Source of the DNA: Macrostomum lignano
Taxonomy: Eukaryota
Length of the DNA: 64,000 nucleotides
Assembly (NCBI GenBank): GCA_002269645.1
Contig: NIVC01003194.1
Location: 1 to 64,000, forward strand
Direction of reading: 5' to 3'
In this document: positions 1-64,000 of the stretch, one piece after another
Layout: every line of letters begins with the position of its first letter
Position numbering within the stretch: the stretch's first letter is position 1
Translations under genes and position numbers: made by a program
Notes under the pieces: model-generated
What the model saw: only the letters and a program-made list of their open reading frames with translations
Told to the model about the DNA's origin: nothing
Databases searched by the model: none

Positions 1-1680
1 CCTTCCACATTCCTGCTGACCGTCTGCATTCTGCTAGGCCTTTTCGATGTCGTTGGAAAGGGCATAAAATTTATTGACGGTATTATCCAGCTCACAAGCC
101 ATAGAAACGACTGCTGGCTTCCAAATTTCTGGTGGACACTTGACAAGTTTGTGATTCCATTCCTACAAGTCGCGTTCACTATACTCCAAACCATATTCTT
201 CGCAGTGTGTGGCAACCGAAGTCCAAACAAATTTTGCTATTTTATTCTCCGTTCTAATGGCCCCTCTAATCGCCACCAACTTGGCGTCTTGGTTCTCAAG
301 CGTTAACTCTGAAGTTCTGGAACACTTTAAGAATCATAATCATTCAAAAAGCAATAACTCTGTGGCAAACACAATTCTGCCATATATTTTTCCATGTAGC
401 GCTGAATACTCCATTCTCTGCACCATTTTCGGCCTGTTCTGTTGGATCAACATCGGGCATTTGGCTAAACTGTTGCGCGAGCATCCTGTTAATAATGGAG
501 ACGATTTGCAGCAACTGCTGAGCCAAAATTCGCACGATCGTGCAGTGGTACCTGACACTGTGGCTCACTATTGGTGCGGCTTGGGGTTGGGCCTGTTCCC
601 AACGACAGCTGCTATCATTTCCATCTTATTTTTCTCGTCTCTTAACCAGACGGATCGAGACATCTTATTCTACAGTGTTCTGATGGGCTTGCACTTTGCC
701 AATACGATGCTTTGGTTTTTTTTCTTAGGGTTGGTCATCAGAATCAGAGCTCCACCGATCAGCAGCCTCGAAGAAGTCACGGAATCGACATCTTACTGTT
801 GTGCACTGCTGCAGTATGCGACACAGTCTACAACCTATTTTTATTTGTATACAACGTTAAGAGCATTGGAGATCCACACAAGTTAATTTCGATGGTTCAT
901 CCGCCAACAACTCGCGCTCCATTCATTGCGGCTTTGGTAGATCTGGTATTTTGTATTGCAGACAGCGGCTTGCAATTAATAGTACTGATTCTGGCGCTCA
1001 ACTACTGGACATTCCGTGCCAATTCAAATCTCAACGGGCTAAAGCAGTGTTCGGTCGCCATGATGCTAATAAACTTCTCACAGTGGCTGATGTTCACTTT
1101 TTGCAGCTCCGAAATGATCGTCGACACAGCTTCTGTAAAGACTGGGATCCCATCCGCAACGCTATTTGTGTCAATGCTGTGCTCACCGTTCTCAATATTT
1201 TACAGATTTCACAGTGTCGGCTGCTTATACGAGATCAGAGGACACCTGGCACAGGTGGAATTGACGCGAGGAAATACGACCAACCATGGTACTAATCGCC
1301 ATCACGATGCTACTGGCAGCCATCATGATGCTGCTGTCAGCCATCACGATGCTGCTTTCAGCCATCACGATGCTGCCGATGCTGCTGTCAGCCATCACGA
1401 TGCTGCCGATGCTGCTGTCAGCCATCACGATGCTGCTGTAAGCCATCACGATGCTGCTTTCAGCCATCACGATGCTGCTTTCAGCCATCACGATGCTGCT
1501 TTCAGCCATCACGATGCTGCTTTCAGCCATCACGATGCTGCTTTCAGCCATCACGATGCTGCTTTCAGCCATCACGATGCTGCTTTCAGCCATCACGATG
1601 CTGCTTTCAGCCATCACGATGCTGCTTTCAGCCATCACGATGCTGCTGTCAGCCATCACGATGCTGCTAGCATTGTGTGA
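1..1680 (+). pseudogene. otop: Otopetrin-family proton channel, copy 1 (5' end outside the window; two frameshifts; His-rich repeat tail)
   Basis: Motifs LIATNL, FPCSAEYS and IFYRFHSVGCLYEI plus many hydrophobic helices. Frame 1 from base 1 aligns with copy 2. Relative to copy 2 there is an ~8-nt deletion near 225-235 and a 1-nt deletion near 708. It could be an assembly error rather than a true pseudogene. Confidence 0.8.
1298..1668 (+). repeat. 21-bp coding minisatellite (about 17 units) encoding (S)HHDAA(F/V)
   Basis: Unit cagccatcacgatgctgcttt, in frame with the otopetrin C-terminus up to the stop at 1680. Confidence 0.95.
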
Positions 1681-2364
1681 TTTACTGGGTCCCTCGAGTA
1701 CTCCAACTTGAAGCACCCAGACTAGTGGCAAGATGGTTTCACGATAAGTTTGCATAAAAATGCAAAGTACACCAATTTGATTGCTAGATTCCTATACATA
1801 CGGAATGGATATGCCAAGATTCTCAGTGAATTCAGAGTGCTTTAGTTTTCCCTTGCGTATAAGAACTAGCAAAAATTACAGACTTTAACCGTTACAAATA
1901 TGAAATGTTTTTTACAATAGCTTTTTTCTAATTTTAATGATAAAAAAATCTTGTAACCACTTTTTAATGCTTTTATCTTTTAAAAGGATGTTCACCAGAA
2001 GACTTTTTACTATGATTACTATTTTTTAACTGTCTCGAACTTGTTCATTCAGAAACTCTGTTTAACTTCGACTTTTTTGTTTGCGTACTCTTCTATTTAT
2101 GTTTATTACAAAGTTAACTATAGATATAGATTTGAGGCTGCTTGCCATGATACAATAAATATGGTAATAAATTTTTTTCCATTTTTCTGTCCATCTAAAA
2201 CTTACTTGCGCTGCAATACTCAATATTTATGAAATAGAATTTCGCTATAAAATGGTCAAATTATCTTTGACCTAATTATGCGTCACTGCTCGGATCGAAT
2301 AATTAATTATTTTTTTAAAACTGATTTTTTTCACTTCGGGCTTCCCGGATGTTTCCGTCATTGA

Positions 2365-3200
2365 CTCATTGCATCAAAAGCTCTCACAGCCGCGAGTTGA
2401 AGCCTGAGGGCCAGCAGTTGAGCAGGTGGGGATTTGCCTTGGCACAGAGGAGCAGCGCATGCAGTGCTGAGGAATAAAGATGAGCAGCCTCAGCACCATT
2501 GAACTGATGAAGCGTCAGTTGGAATGAACTCGGGTCTACTAGTTAACCAGCCAGACATTTGCTGCCAGATATTTGCCAGCCAGACATTTGCCAGCCAGAC
2601 ATTTGCTGCCAGACATTTGCCAGCCAGACATTTGCCAGCCAGACATTTGCTGCCAGACATTTGCCAGCCAGACATTTGCCAGACAGACATTTGCCAGACA
2701 GACATTTGCCAGACAGAAATTTGCCAGACAGACATTTGCCTGACAGACATTTGCCTGACAGACATTTGCCAGCCAGACATTTGACAGCCACTGCGGGACC
2801 TACTGAAGGCCAAGAATGACTTCGTCTGGAGTCAGCAGCATGATGAAGCGTTCCGAAAGATAACGAGAGAGCTGAGCAGTGTCCCTACGATTTCCTTTTA
2901 TGATCAACTTCTTATCTACCTCTCTTATCTGCATTGCACACGGATGCTTACAGACCAAACTGTCTCCCTTTACCCTGAAGCAGAAGCAGAGCGGCTGCTC
3001 ATGGCGAGTCATCCAAGCCGGCTCAAGATTAGTATCGGAAATCGAGCATCGCTACGCAATGATCGAGCTTGAACTGCCGGCTGTTGCTTGGGCAGTGAAA
3101 AGAGATGTCTTTTTCTCAAAGGATCTTAAACAAATACACTTTGGACCAGATCGAAAACCAAAAGTGGCAGCTACTGTCTCTAAGGCCATACTGCAGAAAG
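2365..3200 (+). mobile_element. Degenerate Ty3/Gypsy pol fragment (RT thumb/connection and RNase H)
   Basis: Translates across frameshifts to PLRDLLKAKNDFVWSQQHDEAF and WRVIQAGSRLVSEIEHRYAMIELELPAVAWAV, typical of the Gypsy RT-RNase H region. Confidence 0.8.
2548..2790. repeat. 15-bp minisatellite (gacatttgccagcca) expanded inside the Gypsy pol fragment
   Basis: Direct periodicity; the several overlapping ORFs here are repeat artefacts. Confidence 0.95.
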
Positions 3201-3206
3201 CATGGG

Positions 3207-3408
3207 AACAACAACAACAACAAAATACGTTGTCAGTCAGTCAGCAGACAACGTCACAAGGCACGTTTCAAGGCCTGGGCGCGAACGCAGGCCGCACCGC
3301 CGGCAGTGTCCGGGGCGCCGGCATCAGCCAGCAGGCAGTCGACGAAACGCCAAGTGCGCGCCTGCCCCCGCCGGTAGCGTGCCTGCAGCGTCAGCAGCAG
3401 CACCTCCT
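3207..3408 (-). mobile_element. RTE-like LINE, 3' end with (TTG)n tail
   Basis: (aac)n tract at 3207-3223; sequence matches the LINE 3' ends at 34141-34330 and 63360-63540. Confidence 0.8.
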
Positions 3409-5422
3409 ATAAAAGTTAGAAATCTGAAGTTTTAACCCTAAGTTAGAAGATAGAAATTTATGAAATGCACAGGCGCAGTGAAGGGCTGAAGAGTTGATTC
3501 GGGAGGTGATCAGTCTCCCGAAAACTCCCACTTCCAGACACTTAAGCCTGGAACAAATTTAACGTGTTCACTTACTGTGGCGGGCTCTTCTTCTGTGTCG
3601 GGCAGGTTCTCCGAGCTCGTTCCTTGTTTCTTCCTTGTGGCGCGCGTTTGTAGAGTTCGCTTCTTCCAATCTTCTTCTTCTCCGGAGGAATCTTCTTGAA
3701 GTCTTCGAAGTCCAAAGTCGGCCGAGAGTGAGAGCAGAACAGTGAAGTCGACGTTGATATATCACCTTGAGTGCGGGATTCAGTACGTTCCTCGAGTGCC
3801 AAATCAATATCGACAGTGCGCCCTAATAAACTCAAATTCTAACGCGAGGTCCTCCAAAGGGGGCGTCTTCTTCTAGATCTAACGGAATCGGAGTCGTGTT
3901 CTCCTATCGGTTAATCTAGGATAATCCAAATCAACCGTCAATAATCCTCTAAGGTATCGGAATCGGTCCCCAGATCCTATCCAATCCCTTAGGAAAATGG
4001 AGGCCTCCAATAGTCTCAGTAAAGTCAGTGGATCAAAAACCGGCCGGCCGGCAATAAAATCGCTCTTAATTAATCAAAATAACGAAGACTTGAACAACAC
4101 TTCTCAATTGACACGCTTCTCTCCCAGAGATTTAGCCTCGATTAGTTGCTCTAACTAACAACAAGATCTTTTGAGGCTGCTCCGAGTCTGAGGTTTCAGC
4201 TCGGATTTTACGCTTATATTTATAGTCGAATTTTTGGTATATACTTAGTAGCGCGACTCATATTTCATCAGATTTCAACTTATTTCATCATATTTCACCA
4301 TAGTTGCAACGTATTTCACCATAGTTGCAACTTGTCTCATGCTTCGTGGTACGTTGTATTCACTGTCTTAAAGTAGAGTATAAAAATTTGCAATTTTTAT
4401 AACATTCAAGTTTTTCGCATTTTTATGTTACTACTTACAGTAGTCTACTTGTATTGTTTCTGGAGATCTCTACAGGGCGAGGCAGAAGAGCACAATGGAA
4501 CCCCTAGATAGCTATTAGAGGGGCAAACAGAAGCAGCTTTAAGATAATTAATCAACTGTCAAGTGAATTTAAATAGCCGAATCTAATAAAGCCCCTTTTC
4601 ATTCCAGTCAGTAGCGTCACCCCGCCGCAGGCACAATGGCGCTCAAACCGGCTGGGAGAAGCAAGCTGAGCAGCGGCCTGACTTAGAGAACAACGCGGCA
4701 CGCGGCAGACTTTGGCGCACCCTGAGGGAGAAAACGTGAGGCCCACCTACAGATTCCTACCCAACCTGAACCGACCCAAGAAGGCGAGATCAACCCCAAA
4801 CAGCTTGACAACCGAGAGGACTGTTTAATCATCAATGGACAGAGTTAAGAGACGGAAAATTAAGCTCTTTTTCTATAATCTTTCTATCCCAAATTTTATC
4901 CAACTCAACACATAGATTTGCGAAACCCCGAGTAAACTCTAACCCTCACACTTAGCAACCTACTAGAACTAACTAAATTCGTGTACAACTAGGGGACTGA
5001 GTCCCGGATTTTTATTGCTTAAAACCCCCCCCCCATTGCTAACCACGCGAAGACACCCCACCGCGGCGGGGGAGGTCAAAAATTCTAATTGGTATAAATA
5101 GACGCCCATCTCAAACTGGAGCGGCGCTTCGTTTTTTCTTGCGCAGTTTTCGATCTCGAATTGGTCCCTTTGAATTGGTCTCTGGATTATCCAGTTGGCA
5201 CAAATCTAAGTCTTCAATACAGTTATTTGTCTTAATTGTCACGCAGAGCATATCCGAGAAAGAGTCAAACTCAGCTTAGATACTAGGAGATCCCGTCAGT
5301 TTATACGGTTTTCTCTGACGGCCTGATTGAAGAGATTAGAGCTGTAAGAACCTTAGACCGCTAGACATCTATCTTACGAAAGTGAGAACACAAACTCAAA
5401 GGCCCCAGAGAAAAATGTGTAT
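3409..5422. mobile_element. Unclassified ~2-kb insertion that splits the LINE, flanked by a 7-bp target-site duplication
   Basis: acctcct at 3402-3408 and 5423-5429; the LINE resumes exactly after it. No TIR or TG..CA ends. A related sequence lies at about 61655-62290. Confidence 0.6.
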
Positions 5423-6022
5423 ACCTCCTGCACCGGCTGTGGGCAGTACTCGCTTGTAGCCGACCTTGAAGGCGGCGCGTGTGCTGCATCGACCAGCTGT
5501 TCGAGCGAATCTGTCAGCATCCAGGTCTCGGCGTTATACATTACAGGTACAACAGAACGGTCTCGATCACCGCCTGTAACAACGCCGCCCTCTGGCGGTC
5601 GGGCAGGGCCTCAGAATGCAGGACAGCCTTCGCGGAACGGAAGGCAGCCCAGGCAAGTCCACTACGACGTCACAGGTCCTCGCGAACGTCAGGCACCAGA
5701 CAAACTGCTGAGAGCACGGAAGCTTTTTCACCTGCTCGTCGACGCCTCGGCAGAAAATTGCAACCTCGATGTCGTCCGGCACGCAGAGCACGACGGTCTT
5801 CTGTATGTTGACTACCAGGCCGACGCTCGCCGCAACGCTCATTAGCCGGTCCAGCTGGCGTTGGCCGCCCTCGACAGTCGAGGACAGCAGGGCGAGGTCA
5901 TCGGCGTAGCCAAGCACACTGAGCCGCCTTTCCGGTTGGTGTCGACCCACGCGTCGCTGCAGCAGGAAGCTATCGTTGTCAGAAGAGAGGGCAGTCCGCA
6001 GCACCCAGTCAAGCACCATGCA
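5423..6022 (-). mobile_element. RTE-like LINE reverse-transcriptase fragment (continuation of 3207-3408; 5'-truncated)
   Basis: VLDWVLRT...LSVLGYADDLALLSSTVEGGQRQLDRL (YADD motif). Confidence 0.9.
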
Positions 6023-6039
6023 AGGACGACTAAAGTAAC

Positions 6040-7204
6040 ATATCTACTTAAGTAGTCCTTGGCACCAGGACGGACAGAAACGGCGCAATCGTATCCCTCT
6101 GAGCATGGAAGTACGCTCTTGATGAAAAACTAATGCTGGTTGGAAAGGGATTACTGATACCGAGAGTGATAGGACGAGAGGTGCTCGAACACCTGCAAAG
6201 TACACACCATGGAGTAGCAAACTGAAAGAGAGCGGGCATGTCATTTTTGTCCTGGCATTGAGAACGACATTTTGATTGTAGCAAAACACTTTGTAAGATG
6301 TAAGGACCTTCCGAGTCAACAGAAGCAACCAATGCAAAGGAGAGAAGAGCCCGACATAGTAGGGAAGAATTTCCTGGTGACAGCCAACATAACACGCCAA
6401 CATACAAAATTATAAATTCCTTGAGGCAGCGATTTTACCAGAAGGAGTTTCTGACGTCATTTCGAGCGACAACGGACCGCAATTTGCGGCAAAGCCATTC
6501 CAGCGATTCCTGGAGCGATGGGAAGTCGAGTGGGACGTCATCTCCAAGCTATCCAAAGCCGGTCATCTCAAAGGCGGAGGCCGCAGTGAAAGCCATGAAA
6601 AATTTATGAGAGGCAGCTGGAATCCAGACTACGTGAGCCAGACTGGGAGCAAACTGAGAAAACAACTCCTGATCAACATCAATTCACAACGATACGAAGG
6701 CCAGTCACCAGCACAGTCTTCGAACACCCGGTCAAGGACACTTTACAGGTTCACACAGGCATGCGTTTGCCAAGGAATGACAAAAAGCAGCTAATGGAGT
6801 AGAAGCAGGGGCGGGCACTTTCCAGGCAACAACACTGCATAACATCTGAAAAGGAGTTACGTAAACTCAAGGTGGCTGACCGTGTGGCAATTCAAGACTC
6901 ACAGACCAGGAAGTGGGACCGCAACGGAATGATCGTTGAATTAATGCGAACAATGACTTCCTATTCGGACAAACCAGTGGAAGAGTCCTGTGCAGGAACC
7001 AGAGATTGCTGGCGAGGCGATTGCCAGTGAGGGTTGAAAAGCGACAAGGGAAGCCAGAACTACAAGGCGGGCGCAGAGCTAGGGTCCAGAGGAATCGAGC
7101 AGAACAAACCTCGAATCAGGAGACCCCGGAGAGGATCCAAGTCGAACCCTTCACAAAAAGTCTTACACTGCTTACGTGAACAATTTGATTTAAATAAGGG
7201 GAGA
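6040..7204 (+). mobile_element. Degenerate Gypsy integrase region with polypurine tract
   Basis: LLIPRVIGREVLEHL (Zn-binding region), DVISSDNGPQFAAKPFQRFLERW (rve core), and purine run aaggggaga followed by TG at about 7205 (probable 3' LTR start). Confidence 0.75.
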
Positions 7205-8409
7205 TGAGGGCTGCTGAATTAAAAGGGTGAGATTTTGCATTGTTTTACTCGTATTTTTTAGACGACATAACTAAAAAAATGGATTCAAGCTCTCAGGTGA
7301 GAGGGCTAAGTTTTCTGTTTGCTCAACTCGCATCGCAACAAGAGAATTTGTCAGTAGGGAATCTGGCAGTTTGGGAGTTCTATTGAGACACACCGCATCC
7401 ATCAGGTGCGCAAAGTTACGGATAGATAAATACTTAAAGAAACTAAAAAATCATATTTACATTTTTCATATTTACAACGCAACACTGCAGTCGCACAACC
7501 CAACCACGGACAGAAAATGGCTGCATAGTCAATATCTTTTGGAAAGAAACAGAAAACAGTGGCTCCTGTCAATACGGACCACATCAGATTCAATCTACAC
7601 CTCTGTTGCGCTGCAGCTCTTTCCAAACAAATTCAACCTCAGGGAGTTGTTTTACGAACTGCGTCTTAAGACTGACTCGTAAGTTCCAACTTAGACTCGA
7701 ACTTAAGACTGAGCCGTAAATGCGTTTTACAAACACTTAGGAGTCACTTCCAACCTCGATCTTAGCTAAGGTCGAGCTTTGGTTGTGGACGAGAAAGTTT
7801 AAGATTGGGTTGACCATGGACTAATTCCGCATTCCGCGTGGCGTCAAACTTTAGCCGTTTTATATATGCCTTATTTTAGCCAGCAGAGACACGGTCACGA
7901 CTTATAGTACTTCTTGTTCATTGAGTTTATTTTGCATTGCAAATCACATTCGAATGGCTGATAAAAGAAGACCTAATTTTAGTCAGAAAGAGATTGAGAA
8001 ATGAACGTCGTCCCCAGCGGTTGACGCCAAACCCGAGGAATCCTTTGCATCTTAAGATTGAGCTTTGGTTCGTAAAACACCGCCCAGATGTTGAACTTCC
8101 GGTCAACCGGAAGCTGAGAGCTACAAAACTGCATTTGGTGCGATGCCCCTGATCGCGGCGGGTTCTTCTGCTGCATCTCAAAACAAGAGACTGCGCTGCT
8201 TTATCAAAGTTAGCCATCTGCAGGACTGACCGGAAGCGTTCAACCGTTTGTAACTTGGTTTGGGGCTGCCCTCAGTAAATCAATGCTGCAGATTTGAATG
8301 TATATTTGGTGCTAGAGAGAAGGCTTTCTCAGCCACAGCTGCGCAACTGCTCGAGAATTTTGTATCTGAGGAAAACTTTTGTGCATGGAGTGCAAAGTTC
8401 ACCGATTCC

Positions 8410-8978
8410 TCTTTGCCTCCCTGACTCCTATCTGCATCCCTGACTCCTCTCTGCATCCCTGACTCCTCTCTGCCTCCCTGACTCCTTTGAACTGAGCTGC
8501 GGACTCAGTGGGACTCCATGGGACTCTTTGGGACTGAGCTGCGGACTCAGTGGGACTCCATGGGACTCTTTGGGACTGAGCTGCGGACTCAGTGGGACTC
8601 CATGGGACTCTTTGGGACTGAGCTGCGGACTCAGTGGGACTCCATGGGACTCTTTGGGACTGAGCTGCGGACTCAGTGGGACTCCATGGGACTCTTTGGG
8701 ACTGAGCTGCGGACTCAGTGGGACTCCATGGGACTCTTTGGGACTGAGCTGCGGACTCAGTGGGACTCCATGGGACTCTTTAGGACTGAGCTGCGGACTC
8801 AGTGGGACTCCATGGGACTCTTTGGGACTGAGCTGCGGACTCAGTGGGACTCCATGGGACTCTTTGGGACTGAGCTGCGGACTCAGTGGGACTCCATGGG
8901 ACTCTTTAGGACTGAGCTGCGGACTCAGTGGGACTCCATGGGACTCTTTGGGACCGAGCTGGGGACTTAGTGGGACTC
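8410..8978. repeat. 20-bp repeat (about 4 units) followed by a 42-bp minisatellite (about 11.5 units)
   Basis: Units cctgactcctctctgcatcc and gggactgagctgcggactcagtgggactccatgggactcttt; an unexpanded homolog lies at about 10920-11010. Confidence 0.95.
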
Positions 8979-9014
8979 CTTCAGCTCTGCCTCCCCTCCA
9001 AGAAGGTTGTTTCT

Positions 9015-11125
9015 ATCATTGCATCAAAAGCTCTCACAGCTGCGAGGTGAGCAGGTGGGAATTGGCCTCAGCACAGAGGAGCAGCGGATACAATGCTGGG
9101 GGATAAAAATCGGCAGAATAAGATTGGCACAATAAAGATCGAACTGAAGCATCAGTGGGAATAAAATTGGGTCTACTCCCAGTTATCCGCCAGGCATTTG
9201 CCAGACATTTGCCAGCCAGGCATTTACCCACCAGACATTTTCCAGACATTTGCCAGCCAGGCATTTACCCACCAGACATTTTCCAGACATTTGCCAGCCA
9301 CGCATTTACTCGCCAGGCATTTGCCAGACATTTTCCAGCCAGGCATTTACCCACCAGACATTTTCCAGACATTTGCCAGCCAGGCATTTACCCACCAGAC
9401 ATTTTCCAGACATTTGCCAGCCAGGCATTTACCCACCAGACATTTTCCAGACATTTGCCAGCCACGCATTTACTCGCCAGGCATTTGCCAGACATTTGCC
9501 AGCCAGGCATTTACCCACCAGACATTTTCCAGACATTTGCCAGCCAGGCATTTACCCACCAGACATTTTCCAGACATTTGCCAGCCACGCATTTACTCGC
9601 CAGGCATTTTCCAGACATTTGCCAGCCAGGCATTTACCCACCAGACATTTTCCAGACATTTGCCAGCTAGGCATTTACCCACCAGACATTTTCCAGACAT
9701 TTGCCAGCTAGGCATTTACTCGCCAGACATTTGCCAGACATTTGCCAGCCAGGCACTTACCCGCCAGACATTTTCCAGACATTTGCCAGCCACGCATTTA
9801 CTCGCCAGGCATTTGCCAGACATTTGCCAGCCAGGCATTTACCCACCAGACATTTGCCAGACATTTGCCAGCCAGGCATTTACTCGCCAGGCATTTGCCA
9901 GACATTTGCCAGCCAGGCATTTACCCGCCAGACATTTTCCAGACATTTTCCAGCCAGGCGTTTACCCACCAGACATTTTCCAGACATTTGCCAGCTAGGC
10001 ATTTACTCGCCAGACATTTGCCAGACATTTGCCAGCAAGACATTTACCCGCCAGACATTTGAGAGCCACTGCGGGACCTACTGAAGGCCAAGAATGACTT
10101 CATCTGGAGTCAGCAGCATGATGAAGCGTTCCGGGAGATGACAAGGGAGCTGAGCAGTGTCCCTAAGATGACCTCTTATGATCAACTTCTTATCTACCTC
10201 TCTTATCTGCATTGCACTCGGATGCTTCCAGACCAAGCTGTCTGGACCGCTTTACCCTGAAGCAGAACCAGAGCGAGTTTCCAAGCCGGCTCAAGATTCG
10301 TATCGGAGGCCGAGCGTCGTTAAGCAACGATCGAGCTTCAACTGCTGTCCGTTTCTTAGACAGTGAAAGAGAAGTCGTCTTTTTCTCGAAAGATCGAAAC
10401 ACTTCGAAATAGTAGTCGAACACAGACCGCTGGAGCCGATCTCAAATAAGTACGCTTTGGACCAGATCGACAACCCAAGGTTGCAGCGACTGTCTTGGAA
10501 GCCCTACTAGAGCTTGCGTAAGAAGCTCAATGTTGAAGAAGAACTAATACTGGTTGGAAAGAGATTATTGATACCGGGAGAGATGAGACGAGAGGTGCTC
10601 GAACACCTGCCAAGTATGCCCCATGGCAACGCCATTGAGAATGTAGCAAAGCACTGAGTAATATGCCAGGAGAATTCCTTCCGAATGAGCAAAGGAATCA
10701 TCTTTAGGCCAGATCGACAATCCAAGGTTACAACTACTGTCTCTGAGGCCATTATCTGAGGCCACGTTGAGAAGTTAGCAAAGCACTGTGTAAGATGCCA
10801 GGAGGACCTTCCAAGTCAGCAGAAAAAGCCAATGCAAAGGAGAGAAGAACCTGATAGTGTTCCAGCACCTGAAGCATTGATCTGCACGAATTTTGAAGGA
10901 AAATTTTCTGGTGACTACTGACTCCTATCTGCCTCCTTGACTCTTCTCTGCCTCCCTGAATCCCTGACTGAGGACTTTGAGATTCTTTGGGATTGAGCTT
11001 CGGACTACTTAATATTTTTTGGGAGGAGCAGATGGGCAGCCTCAGCACCATCGAACTGAAGCGTCAGTTGGAATGAACTTGGGTCTACCAGTTTGCCAGT
11101 CAGACAGTTTGACAGCCAGACATGA
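9015..11125 (+). mobile_element. Second degenerate Gypsy pol segment (RT end, RNase H, integrase Zn region) with a partial tandem re-start
   Basis: Colinear with 2365-3200 and 6110-6390 (cattgcatcaaaagctctcacagc; gccactgcgggacctactgaaggccaagaatgac; gagaggtgctcgaacacctgca). Confidence 0.75.
9190..10062. repeat. 41-bp composite minisatellite (about 21 units)
   Basis: Unit gccagccaggcatttacccaccagacattttccagacattt, at the same Gypsy position as the 15-bp array at 2548-2790. Confidence 0.95.
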
Positions 11126-11598
11126 ATTTCGCAGCCTCACAACTCACAAACAAGGCACACATGGGAGAACAGCTCAGCGTACAAGTGCAGTGCAAGCTAA
11201 AGTTATGAAACTACATGAAAATTCACTTGGTGACAAACTTTTACATCGGTTTTCATTCTGATATACATCACTTGTGAGCAGTAAATGGCTCATCGATCGG
11301 TGCGCACATGACCTGAAGAAGTTGCAAATTCAAATTCGGGTGAAAATGTCATGCAACACTGGTTAGTCAGACATCAGTTTTAATGCAAAAAGTCCGGCTG
11401 GCAAATGGCTGCTTGGCCAACAGAAATCTCCTAAATTCGCTGCAAATTTGACATCAGCTTAATGATAGAAAAAAAAAATAAGTAAAAAATCCATCAAATT
11501 GCCCGATCTCAAAGTACATCATGACGCCAAGGCCATGAAGGCAGCAACCCATCGGTCCAACGGGAGCTGCATCTGGCACTCGGTTCAGGACATTCTCA

Positions 11599-14794
<3,196 letters not shown>

Positions 14795-14859
14795 AGTAGC
14801 TCAGTCCACCTGATCTAGTGAGAGAGATACCCTGTGCTGGGCCTAAGTGTTTACGCCCG

Positions 14860-15219
14860 ATGACTCATCGCCTGAGCAGGCGTGGGCAGCCACACTCAAT
14901 GTCTTCCCACTCGCGCTGAAGAGGCGTAGCAGGATGACTCATCACCTGCGCGGAGTGCAAGGGCTGCCTAGAGGGAGTAAACAGGATGACTCATCCGCCC
15001 ATGTTCTATTTTTAGCACAGAAAAACACGTGACTGTGCACGCATGCTGTGCGTGGCCACTGACCTTGGGTCACGCCACTGCCGCGTGACGGTTGCCTTAT
15101 TTGGAAGTTGGCCTTGGATCACGCGTCGCTCGCATGATTTTTGTGACCAAATAAGGAAGTTTCACGCGCTCACCGCATGAAACTCACGTGACTTTTGGGG
15201 GTCCGCTCGGCTATAAATA
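14860..15219 (+). promoter_or_regulatory. Candidate enhancer/promoter: three palindromic AP-1 sites, two E-boxes and a TATA box
   Basis: ATGACTCAT at 14860, 14934 and 14986; CACGTG at 15026 and 15185; TATAAATA at 15212. Confidence 0.45.
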
Positions 15220-16532
15220 CCGAGCATCTTCGAGCCATTTTTCTCCAGATCGTGGAGCAACGCGGAGCCGACTGCGTCGTCTCGCGGAGCATCGTGGCTG
15301 ACTCGGGAAGCCTCCTCCGAGCTCTCCTCTCTCATTTCAAGTTTTTCAGGTTTTCAGGTTCGAGCAGCATTCTACTAAGACGATCAACTGTCGAGACATT
15401 TTTCAGATTTGCCTTTGCTCCGAGCGACTTCGTTATTTTCTTTCAGGTGACGGATAGACAACTCTGCCGACGCGTCGAGTCCGCACACCAAGGTGGCAGC
15501 AACCCTACCAAGTCAAGGCTAACGTTCTAGGTTCATTTTCAGGCAAATCGATAGGTAGTACAACGGTGCTATCTAGCTACTTCAGGAGCAGCGGGTTCTA
15601 TTTCTAGGAACATCTTCAAGAACCCGAGAAGAAGCGAAACACAATCAACTTTTCCCGCTTCTCAACCTCATTCGGGAACTGCTGCCCAGTGCTGGTCAGT
15701 AGTATCTGTGGGAGCGAGCTTCTAAAATTAGAAACTGCTGGGGTAAATTCAACCGCCTGCAGCTGGAAGAGATGCGGCTACTGCGATTTGCACCTGAAAG
15801 CCCAGTCTTTCATGAGATCAAATGAATGAAGTCAGTCAAAGAGAGTTTCGAGTCAAAATCCACGCATAGCACAGCAAACCTTTGCAGAGGGAAAAAAGTA
15901 CTTTCATCGTCAGGGGAAAATTACTCAGAAGACATTCGCCAAATTATGGTGTAGTGATCAGAGGCGCCATAAAGGTGCCACACAAAGACATCGTGGCATT
16001 TCTGTCATCTCCTAACCAAGTGACCAGGGTTTCTAATGGGTTTGTATAGAATAAAACACCGCTATGGCTCTACCCGAATGTTACTCATGTGAACTTTTTA
16101 TAAAATGCCGCTCACAATATTTGGGCAAAATGGCAGCATGAGGTCTCTAAGAGGCCCGCACTGAGGTCTTCGGCTCTGCTGGTGAAGAACTTCTTTCAAA
16201 TAATTTTTATTACGGCAGTAGGTAGACGTTTTTCTACTGCTTGTTTGCATTTCAAAGCCAGGATTACTGTTGCCATGGTAACGATTAACAACTCGATTAA
16301 GAACAATTTGTTATATTGAACCAGAAGGCGGCCTCACCCAATCCTACCAACAGTAGTCTGTGATATATGAGCATTTTATTTAAAATTTGAGTTGCGTGCC
16401 AGCGACTGCAGCATCTGAGGCTACTTAATGAGTCGAAATGACTTGAAAACTTTTGAGTCCATTCATGCACTTTTACTGCACGTGTGCACTTGATAATTAA
16501 TTTAGAATACATGTATATTGACAAGGTATCTG

Positions 16533-17356
16533 CCAGGGGATCTGTCAGTAGGGGATCTGTCAGTAGGGGATCTGTCAGTAGGGGATCTGTCAGTAGGGGA
16601 TCTGTCAGTAGGGGATCTGTCAGTAGGGGATCTGTCAGTAGGGGATCTGTCAGTAGGGGATCTGTCAGTAGGGGATCTGTCAGTAGGGGTCTGTCAGTAG
16701 GGGATCTGTCAGTAGGGGTCTGTCAGTAGGGGATCTGTCAGTAGGGGTCTGTCAGTAGGGGATCTGTCAGTAGGGGATCTGTCAGTAGGGGTCTGTCAGT
16801 AGGGGATCTGTCAGTGGGGGATCTGCCAGTAGGGGATCTGTCAGTAGGGGTCAGTCAGTAGGGGATCTGCCAGTAGGGGATCTGTCAGTAGGGGATCTGT
16901 CAGTAGGGGATCTGCCAGTAGGGGATCTGTCAGTGGGGGATCTGTCAGTAGGGGATCTGTCAGTAGGGGATCTGTCAGTAGCGAATCTGTCAGTAGGGGA
17001 TCTGTCAGTAGGGGTCTGTCAGTAGGGGATCTGTCAGTAGGGGATCTGTCAGTAGGGGATCTGTCAGTAGGGGATCTGTCAGTAGGGGATCTGTCAGTAG
17101 GGGATCTGTCAGTCAGTAGGGGATCTGTCAGTAGGGGTCTGTCAGTAGGGGATCTGTCAGTAGGGGATCTGTCAGTGGGGGATCTGTCAGTAGGGGATCT
17201 GTCAGTAGGGGATCTGTCAGTAGGGGATCTGTCAGTAGGGGATCTATCAGTAGGGGATCTGTCAGTAGGGGATCTGTCAGTAGGGGATCTGTCAGTAGGG
17301 GATCTGTCAGTAGGGGATCTGTCAGTAGGGGATCTGTCAGTAGGGGATCTGTCAGT
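16533..17356. repeat. 15-bp minisatellite (ggggatctgtcagta), about 55 units
   Basis: Direct periodicity. Confidence 0.97.
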
Positions 17357-17359
17357 GGA

Positions 17360-19850
17360 TCAGTCCGACTCTCTGCAGACATTCGGCACCACTTATGCTT
17401 AAAGTTCATCAAGATTAAGCTGAGTCAGACATGATACACATTTATTTTATCTCCCGCTGCCCCAGTCCCATTATCCGCAGAAGCAGCTCTGGACAAAGTC
17501 TGACCCAGTTACCGATTGGCAAGAGTAACAAACAACTCTCTCTCTCTCTCTTCTCACGTTGCAGAGCCGCATCGCGTCGAACACGATATGGAGGAGAGAC
17601 GGGGGTTGATGGCGCACCCAGTCTCAGGCCTAATGGAGCAGCTCTGCAGTTGCTGTATAAACTGCAATAATGATTGAATGAGCCACATTTTTAGTACTTT
17701 TCGAGTGGTTGACAGCCTCGCATTAGCAATGGAAGCTGCAATAGTAACCGCTGCATTAGCAGGAGCAATTAAAATCCAGCATCACTGAGCAGCTCAGAGC
17801 CGCAGGGGCCACTCATACGCAGCTTTGAATTGAAGTTTTCTTAGAACAGCCGCTCGAAGCCACTGCATGAGTGCTTCATCTCTCTGCCTCGTCTGTCAGA
17901 GAGGCTCTCATTGTCCCAGCTTATATTGTGAATTCTACCTAATATGAATCTTTTTCTCCATCAACAACATTTCTTACCTTTCCAGTGTTTGCATATTTGT
18001 TAGATATTTGTATTTAATCATGAAAGATTGCTTGGATGGCCATATTCTGACAGGCTTTTGATCGATGCTGGCGCCGGAAACCAAGCTGGGGGTGTGACGT
18101 TTTGACGGCTATGACCCAGAGATGCGCTCTTTGACTTCTCAACTCCTTTTGGCCACAGCGTGGCTGGCGGGTTAAGTGATTTTTCTGTTGTTGCAGATGC
18201 CATTGAAATGCAGAGCATCAAATATCAGTGTCAAAAATCCCTTCTGGCTAACAGAATTCAACTCTGTCTATATCAACACACTTCTGTCTGCATAAACACA
18301 TTTCTGTCCGCATAAACACATCTCTGTCTGCATAAACACACTTCTGTCTGCATAAACACACTTCTGTCTGCATAAACACACTTCTGTCTGCATAAACACA
18401 CTTCTGTCTGCATAAACACACTTCTGTCTGCATAAACACATTCCTGTCTGCATAAACACACTTTTGTCTGCATAAACACACTTTTGTCTGCATAAACACA
18501 CTTCTGTCTGCATAAACACACTTCTGTCTGCATAAACACACTTCTGTCTGCATAAACACATTCCTGTCTGCATAAACACACTTTTGTCTGCATAAACACA
18601 CTTTTGTCTGCATAAACACACTTCTTTCTGCATAAACTTTGTCTGCATAAACACACTTCTTTCTGCATAAACTTTGTCTGCATAAACACACTTCTGTCTG
18701 CATAAACACACTTCTGTCTGCATAAACACACTTCTGTCTGCATAAACACATTCCTGTCTGCATAAACACACTTTTGTCTGCATAAACACACTTTTGTCTG
18801 CATAAACACACTTCTTTCTGCATAAACTTTGTCTGCATAAACACACTTCTTTCTGCATAAACTTTGTCTGCATAAACACACGTCTGCATATCACCACATC
18901 TGGATAAACACATTTCTGTTTACATAACACATTTCGGATATGTTATTAGGTCATCTGACAGAGTTTCAGATCTTAATTCGAGCACATATTCTGCATCATT
19001 TGTAATTGCAAAGTTCATGAAAAATAAGCTGAGCCAGACATACTCGTACTTGTATTTGATCTCCCGCTGCCCCAGCCCCATTATCCGCAGGACCAGCTCT
19101 GTCCAAGCAGAATAACAAAGTATTCGCTCTCTCCTCACGTTGCAGCCCCACTTCGGCGAAACACGAGATGGAGGGGGTCTGGGGCTGATGGCGCACCCAG
19201 TCTCAGGCTCGGAGCATTGCTGTAGCAATGATTGAATGGGCCAAATTTTTTAGAGCTTTTCGAGTGGCTGATAGCCTTGCATGAACAATGGAGAAGCTGC
19301 AAAAACTGCTTCATCAGCAAAAGCAACTAAAACCCAGCATTTGAGCAGCTCAGAGCCGCAGGGGCCACTCATGTGGAGCTCTAAGCTGTTTCGGTTTGCT
19401 GACTGTGTTGAATTGAAATTTCGCTCGAAGCCACTGGAAAAGTGCTCAACACCGGAGCGGAAAAAAATAACAGCCTTCATTCTACTCGTCTCGACCCCAG
19501 CTGTCCAAGCAGCCAACCTCATAGAATAACGAAGCTGGGGTTTTAGGCTAGGGCTGTGAGTTTTGAGATGTAAGCCAGCAGTGTGTTTTAAGAGTCTTTC
19601 TGACATGCAGGCAGAAGATAGCGAGAAAATAAAACCGGTTACTCGCTCATCTCTCAAGGGCTGTCATTGTCCCAGATTATTGTGAATTCTCTCCTATGAA
19701 GCAGCATTTCTTATCTGTCCAGAGTGTTTGCACAGTCGTTTGTTTTTTGCACTTAATCAAAAAATATTGCTTGCTGGTTTGCTGCATTTGGTAGGTGCTA
19801 TTAATATTATGTAGGCAATCGAAGTTCAGTGTCGGCAAATCACTAATGAC
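17360..19850. repeat. Diverged direct duplication of an ~850-bp unit (about 17360-18250 and 18945-19850) of unknown, possibly ex-coding, origin
   Basis: Shared blocks such as atctcccgctgccccag.cccattatccgcag, gatggcgcacccagtctcaggc and agctcagagccgcaggggcc.actcat. Confidence 0.8.
18278..18910. repeat. 20-bp minisatellite (cttctgtctgcataaacaca), about 30 units
   Basis: Direct periodicity; sits between the two duplicated units. Confidence 0.97.
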
Positions 19851-20874
19851 CAAATCACCATTACGGTTTATAGTTTCTTTTTTTCATTTTTCAATTATTT
19901 TTCAATTTTATTTTTCAAAAATTATACTTTGTATCTATCTTTACTAACTAAAGTAAAAAGAGTGTTATTAGCACTTAGGAAATTCGATTTTGTTAAAATG
20001 TGTACTCGGCAGTCACATTACATAAAAGTAAAAGTTACAGCATTACAGGTCCCTGTTTGATCATTCTGTTGCAGTCATGCAGACATTTTGGAAACAAATT
20101 GGTATTTTCATGACAGCAGGCCTTTACTGCTCTGGAGTATTGTTTGGTAAACTTCAGTCTACAATGCAGCTTAAATCTGCAGGAAGAGAAAGGGAATTCA
20201 CTGAATGCTTCCAGTTAACGGCAAGCAGTCTTAATGGTTTGTGTTTCAAACTGGACACCTAATTAAGAAATTCAAATACATTTGATGCTTTCCGACTGTT
20301 TGTATAGTTCGTTCTTGGTCTGATTGGAGTCAGTTATTAACGAGTTCGACTATGATTTTTCTGACTATGATCAGACCATAATGATGTTAAAACAAGCGAA
20401 TACAAGGTGGTAAGCAAACTGTGGACAGAGTACGAAGCAGTTAAAGGGTCATGGTATAGTTATCGATAATTTGAGTCGTCTGTCGTCAAAGGCTAATGCC
20501 TGCGGTAGTCTGAGAGTTGAGTCTAAGGTTTGGTCAATTGCAATGCTAGAGAGTAGGAAGAGGGCCGGTCTGAAGACTGCTTCTTACTTCGTTTGTTAAA
20601 AATACAGCGCGATGTTAGTCTGCTATTGGTAGCCTGCGTTGAGCAAATCATCTCAGATGGATAGGACGGCATTGATGGAGTTCGCACAAAAACGCACACA
20701 ATGGAAATGGCTATACATTTTTAAAAGGCAGAGTTGCCAAGTACATGTACCTTATTATAAGGCTGTTATTTTACGAGTAATAATTTATCTTGGGCTTCGT
20801 TTAAGCTTAAAGAATAAGAAAATTTTTGAACGATAGCCTGAGCTACCACGACGCAATCTGCACCAGCTTCGGTC

Positions 20875-22741
20875 ATGGCAAGCGATACAATACTCCTGTT
20901 TGAAACAGCGACTAGCAAAAGAGGTTACTATGGAAGCAATTCGACTCAAGCTGGAACTCGTACAGGTAATTCGAATGAAGCTGGAGGTGCAGAAGTTAAT
21001 TCGAATGAAGCTGGAGGTGCAGAAGTTAATTCGACTGAAATTGAAATTCATCCAGCATTTTCCATGAAGTTCTGCAACTTGCTGCCAATCGAATACACTG
21101 TGATCTTGTCGATTTTGAGTTTAGCTTTAACCTTAAATGACAGCCAACTGCAGAGAGGTAACGAGAAGTGCGCTGACTTCAAGCCTTTGCCGTCGAAAAT
21201 TTGTAGTTCAACCTTATTGTTTTGTGCTGTGTTCTCGCTCATTGGGTTGCTTTTGTATGCTTATTGTAGCAAAAAGAAGCTTGTCAATGCCAAAGTGTCA
21301 GATAAAGATGGCAAAAAACGGTCGTTTAAAAAAGTCTCAGCCTGGATTCCTGTGCTGGAAAAGCACGCTTCCGTGCCTTCTACATTCCTGCTGATCGCCT
21401 GCTTTTTGCTAGGCCTGGTCTTCGCTATTGGAAACGCCTTAAAATCTATTGACGGTATTTTCCAGCTCACAAGCGATGAAAACGATAGTAACCACTGCTC
21501 GGATCCAAATTTCTGGTGGCACTTTGACAAGTTTGTGATTCCATGCCTAAAAGTCGCGTTTACAATACTCCAAACCCTATTCTTTGCATTTCATGGCAAC
21601 CAAAGTCCGAATACGAGCCGTGGTTTCTCAATTTTATTCTCCTTTCTAATGGCCCATTTAATCGCCACCAACTTGTCGTCTTGGTTCTCAAGAGTTAACT
21701 CTGAAGTTCTGGAACAGCTCAATAATCATAATCATTCAGAAAGCAACAATTCTGGTATAAGCAAATTTCTGCCCTATATTTTTCCATTCAGCGCTGAATA
21801 TTCCCCTCTCTGCGCCATTTTCGCCCTGTTCTGGTGGATCAACATCGGGCATTTGGCTAAACTGTTGCGCGAGCATCCTGCTGTGAAAAATGAAGAAGAT
21901 CTGCAGAATTTGCTGAAAGAAAGCTCGCACGATCTGGCTCTTTGTCGGACCTTCTTGAAACTTCTTGGCCTGATCCTACTGACAGCTTTTACCATATTTT
22001 CCTCCATATTTTTTTTTCTTGAATCTTAACCGAATGTATCAATATACGATATTCTACTTCGTTATGATGTGCCTCCACTTTGTCAATGCAATCGCTTTGA
22101 TTTGTTTCTTTCGGTTTGGCCGTCAAAATCAGAACTCCACTGGTCAGCAGTTTCACAGACGCTACGGAGTCGACGTTGCTCTGTTGTGGATAGCTGCAGT
22201 ATTTGACACAGCTAACAATACATTTTTACTTGCATACAACTTTTACAACATTATCGATCCCTCGCGAGTTCAGTTCGATGGTAAAGCCGCCAAAAACTCC
22301 GTTCCATTTGCTGTGGCTTTCGTAGACCTGATAATTGGTATAGTGGACACCTGGTTGCAAGTAAAAGTATTGACTCTGGCGTTCAACTGGACATTCCGCG
22401 CCAATTCAACAACGATCGATAGGTTAAAACAGTGCTCTTGCGTAATAATGGCGATAAACTTAATAGAGTGGTTGATGTTCACTATTCGCAGCTCCCAAAT
22501 GATTGTCGACACAGAATCTCTCAAGATTGGGATCCCATCGATAACGCTAATTGTGTCAATCATTTGCTTGCCGCTCTCGATATTTTACAGATTCCACAGT
22601 GTCGGCTGCTTAGAAGAGATCAGAGGACACCTGGAAAAAGTAGAATTGACGCCAGATAATACGATCTACATCGAAATGGTTCCACTGCGGCCTGCTGAGA
22701 CCAGGCCTGCTGAGACACCGCCTGCTGAGACCGCCTGCTGA
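20875..22741 (+). CDS. otop: Otopetrin-family proton channel, copy 2 (intronless; one apparent +1 frameshift in a T9 run at about 22009-22017)
   Basis: MAHLIATNL, FPFSAEYS and IFYRFHSVGCLEEI. Removing one T fuses ORFs 20875-22029 and 22019-22741 into a ~620-aa protein colinear with copy 1. Confidence 0.85.
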
Positions 22742-23022
22742 GACACCGCCTGCTGAGACACCCCCTGCTGAGACACTGCCTGCTGAGACGCCTGCTGAGG
22801 CACTTCCTGCTGAGACGCCTGCTGAGACCAGCCTGCTGAGGCACTACCTGCTGAGACGCCTGCTGAGACACCGCCTGCTGAGACACCCCCTGCTGAGACA
22901 CTGCCTGCTGAGACGCCTGCTGAGGCACTTCCTGCTGAGACGCCTGCTGAGACCAGCCTGCTGAGGCACTGCCTGCTGAGACGCCTGCTGAGACCCGCCT
23001 GCTGAGGCACTGCCTGCTGAGA
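22688..23022. repeat. 12/15-bp minisatellite (cctgctgagac..) overlapping the otopetrin-2 C-terminus
   Basis: Encodes PAETRPAETPPAET before a repeat-internal shift reaches a stop. Confidence 0.9.
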
Positions 23023-23595
23023 CATTTATCGACTTACATACATAGGTATGTAAGTCGATAAATCAATAAGTAGGCAGCTGTGCGCAGGCAACTGTCGTGC
23101 TACCATTAACTTTGCTACGATATTATTTTAAATGAGATTTTTTTATAATTTCTCAACTGTATCGAACACTTTTGTCCTGAAATTTCGTTACACTTTGACT
23201 TTTTTGTTCGACACCTCTTCTATTTGTGCTTATTTCAAATTTGACTATACATGTATATACTCGTATATACATTTGAGGCTTGCCATGATACATTAAAATG
23301 TGGTAATCAAAAATAATTTTATTCATTATTGTCAATTGATCTGTGACCCAATTACCGTATGCGCCTTGCGTCAAATCGAATAGTTAAGTAATTAAAATAA
23401 ACCTTACCTTCATTTTCACTTCGGACTCTGCGCTGTCTATGGCACATTCACTCGCTTGCACTGGGGCAGCCCCCAAAGCGTTTGCACTATTGTGTAATTT
23501 TGCAAGCTAAAGTAAGTTAAAAACCCTGAATTAAAATCCTGGATAATTCTGGCCGCGCTGGCCAGAACAAAGGAACAAGGTTGAAACGGCCATAA

Positions 23596-24657
23596 ATGGC
23601 GAGAGTGCTGCAGAACGTCGACCTGAAAGACCTGGCCAACCGGTTGCTCACATTTGACACTGAGGATGTTGAGAATCACGTGCCGCTCACTGCGGCTGAG
23701 TGCCTGTCAGTGTGCCACATGGCCATGGAGGCAATGAGATCCACAGACATCTGCATCCACATCAAGACGCCAATCAACATTGTGGGCGACTTGCACGGCC
23801 AGTTCCACGATCTGCTTCGAATATTCGACGCTCTTGGCCAGCCGCCCGAGTCACGCTTTCTGTTCCTCGGCGACTACATCGACCGAGGCAAGTACTCGCT
23901 CGAGGTGATGACGCTGCTGTTTGTGCTGATGCTGCTGTACCCGAACTCGGTGTACCTGCTGCGAGGCAACCACGAGACGGCCAACATCTGCTGCAGGTAC
24001 GGATTCAAAGACGAAATCGGCCAACGAATGGTGCGAATTCAGGCGCACAAAGTGCTTGGCGGATTCGTCAGGACCTTCCAGTGGATGCCGATGTGCGCAA
24101 TCATTGATGGCCAGATCTTCTGCTGTCACGGTGGCATCTCGCCAAACTTCATGCTGCAACCATTTAACCTTCGAGGCGGGCAGCAGGCCAATGTCCAGGC
24201 GTTGAACGAGTGCAAGAAGCCGGTGGAACCGGTCAGGCCCGGCATCCTGTGCGACATCATGTGGTCGGACCCAATTGGCACCGCGTTCAGCGCCCAGTTC
24301 AGCCAGAGCAGCGAGACTCTGACTGAGGCCAAGTGGCTGCCAAACAAGCGTGGCTGTTCGTTCTCATTCTCTGGCCAAGCTCTAGAAGAGGTGATGCGGC
24401 TGTTCCAGACTCAGATGCTGATCAGAGGCCATCAGGTGGCTATGAACGGCTATCAGTCACAGTTGAACAGACGCTGCGTCACCGTGTTCAGCGCGCCTGG
24501 CTACTGCGGCGTCTACAACAATATCAGCAGCATACTGCAGATCGAGCGGCTGAACGATGATAGCAAATCCCCTGGCAGTTTTTTCCTGCTGCGACCGATG
24601 CAAAGAGACCCGTCTGCGCTGGCAAACCTGTTCTGGAACGAGCTGCGCGACATCTAA
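23596..24657 (+). CDS. PP1-like Ser/Thr protein phosphatase catalytic subunit (PPP family), intronless, 353 aa
   Basis: GDLHGQ, GDYIDRG, LRGNHE, HGG, RG, RGHQ and SAPGYC motifs all present. Confidence 0.95.
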   Translation: MARVLQNVDLKDLANRLLTFDTEDVENHVPLTAAECLSVCHMAMEAMRSTDICIHIKTPINIVGDLHGQFHDLLRIFDALGQPPESRFLFLGDYIDRGKYSLEVMTLLFVLMLLYPNSVYLLRGNHETANICCRYGFKDEIGQRMVRIQAHKVLGGFVRTFQWMPMCAIIDGQIFCCHGGISPNFMLQPFNLRGGQQANVQALNECKKPVEPVRPGILCDIMWSDPIGTAFSAQFSQSSETLTEAKWLPNKRGCSFSFSGQALEEVMRLFQTQMLIRGHQVAMNGYQSQLNRRCVTVFSAPGYCGVYNNISSILQIERLNDDSKSPGSFFLLRPMQRDPSALANLFWNELRDI

Positions 24658-25009
24658 GAGCGACGACTCCATTTGACACGGTGAAGGAAAGTTCGGCAGC
24701 TCACCTCTGCACAGACGATAGAAAGTTATTTATTTTTTTACTAACGAAAGTTCATTTGTTTGTACTCACTTGGTGAAATAAAACTGCCTTTTTCCTAAAA
24801 ATAATAAACTGCAGAATAGACTGTCGGCATTTTTTTTGCATCGCTGGGAGTTAAATGGTCTTGAAGGCGTTTGACACGAGGCTGTAGGTTGTAAAATACC
24901 GAAATATGCGAATAATATACCGTGTGATTTACATTGTAAGACGCCAACGGTTAGAACACGTTGCTTTTAATCTGCCCTTCTTGTGATGACACTTCCAGCT
25001 GATACAGGT

Positions 25010-27492
25010 GGGTGTTTGATGGTGTCATTCCTGATGCAGGTGTGGGTGGGTGTTTGATGGTGCCATTCCTGATGCAGGTGTGGGTGTTTGGTGCCATTCC
25101 TGATGCAGGTGTGGGTGTTTGATGGTGCCATTCCTGATGCAGGTGGGTGGGTGTTTGATGGTGCCATTCCTGATGCAGGTGGGTGGGTGTTTGATGGGGC
25201 CATTCCTGATGCAGGTGGGTGGGTGTTTGATGGTGCCATTCCTGATGCAGGTGTGGGTGTTTGATGGTGCCATTCCTGATGCAGGTGGGTGGGTGTTTGA
25301 TGGGGCCATTCCTGATGCAGGTGGGTGGGTGTTTGATGGTGCCATTCCTGATGCAGGTGTGGGTGTTTGATGGGGCCATTCCTGATGCAGGTGTGGGTGT
25401 TTGATGGTGCCATTCCTGATGCAGGTGGGTGGGTGTTTGATGGGGCCATTCCTGATGCAGGTGTGGGTGTTTGATGGTGCCATTCCTGATGCAGGTGGGT
25501 GGGTGTTTGATGGGGCCATTCCTGATGCAGGTGGGTGGGTGTTTGATGGGGCCATTCCTGATGCAGGTGGGTGGGTGTTTGATGGGGCCATTCCTGATGC
25601 AGGTGGGTGGGTGTTTGATGGTGCCATTCCTGATGCAGGTGGGTGGGTGTTTGATGGTGCCATTCCTGATGCAGGTGTGGGTGTTTGATGGGGCCATTCC
25701 TGATGCAGGTGGGTGGGTGTTTGATGGGCCCATTCCTGATGCAGGTGGGTGGGTGTTTGATGGTGCCATTCCTGATGCAGGTGGGTGGGTGTTTGATGGG
25801 CCATTCCTGATGCAGGTGGGTGGGTGTTTGATGGTGCCATTCCTGATGCAGGTGTGGGTGTTTGATGGTGCCATTCCTGATGCAGGTGGGTGGGTGTTTG
25901 ATGGTGCCATTCCTGATGCAGGTGGGTGGGTGTTTGATGGTGCCATTCCTGATGCAGGTGTGGGTGTTTGATGGTGCCATTCCTGATGCAGGTGTGGGTG
26001 TTTGATGGTGCCATTCCTGATGCAGGTGGGTGGGTGTTTGATGGGGCCATTCCTGATGCAGGTGGGTGGGTGTTTGATGGTGCCATTCCTGATGCAGGTG
26101 TGGGTGTTTGATGGGGCCATTCCTGATGCAGGTGTGGGTGTTTGATGGTGCCATTCCTGATGCAGGTGGGTGGGTGTTTGATGGGGCCATTCCTGATGCA
26201 GGTGGGTGGGTGTTTGATGGTGCCATTCCTGATGCAGGTGTGGGTGTTTGATGGTGCCATTCCTGATGCAGGTGGGTGGGTGTTTGATGGGGCCATTCCT
26301 GATGCAGGTGGGTGGGTGTTTGATGGTGCCATTCCTGATGCAGGTGTGGGTGTTTGATGGGGCCATTCCTGATGCAGGTGTGGGTGTTTGATGGTGCCAT
26401 TCCTGATGCAGGTGGGTGGGTGTTTGATGGGGCCATTCCTGATGCAGGTGTGGGTGTTTGATGGTGCCATTCCTGATGCAGGTGGGTGGGTGTTTGATGG
26501 GGCCATTCCTGATGCAGGTGGGTGGGTGTTTGATGGGGCCATTCCTGATGCAGGTGGGTGGGTGTTTGATGGGGCCATTCCTGATGCAGGTGGGTGGGTG
26601 TTTGATGGTGCCATTCCTGATGCAGGTGGGTGGGTGTTTGATGGTGCCATTCCTGATGCAGGTGTGGGTGTTTGATGGGGCCATTCCTGATGCAGGTGGG
26701 TGGGTGTTTGATGGGCCCATTCCTGATGCAGGTGGGTGGGTGTTTGATGGTGCCATTCCTGATGCAGGTGGGTGGGTGTTTGATGGGGCCATTCCTGATG
26801 CAGGTGGGTGGGTGTTTGATGGTGCCATTCCTGATGCAGGTGTGGGTGTTTGATGGTGCCATTCCTGATGCAGGTGGGTGGGTGTTTGATGGTGCCATTC
26901 CTGATGCAGGTGGGTGGGTGTTTGATGGTGCCATTCCTGATGCAGGTGTGGGTGTTTGATGGTGCCATTCCTGATGCAGGTGTGGGTGTTTGATGGTGCC
27001 ATTCCTGATGCAGGTGGGTGGGTGTTTGATGGGGCCATTCCTGATGCAGGTGGGTGGGTGTTTGATGGTGCCATTCCTGATGCAGGTGTGGGTGTTTGAT
27101 GGGGCCATTCCTGATGCAGGTGTGGGTGTTTGATGGTGCCATTCCTGATGCAGGTGGGTGGGTGTTTGATGGGGCCATTCCTGATGCAGGTGGGTGGGTG
27201 TTTGATGGTGCCATTCCTGATGCAGGTGTGGGTGTTTGATGGTGCCATTCCTGATGCAGGTGGGTGGGTGTTTGATGGGGCCATTCCTGATGCAGGTGGG
27301 TGGGTGTTTGATGGGGCCATTCCTGATGCAGGTGGGTGGGTGTCTGATGGGGCCATTCCTGATGCAGGTGGGTGGGTGTTTGATGGGGCCATTCCTGATG
27401 CAGGTGTGGGTGTTTGATGGGGCCATTCCTGATGCAGGTGGGTGGGTGTTTGATGGGGCCATTCCTGATGCAGGTGTGGGTGTTTGATGGGG
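25010..27492. repeat. G-rich satellite with 36-bp and 34-bp monomers (about 70 units) and a ~987-bp higher-order duplication
   Basis: gatgg(t/g)gccattcctgatgcaggt(gggt|gt)gggtgttt; the rare variant gggccc occurs at 25726 and 26713. Confidence 0.97.
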
Positions 27493-28010
27493 GGATTCTT
27501 TCAGAAAGGAACGAATGGACAATTCAGGTGTCAGGTTGTCCACCGAGCTCCAAAATATCAGCGCATATCTGCCCGACCCCGAGAAAAGTAATCCCGCACA
27601 CCTAGGCATTTACCCAAATTTTTAGTGACATGAGTTTCTAATTAAATAATTATACCACGACTCGGCGTCTGGAGCCTTCATCATAAATTTTACTACTTTG
27701 TAAAAAATAAACGCTTGCAGGAAGAGACTAATTGCAATTCGGGAATTTTTTTAGAAAAGATAAAAATTATTTTCGAAGTATATTTGATAAAATGCAATTA
27801 GACAGTTCAAATATGTGACGCGATAGACAATACTGTTCCATAAAAAGGCGTGAAGACAGTAATTCACTGGCAGTACACTGATAAAGCAGACCAGTTGTTC
27901 CGAAGATGCACAGCCTGGAGAATGAAAGGTAAGAAGAAACGGTAATAATTTGACATACATAACATACATTAAATTTCCAGTAATATAAACAGGTGTTTAA
28001 AATTTTATAA

Positions 28011-28134
28011 TCAGATGTCAAAATGCTCTTCACAGAAAATAAATTGGCACAAAACACAAAAATAGAATTAAAAATGTGTCAACTGCCAATTTTTTATTTG
28101 TTAATCAGGTGAAGAAATTCAAGTATAGCATCAT
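28011..28134 (-). ncRNA. SNORD36: Box C/D snoRNA, U36/snR47-like, double guide, with long internal hairpin
   Basis: C box ATGATGC; guide TTGAATTTCTTCAC + D' CTGA is a 14-nt complement of conserved LSU rRNA GUGAAGAAAUUCAA (D+5 = yeast Am2220 / human Am3724 as recalled); C' GTGAAGA; second guide CATTTTGACAT + D CTGA. Confidence 0.8.
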
Positions 28135-28320
28135 ATTGTGGTGAATTGTAAGATAAAAAAAAAATAATAATTTCAATTTCTTACCTACTAGTTTGTAGGA
28201 TTGATGCAGCACAAGTTTTAATGCGAATCTCCATCTGCAACGAAAATTTTAATAAACTAAACTGTTTAAATAAATTAACTAAAATAAATGAATTTTTTTA
28301 TTTTTTAGAAACAAATATTT

Positions 28321-28389
28321 TCAGCGATCTTGGTGATAAACAGTCTTCATTGACCTGACGGACTTCAAGACAGTTAATATTTTCATCAT
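28321..28389 (-). ncRNA. SNORD24: Box C/D snoRNA U24 homolog, copy 1
   Basis: ATGATGA ... ATGAAGA ... ATCACCAAGATCG-CTGA; the 3' end matches vertebrate U24 (..CACCAAGAUCGCUGA) and pairs with LSU rRNA GAUCUUGGUGGU (D+5 = yeast Cm1437 site). Confidence 0.88.
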
Positions 28390-28590
28390 AAATAATACTG
28401 GAATTACTACTCAAAAATAAGTATAACAGAGTGAATTTTAATGACACTAAAATCATTGATCTAACACTTACCAAATCAACATATCTCCAGGCCATGTCTG
28501 TTCTAAAAAAACAGAAATTTTGTTAAAGTTACACAAGTATTTCAGAACTATTTAAAGAAACAAATTCATCAATGCAATTATATATTTTCA

Positions 28591-28652
28591 TCAGCGATCT
28601 TGGTGATAACAAGTCTTCATAGCGACTCAAGCAATTATTAATTTTTCATCAG
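28591..28652 (-). ncRNA. SNORD24: Box C/D snoRNA U24 homolog, copy 2
   Basis: CTGATGA ... ATGAAGA ... ATCACCAAGATCG-CTGA. Confidence 0.83.
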
Positions 28653-28826
28653 TTCAAAATCTTATTGAGCTACTTAGAGTAGAAGTAGATGTGAATTAAC
28701 TTACAGGAGAATTCATAAAACTTGACTCGACCAGATGACCTGACAAAAAATGAAAGGAAAACACAAATAAAGTATGCATTTTCAACTCTAAAGTAATAAT
28801 TACACTGGCTAGCACAATTGTGAGTC

Positions 28827-28889
28827 TCAGCGATCTTGGTGATTAAAACGTCTTCAATTTGCATGCAGACAATTAGTTTTGTTCATCAT
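28827..28889 (-). ncRNA. SNORD24: Box C/D snoRNA U24 homolog, copy 3
   Basis: ATGATGA ... TTGAAGA ... ATCACCAAGATCG-CTGA. Confidence 0.85.
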
Positions 28890-31059
28890 ATTGACCAAAC
28901 TGTGTCTTCTAACCACTAAAAATGTTAATCTAACAGCTTTAGATGGGTTTAGCCAGTAGAAATATAATGATTTATTAGTAAATCTAATTAAAAATACACA
29001 CAAAATCTAGATAGCACACAATAACTTATCTAGATATAATTATGCAATCTATGTAAACCCATATAGAAATATGAGCATAACATTTCACTATCGTATAGGT
29101 AGGTACACATTTTCAATTTTACTTACCAGTCTATCAAGCTATAACTCAATCAGAACTCAGACTCAGAGCAATGATGTTATGACTGCAAGTGAAATACTTG
29201 CATGCATACCCAACTGTTAGTTTCAATAGCAGAAGCCTTTACTTGGCACAAAAGGAAATTACAGAAAAGAATAAATAAACAGATGTTAATAAATAAGAGA
29301 CACTTTTCATAACCAATATCTGTGTACCAAATAATAATGATTGTATAGATCATATTTGAACCCCTTAAAAAAGAAAATTCCTTAAATTCAAATTAAATAA
29401 AAATCTACTTCTATTAAATACTCGTATTTATCTATGAACAATGTTCTTACATACTTGACAAAGTATCCATATTTCAAGATTTGTTTAAATATTAGCTTAC
29501 ATAAATGAAACAAAAAAACTTTCTAATTGCAGCTCATAAGCATATTGGGAGATGGTGTCTACTGCAGATCAGCCTGGCTAAGTATGCACAATAGTATGTG
29601 TACTATTGGGGAGTGCAAGGATATATGATAGGATGAATATAAGATGCATGCAAGGAAAGGGTTCAGGGCTTATGCAAGAGTATATAATGTATATGCCCTA
29701 GGGGGTAAGGTTAAAGTGTCTGGCTTGAAAAAGGGGATAATTGGCATATTTTAGACCTTCACTATAGTAGTTTGTAGCAAAGCCTCTTAATGTAGCATTT
29801 AACATCCCTTAGGTTAGGCCTTATTACTTACTTTATCAACTTGGCTTGCTACTGCTTTGCTATATCATGTTGAATGCTATTAAGCTTACTTTAAATAATC
29901 TTCCTTTAGTTAGCCTTTTCTAAGTATTGCTCAAAAGCTTCGTATTGCTATTTGGCTCAAGTTATTTCAATTGCCTTAGCTTAAGCTTCAAAGCCATTGG
30001 CTAATAACTCAGGGCCCTATTTGGATTAGATAATGGCACAACCAAAGCCAAGGAGGGGACAGAAAGTGGGGCAGTTGTCCTCCCCCTCATACATGCGCAA
30101 CAATCGGCCGAGTTGGCCGATCTGGCCAACCGATTTGGCGGCCAACCAAGGAAGTTGCAAAAATGCCCACCCGAAAAAATACCAAAGTATTAGTACTAAG
30201 TAGCTGACAAGGCATTTTGACTTAATAAGACAGTCATAGTTACTCTTGCCATTTACCCAAAGTTGCGTTAATTTTCCGTTAGAGTTTTTTTATATGTAAG
30301 TTGCATTTTTGGCCAAAAACTACGTTGCATTTTTGTTAAAACTAAGTCGCAAGGCTGACCGAATTTTGGAGGTTGCGCATGTATGCTCCCCCCCAGGCAA
30401 AGACCAGAAAAAATCAAAGGGGGGACCAAGCAAATTTTTGCCAAAAACGAAGCCATTCTTCTGCCTCCCTCTTTTGGGTCTTTACTTTCCAGAATCTGCC
30501 CCTCAACAAATTTCTAGTTGTTCTACTAGGATTAGGTATACAGTAGCCAGATTAGACTTTAGCCATATCTTAATAGCCAACAAAAAATTAATAGTAAACT
30601 TAGCTTTGTTCAATGTGCATATGCATACCACTGTAGGTCATTGTAAAATCACTTTAAAAAACTGTTTATACTATCTATACTACCATAGAAAATGTAGCAT
30701 ACATTATGTCCTAGTTTAGATGGCAGATGAGTCTATAGAAGTAGGCCTAGAACTATTAGCAGTGGCAGATCTAGAGTTTCATTCAGGGGGAGGGGGCAGT
30801 CAAAGTTTTAGGATGCCAACATGAGTATAAAGAGCACTAATTTATAAGCTAGGAGGTGCAAAAAATCATGTGTGAGGCAAAAATCAAGCTTAAAGATGCA
30901 AAAAATGCATGCAAAGGGCAAAAAATCAAGCTTAGAGGCACAAAAATGCATTTAAAAAGCAAAAACTCAAGCTTAAAGGTGCCAAAAGGCATTTGGGATG
31001 TAGGAAGATAACCTTGGCTTGAGTATTTAAACAATGCCACACTTAGAGACACGGAGCAC

Positions 31060-31308
31060 CAAGTTTCATCAACATGGTGGCCATGTCTTTAATAGTGACT
31101 AGGTTTATACTTATAGACATGGTTGCTATGTCTATAATGCAGAAACTTATAGACATGGTGGCCGTGTCTCTAATAGTGACTAGTTCTATACTTATAGACA
31201 GACACAGAGCCATGTCTCTAAGTTTCTGCATTATAGACATAGCAACCATGTCTATAAGTATAAACCTAGTCACTATTAAAGACATGGCCACCATGTTGAT
31301 GAAACTTG
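31060..31308. repeat. Near-perfect ~99-bp inverted repeat with ~50-bp spacer (foldback/MITE-like)
   Basis: Arms 31060-31158 and 31210-31308 are reverse complements with about one mismatch; built from internal agacatgg/ccatgtct subrepeats. Confidence 0.9.
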
Positions 31309-34140
31309 CACATTGGCCATGTCATTATTATTGAATAGATTCACACTTAGAAACAATGGGTGGCAATGTTGTTAATATTGTATGGGTTCACACTTAGAGA
31401 CACAGTAGATGACTATGTCTATAATTTTGCAACTTAAAGGCATAGCTGCTATGTATATAATCATTGATACAAAAATGTATGTTCTGTGGGGCTCTCTCAA
31501 AAGCAAATGATGGCTTAGTGGATAAGTTAATTGCCTTGTGATTGTATGAAAGGTTTATTTGAATTTAGTTTTAACAATAACAACAATAATCTTAAAGTGC
31601 AGCTCCACAATTATAAATAAAGCTACTGAAAAAAAATATTTTTTTATACTTATTGGCTGCCCTATAAGAAAAAGTTGTAAAACCGCGGACAGTGTCTGGC
31701 ACACTTGAAATTTTTCTAAAGCGCAGAGCGCACAGGCGCATCACCTGCGCGCGCTGCCCTTTCTTACTGGCTGCTGCTCCAGCAAATGCCAAATACATAT
31801 ACATGGAAATGGGTATAATACTTCTGTTGAAGGGGCTTATACACTTGTAGTTTATTAAGCTTAGAGATGTTCCAAAAATTCAATTTCAAGTTTCCAAAAT
31901 TTGAAATTTTTAAAGCAAATTTCAATTTTGAAAAAAAATTTAGAAGTGAAAATTTTGGTAGTCTAAAGAGTTGCTAAAAATAAACTACTTTCTACTATAC
32001 ATGCATTACTTATACTTAAGCAGTAAATTGAAAGTAAAAAGTAAGTGTTGATCATATTAAACTTTGTTTTTTGAATTATGATTTTGGGAAATTTTTTTAA
32101 TTTTGATTTTGGAAAGTTAGCAAATTTTGATTTCGACGAAACTGCAGATCTTTTGGAACATCTCTAATAATCTTGATGTGCGGAAAAATAGTTTGACTTT
32201 TTTCTAAAGCCCGTGTCTGCAGGTTTTTAACATTTATTCCAATAGGGATTGGCTGCATTTTGTAATTAGTTAAACATTAATAGTCTCATTAAATATGTGA
32301 TCTAGCAATAACTTAAGTGAAGAACATAAACAAAAATATGGCAAACTTCTTATAATATAAAATTTGTAATAATCTATAACTTATAAGTTTGAATACTTAC
32401 AGATATAGCTATATATATAATTGTAGTTGCACTTAGCCTTAAGATTTAGTGTTAGTCTTATTAAAAATTTAATTTAAATTATTATTTTATTTTAATTTAA
32501 AAACTTCAAAATGTTTAGGACACAAAAAAGTTTTATTCACTAAAAAATTTAAATTTGAAAAAAGACTGCCTACTTGGGATTTGAGCCTTGCTATAGTATA
32601 TGCCATTACAAGGCAGGTGACAGGCCTATTCACAAAGCCACCATTTGCTTGTAAGACAGCCTTATAGGCCTAGAATATACATTCTGTATCAATTTTTTTT
32701 AAATATAGGCCTAAGCCATGCCTATAAGCTCAAATATTATAGACACATCTGTTGTGCCTATAAGCTCCAATATTATAGTCATAAACACAGCTGCCATGCC
32801 TATAATTACTCCATTTAAACAACTGCAAATTAATATAAAAACTAAAACAAGCACTTTAATTGCACTTTTAAAGATTACATATCTATCTACTACTGAAAGC
32901 ACCATTATTAAACTTTTTACATTAATAGTTAGAATTTGCTAGTGAAATTCTTCAAATTTAAAACTAAGGGCATGGCTACACTTACAGGAATCTATGGAAT
33001 GTGACTACAACTGCAATTACCATGTTTTCATAGTCGTAGCCATAAGAGCAGCTATCTACCATAGGCATATCCATAGTTTCCAAAAGCCTTTTTAACAATA
33101 AATTATTGTATCAATAAAGCACCATCGTACAATTAAGTTAATAAGATTTAAGGCTTAGGCCAAGCAGCCTAGCTGAAGTACCAATTCAATGCTATTGTGA
33201 GATTTCAACACCTAGTTGGGAATTGAGGCAATTTTCTAAGCCTCAGGCCGTCAGGGTTTTAATTTTCTGAACCCAGCAGCTCGCTAGTTAAAACACCTGT
33301 TAAGGAGCAAAAAGAATAGGGGTCATTGGGAATTTTGGGGGAAGTGGCTGTACCGACGCGAACCGTTTAACGGTTTCATTGGTTAGTTTTTAAGCTTTGT
33401 ATATAACATGTCGTAAGGAGTGGCTTTTAAAATCTCGCTAAAATTATGTTCAAAGCGTATTTTTACCTTTGATTAACAAAATAATTTACAATTATTGCCT
33501 AAGAATATGTTAAGTTTAAAATAATAGTATTTCTAAAGTAAACAAAAATATTACATTATGCACTTATAATAAGGATTAATTTGTCAGGTGAAAATCGTTA
33601 GGAAGAAGGACATACAGCTGGAAATCAAAGACACAGTACTAGTCCCAAAGAATTTCTAACGAAGCATTCGTTGCACACAAAACTCACTCAGTTTTAAAGA
33701 AGTGAGTCCTTTATTCGATTTTTTCCTGCCACATTATAATCTCTTGCAAAAAGAGATGAGGCCAGCTGTCAAAAACTGAAGAAGCAAATTAAATATGGTG
33801 GCGCAACGATGGTTTGCTTTCTTGGATAAGTATATCCATCCATAGACTATTTGATGAATTAATGGATAATTTTCTTAAATTATAGATAAAACTAAAACTT
33901 TAAGGTGATCGGGATTGAGAGCATACATACATGTATGTATTAAATAGATATATACATGTACGTATGTAAAGCGCGTTACATACATGTGTGTTGCAATCAC
34001 CTACAATAGTACTCGTATATATAATATAAATGTTATGTTACGCGCCCATGAACATGCAAAGTAAAATGTTACATATGTGGGGCTTTCGGGAGAAACACAT
34101 TGTGCCTTCTGATCTAGGTAATCGCGATTAGGAAATTATA

Positions 34141-35133
34141 ACAACAACAACAACAGAATACGCATTTAGCGTCACAGGGCGCGCTTCAAGGCCAGGTCGC
34201 GAATAAACGCCACGCCGCCGGCCGAATCCAGAGCGCCAGCGTCAGCCAGCAGGCAGTCGACGAAACGCTGAGTGCGCGCCTGCCCCCGCCAGTAGGGTGA
34301 CTGCGCGTTGGCCGCTGCACAGCTCCTGCACCGGCTCAGTAAGACTCGGCGCGGATGATGTGGCCTTCCAGCTGTAGCCGCCGACGGCGCAACAGCTCGC
34401 TGTGGACGGACCCGGCCGGCGTGGCGATACAAAGCCGCGTTGGCCACTCACTCGTAGCCAATCTTGAAGGCAGCGCGCAGCAGGCCAGCGTGCGCTGCGT
34501 CAACTTGTTGCTCGAGCGACTTCATCAGCGTCCAGGTCTCGGCGTTGTACAGCAGGACGGTCTCGATTACCGCCTGAAACAATGCCGCCCTCAGGCGGTC
34601 AGGTAAGACCTCGGACTGCACGTCAGGCCTCACAGAACAAAAGGCAGCCCAGGCAAGCCCGCGGCGACGCCGCAAATCCTCGCAGACGCCGGGAACCAGA
34701 CCGCCGAGGTAGACGAACTGCTGACACGCGGAAGTTTGTCGCCTATCCATCAGCGCCTCGGCACAAAATCGCAGTCTCGATGTCGTCCATCAGGCCGATG
34801 ACCACCAGGCCGACACTCGCCGCAACAGCAACTAGCTTGTCCACTTGTCGCTGGGCACCCTCGACAGTTGAGGACAGCAGGGCGATGTCGTCGGCGTAGC
34901 CAAGCACGCTGAGCCGCCTCTCCGGTTGACATCGACCCACGCGTCGCCGCAACAGAACGCCGTCGTCGTTAGTAGGAAGATCGCGGTCCGCAGCACCCAG
35001 TCAAGCACCAGAACGAACAGGAACGGCGCGAGCGTATCTCCCTGAAGCACCCCGGTAGGATGTCTCAAATAAGTCCGATGCCGTCCGGTGTTGAAACAGC
35101 AGCTTTCGTATCACGGTACATCGCCGTGATTGC
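34141..35133 (-). mobile_element. RTE-like LINE, 3' segment (RT C-terminal half and (TTG)n tail)
   Basis: AITAMYRDTKAAVSTPDG, GVLQGDTLAPFLFVLVLDWVLR and GYADDIALL; tail at 34141-34155. Confidence 0.9.
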
Positions 35134-36929
35134 GGAACTGTCGCACGCTCAAGGCCGTCTGGCAGAGAGGGGCTCTGGCAAAGCTAGCGCTCGACCAAAG
35201 CTGTGACGTCATCGCACTGCAGGAGGTGTCTATTAAGGCTGATCCGGGGCTACACTGTGAGGATCTGGGCGCCGGATGGACCCTCTACATGTACTACACA
35301 TCGGCGGACGACGAGGCCGTGAAGGAGTTGGAGCGCTGGTCGGACCGAGGCTGCAGCTGAGATGTCGCTGCGTCTCTCTGTCCCCTCGGCTGCTCCGGGT
35401 CGACGTTCGGCTTCGCGGCCGAAACGCTCGCCTGTTCTGCGCACGCGCCTCCTGCCACCCGACCTGACGAGGCTCTAGAAATCTTTGAGCAGCTCTCGTT
35501 ACAGGTGGAGGCAAAGGCGCAGCGTGACACAGTGTTAATCCTCGGAGACCTGAATGCGGTTTTGCGTAGGTCCGAACGGTCACTGTTCGTCACACCGCGT
35601 GAGAACGGCAACACCGGAGCGCTGGAGGACTTCCTAGAGCGGCAGGACATGGTGTCGGCCAATACCCGCTTCCGCAAGCCGCTGGGCAGGCTCGCAACTT
35701 TTGTGGGCTACAGGCGCAGGCGTTGGATCGCGCGTGGCGGGAACGCAACACGGAGGCAGGCACAGCTCGATCATGTGCTGGTGCGCTTCGTCAAATGCCG
35801 CGCCATCACGCCGCTGGCTCTGTGGTCTGATCATCGACTCCTCGTCTGCGACCTTCGTCTTCGAGATCCGCTCTACCGTCCGCCGAAGCGGCCACCGCGG
35901 CGCTACTACCGCCCGCTCAGGGACGCCAACACGCACAGCCGCTTTGCTAGCGCTTTCATCACTGCGCTCGGCGGCAAGCGTGGAGGTGCCGAGCGCTGCA
36001 GTTCCAGCCGCCGCGGAACAAGCAGTCCCGCTGATGCGAACGGCCCGGAGGGAGCAGTCGGTATGGCAAGACGACCCCGCGATTCGGCTAGCGAGGGAAG
36101 AGCTGTAGAGACTCCGTTTGAGCAGGCGACCAACACGAAGGCCTAAACGGCTGTCTATCTGCAGTGCCAGCAGGCTGCTGTTGATGACGCCATTCGGGCC
36201 CGATTCCATAGGTCGCGTGGCCTGTTCGGCTATCAATGCTCTGATGGGGCGAAAGCGGCGCATATCGCTAAACCTGGCGGGCGACTCTGCAGGCGAGCGC
36301 AGGAACGAGCTGCGCGACTTCCTCGCAGCCATTGTCAACGCGCCGCCACCCCCACTGCCAGACAGTCTGACGCTGCCGCCGGAGATGCCGTTGCCGGCAG
36401 AGGAGAGCTTCAGCTAGGTCTAGCACAAGTCGGCACAGCCGACGTTGTGAGGCTCGCCCAACAGGCAACAGTCGGGATGATGTGCCCATCGAGGCGCTGC
36501 GCCAGTGGCCAGTGAGGTTGCCAGAGTGATGCATCGCGTGCTATTCGGTGAGGAGGCAACCAACGAATGGACCACGGCGCACATCTTTGAAGTCCTAAGA
36601 AGCCGGGCACCACGAGGCTTGAGGAGCATCGAGGTATCTGCATTCAGTCCTGCGCTGCGAAGTTGTTCAACCGGATGCTGCTATCGCGGTTGCAGCCCGT
36701 GCTGGATCCGTACCTGCGCCATGAACAGAACGGCTTCGGCCCCATCGCGGCACAGTGACGCAGATCCTAGCTAGCTGGCTCTTCGGCGAGTCATCGAGAA
36801 AGCATGGATACGCCAGTCGATCCTTATTGTTATCTTCATAGATTTCAAGAAGGCTTCGACTCGGTCGGTCGTCAGGTCTGTGCTCCCAAAGGTGATCCGC
36901 GCGTACAACGTGCCCGAGCAGCTGCTGAA
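35130..36929 (+). mobile_element. Inverted 5' segment of the same LINE (APE endonuclease and RT N-terminal half)
   Basis: NCRTL, DVIALQEV, LILGDLNA, QLDHVL and SDHRLL (APE); then RLQPVLDPYLRHEQNGF, FIDFKKAFDSV and RAYNVPEQLLK. Confidence 0.88.
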
Positions 36930-36950
36930 GAAACTATATTCCATGTAATT

Positions 36951-37415
36951 CAGGGGCGTCGCCAACGGGGGACAGAGGGACATATGTGTCTCCCCCCCCC
37001 CAGTAAAAGTTATGGAGGACATGCCAATGCTTTGTCCCCCCACCCCACCTTGATCTGTTATGGAAATAAAAATTTGCTTCAGAGCGACAAAAGATAGCGC
37101 CTGTGGACCAAAATGGTGCCTACGGCGCTAAAATGATGCTTGTGTGCTTAAAATGGTGCTTGTGGCGCTAAAATAAGTGACTGCGGCGCCAAAATGTGTG
37201 CCTGCGGTGCTAAAATGGTGCTTGTGGCGATAAAATGAGTGACTGCGGCGCCAAAATGGTGTCTGTGGCGCTAAAATGGTGTCTGCTGCGCCAAAATGAT
37301 GGCTGACAACACCGATTCTGAAAAATGTTGTACATTTAGGAATTAAGTCATGTTACATGTACGTGTAAAATTCTTGGCTTTTTCCCCCACCATAAAATCC
37401 ATTGCGACGCCCCTG
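36951..37415. mobile_element. Non-autonomous DNA transposon (MITE) with CAGGGGCGTCGC terminal inverted repeats and internal ~20-bp tandem repeats
   Basis: caggggcgtcgc at 36951 and gcgacgcccctg ending at 37415; no TSD recognised. Confidence 0.7.
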
Positions 37416-39067
37416 TGTGAGCGTATTGCTTATGGGCAAATTAAAGGCTGTTTTGATTGTGTCTGATACCATCGCAGCTTTAGAAAAAAGCACACTTTTT
37501 ATCGCTTTTAGTACATGTACAATCGACCGTCAAATTGTCTTAATTAATACTTTATAATTGCAGCTTTGTTATGTAGTATAGTTACATATGTAATCTACAT
37601 GTAGAAATTCATATAGTAGCTGCGCTTTTTCTAGCCACAGAATAGTGTAGGCTGCAGGATTTTAAATGGGAATTATGAGAAATACACTAAATGTAGAGCC
37701 ATCGAAGTCAAACCAAGGTGAATAACAGCTATAGACTGGGGGTAACCAAGACTGAGAAAATTATGGTCCACATTTATTGGGACGTCGAGATTTTATCGGA
37801 CTTGACTAGCTGCTGTTCTAATCGAACAATAGAACAATTCAATTGGGTTGAACGCAGAGAAATTGTCTCAATTCTCGGAGGACTTGTGCACATCGAGATC
37901 TCGACGTGGGAGTTTGTGCGCGTTACAACTCTTTTGGTATTGGCTGAAGAAGCATTTGTTTAGGAATTGGGGTTAGTAAACGGCAGGCTCGGTCGCTTAA
38001 TTATAGCACCAAAGTTGCTATGCTTCGCTACGCCGAAGCATATATTTTATTATCGGTTTTTTGGGGTTGAAAATTAATTATTATAGCTACATATAGATCT
38101 TCCACTTGGAAATAATCATCCACGAATGCTATGTAATTGTGCACCCCAAATTAAAAAATTCCCTAGGCGAAAACCCCCGTTCTAGCATTTGAACTGTTCA
38201 AGAAGTACAGCTTTACATGTATGCTAGAGTCCCCAGATCGGCCCTTAAAACTTTGCCCGTTCATGTATAGCAGGTTGGGAGTCCCGTCTCATTAGCAGGA
38301 GTTCCCCGGGTGTACTTTTGCGCGGGTAACTGAGTGTGGCCGCCTCGCTTTTTCATGGTATGCACCTTCAAACACATATGGGACCTGTTGGTCCTTTCGT
38401 CACACTAAGACTGCATGCTACCCAGCCTGGCGGAATTGTACCGGCGGTACGGATCCCGAAGTCATGGCCCCAGCTGAGAAAGAGCAAATGTGTACAAAGA
38501 GCATTTATAACACGTGATGCCAAGAACTCCAGGCTGCATGTGGTGAAGAGTCGCTGTGAATAAATGTTTACAGTTGCTTCAATTCGTCTTCGATCATTTC
38601 ACAAGACCCAACTTTCACAAGCTTTTAGGACGAACTTGATGTTTCTTTTTCCTACGCCTAAGGTAGCGACTATTTCAAATATTTTGGCTTTTATCAGTAA
38701 CCATGCTGTACAATATGTTTATATCTAATTAGCGTATCAATAAAAGTTTGACAGGTCGTCATCAGCTAAAAACTGTCACCAATACTTTTGAGATTGATAA
38801 TTGCGCAACTAGCTCGTAATACTCAAATAAGTGTACGCTTGATTGGGTTCTTGCTATTTGAAATCCACGATGGAAACCAGCATAGTTAACCATGCAGCGG
38901 ATGGTTTGCGAACGACAGTACAATCTATAGACTTAGCCAGTCCTTTCAAAAAGATGTGAATACACATAGAAAGAGTAGCTTTATATAATTTTTGAGAAAA
39001 AATGAAAGAGAGTATAACAAGTGGACGGGGCCGAGACGCTGATCAAAGGACGTTAAAGCCATGGACG

Positions 39068-40129
39068 TTAAATGTCTCTGAGCTCAGTCCAGAACAGGTT
39101 GTTAATTGCGGCTGCGTCCCTGTGCGTCGGTCTGATAATAAAAAAGCTGCCTGGATGTCGATTGTTGTCTACCATGCGGTCCACCTGCAGGATGCTGCAC
39201 GCGTTGTTGTAGACACCGCAGTAGCCTGGCGCGCTAAATACGGTGACGCAGCGTCGATTGTGGTGCGTCAGAAAACCATTTTGTGCGACCTGGTGACCCC
39301 GAATCAGCATTTGGGTCTGGAACATCCGCATCACCTCCTCCAATGCTACGCCCGAAAACATGAAGGAGCAGCCGCGTTTATTTGGCAGCCACTTGGCCTC
39401 AGTGAGACTCTCCGACGTCGGGCTGAACTGCACATTCATTACGCCGCTCATTGGATCCGCCCAGATGATGTCACACAAAACGCTGGGTCTAGACGGTTCC
39501 ACCGGCTTCTTGGACTCGTTCAACGCCTGGACATTGGCCTGCTGTCCGCCTCGAAGGTTAAAGGGTTGCAGCATGTAGCTCGGCGAGATGCCGCCGTGAC
39601 AGCAGAAGATCTGGCCATCAATAATTGCGCACATCGACATCCATTGGAAGGTCCTGACGAATCCACCAAGCACTTTGTGCGCCTGCGCTTTGATAAACCG
39701 CATCCCGATTTCGTCTTTGAATCCGTACCTGCAGCAGATGTTGGCCGTCTCGTGGTTGCCTCGGAGCAGGTACACCGAGTTCGGGTACAGCAGCATCAGC
39801 ACAAACAGCAGCGTCATCACCTCGAGCGAGTACTTGCCTCGGTCGATGTAGTCGCCGAGGAACAGAAAGCGTGACTCGGGCGGCTGGCCAAGAGCGTCGA
39901 ATATTCGAAGCAGATCGTGGAACTGGCCGTGCAAGTCGCCCACAATGTTGATTGGCGTCTTAATGTGGATGCAGATGTCTGTGGATCTCATAGCCTCGAC
40001 GGCCATGTGACAGACGGACAGGCACTCAGCCGCAGTGAGCGGCACGTGATTCTCAACATCGTCAACATCAAAGGTAAGAAGCCGGTTGGCCAGGTTTTTC
40101 AAGTCAATGTCCTGCAGAATTCGGCCCAT
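39068..40129 (-). CDS. PP1-like Ser/Thr phosphatase, paralog of 23596-24657, intronless, 353 aa
   Basis: Same PPP motifs and same length; highly similar protein. Confidence 0.95.
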   Translation of the reverse strand: MGRILQDIDLKNLANRLLTFDVDDVENHVPLTAAECLSVCHMAVEAMRSTDICIHIKTPINIVGDLHGQFHDLLRIFDALGQPPESRFLFLGDYIDRGKYSLEVMTLLFVLMLLYPNSVYLLRGNHETANICCRYGFKDEIGMRFIKAQAHKVLGGFVRTFQWMSMCAIIDGQIFCCHGGISPSYMLQPFNLRGGQQANVQALNESKKPVEPSRPSVLCDIIWADPMSGVMNVQFSPTSESLTEAKWLPNKRGCSFMFSGVALEEVMRMFQTQMLIRGHQVAQNGFLTHHNRRCVTVFSAPGYCGVYNNACSILQVDRMVDNNRHPGSFFIIRPTHRDAAAINNLFWTELRDI

Positions 40130-40906
40130 TCAAGTCGCTGGATTGGCGGTCAATGCTATTCACCTCGAGTTCGGTTATTGACTACCAGTTAGGTGATGCA
40201 TTTGTGAAGTTGACTTCGGCGTCACAGGATGCATTGCTACTTACATCGACACGATTGACCAATGGACAGCATTGGTCATGATTAAACATTCAATACTATT
40301 GTCCAAGCTTATGTTTTAATAATTAAAATGTCTCTGAGCTTTTTACTTTGCGAGACAGCATAATAGACTTGATAAAGCTCAAACTTTTAGGGTACATTTT
40401 TAATCCGGAAACGACCATAGACAGGCACTTATTAGACAATAAAATATGGGCTACAATAGATTATGATTTAATATTACTTGAGCTTGAGACTATACTCGTG
40501 TTTTCTGCTAGAGACGAGCAGGGGAAGAATTTGAAAGGTGTGAAAGGTAGAGATAATCCTAGGCCCCCACCAACCCGTGCGAACTGATGGCTCATTAACC
40601 CAGCTCTCTCTAAATTGGGTTTCCGACTAGAAGATGCTCTGGAGTCCTGGACCAACCAGCGTCTTTTAGCTATCAGTCTCGAAGCCACAGCTACATGTAA
40701 TACATGTAAAAGAAACGCTGCTTGGAATTGCATTGATCATGCAGGGACAAAGAGGACTTTTTGCAGGGGGTTCTTGCCTGCGAACTCTCCAATAGCATTG
40801 GTGCAGAGCAGTCATGGCCCTCTGAAATCCTTACTGGTGAATTCTCTTATTGTTGAAATCTTACATTCCAATAGGACCAGATGTGCAACCGACAGCTCAG
40901 CCGCAG

Positions 40907-41119
40907 CTGAAGGCTGCGTAAGGCTGTTCAGTCCAAGGACTGGGGGTTGCCACACGCACCCTCAATTACCCCAACTAATGCTGGCACCCATTTTACAGAC
41001 GGCTGAACTGAAGCAATGCAGAGTTAAGTGTCTTGCTCAAAAGCACTTGCTCAACTTAAGTTGGTTTGATAATCGGATCACCGCGAACTTTCAGTTATGA
41101 GTCCGACGCTTTAGGCTAC
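40907..41119 (-). mobile_element. tRNA-derived SINE with CORE-like domain (degenerate copy)
   Basis: Shares ctgaaggctgcgta.ggctgttcagtccaag and gcacccattttacag...gcagagttaagtgtct with 42207-42405. Confidence 0.65.
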
Positions 41120-42206
41120 AATTACAACTAGGGAGTTTAGAAATCAAAACAAAGCAAATAAAATAAATTACGAGCTATGTATCAAATTTGCCTTTTCACT
41201 CTGCTCACAATTGCTTTAACTGATTCAGAGCAAACAAGCTACTCTTAGTATTAAACAATAGATTTCTACGTTGAAAACTTAAGTACAAGAAAAATTCAAG
41301 CAAGTAAATTGCAATACTACTCAACCAAACTACTGAGAACAGAGACAGATAAAGAGTGCTCCCAGCTAAGCAAGATCAAGTTGCCTCTCATTTAACCAGT
41401 CAGATATTCGTACTGCAAATGGGCAAAGAGTTCCGAGACTCGCTGTAGCTCAGGTGACAGCCGACTCTCGATGAAGTTCTGGCAGTTGACGGCGCAGATG
41501 CTGCCTTCCAACTTGATGTCGCGATCCGAAGGTGAGGCGAATCAGCAATCGGGGAGGGGAACCGGGGTCTCCAGACCAGTCTTCACGTAGGAGACGATTG
41601 AGTGCGTCAAAACCGGCAGTTTAAATAGTCGCCAAGTGGCCCGCGATTCGTTATACCGGAACACGTCGATTCTGTTTGGCTGAGCCGTTCTGTTAAAACG
41701 CACTTTGAATTTTCTGATTGGCTTGTTGCTTTATGTTAGGGGGTTGTGTGCACCCTGGCGCACTTTAAGCGTCATTGGCACACAACCGGCGAGAGGCATT
41801 ACTGCCCATTCCGCCGACTCTCCTGAGCAGGCACACAAGCGCGCGGATACGTACGCAGGAACACACTCACACAGGAGTGTACAGCGGCCCTAACTTTATT
41901 TTATCGTTAGGCATGTACACTTCACTGCGCCTTGGGGGGTTGGCTCTCAAGGCCGTTAATTGCACGAGCAGAGCCAAGCCGAGATTCCAATTCAGCCCCA
42001 AATTAATGTGACGGCACTTGGAATCGAGCCTTGGTTTGTTGCTACTCAAACCAAAAAACCCGAGAGATCCTGTCAACCCCCCTACCAGCAACCGTCAAAA
42101 GGTGACAGGTGCGGCCATATAAAATTCAATTTTGATGCAAAATTTTTTATGAGTTTCAGCAATGCTGAAACGACGACAGCTCAGCCACCGCTATTGCGCG
42201 GCGCAT

Positions 42207-42405
42207 CTGAAGGCTGCGTACGGCTGTTCAGTCCAAGAACTAGAGACTCCAGCTAATACCGGCACCCATTTTACAGCTGGGGTGAACTGAAGCAATGCAG
42301 AGTTAAGTGTCTTTCTCAAGGACACAAATTTTTTCAAGTACGAGATCGGGAATAGAACCCCCGACCTTTAAGTCGTGAGACCGACGCTCTAACCATTAGG
42401 CTACG
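42207..42405 (-). mobile_element. tRNA-derived SINE with CORE-like domain
   Basis: Minus strand has A box TAGCCTAATGG and B box GGTTCTATTCC, then gtgtccttgagaaagacacttaactctg...ctgtaaaatggg, resembling the MIR/CORE segment. Confidence 0.75.
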
Positions 42406-42721
42406 AAACCCCCGATGGGGAAAAATGGAAGAGGCACATGTAGATGACAAAAATAAGCAAATGCCAACAGTGGTGCTGACAGTAGTAACTACAACAAAGC
42501 TAAAGGAGCTGAGTTTATTATGCCAATAAATCTCGACTGTTAGTGTCGTTCTACCCAGCACACAAATCTAATGCGTTTCTCAACTAAAATGAGTTTATTG
42601 TATATCATCCGGGATCAATCCACAGCCACCTGCCAAGGTTGGCTAAAAATATATGCGTACTTAGTCAGGTGTGCATGGTTATAATTTAGGTAACACAACC
42701 AGCAATCACACTGAACAGCAG

Positions 42722-44787
42722 TATAGCAGTCCTTTGACTCCTAGACACGCTCACACAGGGTGTATAGCGGTCCTTTGACTCCTAGACACGCTCACACAGG
42801 GTGTATAGCGGTCCTTTGACTCATAGACACGCTCACACAGGGTGTATAGCGGTCCTTTGACTCATAGACACGCTCACACAGGGTGTATAGCGGTCCTTTG
42901 ACTCATAGACACGCTCACACAGGGTGTATAGCGGTCCTTTGACTCATAGACACGCTCACACAGGGTGTATAGCGGTCCTTTGACTCATAGACACGCTCAC
43001 ACAGGGTGTATAGCGGTCCTTTGACTCATAGACACGCTCACACAGGGTGTACAGCGGTCCTTTGACTCATAGACACGCTCACACAGGGTGTACAGCGGTC
43101 CTTTGACTCATAGACACGCTCACACAGGGTGTATAGCGGTCCTTTGACTCATAGACACGCTCACACAGGGTGTATAGCGGTCCTTTGACTCATAGACACG
43201 CTCACACAGGGTATATAGCGGTCCTTTGACTCATAGACACGCTCACACAGGGTGTATAGCGGTCCTTTGACTCATAGACACGCTCACACAGGGTGTATAG
43301 CGGTCCTTTGACTCATAGACACGCTCACACAGGGTGTATAGCGGTCCTTTGACTCATAGACACGCTCACACAGGGTGTATAGCGGTCATTTGACTCATAG
43401 ACACGCTCACACAGGGTGTATAGCGGTCCTTTGACTCATAGACACGCTCACACAGGGTGTATAGCGGTCCTTTGACTCATAGACACGCTCACACAGGGTG
43501 TATAGCGGTCCTTTGACTCATAGACACGCTCACACAGGGTGTATAGCGGTCCTTTGACTCCTAGACACGCTCACACAGGGTGTATAGCGGTCCTTTGACT
43601 CATAGACACGCTCACACAGGGTGTATAGCGGTCCTTTGACTCATAGACACGCTCACACAGGGTGTATAGCGGTCCTTTGACTCATAGACACGCTCACACA
43701 GGGTGTATAGCGGTCCTTTGACTCATAGACACGCTCACACAGGGTGTATAGCGGTCCTTTGACTCATAGACACGCTCACACAGGGTGTATAGCGGTCCTT
43801 TGACTCATAGACACGCTCACACAGGGTGTACAGCGGTCCTTTGACTCATAGACACGCTCACACAGGGTGTACAGCGGTCCTTTGACTCATAGACACGCTC
43901 ACACAGGGTGTATAGCGGTCCTTTGACTCATAGACACGCTCACACAGGGTGTATAGCGGTCCTTTGACTCATAGACACGCTCACACAGGGTATATAGCGG
44001 TCCTTTGACTCATAGACACGCTCACACAGGGTGTATAGCGGTCCTTTGACTCATAGACACGCTCACACAGGGTGTATAGCGGTCCTTTGACTCATAGACA
44101 CGCTCACACAGGGTGTATAGCGGTCCTTTGACTCATAGACACGCTCACACAGGGTGTATAGCGGTCATTTGACTCATAGACACGCTCACACAGGGTGTAT
44201 AGCGGTCCTTTGACTCATAGACACGCTCACACAGGGTGTATAGCGGTCCTTTGACTCATAGACACGCTCACACAGGGTGTATAGCGGTCCTTTGACTCAT
44301 AGACACGCTCACACAGGGTGTATAGCGGTCCTTTGACTCATAGACACGCTCACACAGGGTGTATAGCGGTCCTTTGACTCATAGACACGCTCACACAGGG
44401 TGTATAGCGGTCCTTTGACTCATAGACACGCTCACACAGGGTGTATAGCGGTCCTTTGACTCATAGACACGCTCACACAGGGTGTATAGCGGTCCTTTGA
44501 CTCATAGACACGCTCACACAGGGTGTATAGCGGTCCTTTGACTCATAGACACGCTCACACAGGGTGTACAGCGGTCCTTTGACTCATAAACACGCTCACA
44601 CAGGGTGTATAGCGGTCCTTTGACTCATAGACACGCTCACACAGGGTGTATAGCGGTCCTTTGACTCATAGACACGCTCACACAGGGTGTATAGCGGTCC
44701 TTTGACTCATAGACACGCTCACACAGGGTGTATAGCGGTCCTTTGACTCATAGACACGCTCACACAGGGTGTACAGCGGTCCTTTGA
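42722..44787. repeat. 41-bp satellite (about 50 units) with a 19-mer (779-bp) higher-order duplication
   Basis: Unit gacacgctcacacagggtgtatagcggtcctttgactcata; variant monomers recur at +779. Confidence 0.97.
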
Positions 44788-45504
44788 GTTTCTACGAGCG
44801 TAATCGTCGTGCATGCACACTCCCTGTGCCTTGGAGGCTGGCCCTCATATAGCTGTGAATCGCTCGAATATCCTCTCTCCGGTCAAGTTTTTTTTGCGCG
44901 CACAAACCCCAAATGAGTATCATGGCCGCTCACGTAAGCGAAACAGAGAGTTGCGGACGCGGAGCGAGGGTTTGCCCAGCTGCTCGGCCACACAAAAGTA
45001 TGAGCGGTACTGGTTTGATTGTCGTATGATCTTGTCTCTGTACTTTTATTTCTATGCAATTTCCTCGATTGAACAGACAGTCATCTGCATGTATGTAGTA
45101 TTTGCTTTCACGAGCGTGCATGTCCATTAAACTAAAGGAAACCGATGCTTTGCTTGCACCCAGCTAGGCAGATCCAGTGCAAGTAGCATTGTAAATATAG
45201 CATGCATTTTGAGAATCTAAAAGACATTAAAACAACTTTACCAAAAAGCCAATACGCGAATTTAAATAATATATTCTCCGATAAACCATTGAAAACAATA
45301 ACAATGTAGAACTTTAAGCTCAATAGCGGCACCAAACTTCCGGGATCTAGTTGTCGGCGATCGGTCTTACCCCTCGTATTTCAAATGGCGCCACCAGGGT
45401 CTTGGTTACGTCACAACACCAGTTTAATATGGTACGTAGGGTCGATAAAACACTTAAGCTTCAATCGATCAGAGTCCGAAGTACATCGAGTCGCAGTTTA
45501 GCCG

Positions 45505-46959
45505 TCACAGCACACACAGCAGTGCGGTGGACGGCCCAACCAGCTGCACCTCCGCTCGACCGTTCGGCTCCGAGTTCGCTCCGCTCGTCCTCACGACGCT
45601 CGTCGCCTCGGCCGCTACGAAGCTGCCGCCGCCGCCGCCACCCCCGCAATTGCCCGAGCCGCCGCCGCCGCCCGAGAAGCCGCCGCCTCCGCCCCCGCCG
45701 GAGCTGCTGCCGCCGCCGCCGCCTCCGCCGCCGCCTCCGTAGCCTCCAAACGCGTCGTCGCCGTCGCCGCCGCTCCAGCTGCTGCCGAAGCTCTCACCGC
45801 CGCGACCATTCTTTCCACCGAAGCCGTCGTCGCCTGCCGACCACCAACCGGCGCCGGCGCCGCCGTTTCCACTGCCAGATGTCCTCGCTTGGCCGCCGTT
45901 GCCGTCTGTGCCGCCAGCGCCCGCTCCGTCGCCGCCGCCGCTGGTCCCGGGCTGGTCGCTGCTTCCGTCGATTCCGTCGCAGCTGTCGCCGGATCCGCTG
46001 CCGCCGCCAGCCGCGACCAGCGGCAGCGCCGACGTCGTGTCGATACCGTCGACATAGACGAAGGTGCCACCGCCGCCGCCAGCGGCGTCATTTCCACCGC
46101 CAAGCTTGTCGCTGCCGACCTTCCCAACGATAATCGCCAGCGTGACTCCGGCGTCCAGTCTGAAGTAGCCGGATGCGAGGGCGCCCTTGCCGCCGACCGT
46201 GGAGCCACCGGCGCTGCCGCCTCGAGCGCCCCAAGCGCTGATCTTGTAGCAGCCGGTGGCGTCGATCGGATGGGTCACGAGGCTGCCCGTCTGGGTAGTC
46301 GCAGCCGCCGGGGCTGCATTGGATTCAGCGAATTGGTTGCTTTTTAAATGAGATTAAGCGACAATGAGATTTGAGCTACTTTTTATTAACACGCATGTAC
46401 GAGCTAGGAAAATGTTTTGGTTATATCTAAAAGCAATTGTGCATTAAGATAACAATAACTTACCGGTCAACACTTGTGGGACAGCAGTCGTTGTTTTTGT
46501 CGGAGGTGTGGTCGTTGTTGTCGAAGTTGTGATCGCTGTAATCGGAGTTGCGGTCGTTGCTGTCGCAGTTGTTGCAGCCGTGGTCGCACTACATTCAGGC
46601 CGGTTATCCAGCAGCTGTGTCAGACAGCCTGAGCCCGACTTCCACTTATCGGCGAGGTCGCACGAGGAGCCGAGCACGCACTTTCCGCTGCTCAGCGTCA
46701 CCGAGCCGACCTTGTCTCCCGGATGCAGCATCTGGAACACGGAGCAACTCAGCCGCCCTCTGGCTGCGCATTCCACGGCGCAGATCCGATAATCCGTGAC
46801 CCCGGAGACCTCCTTGAACGTGGCATTGATTGCACCTGGAAGGGGCAGTTCGACAGCGCAGAGGTTGACAGTCGGCACCGTGAAGGTGGCGCAGCGGACA
46901 GACTGGCAGCAGAGGGCGGACAGCAGGGCCAGCAGAGCTGCACTGCTAGCTGCAGTCAT
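45505..46959 (-). CDS. Secreted protein: signal peptide, Cys-rich (PAN/apple-like) domain, short Thr linker, ALK/LTK-type glycine-rich domain; copy 1, two exons (46959-46464, 46313-45505)
   Basis: Hydrophobic N-terminus; phase-1 GTAAGT..GCAG intron joins in frame; ISAWGARGG..GGKGA..G.F.L..G..L.I.VG and GGGGGTFV..LVAAGGG pattern of the ALK/LTK Gly-rich region; no TM or kinase domain. Confidence 0.8.
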
Positions 46960-47949
46960 GATGCAACTTGGATTTTGGCTTCCGGAATTGAGCTTCTGTG
47001 AGCAGTCAAGAGCTGTGATGAGTTGCCTGTCTTTACTCCAGGTTTATAGCGGCGGCTCCTGCTTCTGCGCATGGGGTTGGCGGCACGGGGTGAGGCAAAT
47101 CACTGGGCCACCAGTTGCCAATGGAAACGGCCACTAACAAATATTGCGGCTGGGTGGGGCGCGCCTCTCTGCTCCATCACAGCAGAGAGATAACAGCACC
47201 GGAGCCATATGAATGCTTTGCCTGTATTCAACGGTGACTAGGGGGTGGGACAGCCCCCTACTAATTGGATGGTTAGGATCATTTGGCAGCAGTGGGGCAG
47301 TCATATACTCGCAGCTGCTACAAATGCCCTTGCTGAGATCCTGATGAAGCATGGCACTAGACCTGCCCTACCCCCTCACTTACCCAAGACTTAGGAGATA
47401 ATTTTATGTATCTAAGCTCTATTCGTCAATTAATTAATCTTAACAATTAGTCAATCTGTCAATTCATTACGAAAAACACTAGAAAACTTAGGTGTGATTC
47501 TTCTTAAAAAGTTGTTGTTCTTGGTCTATTTTCTACTGCTCTCCCGACAAAGGCCATCGCGGTGTAAAGTGTGAGTTTTACAACTTGCATGGGAGATCCA
47601 AGGGAATTTGCTTACTGAGGCCACAGACAAATAAGTAATAACCAGACCAAGTACCCCAGCTCCCACCTCCTGACGATCGATAACAAGGGCTTCGCTTCCT
47701 ACCCCTCAGACATGGGGCCTGTTTGTTGTATTATTGTTGCCTTTTGCCGTGGGATATGGATTTCTAACCATTTATGCAAAACTTTATGTGCAATTAAACA
47801 GTTTAAATGGGCAGCATTATTTTATTGGTTTACCCATATTGATCAAAAACTTTCTTTCTTGTTGTTGCAGATAGAATACAAACGCCAATAAGAGTGCATG
47901 AATAGCTACGCTCACCTTCACCTGGTTCTAAGACTACGAGCGTATAAAT

Positions 47950-48560
47950 TATATTAATTTATTTATATAAATTAATCCCATCTCCGGCATGCACCAGCCG
48001 CTCCCTAAATGTTGAGAAAAACTTATTGCCCAGTCTGAGTCCGTGGCTTTCCTGTACTTGCTGCAGCATCCACACAAATTTCCATTCAATATTTCCTCTG
48101 TTCGGCGAAAAAATATTGCCAGGGACTGCCAATGGTTTCGAATCAGCTTCAACGTGTGCGGTACATCCAAGAAGGCTGAAACCTGAATGCCTGATATCTT
48201 ACTGGTCTGTGACTGAGGCAAAATGTGGCAACTTTTTAATGCTGCTGAGCATTTCATTTGCTCGCACTCGATCCCTGATAATCCTTGAGAACTTAATCAA
48301 ACAACTTCAGAGAACTGAAACAAAAATTGATGAAGCATAATACGCAAAATCCCTGCTACATGTGTAGTGTTTCTGATGAAGGTAAATACCCCTCCCCCCC
48401 ACTTTCTCAGCCATGAACTAAATTCTTTATCTGACCCTCCAGGTAAAAGAATCGCCGAAATCTGTCTTAATTTAACATACAAAGCATGCCAATCTGTTGT
48501 ATTTACGAGTATTTCATCGCCCCAAGCCAAAAGTTGCAAACTTCTTCTATCCTGAATCAA
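47950..48560 (-). mobile_element. P-element/THAP9-type transposase remnant
   Basis: FLDVPHTLKLIRNHW (D.PH.LK..RN motif) followed, across frameshifts, by DGLRLGNK; many disruptions. Confidence 0.65.
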
Positions 48561-48661
48561 GAATATTTGTAAAAAAATGTTGACTGCAAGTACTCTTAGC
48601 CTTAAGTTAGGCCTAAGCTTAAAAAATTGATAGCTTTCTAAAGACTAGGCTATCCCTAGTC

Positions 48662-49746
48662 TTGTTTTTTTTTTAATTTGGAGCCTTAAGTCAAGTTTTT
48701 CGAAGATTCCTTGCCGAAAAATTGGAAAATGCCTCAGATTGAAATTGCGCGGCCACATTAATCTTTTTGAGGCTGTCGCACAAAAAAGACATGGGACTTT
48801 TCACCGCGAGTAGTGCACATGAAGGCTATTCAGAGTGTCTACATTACTTGAACATGATACAGTCAGAGCTGCCTTGAACTCTTTGTGAGCACATTCCCTG
48901 CTCTTTGCTCATCCGTGGTGCGTGTGCGCTCGCCTCTTTGCTAGTCGACTGTCAACTATGCACATTCCCCAATCCTCACATTCCCCAAACTGCAAATTTC
49001 TCAATCTGCACATTCCCCAATCTGCACATTCCCCAATCTGCACATTCCCAAATCTGCACATTCCCAAATCTGCACATTCCCCAATCTGCACATTCCCCAA
49101 TCTGCACATTCACCAATCTGCACATTCCCCAATCTCCACACTCCCCAATCTGCACATTCCCCAATCTGCACATCCCCCAATCTGCACATTCTCAATCTGC
49201 AAATCCCCTAATCTGCACCCTACCAGGCTTCGAAATTCCACCGTAAAACCCCCAACGGAAAGCTATAGCACAGCTAATCGAAACGGTGTCAAGGCCATTG
49301 GACAGTCCCATCAAGAAGCCGCGACAAGTCGTGGCGTAATATCCAGATGATTCACTCCGTAGCCACACAGACCCAGGACAGCGAATCCGAAGTCAATAGT
49401 GAGCAGATTGGTGGACAGGAAAATATGATACGTCTTAGAAATAGGAATTATGCTTGAAATGGGATATTTCGCTCGCAGCAGTTGATGCAGCATGCCTTTG
49501 AAATATGCAGACCAAGGCCTACAAATTGCAGTGTGCGATGTTGCACACCTGCTCAACCTCTTTTTAAAGCAGGCATGGCTGGAGATCTTGTCTCCATGCT
49601 GCCCTACTAACCGAGGAGTACTAGGGGTACACGTCCCACGAGTGTTTGAGGTGGATCCTAGGGCCCCTGGACAGACTGGGAAACGGCGCCAGTCACCCTT
49701 CCGGAGCTTTGGCCTTTGACCTTAGCCGCCAAGATTTCGGGTTATC
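48662..49746. repeat. Dispersed ~1-kb repeat A, copy 1, with internal 16-bp minisatellite (tctgcacattccccaa)
   Basis: Near-identical to 53000-53942; T-rich left end. Confidence 0.9.
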
Positions 49747-49769
49747 TAGGTGTTACTCCCAGCTACTAA

Positions 49770-50692
49770 TGGTGTGGAGCTACTCCCAGCACACTGGGCT
49801 CAACTCCAGTGTTTTTCAGAGCGAGGTGCTTGCCATCAGCTCCTGCGCGGCAGAGCTGCGCCGAAGGCAGCTTAGCGGTCGGAAATTTATTTTTTCACTC
49901 TGACAGCCAAGCAGCCCTTCGGGCCCTCTGCCGCAGCACCACCAGCTCCAGGTCCGTCCTGGACTGCAACACCCAGCTCAACGGGCTTGCGCTAGGCAAC
50001 CAGGTGGAGCTCAGATGGATCCCGGGCCACGCCGGCTTCGCGCTGACCTGCTGGCCAAGGCTGGCTCCGCCGGCGCGCTGCTGGGGCCGGGCCCGGGAGC
50101 CCCCATCCCCGCCTCGGTGATCAACTCCCGCGTTAAGCGCTGGACTGACTCCGAGCATCTCCGCAGGTGGCACGACACCCGGAATTGTAGGCAATCCCGG
50201 GCGGCCGTCCCCTGCCCCTCTCCTCTCCTGCGTAGAGCCCTCCTCAGGCTCAACCGCAGAGACCTCAGAGCAGTTAGCATGGCCCTCTCCGGGCATGGCT
50301 GCTTCTCTCGCCACCGCTTCCTTCAGGGCCAAGTACCCGAGGAGCGGTGCCCCTTCTGCCGCTCAGGCAGTGAAAACGCCGAGCACTTTATCTGCCACTG
50401 CCCTTCACCAGGGCCAGGCTCACTCACCTGGGCCAAACCCGGTTCTCTCCGACGTTTGCAGGCCCGAGAGCATCCCGCTGCTCGCCCGGTACCTCAGGGA
50501 CACGGGACGAGCTGACTTCTCCCCCACCGCCGGTGAGGAGGACCGCGCTGCAGGCGAGACCGACGGGTCCCCCTGAGCGACATCGCTTCGATGGAAGTCT
50601 TTGGTCGCCAGGGGCTAGCGGAATGGGCGGTCTCCTCCGCCTCCTCGCTGCATCCGCCGGACGCCCCCTGCAGCTAAGTCAAGTAAGTCAGG
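49770..50692 (+). mobile_element. 3' end of an RNase H-containing LINE (I/R1/LOA-like)
   Basis: SVFQSEVLAI, HSDSQAAL, ELRWIPGHAG and ADLLAKAG (RNase H); GHGCFSRH..CPFC..ENAEHFICHCP (C-terminal Zn knuckle); taagtcaagtaagtca tail. Confidence 0.85.
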
Positions 50693-51149
50693 ACATAAGA
50701 TAAGGTTAGAGGTCCCCGCCATGCTTAGACTCTCCGGAGAACTATTATCTTAGGAAATAAGAACATATTAATTTTCTCTGATTTTAGAAAGCCCAGCACG
50801 TGAGCAGCCTGTGCAACTTTTTTCGATAAGGTCATCTATCCAGTACATAGTACATTCACATGCCAATTGTGAGAGTTAAATTTAGGGGTGGACAGACTTA
50901 TGCATCATTATCGTCTCTTTGTGCATAAGTTGAATGATTTAATTATGTCATGTAAGCAGTGAAGGCATATATGATGAGCAATTGTCAGTTTGCGATTTTC
51001 TTGAGAATATCATTATTATTAACACAGTTGCATGCTCGCAAATACAGAACAGATAAATTTCACAGCACCTAAAAGTTATAAGCTTCTAATTTCAGAACCA
51101 CTATGAAAAATAATGTACGCTTTTTAAATGATTCTATAGAAAAAGAATC

Positions 51150-51450
51150 GCGGAAGCATCGACTCAGCTGCAGGGTTTTCCGGGCGTCCGCCGGATACAG
51201 CGAGAAGAGGCGTCGCCGCCCATTTCGCTAACCCCTGGCGACCACGGGCAGCTGGTGCTGCGGTGTCGCGCAGGGAGTTCCTGTGGTGCCTGTGTCCGCA
51301 AGGCGGTCCCCCGCTGGCGAGTCCAGGAGGTGGATGGTCACTCGCCCGGTAGCCCTTAGGTAGCGGACGAGCTGGCAGAGGTTCTCAGGCCTGAGAACGT
51401 CGGAGAGGTCCGGGTTTGTGCCGAGGTAGGTGAGCCTGTCCGGAGTAAAG
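51150..51450 (-). mobile_element. Short 3' fragment of the same RNase H LINE family
   Basis: Reverse complement aligns with 50410-50680. Confidence 0.7.
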
Positions 51451-51686
51451 GCGGGGCTTCACAGATAAAGTGCTCCGTACATGTATTTTCGATACAGGAG
51501 AGGCATAATGGACATGATTCTCACTGCGTAGGGCTCAAAAGTATTTGAATTTCACGGTTTATAGATAAGCATAGATAAACTGTATTTTTTGCAGATTGCA
51601 GTAGCAGTAAGAGCGTAAATATTTTATGGTAAAAATATTACTAAGTAAATAACGGGCAAGTGCGCAGTTAGCGACGGTGAGCAGAC

Positions 51687-52751
51687 ATGGCATTATGGAA
51701 GTATTTCCAGCGCAACCGATTAACCAGCACAATGGGCATTCTGCTTGTGGCAGCAGCCACTGCCTTATTCTGGTTCGGTCAGCTGCAGTCACCTGCTGGC
51801 AGCCAGAACCTGAAGACGAAGAACTCCAGCAGCGCGGCGCCACCAATCATCAGAGATGAACACTTGTTCAACATTACAGCCGAAGACAAGAGTCTGCAGC
51901 AGTACATCAAGTTGGCGTCGGAACACAATGTCACCACCAGCTCGCTGAGAGCGGTCATCACCATTCTGGCCTATAAACCGCGGGAGAAGAAGCTGAAGCA
52001 CTGTCTGCAGAAACTGTACGCGAATTTCAACAACCAGTTCGGCTATCCAGTTATTTTATTTCACGAGGCGGACTTCCAACCATACCTGGCTGCAGTGAGA
52101 TCTACCGGCTTCAATCCTCTTCTCAATTTGTCCTCAATATTCTTCCAGCAGGTGGACATGAGCGTCCCCAGCTCCTACATAGCTGAGTTCGGCCAGCCGC
52201 CCAAAAAAGGTTGCGGCGCCAAGAACAGCATCGGGTACAGGAGCATGTGCAGATTTCAAGCCAAACTGATCTACGAGGAGCCCATGATGAGGCACTTTGA
52301 CTACCAATTAAGACTAGACGACGATTCGGTGTTGGAGAAGCCGATCTCGTTCGATCTGTTTGCAGCTCTCCGAGATGCTCGGTGCTCCTATGGCTACGTG
52401 CAGACTATCCTGGACTCGTGCGCGCACAACACCTTCCAAGTGGCAGCAGACTACATGCGAATGAGGGCGATTAGTCCGACCTTCTTTGATCGGCTCAAGC
52501 GTAACGAAGTGTTCTTCAACAACTTCGAGGTCTCCAGTCTGAAGGTCTGGCGATCCCAGCAGTACAGGGACTTCTTAGAGCACGTGGACTCTCTGGGCGG
52601 ATTCTACACGCACAGATGGGGCGACGCACCGATCAAGACATTGGCTCTGAGCATGATTGTGCCGGAGACTGAGATCTGCAAGTTCAACAACGTCACGTAC
52701 AAGCATCACGGTTTGAATAATAAACGTCTAAAGACCGAGTTTCTGCATTGA
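51687..52751 (+). CDS. Glycosyltransferase family 15 (Kre2/Mnt1-like alpha-1,2-mannosyltransferase), type II membrane protein, intronless, 354 aa
   Basis: N-terminal TM anchor; YRSMCRF, RLDDD, FFNNFEV and GGFYTHRWGDAPI correspond to Kre2 YRHMCR, NFEI and GGFFYERWGDAP. Confidence 0.88.
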   Translation: MALWKYFQRNRLTSTMGILLVAAATALFWFGQLQSPAGSQNLKTKNSSSAAPPIIRDEHLFNITAEDKSLQQYIKLASEHNVTTSSLRAVITILAYKPREKKLKHCLQKLYANFNNQFGYPVILFHEADFQPYLAAVRSTGFNPLLNLSSIFFQQVDMSVPSSYIAEFGQPPKKGCGAKNSIGYRSMCRFQAKLIYEEPMMRHFDYQLRLDDDSVLEKPISFDLFAALRDARCSYGYVQTILDSCAHNTFQVAADYMRMRAISPTFFDRLKRNEVFFNNFEVSSLKVWRSQQYRDFLEHVDSLGGFYTHRWGDAPIKTLALSMIVPETEICKFNNVTYKHHGLNNKRLKTEFLH

Positions 52752-52999
52752 ACTGATGGCAGCGATGTTTATTCTTAGAGTTTCTAACTAACACGAGAAG
52801 AAGAGAATTAATTGCAGAATTATTAAAAGTTTATTTATTAACAGAATGCCTGCCTTTTATAAGACATCTTAGTCTTGATTATTCGTCATCAAGCGCACTG
52901 CTCAAACTCTGAACTTATTGAGTCTTACAATAACGAGTCCTACCGTAAGTTGCACAAGCTGTTGTCTAAGACCACTTCTCCCAGAAATAAATCGAAGCG

Positions 53000-53942
53000 T
53001 TGTGTTTTGTTTTTTTTAAATTTGGAGCCTAAAGTCAAGTTTTTCGAAGATTCCTTGCCGAAAAATTGGAAAATGCCTCAGATTGAAAGTGCGCGGCCAC
53101 ATTAATCTTTTTGAGGCTGTCGCACAAAAAAGACGGGACTTTTCACCGCGAGTAGTGCACATGAAGGCTATTCAGAGTGTCTACATTACTTGAACATGAT
53201 ACAGTCAGAGCTGCCTTGAACTCTTTGTGAGCACATTACCTGCTCTTTGCTCATCCGTGGTGCGTGTGCGCTCGCCTCTTTGCTAGTCGACTGTCAATTA
53301 TGCACATTCCCCAATCCTCACATTCCCCAATCTGCAAATTTCTCAATCTGCACATTCCCCAATCTGCACATTCTTCAATCTGCACATCCCCCAATCTGCG
53401 CATCCCCAAATCAGGCCCTACCAGACACGCTACCAGGCTTCGAAATTCCACCGTAAAACCCCCAACGGAAAGCTATAGCACAGCTAATCGAAACGGTGTC
53501 AAGGCCATTGGACAGTCCCATCAAGAAGCCGCGGCAAGTCGTGGCGTAATATCCAGATGATTCACTCCGTAGCCACACAGACCCAGGACAGCGAATCCGA
53601 AGTCAATAGTGAGCAGATTGGTGGACAGGAAAATATGATACGTCTTAGAAATAGGAATTATGCTTGAAATGGGATATTTCGCTCGCAGCAGTTGATGCAG
53701 CATGCCTTTGAAATATGCAGACCAAGGCCTACAAATTGCAGTGTGCGATGTTGCACACCTGCTCAACCTCTTTTTAAAGCAGGCATGGCTGGAGATCTTG
53801 TCTCCTTGCTGCCCTATTAGCCGACGGTAGGGGTACACGTCCCACGAGTGTTCGAGGGCCACTGGACAGACTGGGAAACGGCGCCGGTCACCCTTCCGGA
53901 GCTTTGGCCCTTGGCCTTAGCTGCTAAGGTTACGGGTTATCC
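53000..53942. repeat. Dispersed ~1-kb repeat A, copy 2 (shorter 16-bp array)
   Basis: Near-identical to 48662-49746; flanked by cgaagcg at 52993-52999 and 53943-53949. Confidence 0.9.
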
Positions 53943-54639
53943 CGAAGCGCTTCCCTGTGCGTTATCAGGTGTCTCTGGTTACGGCTGTGAGGTAAAGGTG
54001 ACCGTAACAGGGTACGCAGCTGGATTGCTGAAGGCTTTGATGCTGAAGGTTTTGACCGCTGGAATGTCGGGCAGCAAAACCGGCCGCTAGCAGTTTCTTT
54101 TTTTATTTCTTGCTTCCGTGACTCTGCTCACCCTTTCCCGATTCCAGCCATGGCTTCTACCGCCTCAAGTAATCCCGCTGAAGCCGGGACCCCGGCAACT
54201 CCGGCCGGTGATTCTGGCGCCAGCGCCGCCTTTTTTGTCTGCGGAAAAACCTGGACGCGCATCCGCGAGCCCTCTGGCCAGACGTATTTTACTAATTAAT
54301 GAAAATGTAAGCATTTGCAAAGTGTTCTGACTACTCTACTAAAAGTAAACAAATATGCAAATGTAGAATAAGTAGATATTATTCTTTATTTTCAATCTTG
54401 AGGTAATTTATTCTTTGGCGCAAATAGAAACGCACAGTCGTCGTGTTAAGAGTAACGCGTTCCTGATTCTTACTTGCTCAAGTAATTACAGTGTTCTGTT
54501 AGTCAGCACTTATTGGTAGATACTACAGGTGAACCTCGGGAGGCTGCTGTCGGGCCGAAAGAAAAACCCCTGAAAGCGACCCCTGCCCCCCTCCCCTCCC
54601 CCCAGGAAACAAGCCCGGCTGGATGCCAACCAGCGATGT

Positions 54640-55382
54640 CCCGGATAGTCGCTGACTGCGCCCGGCAGCTCAGCCTCCTGGCCAGTAGCAATACTGTCAG
54701 ACTGAAATGGATCCCAGATCAAGCAGGTTTTCGAGGAACGAGTTGGCAGACACCCTTGCAAGAGACGCGGCTCTGCCCCTTCTCTAGCCCTGTTCCCTAT
54801 CCCTTCTACGGTCATCAATCGTCAGATCGATAACTGGGCTGATTCCCCTCACAGGGACAGATGGGCGGGCAGCCAGAACTGCCGGAAATCACGTGCAACG
54901 GCTCCGTGCCCCTCCCGCAGGCTCAGAAAGGTCCTTCTGAACCAAAACCGGAAGGACATTCGCGCTCAGGTCATGACACTTACCGGTCATGGCATACCTA
55001 TCCAGACACTGCTTAATCCAAGGAGACCTCGAATGTGAACTTTGCCCTTTTTGCGAATACGACAACGAATGTTCTGAGCACTTTGTCTTTGACAGCTTTT
55101 TCTTCAACAGAGACCGGCTACGCTACCTCGGGCCGATTCCGTCCATTGACGAGGTCTGCCAGCCCGCCAGCAATCTACGGCTCATCCAGTTTGTTTCGGG
55201 CGACAAGACGAGCCACTTTGTCCCCTACGGAAGATCACGCTGCAGGACGGACTGGGGGACCACCCTGACCGGCCCTCTGCCTGTCTGCGGGCCTTCAGGG
55301 GCTAGCGGAATGGGCGACCCTCGCCTCCCCGCTGTGTCTACGGACCACCCTGCAGCTCGCTAGGTCGAGTAAGTCAAGTGAC
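54640..55382 (+). mobile_element. Diverged 3' end of an RNase H-containing LINE
   Basis: TVRLKWIP; GH..LSRHCLIQGDLECELCPFC..ECSEHF; shared 3' UTR motif and gtaagtcaag tail. Confidence 0.75.
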
Positions 55383-56117
55383 CGAAAAGTAAAATATTCT
55401 CAAGGTTTCTAGAGCACTGGTATATTTATTAATCTTATTTTCCTTCGAATACCCCGTGGAAAGCAGAAATTGGATATTAATTTGAACCGTTCAAGGTACA
55501 GTTCCTCTCTTAAAACGGTGAAAGTTTTCAACGGTAACTGCATGCAGGTAATTAATTAGCTTTGAAAATTAAAGCCAAAGGACACTTAGCAGGGAGAAGA
55601 AGATGGTGATATTGTAGAACTCTTTTTCTAGAGTCAACAGTGTTTCGAAGGTCGAATGTTGCTGTGGGGCTTACAAAACTAAATGAAACAATTTTATCAT
55701 CCTTCTTGTGTTGCACCCAATTTCTCAGCTTGTTGATTATGTAATGTATGCCCCCACGGTGCCGAGTGTGAGCTGTGCAAGTGAAACTTGCATGGGAGAT
55801 TCGAGGAAAGTTGTGTACACAGTTTGGCGGCTGTTTAATGCTGCTCAGTTGAGAACTCAGCTTACATGTATTAATTTAATGATTTAGACAGGTCTTGAGA
55901 TTAGGACAGGATAGCTAATCTGATGAATTATGAAAATATAAATTAATTCATAATTCATCAATATGAAAATGAAACTTTTAATGCACATCTCTATAAAATA
56001 CTACAGAACAACATGCTGTGCATGCTAAATTGAAAGAATTGGTTTTGTAATGAAGAAATAGTTTTTCTTATCCCTCCGTGTTTTTGAAAGAAACTGGCCT
56101 CCAAAAATGACACGATG

Positions 56118-56420
56118 TTTCAGGCAGGCTGGGAACTGGGGGCACAGAGGCGCTCGGAGATCAGAGAGGCGCCGACAGTTCTGACACAATAAAACAAAGG
56201 CAGGGCTTTTAAATAGAAACGCTATGCAAACCTCTGTAGAGGGGACTTGAAGGATAGAATCGACAGGGCCATATCAGTAATGGGAGACTGCGTGACAGCT
56301 TAGTGACCCCATAGAAATTAAGAAAGATAAAGAATCGACAGGGCCATATCAGTAATGGGAGACTGAGTGACAGCTTAGTGACCCCATAGAAACATTGTTA
56401 TCAGACACTAGGAAAAGAAT
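56118..56420. repeat. Dispersed repeat, also at about 62697-62960; contains an internal ~67-bp tandem duplication
   Basis: caggctgggaac...gctcggag.tcagagaggc...taaatagaaacgctatgcaaa is shared by both copies. Confidence 0.75.
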
Positions 56421-57519
56421 AGAGAGGTTGAGTGCTAACAAGAAACGCTTAAGATTTCCCGCAACTATATATCTCTCATGACTGAAGTACACTGTAAACA
56501 TTGAGGTTAGGGAGGCCGAGCTGACGTGGTAAGAAGCAGTCATCCGGATGGTCGAGAGAGCCGCTCTGCAGTGGAGGGAAAGGTTAATGCTCAAATATAG
56601 TATTCGAAGCTAAGGGCAACGCAGTTCTGGAAGCGAGTTTATTGGGATCCAAACGAGTCAGCAATGGCGCCGAAAGAAATGCCCATTGTAGCTCCACAAA
56701 TTACGACCTTGGAAACGGTGGATGTAACAAAATTATATTGCTCGGAAGCGCATGATGTACGTGAAAGGAAACAGTGAATTCCACCTGTCAAACGACGTAA
56801 ACTATTTGCAGTTTAGAAGAATAGAGTCGGGATGAGAAGTCCTGAAGACAATCCATCGAATTGTCTTCCCCAGTGGTTTTAGCAGTCACTTTTAATGCCA
56901 AGGTAGACAAAATTGACCAGAGAAGAGGAATATAAGATAACTTCGCAGCTAAAACCTCCCTCTGGCTTGGGGTATGAAGGGCGCTCCTCAGTTGGAACCC
57001 AGCAACCAACCTCCAGCAGCAAGATGCATACTGTTCAAGAAGACAGTGTTAGGATCTTATTCCTATTCTCGCTCAAGCCGAGAGGCCAAGCTAAAGACGT
57101 ACAAGATTGAGTACGACGACATTATTACACAGAAACATTTGGAGTTGTTTACCTGAAAAAAGGGATATTAATTTTTACTTTATCATAAAATATTGTAATA
57201 ACAGCAAGTTTTATTTCAATATTTTAACTAATCAGATAACAAATCATTTAGGTAGCTTATGCGACCCAAAGGTAAGATATTAGCAAGGTTTTTAGTGCAC
57301 TGGTGTATTTATTTATTTATTTATTTTCTTTCGACGAAACAGTTTATCGACTTTAAACCGTTCACGTCGTAAAGTCCTTGTCTTAAACGGTAAATTATTA
57401 ACGCTAGGTGGTAATTATTTGGCTTTGAAAAGTTCAGCTTAGTAATAAGCAGCTTAGTTGACACTTTCGAGAAGATGGTGATGTTGTAAAACTCGAACAT
57501 CCAGCTTCTTTTTCTGGAG

Positions 57520-59647
57520 TCAAGTCGACCCGTCAAGCAGACACGGCGGTGCGGTGGACGGCCCAACCAGCTGCACCTCCGCTCGACCGTTCGGCTCCGA
57601 GTTCGCTCCGCTCGTCCTCACGACGATCGTCGCCTCGGTCGCTACGAAGCTGCCGCCGCCGCCGCCGCCGCCGCATTTCCCAGAGCCGCCGCCGCCGCCC
57701 GAGAAGCCGCCGCCTCCACCACCGCCGGACTTGCTGCCGCCGCCGCCGCCTCCGCCGCCGCCGCCGCCGCCTCCGTAGCCGCCGAACGCGTCGTCGCCGT
57801 CGCCGCCGCTCCAGCTGCTGCCGAAGCTCTCACCGCCGTGGCCCTTCTTATTGCCGGAGCCGTCGTCGCCTGCCGACCTCCAACCGGCGCCGGCACCGCC
57901 GTTTCCACTGCCGGATGTCCTCGCTTGGCCGCCGTTGCCGTCTGTACCGCCAGCGCCCGCTCCGTTGCCGCCGCCGCTGGTCCCGGGCTGGTCGCTGCTT
58001 CCGTCGATTCCGTCGCAGCCGTCACCGGAGCCGCTGCCGCCGCCGCCGCCGCCGGCCGCAACTAGCGGCAGCGCTGACGACGTGTCGACACCGTCGACAT
58101 AGACGAAGGTGCCACCGCCGCCGCCAGCGGCGTCATTTCTACCGCCAAGCTTGTCGCTGCCGACCTTCCCAACGATAATCGCCAAAGTGACTCCGGCGTC
58201 CAGTCTGAAGTGGCCGGATGCGAGGGCGCCCTTGCCGCCGACCGTGGAGCCGCCGGCGCTGCCGCCTCGAGCGCCCCAAGCGCTGATCTTGTAGCAGCCG
58301 GTGGCGTCGATCGGATGGGTCACGAGGCTGCCCGTCTTGGTGGTCGCAGCCGCCGGGGCTGCATTGGATTCAGCGAGTTGGTTGCTTTTTAAAATGAGAT
58401 TAAGCGACAATAAGATTTCGGCTACTTGTATTTTTAGCAACACTTGCATGTAGGAAAAAATACTTCTGTGTTTTAAAAGCAATTGAGTCTTAAGCTAACA
58501 ATTACTCACCGGTCAACACTTGCGGGGCAGCAGTCGTTGTTGTCGGAGTTGTCGTTGTTGTTGTCGGAGTTGTCGTTGTTGTTGTCGGAGTTGTCGTTGT
58601 TGTCAGAGTTGTGGGCATCGTTGTCTGAGCTGTGGTTGTTGTTGTTGTCGGAGTTGTTTTCCTTGTTGTCGGAGTTGTGGTCATTGTTGTCGGGGTTGAC
58701 GTTGTTGTTGTCGGAGTTGTGGTTTTTATTGTCGAAGTTATGGTCGTTGTTGTCGGAGTTGTGGTTTTTATTGTCGAAGTTATGGTCGTTGTTGTCGGAG
58801 CTGTAGTTTTTATTGTCGAAGTTATGGTCGTTGCTGTCGGAGTTTTTCGTGTTGTTCTTGGAATTTTGGTGGTTTTTGTTGTCGGAGTTGCGATCGTTGT
58901 TGTTGTCGGAGTTGTGGTCGTTGTTGTCGGAGTTGTCGTTGTTGTTGTAGGAGTTGAGGTCGTTGTTGTTGTTGGAGTTGTGGGCGTTGTTATTGAAGTT
59001 GAGGTCGTTGTTGTTGTTGGAGTTGTGGTCCTTGTTGTTGTCGGAGTTGTGGTCGTTGTTGTTGTCGGAGCTGTGGTCGCGGTGGTCGTAGTCGTTGTCG
59101 TTGTTGTCGGTGTTGTGGTCGTTGTTTTCGGAGTTGTGGCCGTTGTTATTGTCGGAGTTGTCGTTGTTGTTGTCGGAGTTGTTCTTGTTACTGTTGGAGT
59201 TGTGGTCGTTGTTGTTGTCGGAGTCGTTCTCGTTGTTGCCGGAGTTGTGGTCAAATCGGTCTTTGTTGTTGTCGCACTGCATTCAGGCCGCTTATCCAGC
59301 AGCTGTGTCAGACAGCCCGAGCCCGACTTCCACTTGTCGGCGAGGTCGCACGAGGAGCCGAGCAAGCACTTTCCGCTGCTCAGCGTCACCGAGCCGACCT
59401 TGTCTCCCGGATGCAGCATCTGGAACACAGAGCAACTCAGCCGCCCTCTGGCTGCGCATTCCACGGCGCAGATCCGATAATCCGTGACCCCGGAGACCTC
59501 CTTGAACGTGGCATTGGTTGCACCTGGAAGGGGCAGTTCGACAGCGCAGAGGTTGACAGTCGGCACCGTGAAGGTGGCGCAGCGGACAGACTGGCAGCAG
59601 AGGGCGGACAGCAGGGCCAGCAGAGCTGCACTGCTAGCTGCAGACAT
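57520..59647 (-). CDS. Secreted Cys-rich / mucin-like Thr stalk / ALK-LTK Gly-rich domain protein, copy 2, two exons (59647-58510, 58358-57520)
   Basis: Near-identical to copy 1 at both ends; same phase-1 intron (GTGAGT..GCAG); Thr/Pro stalk expanded to about 250 aa. Confidence 0.82.
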
Positions 59648-61654
59648 GGTGCAACTTGGATTTTGGCTTCCGGAATTGAGCTTGTGTGAGCAGTCAAGAG
59701 CTGTGATGAGTTGCCTGTCTTTGCTGCAGGTTTATAGCGGCTGCTCTGCTTCTGTTCTGGGGGGGGGGATTGGCGGCAGGGCGTGAGGCCAATCACTGGG
59801 CCACCAGTTGCCGATGGAAACGAGACTAACAACTTTCGCTGGGGTTGCAGGCTGTTGTATGGCGATCTAAAAGATTTATCTGGAGTTGGAAAGCAGTTGT
59901 TCCCCCTTATTCGTTTTTATAGATTTAAAGAGCTGCATGTTCTGTATGTCGCAGACGCATGTAATACCATTGCAACTAGTATATAGTTTCGGTGGAACCA
60001 TTCATGCTTTAAATGCGAGCAAATTTTGGCGTTTTTGTCGATTTTTATTTGATTACTATTTGATAAAATCGTCTTTACCGCAACAAAAGCCACAGTGCTT
60101 TCACGTCTGGATCCCGGCCGCCAGTGCCATCAAGTCCGGGGATGAACTGTAGCAGGTCCTGCTGGATCTGCACCCTGACCTCGAGGTCAACGGGCTCCTA
60201 CACCACGCCACTTCTCGCAAGGAGAAGAATGGGACCACGGTGATCCAAGGGCTCTCTGACGCCTAGGCTTGCTTGCTTGTTGCCTAAGTCCACAATACAC
60301 CTTGGTCTGACTCAGCTGACCATCCTCTGTTGTGAGGAGCGGCAAACGCACTCGCATCTCTCACCAGGTGATCAGCCATCGCACTGCCACCACCAGCTTG
60401 CTGGGCCTGCACCAAATGACGATCCCCATCTGCAAAAGTTGTCCGCAAGGACGGGTGCAGTCTGAAGTTCTTTGGAATATTCACAGATGAGCTCCTTCGG
60501 GATGCTCGGTCTGGCCCCATTCTGAAATTTGGTTATGCGAGCAATCTGCCACTGCCGCGATGTCTGATCCGTCCCCTGATACCCTCAGGGACTTTCAGAG
60601 TTTCATTTATGCCGCTGAACAATGGGCGGATCATTGTGGTCTTACAGCGTTTTGAGACTAAGACACCAGCAGGTGCAAGTGGTAGATTCGGCTGCTCACG
60701 CTTTACGGAAAGGGAACTCCCCTTCTGCAAGCAGACTAAATGTCTAGGTGATTATTACCCTGTACCACAGGCCCGACTGGTCACCCCACGTTCAAGCAAA
60801 AGCCAAGAGGGCCCTCGCAAATCTCGCGCAGATAACGATTGCAATCAGTTTGGTTCGGAGCTGTGCTTTGGAGTTCGATTAAATATTTCGGTATTTTCTA
60901 AATCAATAGTTACTAGCGTAGTCTGACGTTGAGTAGAAGCTCGAAGCTCGAAGCTAAGTAAAACCATTGTTACGGCACTTTGTCACTATTCGCATAGATT
61001 TGATTTATGAATTGAAGCTTTTCAAATGAAATGAAATGAAACATTATTTCGCCACAGTGTCGCCACAATGGATGTACACGTCCCGTACATGCGTAATGTC
61101 AGAGCGACGCCAGAACGTTTGGGAGAGTTGTTGAAATATTCTCAAAATTTCGTGGTATTTATTGCAATTATTCAGTTAGTCATTTGTTTACCAGGACCAC
61201 AAGAAAATTTGCATTTTATTCTTCTTGAATTGTCTTTGGACAAAGCGGATGTCAACGAAGCACCGAATGGTACGGCTGGAGTCCATTGTTCAGGCGATGT
61301 GCACCGCCCATAAAAGACAGAGTTGGCAATTAAAATCTGATTTTTGATTTTTTCCTTTTTAAATCAAGTATATTTGTAATAAAAATCTGGACTAGGACTA
61401 GCTTAAAAATTAAAAGCTTTCCAAAGACTATAGGTCAACAACAATATGAAAAACAATATCGATAAATATTGTCTACATTTAATATTCTAGTCTAGTTAAT
61501 ATAACTTGCATGGCTTAAGAGTACCTGCATGCGAATTTTTTTACAAATATACTTGATGTGAAAAGGAAGAAAAGATTGCAGCGATTGCAACTTTGCTAAC
61601 TTAAGCGCAAATTTATTGTGTGGAGTGTGCATTCTAAATTAATAGAATGGTAAT

Positions 61655-62290
61655 TTATACTGTTGAAGAGTTTATTGGGTGGTGATGAGTCACTCGAAAA
61701 TTCCCACTTCTAGACACTGGGGAACAAGTGCCTAGGAATTTGCAAATTCGAATAACTCTTACTGCAGAGGTCTTGTAGTGTGTAGCGCTGTCTGACTTGG
61801 CTGAGCGGTGGCGGCCGGTTCCGGTGAACAGCTGTGTTGTCTCCTGGAGTCCTTAACTTTATCTGTGGCTCGACCAAAACGAGAGCGAATCAGAATTCTT
61901 GTGACGGTCCTCGAGCTCGGAATTAACAATAGAACGTGCGCCCCTATGAACAATTGAATTCTTTAACTTTCTGTAATAGGTCCTCCTGAAGGGCGTCTTC
62001 TTCGATACGTCCGAAACGTAACGGATAACTCAAATCAACTCAATAATCCTCTAGGAATATATCCTAGGAAACAAGGAGGCCTTTCTCAAATGTGTCGACA
62101 ACAAGTGGCTCTCGTAAACTCAATTAATCAACTTATTAGTGCTATAGCAAATAACTAAATCGGGTAACGCTTACCAATCTGTCCGGATTTCTTCTCTCAG
62201 AGATGGGTCTTCTTAGTTAACGATTCCAAAGTCTTCCTTGAGACCGCTCCGAGTCGCTTATATTTATAGTAAAATTTTGGTGAAAACTGG
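61655..62290 (-). mobile_element. Diverged relative of the unclassified element at 3409-5422
   Basis: Shared blocks in the same order: gaagag..ggtgat.agtc..cgaaaa.tcccactt.tagacact, gggcgtcttcttc, caataatcctcta, ggaggcct, ctccgagtc and cttatatttatag. Confidence 0.6.
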
Positions 62291-63354
62291 TTTAAAATCT
62301 GGTTATTTATTTAGGTCATGCGTGTTTGATTAAGGGGTCGTGAATGTTTGATCATCACAATATATGGAATTAAGCAAATACAACTCTCCAGAACCGGTTC
62401 CTTGATCAAATAAACGTTGGTCTTACGTAGGGCTCTGAGTCACTTCTGTTTCCACATGACTCATTCTAAAAATAGATTGCGAGTTTTAATAGATTTTCTC
62501 AGATGTTACTTGAAGTAGTGCAATACGGTATGATTAGCGGCTCTCTACACTGTCCCACATCAAATGTAAGCATGTATATTGATTCTGTAATAAAAAAGGC
62601 ATTTTCTCTTATCTCTGCAGTGTTTTTTTTCCCAGGAAATCAGCCTCCAAAAAAGTACACAATGTTTTATAATGCAGTTGGTGTTTGAAAGAGAGTCAGG
62701 CTGGGAACGGGGCGCAAGAGCGCTCGGAGGTCAGAGAGGCGACAGTTCAGACACAATAGAACAAAGGCAGCGCTTATAAATAGAAACGCTATGCAAAGCC
62801 CTCTGTGAGGTGACATGAAGGAGAATACGAGACACCCATCGTAGAATCGATAGGCCGGATAACAGCAATGGGAGGAGAGTGTGTGACAGAACATTGACCC
62901 CATTGAAACATTGTTACTAGACACTAGGAAAGGAACAGAGAAGTTGAGTGCTAACACCAAACGGCTAATTCTTCTGTATTAGATGCAGGGGTAAATGTTC
63001 AATAGTTACAGAGTGAAATTATTTTCCTAGATTTTTTCCTGAGCAGAAGAGGGTCTCAGTATAAGTCTGGAGAACAAGTCTGAGTATTTCTTACTCCTTA
63101 CTGGTAGCGTAATCAGTAACCGAGCGGTCTACTATTTGGCCCGAAAGTTCTTACACATGTAAATGTGTCTCTTGGAACAACTCTTCGTTTTGAATTTCCC
63201 AGTAGATACGCTCGTATCTAAGTATTCAATCATCCAGTCCTTAGTCGTTACGAATATTAGAGGGTCACGGCCTTCTTAATAATGTATATGTATTTCTAAG
63301 ATCGACTACGTTTCAATTCGATCTCCTTTAGTATTCTGTGTATCATTAGTAAAT

Positions 63355-64000
63355 ACAAAAAACAACAAAATATGCGGTGAGCGTCACAGGGCGGCGCGCC
63401 TCAAGGCCAGGTCGCGAATGAACGCCACGCCGCCTGCCGAATCCGGGGCGCCGGCGTCAGCCAGCGGGCAGTCGAGGAAACGCCGAGTGCGCGCCTGCCC
63501 CCGCAGGTAGGGTGCCTGCAGCAGCGTTAGCAGCGTACGACTCGTCGCGGATGATGTGGTCTTCCAGCTGGAGTCGCCGACGGCGCAACAGGTCGCTTGG
63601 ACAGACCACGACGGCGCCGTGTTGGTCACTCGCTAGTAGCCGATCTTGAAGGCGGCGCGCAGCAGACCAGCATCATGCAAAACGAAAGGCAGTCCAGGCA
63701 AGCCCGCGGCGACGCCGCAAATCTTCGCAGACGCCGGGAACCAGACCGCCGAGGTAGACGAACTGCTGACACGCGGAAGTTTGTCGCCTGTCCATCAGCG
63801 CCTCGGCACAAAATCGCTGTCTCGATGTCGTCCACCAGGCCGATGACCACCACGCCGACACTCGCCGCAACAGCAACTAGCTTGTCCAGTTGTCGCTGGG
63901 CGCCCTCGACAGTTGAGGACAGCAGGGCGAGGTCGTCAGCGTAGCCAAGCACGCTAAGCCGCCATTCCGGTTGACATCGACCCACGCGTCGCCGCAACAG
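63355..64000 (-). mobile_element. RTE-like LINE 3' portion (continues beyond the window)
   Basis: LSVLGYADDLALLSSTVEGAQRQLDKL; same 3' end as the copies at 3207 and 34141. Confidence 0.9.

Follow-up and report, generated by a model that had tools for sequence, protein, structure and literature searches.

We identified on the minus strand of the Macrostomum lignano contig NIVC01003194.1 (assembly GCA_002269645.1), between positions 29182 and 27767, a locus that is in all likelihood a gene without protein-coding function, dedicated to hosting snoRNAs in the manner of UHG and GAS5. The window analysed was a 64 kb stretch of this contig. The non-coding reading was preferred because each of the introns carries one box C/D snoRNA whose distance from the 3' splice site is constant, because these snoRNAs belong to known families with known targets, and because no conserved ORF is present. 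The positions of exons, introns and snoRNAs, together with those of the boxes and guides, are given in Table 1.

Table 1. Features of the candidate host gene, in the order in which they would be transcribed; boxes and guides are given with the RNA that carries them.
Feature	Positions	Strand	Description
Exon 1 as proposed	29127..29182	-	56 nt; donor CTG/GTAAGT solid, 5' edge uncertain
Intron 1	28740..29126	-	387 nt, GTAAGT...TTTTTTGTCAG; carries U24 copy 1; both splice sites identical in the second genomic copy
SNORD24 copy 1 (predicted)	28823..28896	-	RF00069, 42.3 bits against a gathering score of 41; C box ATGATGA 28889-28883, C' TGAAGA, D guide 28843-28832, D box CTGA 28830-28827; identical in the second genomic copy
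Exon 2	28705..28739	-	35 nt; first ATG of the predicted spliced RNA, opening a 12-codon ORF
Intron 2	28503..28704	-	202 nt; carries U24 copy 2
SNORD24 copy 2 (predicted)	28587..28657	-	RF00069, 39.5 bits, gathering score 41; C box CTGATGA 28652-28646, C' TGAAGA, D guide 28612-28596, D box CTGA 28594-28591; identical in the second genomic copy
Exon 3	28472..28502	-	31 nt; contains the ATG of the 73-aa ORF
Intron 3	28235..28471	-	237 nt; carries U24 copy 3
SNORD24 copy 3 (predicted)	28316..28394	-	RF00069, 40.6 bits, gathering score 41; C box ATGATGA 28389-28383, C' TGAAGA, D guide 28339-28326, D box CTGA 28324-28321
Exon 4	28185..28234	-	50 nt; 2 substitutions against the second genomic copy, both amino-acid-changing in the 73-aa ORF
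Intron 4	27915..28184	-	270 nt, GTAAGA...TTCATTCTCCAG; carries the U36-like RNA
SNORD36/snR47 (U36)-like C/D RNA (predicted)	28007..28138	-	About 130 nt; assigned by guide identity, RF00049 below gathering; C box ATGATGC 28134-28128, D' guide 28123-28109, D' box CTGA 28108-28105, C' GTGAAGA, D box CTGA 28014-28011
Last recognised exon	27767..27914	-	Starts at 27914; the end listed is that of the 73-aa ORF (stop codon)

The preliminary description of this DNA had proposed a micro-exon gene with exons of 56, 35, 31 and 50 nt and canonical splice sites. This structure, in which the last three of these exons are micro-exons lying between introns, was borne out by the coordinates, by the donors (GTAAGT in three cases and GTAAGA in one) and by the acceptors, in which a pyrimidine-rich stretch is followed by AG; the resulting introns are all four of the GT..AG type. 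One C/D RNA per intron at a regular distance from the 3' splice site had also been described, and a recount gave the same values: the D boxes end at 28827, 28591, 28321 and 28011, i.e. 87, 88, 86 and 96 nt before the last intron base. This spacing is compatible with the optimum reported for intronic snoRNAs, which lies about 50 nt upstream of the branch point (PMC8162545). The arrangement of snoRNAs and splice signals is more than chance, because the window contains only three snoRNA matches at E<0.05, clustered on one strand, and because the splice signals are rare. GTAAGT occurs 23 times in 128 kb (both strands) and 3 of these 23 occurrences are exactly the donors of the locus; exons 2 and 3 account for two of the 10 occurrences, over 128 kb, of the composite signal made of a pyrimidine tract-AG, 20-80 nt and GTAAG.

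The limits of the gene are less sharply drawn than its interior. For the 56-nt exon, the proposed donor stands but the 5' edge and the fifth predicted junction are uncertain, because the AG that precedes the exon (29184-29183) reads CG in a second genomic copy of the locus and because no upstream exon is identifiable. Transcription may in fact start upstream of this exon, e.g. within a stretch rich in pyrimidines around 29270-29245. Near the last exon there is no AATAAA and only an AATAAT, which overlaps the stop codon of the 73-aa ORF.

Going beyond what the preliminary description had recognised, three of the four RNAs are, as judged from their sequence, tandem paralogues of U24 (SNORD24). 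The Rfam comparison that it had suggested was run and returned three SNORD24 matches (scores in Table 1) together with a weaker match to SNORD36. The SNORD24 matches were the sole snoRNA matches at E<0.05 in the 64 kb, with E-values of 7e-4 to 3e-3 for the whole window, and all three were located within 600 nt on one strand. Copy 1 scored above the gathering score and copies 3 and 2 fell short of it by 0.4-1.5 bits, with E-values in a 7-kb search of 1.9e-4 and 3.5e-4, respectively. The three RNAs are 71-79 nt long and have no canonical D' box, this element being present only in the fourth RNA. Their ends are paired in different ways: copy 1 has a 4-bp terminal stem (GGUC/GACU), copy 3 a 5-bp terminal stem (UAUUU/AAAUA), and the terminal pairing of copy 2 includes one non-standard pair. 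In the second genomic copy of the locus, the stem of copy 3 has lost one pair and gained a neighbouring one, with boxes and D guide unchanged.

The fourth RNA, located in intron 4, can likewise be assigned a family that the preliminary description had not recognised: from its guide it is SNORD36/snR47-like. The 5' guide, GAAUUUCUUCACCUGA / GAAUUUCUUCAC-CUGA, is the same as the guide of the Rfam SNORD36 consensus. The score obtained with the SNORD36 model (RF00049, clan CL00051) was 18.9 bits (gathering score 30; E = 0.8 for the 156 nt searched), and only the 5' half of the RNA aligned to the model because of an internal insertion. The inserted segment is a hairpin of about 55 nt between D' and C', so that the M. 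lignano RNA measures about 130 nt vs about 75 nt for SNORD36. It also differs from SNORD36 by a C box that ends in C (AUGAUGC) and by a weak terminal stem; in the energy-minimised fold, the box regions themselves are paired.

Potential targets of the guides were evaluated on a stand-in rDNA (L029), a complete eukaryotic unit that comes from a metagenome rather than from M. lignano and that was confirmed as rDNA by the Rfam LSU, SSU and 5.8S models. With the stand-in 28S sequence GATCTTGGTGGT, the D guides of all three U24 copies (ACCAAGAUCG / AUCACCAAGAUCG-CUGA) form duplexes of 12-17 bp: 12 bp including 11 Watson-Crick pairs for copy 1, which pairs with GAUCUUGGUGGU, 17 bp including 13 Watson-Crick pairs for copy 2, and 14 bp for copy 3. 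The nucleotide of the stand-in 28S that faces position 5 from the U24 D box is the C that ends GAUC in GAUCUUGG. The D' guide of the U36-like RNA forms 15 Watson-Crick pairs out of 15 with the stand-in 28S (GUGAAGAAAUUCAAG / GTGAAGAAATTCAAG), with CUGA directly after, and its position 5 faces the last A of GUGAA in GUGAAG. The target of U24 is C2338 of 28S rRNA (yeast C1437) (PMC3511933, PMC3511168), and those of U36/snR47 are A3703 of 28S rRNA (yeast A2218/2220) and A668 of 18S rRNA (yeast A619) (PMC3511933, PMC3511168, PMC2653536). Judged on the stand-in rDNA, the U24 D guides appear to match the equivalent of human C2338 and the U36-like D' guide that of A3703. The three U24 copies are like SNORD24/U24/snR24 (RF00069) in their box layout and in carrying a D guide for the C2338 (yeast C1437) equivalent; the fourth RNA is like SNORD36/U36/snR47 in its identical 5' guide, fully complementary to the 28S A3703 site of the stand-in rDNA.

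Both families have a further site. For the 18S A668 site of SNORD36, the 3' guide of the M. lignano RNA is imperfectly complementary: pairing of the D guide at the expected position ranked in the top 0.12% of positions of the stand-in rDNA (7 of 6054), with one mismatch and one G-U pair, and placed the canonical A opposite position 6, not 5. For the second site of U24 (human C2352), the M. lignano RNAs are unlike SNORD24, the D' (5') guide being degenerate in all three copies when compared to the stand-in rDNA; when copies 2 and 3 are paired as well as possible with the GUAGCAAAUA site, mismatches fall on position 5 or beside it, and in copy 1 there is no resemblance. Other rRNA targets for the U24 5' guides were rejected, as the duplexes were only short or rich in G-U pairs, had no adjacent box and were indistinguishable from chance matches.

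Other candidate features of the window were discarded. Upstream of exon 1, at about 29356-29279, the sequences AATATGAT-CTATAC and AACATCTGTTTAT resemble by eye the ends of the U36-like RNA, and the AG at 29183 is separated by 96 nt from a D-like box. The interpretation of this sequence as a fifth U36-like unit that has decayed was nevertheless rejected, local alignments being no better than those of shuffled controls (the observed score was reached by 79 of 500 and by 913 of 2000 shuffles). Downstream of the last exon, a C-box/D-box pair at about 27685-27555 had no Rfam match; it has an 11-bp match, within chance expectation, just upstream of the U24 site in the stand-in 28S, in a region that we take to be variable between species. 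A tblastn search of the window for an RPL7A remnant, using an approximate RPL7A query, gave a best E-value of 0.75 at a position outside the locus, which was regarded as noise.

The coding capacity of the spliced exons was then considered. Exons 1-3 have stop codons in all three frames. The preliminary description had read a possible peptide of about 75 aa from the last three exons; an ORF is indeed present there, the only one (peptide MAWRYVDL...NILRK), but it is 73 aa long and runs across three exons to end in the last one. The locus could accordingly be a protein-coding micro-exon gene, whose mRNA would specify this Cys/Leu-rich peptide and which would host the snoRNAs incidentally, as ribosomal-protein genes do. 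The ATG is in a good context (ACATGG), and the ORF extends over its three exons unbroken in both genomic copies. We nevertheless hold a coding gene to be very improbable. No homologue of the peptide was found among 5.8 billion protein clusters, it matched no Pfam family, and neither a signal nor a domain can be recognised in it; within the ORF the genomic copies differ by four replacements and no silent change (one close comparison of low power); and the first AUG of the spliced RNA, in exon 2, opens an ORF of 12 codons that is out of frame with the 73-aa ORF and ends upstream of two junctions. A conserved long protein through these exons, which the preliminary description had set against its own reading, was searched for with the 73-aa ORF by homology and in Pfam and none was found. 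Its proposal of a dedicated non-coding host is supported at this level by the stops in exons 1-3, by an ORF with no homologue and by the 4:0 ratio of replacement to silent changes.

The second genomic copy of the locus (L003) is 97.7% identical to the first, which makes the comparison one of a single close pair, at about 2% divergence, too weak to separate selected from neutral parts. It retains all boxes and every guide that matches rRNA (the U24 D guides and both U36-like guides), a conservation of little statistical weight, as about 3 changes would be expected by chance in boxes and guides at this divergence. Splice sites are kept at 8 of 9 positions, corresponding to the four donors and the four internal acceptors. 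In the U36-like RNA, the copies differ at 5 positions, all within the internal hairpin region and outside boxes and guides. These data bear on the possibility that the locus is silent or decaying and contains snoRNA pseudogenes produced by duplication, with functional U24 and U36 encoded elsewhere, e.g. in RPL7A of M. lignano. The degenerate 5' guides of the U24 copies and the loss of the acceptor before exon 1 in the second copy would be expected from such decay, and M. lignano is described in the literature as a recent polyploid with redundant copies. However, none of the four RNAs has lost its C, C' or D box or its terminal stem in either genomic copy, the U24 D guides and the U36-like RNA's D' box and D' guide are likewise intact, and the substitutions in that RNA avoid boxes and guides; we give decay as small a chance of being correct as a coding gene. 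The least probable of the alternatives is an snoRNA cluster, polycistronic or transcribed independently, whose RNAs would be released by endo- and exonucleases with no involvement of splicing, as happens in plants, yeast and trypanosomes, the splice signals then being coincidental: four snoRNAs on one strand, spaced 240-300 nt in tandem-duplicated units, would suit it, but strong donors and acceptors alternate exactly once between each snoRNA pair, the distance from D box to AG is 86-96 nt throughout, such signals are rare elsewhere in the window, 8 of 8 internal sites are kept in the second copy, and guide snoRNAs of animals are overwhelmingly intronic, one per intron.

In a dedicated non-coding host gene, expression would proceed as follows. 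RNA polymerase II would transcribe the minus strand from just above 29182 and the spliceosome would remove the four short introns. The excised introns would be debranched and then trimmed by exonucleases to the box C/D core, which would be shielded by the snoRNP proteins Snu13/15.5K, Nop56, Nop58 and fibrillarin; the D boxes all lie 86-96 nt from the 3' splice site, and this regularity fits an snoRNP assembly coupled to splicing. Four snoRNAs are predicted to result, namely the three U24 (SNORD24) paralogues and the U36/snR47-like RNA. Each of the U24 copies would guide 2'-O-methylation of the 28S C that ends GAUC in GAUCUUGGUGG (equivalent to human C2338 and yeast C1437), and the U36-like RNA would direct methylation of the 28S A that ends GUGAA in GUGAAGAAAUUC (equivalent to human A3703 and yeast A2220); it may additionally act on the equivalent of the 18S A668 site. 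The spliced exons would be a by-product, and the spliced RNA is probably short-lived, since two junctions would follow the end of its 12-codon first-AUG ORF. Neither this upstream ORF nor the stretch rich in pyrimidines (about 29270-29245) proves anything, although both are compatible with a spliced, polyadenylated, NMD-sensitive transcript made from a 5'TOP promoter.

This type of gene has been well known since UHG and GAS5 and is newly seen in M. lignano. In UHG (SNHG1), GAS5 and Drosophila dUhg, numerous short exons lacking a conserved ORF alternate with introns that each hold one box C/D snoRNA, set at a fixed spacing upstream of the 3' splice site; an early stop ahead of later junctions makes the spliced RNA an expected NMD substrate, and the snoRNAs are the selected product. 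The M. lignano locus shares with them the short exons devoid of a conserved ORF, the single snoRNA per intron at a regular spacing and the early stop before later junctions. It differs from them in its unusually small exons (31-56 nt) and in its content, three paralogues of one family and one member of another, whereas the known hosts carry many different families.

A second comparison can be made with RPL7A, which hosts U24 and U36A-C in human (PMC3511933), and U24 in intron 1 and U36 in introns 3 and 4 in chicken (PMC2653536). As in vertebrate RPL7A, the U24 and U36 families are found in consecutive introns of one gene and have the same rRNA targets. Unlike vertebrate RPL7A, the M. lignano host has, as judged from the tblastn search, no RPL7A coding sequence, and it carries three copies of U24 to one of U36, the inverse of the one U24 and three U36 of RPL7A. 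It is conceivable, though unlikely, that the linkage of U24 and U36 in neighbouring introns is ancestral to bilaterians and was originally in RPL7A, and that a Macrostomum copy of RPL7A lost its coding function and its exons shrank to spacers of 31-56 nt that keep the introns spliced. If this were true, the locus would illustrate concretely how the death of a protein-coding host can give rise to a non-coding one.

In the literature searched, we found no study dealing with snoRNAs in M. lignano or with their host genes in flatworms, and annotation of flatworm genomes based on ORFs will miss genes of this kind. The current understanding of snoRNA biology is unchanged by the locus, which supplies, for a model organism of regeneration research, candidate RNAs for two conserved guides of 28S methylation. 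The pairing of U24 and U36 known from vertebrate RPL7A would also be present in a host without coding capacity, and this bears on how snoRNAs change hosts in evolution. Finally, the U24 units, each running from an snoRNA through the intron tail and the exon into the next intron head, are duplicated in tandem (63% identity over 352 nt), and the locus is a compact example of snoRNA multiplication by tandem duplication of intron-exon units.

The minus strand was read directly and the proposed exons were extracted. The lengths of exons 1 to 4 and the canonical splice sites given in a preliminary description of the locus were borne out on the extracted sequence (table below). Introns 1 to 4 measure 387, 202, 237 and 270 nt, and the D boxes of their RNAs end at positions 28827, 28591, 28321 and 28011, leaving 87, 88, 86 and 96 nt to the final base of the intron; these distances to the 3' splice site, proposed earlier, proved exact on re-measurement. 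As the sequence GTAAGT is rare (23 occurrences in 128 kb, both strands, three of which are host-gene donors), as is the composite motif "pyrimidine tract-AG, 20-80 nt, GTAAG" (10 occurrences in 128 kb, including exons 2 and 3), the splice signals of the host gene are not background.

Predicted exons of the proposed snoRNA host gene and their splice sites (the slash marks the junction)
Feature	Coordinates	Strand	Length	Acceptor	Donor
Exon 1	29182-29127	-	56 nt		...CTG/GTAAGT
Exon 2	28739-28705	-	35 nt	TTTTTTGTCAG/	...CCT/GTAAGT
Exon 3	28502-28472	-	31 nt	TTTTTTTAG/	...TTG/GTAAGT
Exon 4	28234-28185	-	50 nt	TCGTTGCAG/	...TAG/GTAAGA
Last exon	from 27914	-	at least 148 nt	TTCATTCTCCAG/	

In Rfam searches, three of the four intronic RNAs matched SNORD24 (U24), one of them above the gathering threshold. 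The match at 28896-28823 scored 42.3 bits (cut-off 41), and SNORD24 was the only Rfam family reaching its gathering threshold in the whole window; those at 28394-28316 and 28657-28587 were obtained by E-value reporting with 40.6 and 39.5 bits (cut-off 41). These three were the only snoRNA matches in the 64 kb at E<0.05. The fourth RNA gave no Rfam match in a 7-kb search. When it was searched alone, its 5' half aligned to SNORD36 with 18.9 bits (cut-off 30), a low score due to a hairpin of ~55 nt between D' and C'; its guide-plus-box GAAUUUCUUCACCUGA agrees at every base with the family consensus, and the C' box UGAAGA is common to all four RNAs.

Targets were predicted on a stand-in rDNA (L029), a eukaryotic metagenome contig used in place of M. 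lignano rRNA. It was chosen by searching metagenome contigs for a complement to the fourth RNA's 5' guide and filtering by the expected 28S context, and was confirmed to carry complete eukaryotic LSU, 5.8S and SSU genes. The D guides of U24 copies 1, 2 and 3 form duplexes of 12, 17 and 14 bp with the stand-in 28S sequence GATCTTGGTGGT(AGTAG); the duplexes stop one base before CUGA and place position 5 opposite the C of GAUC*UUGG. The D' guide of the U36-like RNA forms 15/15 Watson-Crick pairs with GTGAAGAAATTCAAG of the stand-in 28S directly before CUGA, position 5 facing the second A of GUGAA*G. Published targets are human 28S C2338 (and C2352) for U24, and human 28S A3703 (yeast A2218/2220) and 18S A668 (yeast A619) for U36/snR47, both families having been traced to the last eukaryotic common ancestor (PMC3511933; PMC3511168; PMC2653536). 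The predicted 28S targets agree with these assignments. At the expected 18S site GUUAAAAAGCUC of the stand-in, the D guide of the U36-like RNA pairs except at one mismatch, one of the pairs being G-U, and the canonical A lies opposite position 6, not 5; a score this good is reached at only 7 of the 6054 rDNA positions. Remnants of the canonical AAUAUUUGCU guide, mismatched at critical positions, are seen in the 5' guides of U24 copies 2 and 3; no other convincing target for the 5' guide of any U24 copy was found on the stand-in rDNA.

M. lignano is a neopolyploid flatworm (papers citing assembly accession GCA_002269645.1). The window, base for base and with unchanged coordinates, is NIVC01003194.1:1-64000, and a second genomic copy of the locus (L003) on NIVC01001474.1 is 97.7% identical over 3.5 kb; both contigs encode the same PP1-type phosphatase in an intronless gene (23596-24657, + strand). 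U24 copies 1 and 2 do not differ between the two loci. In copy 3, one terminal-stem pair is lost and an adjacent pair gained, and one base of the A run that follows the C box is changed. The U36-like RNA shows five changes, all in the internal hairpin region, with boxes and guides untouched. At ~2% divergence, this retention of boxes and guides is suggestive only. Within the host gene, U24 unit 1 (28888-28582) and unit 2 (28651-28315) share 63% identity in a 352-nt alignment spanning snoRNA, intron tail, exon and the head of the next intron; the first two units are thus tandem duplicates of complete snoRNA-intron-exon modules. Detectable similarity of the third unit is limited to the snoRNA itself (72% over 72 nt).

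Exons 1-3, joined as predicted, already contain a stop in each of the three frames. Since the 12-codon ORF opened by the first ATG, in exon 2 (MNSPNRHGLEIC), stops in exon 3 with two junctions still to follow, the spliced RNA would by the usual rule be a substrate of NMD. Other snoRNA host-gene RNAs have been described as NMD substrates. On this subject, see the work listed as reference 64 in PMC10557570. The possible peptide of about 75 residues noted earlier corresponds to an ORF of the predicted spliced exons, with a length of 73 aa on extraction. It has no Pfam family and no relative in a protein search of 5.8 billion clusters. Its four substitutions between the window and the second copy are all replacements (C16S, R25G, L48F, S56L) with none silent, and these numbers, although small, point away from a 73-aa protein under selection.

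All four donors and four of the acceptors are identical in the two copies. However, the AG preceding exon 1 (29184-29183) reads CG in the second copy, so that a fifth junction proposed upstream of exon 1 is unsupported; two more changes lie just inside exon 1. Exon 1 may be the first one, transcribed from an upstream promoter, or else the upstream junction is dispensable. We infer, as a candidate promoter region only, the pyrimidine-rich stretch at 29270-29245 and the T/A-rich sequence before it; possible upstream donors are GTAAG motifs at 29500 and 29450 and GTAAAG at 29243. The region above 29182 held no further snoRNA and no clear exon. No minus-strand coding gene was found close by on either side of the host gene, which rules out that the snoRNA introns are UTR introns of an adjoining protein gene.

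At 29279-29356 (-), AATATGAT-CTATAC and AACATCTGTTTAT recall by eye the ends of the U36-like RNA, and a CTGT sits 96 nt before the AG at 29183; a decayed U36-like unit was rejected here, since shuffled controls aligned locally with scores as high. Farther up the minus strand, ~1 kb from the host gene, 30195-30274 resembles a decayed 28S rRNA fragment (76% identity over 82 nt to stand-in 28S 2599-2678, E = 4e-12) starting within the segment targeted by the U36-like snoRNA. Because its orientation is sense it is not a guide; it may derive from a pseudogene or belong to a repeat.

Splice sites, snoRNA families, targets and the lack of coding capacity support, at the sequence level, the earlier proposal of a non-coding gene hosting intronic snoRNAs. 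With a branch point 20-40 nt away from the acceptor, the snoRNA 3' ends would fall ~45-65 nt upstream of it. Splicing-coupled box C/D snoRNP assembly has a reported optimum ~50 nt upstream of the branch point (PMC8162545), which the D-box-to-acceptor spacing of 86-96 nt appears to match. Most likely, the host gene would be transcribed, snoRNPs would assemble on every intron in a manner coupled to splicing, the introns would be debranched and then exonuclease-trimmed to mature snoRNAs, and the spliced exon RNA would be discarded. Judged from its sequence, the locus is a further member of an already known type of gene, UHG/GAS5/dUhg; as literature searches turned up nothing on snoRNAs of M. lignano or on non-coding host genes in flatworms, it is new among them. 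Its set of U24 plus U36, the one point that might give a specialist pause, is exactly that of RPL7A in human (PMC3511933) and chicken (PMC2653536), whereas the proposed M. lignano host gene lacks RPL7A sequence, a tblastn search of the window giving nothing better than E = 0.75, and the copy numbers of U24 and U36 are inverted. The shared set may be an ancestral linkage that has since changed host, or it may be coincidental.

A 36-bp minisatellite (25007-27490; ~70 copies, 95% match, G-rich on the + strand) adjoins the host gene on its downstream side and accounts for long "ORFs" that overlap in several frames of the two strands; these have no Pfam match and could pass for a repeat-protein gene. 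Just after the last exon, a GC-richer stretch at 27555-27685 (-) carries TATGATGA at its start and GCGCTGA at its end, ~135 nt apart, and, after the C-like box, an 11-nt match to the stand-in 28S followed by CCGA, which is within chance expectation; it has no Rfam match. Long, nearly perfect inverted repeats at 31113-31350 hit several unrelated microRNA hairpin models, on either strand and with scores far under the gathering cut-offs; they resemble a MITE-like or palindromic repeat rather than a microRNA. A GC-rich block (~60%) at 34448-36146, in which ORFs on both strands are broken, probably represents a non-LTR retrotransposon fragment: one ORF weakly matches endonuclease/exonuclease/phosphatase (E = 4.7e-4), and a second, with no Pfam match, contains a stretch that we take by eye to be reverse-transcriptase-like. 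Finally, an otopetrin-like membrane protein gene (20875-22741, + strand; PF03189, E = 2e-14), apparently split over two adjacent ORFs, adjoins the PP1-type Ser/Thr phosphatase gene (Metallophos, E = 3.5e-30), whose protein is 100% identical on both contigs.
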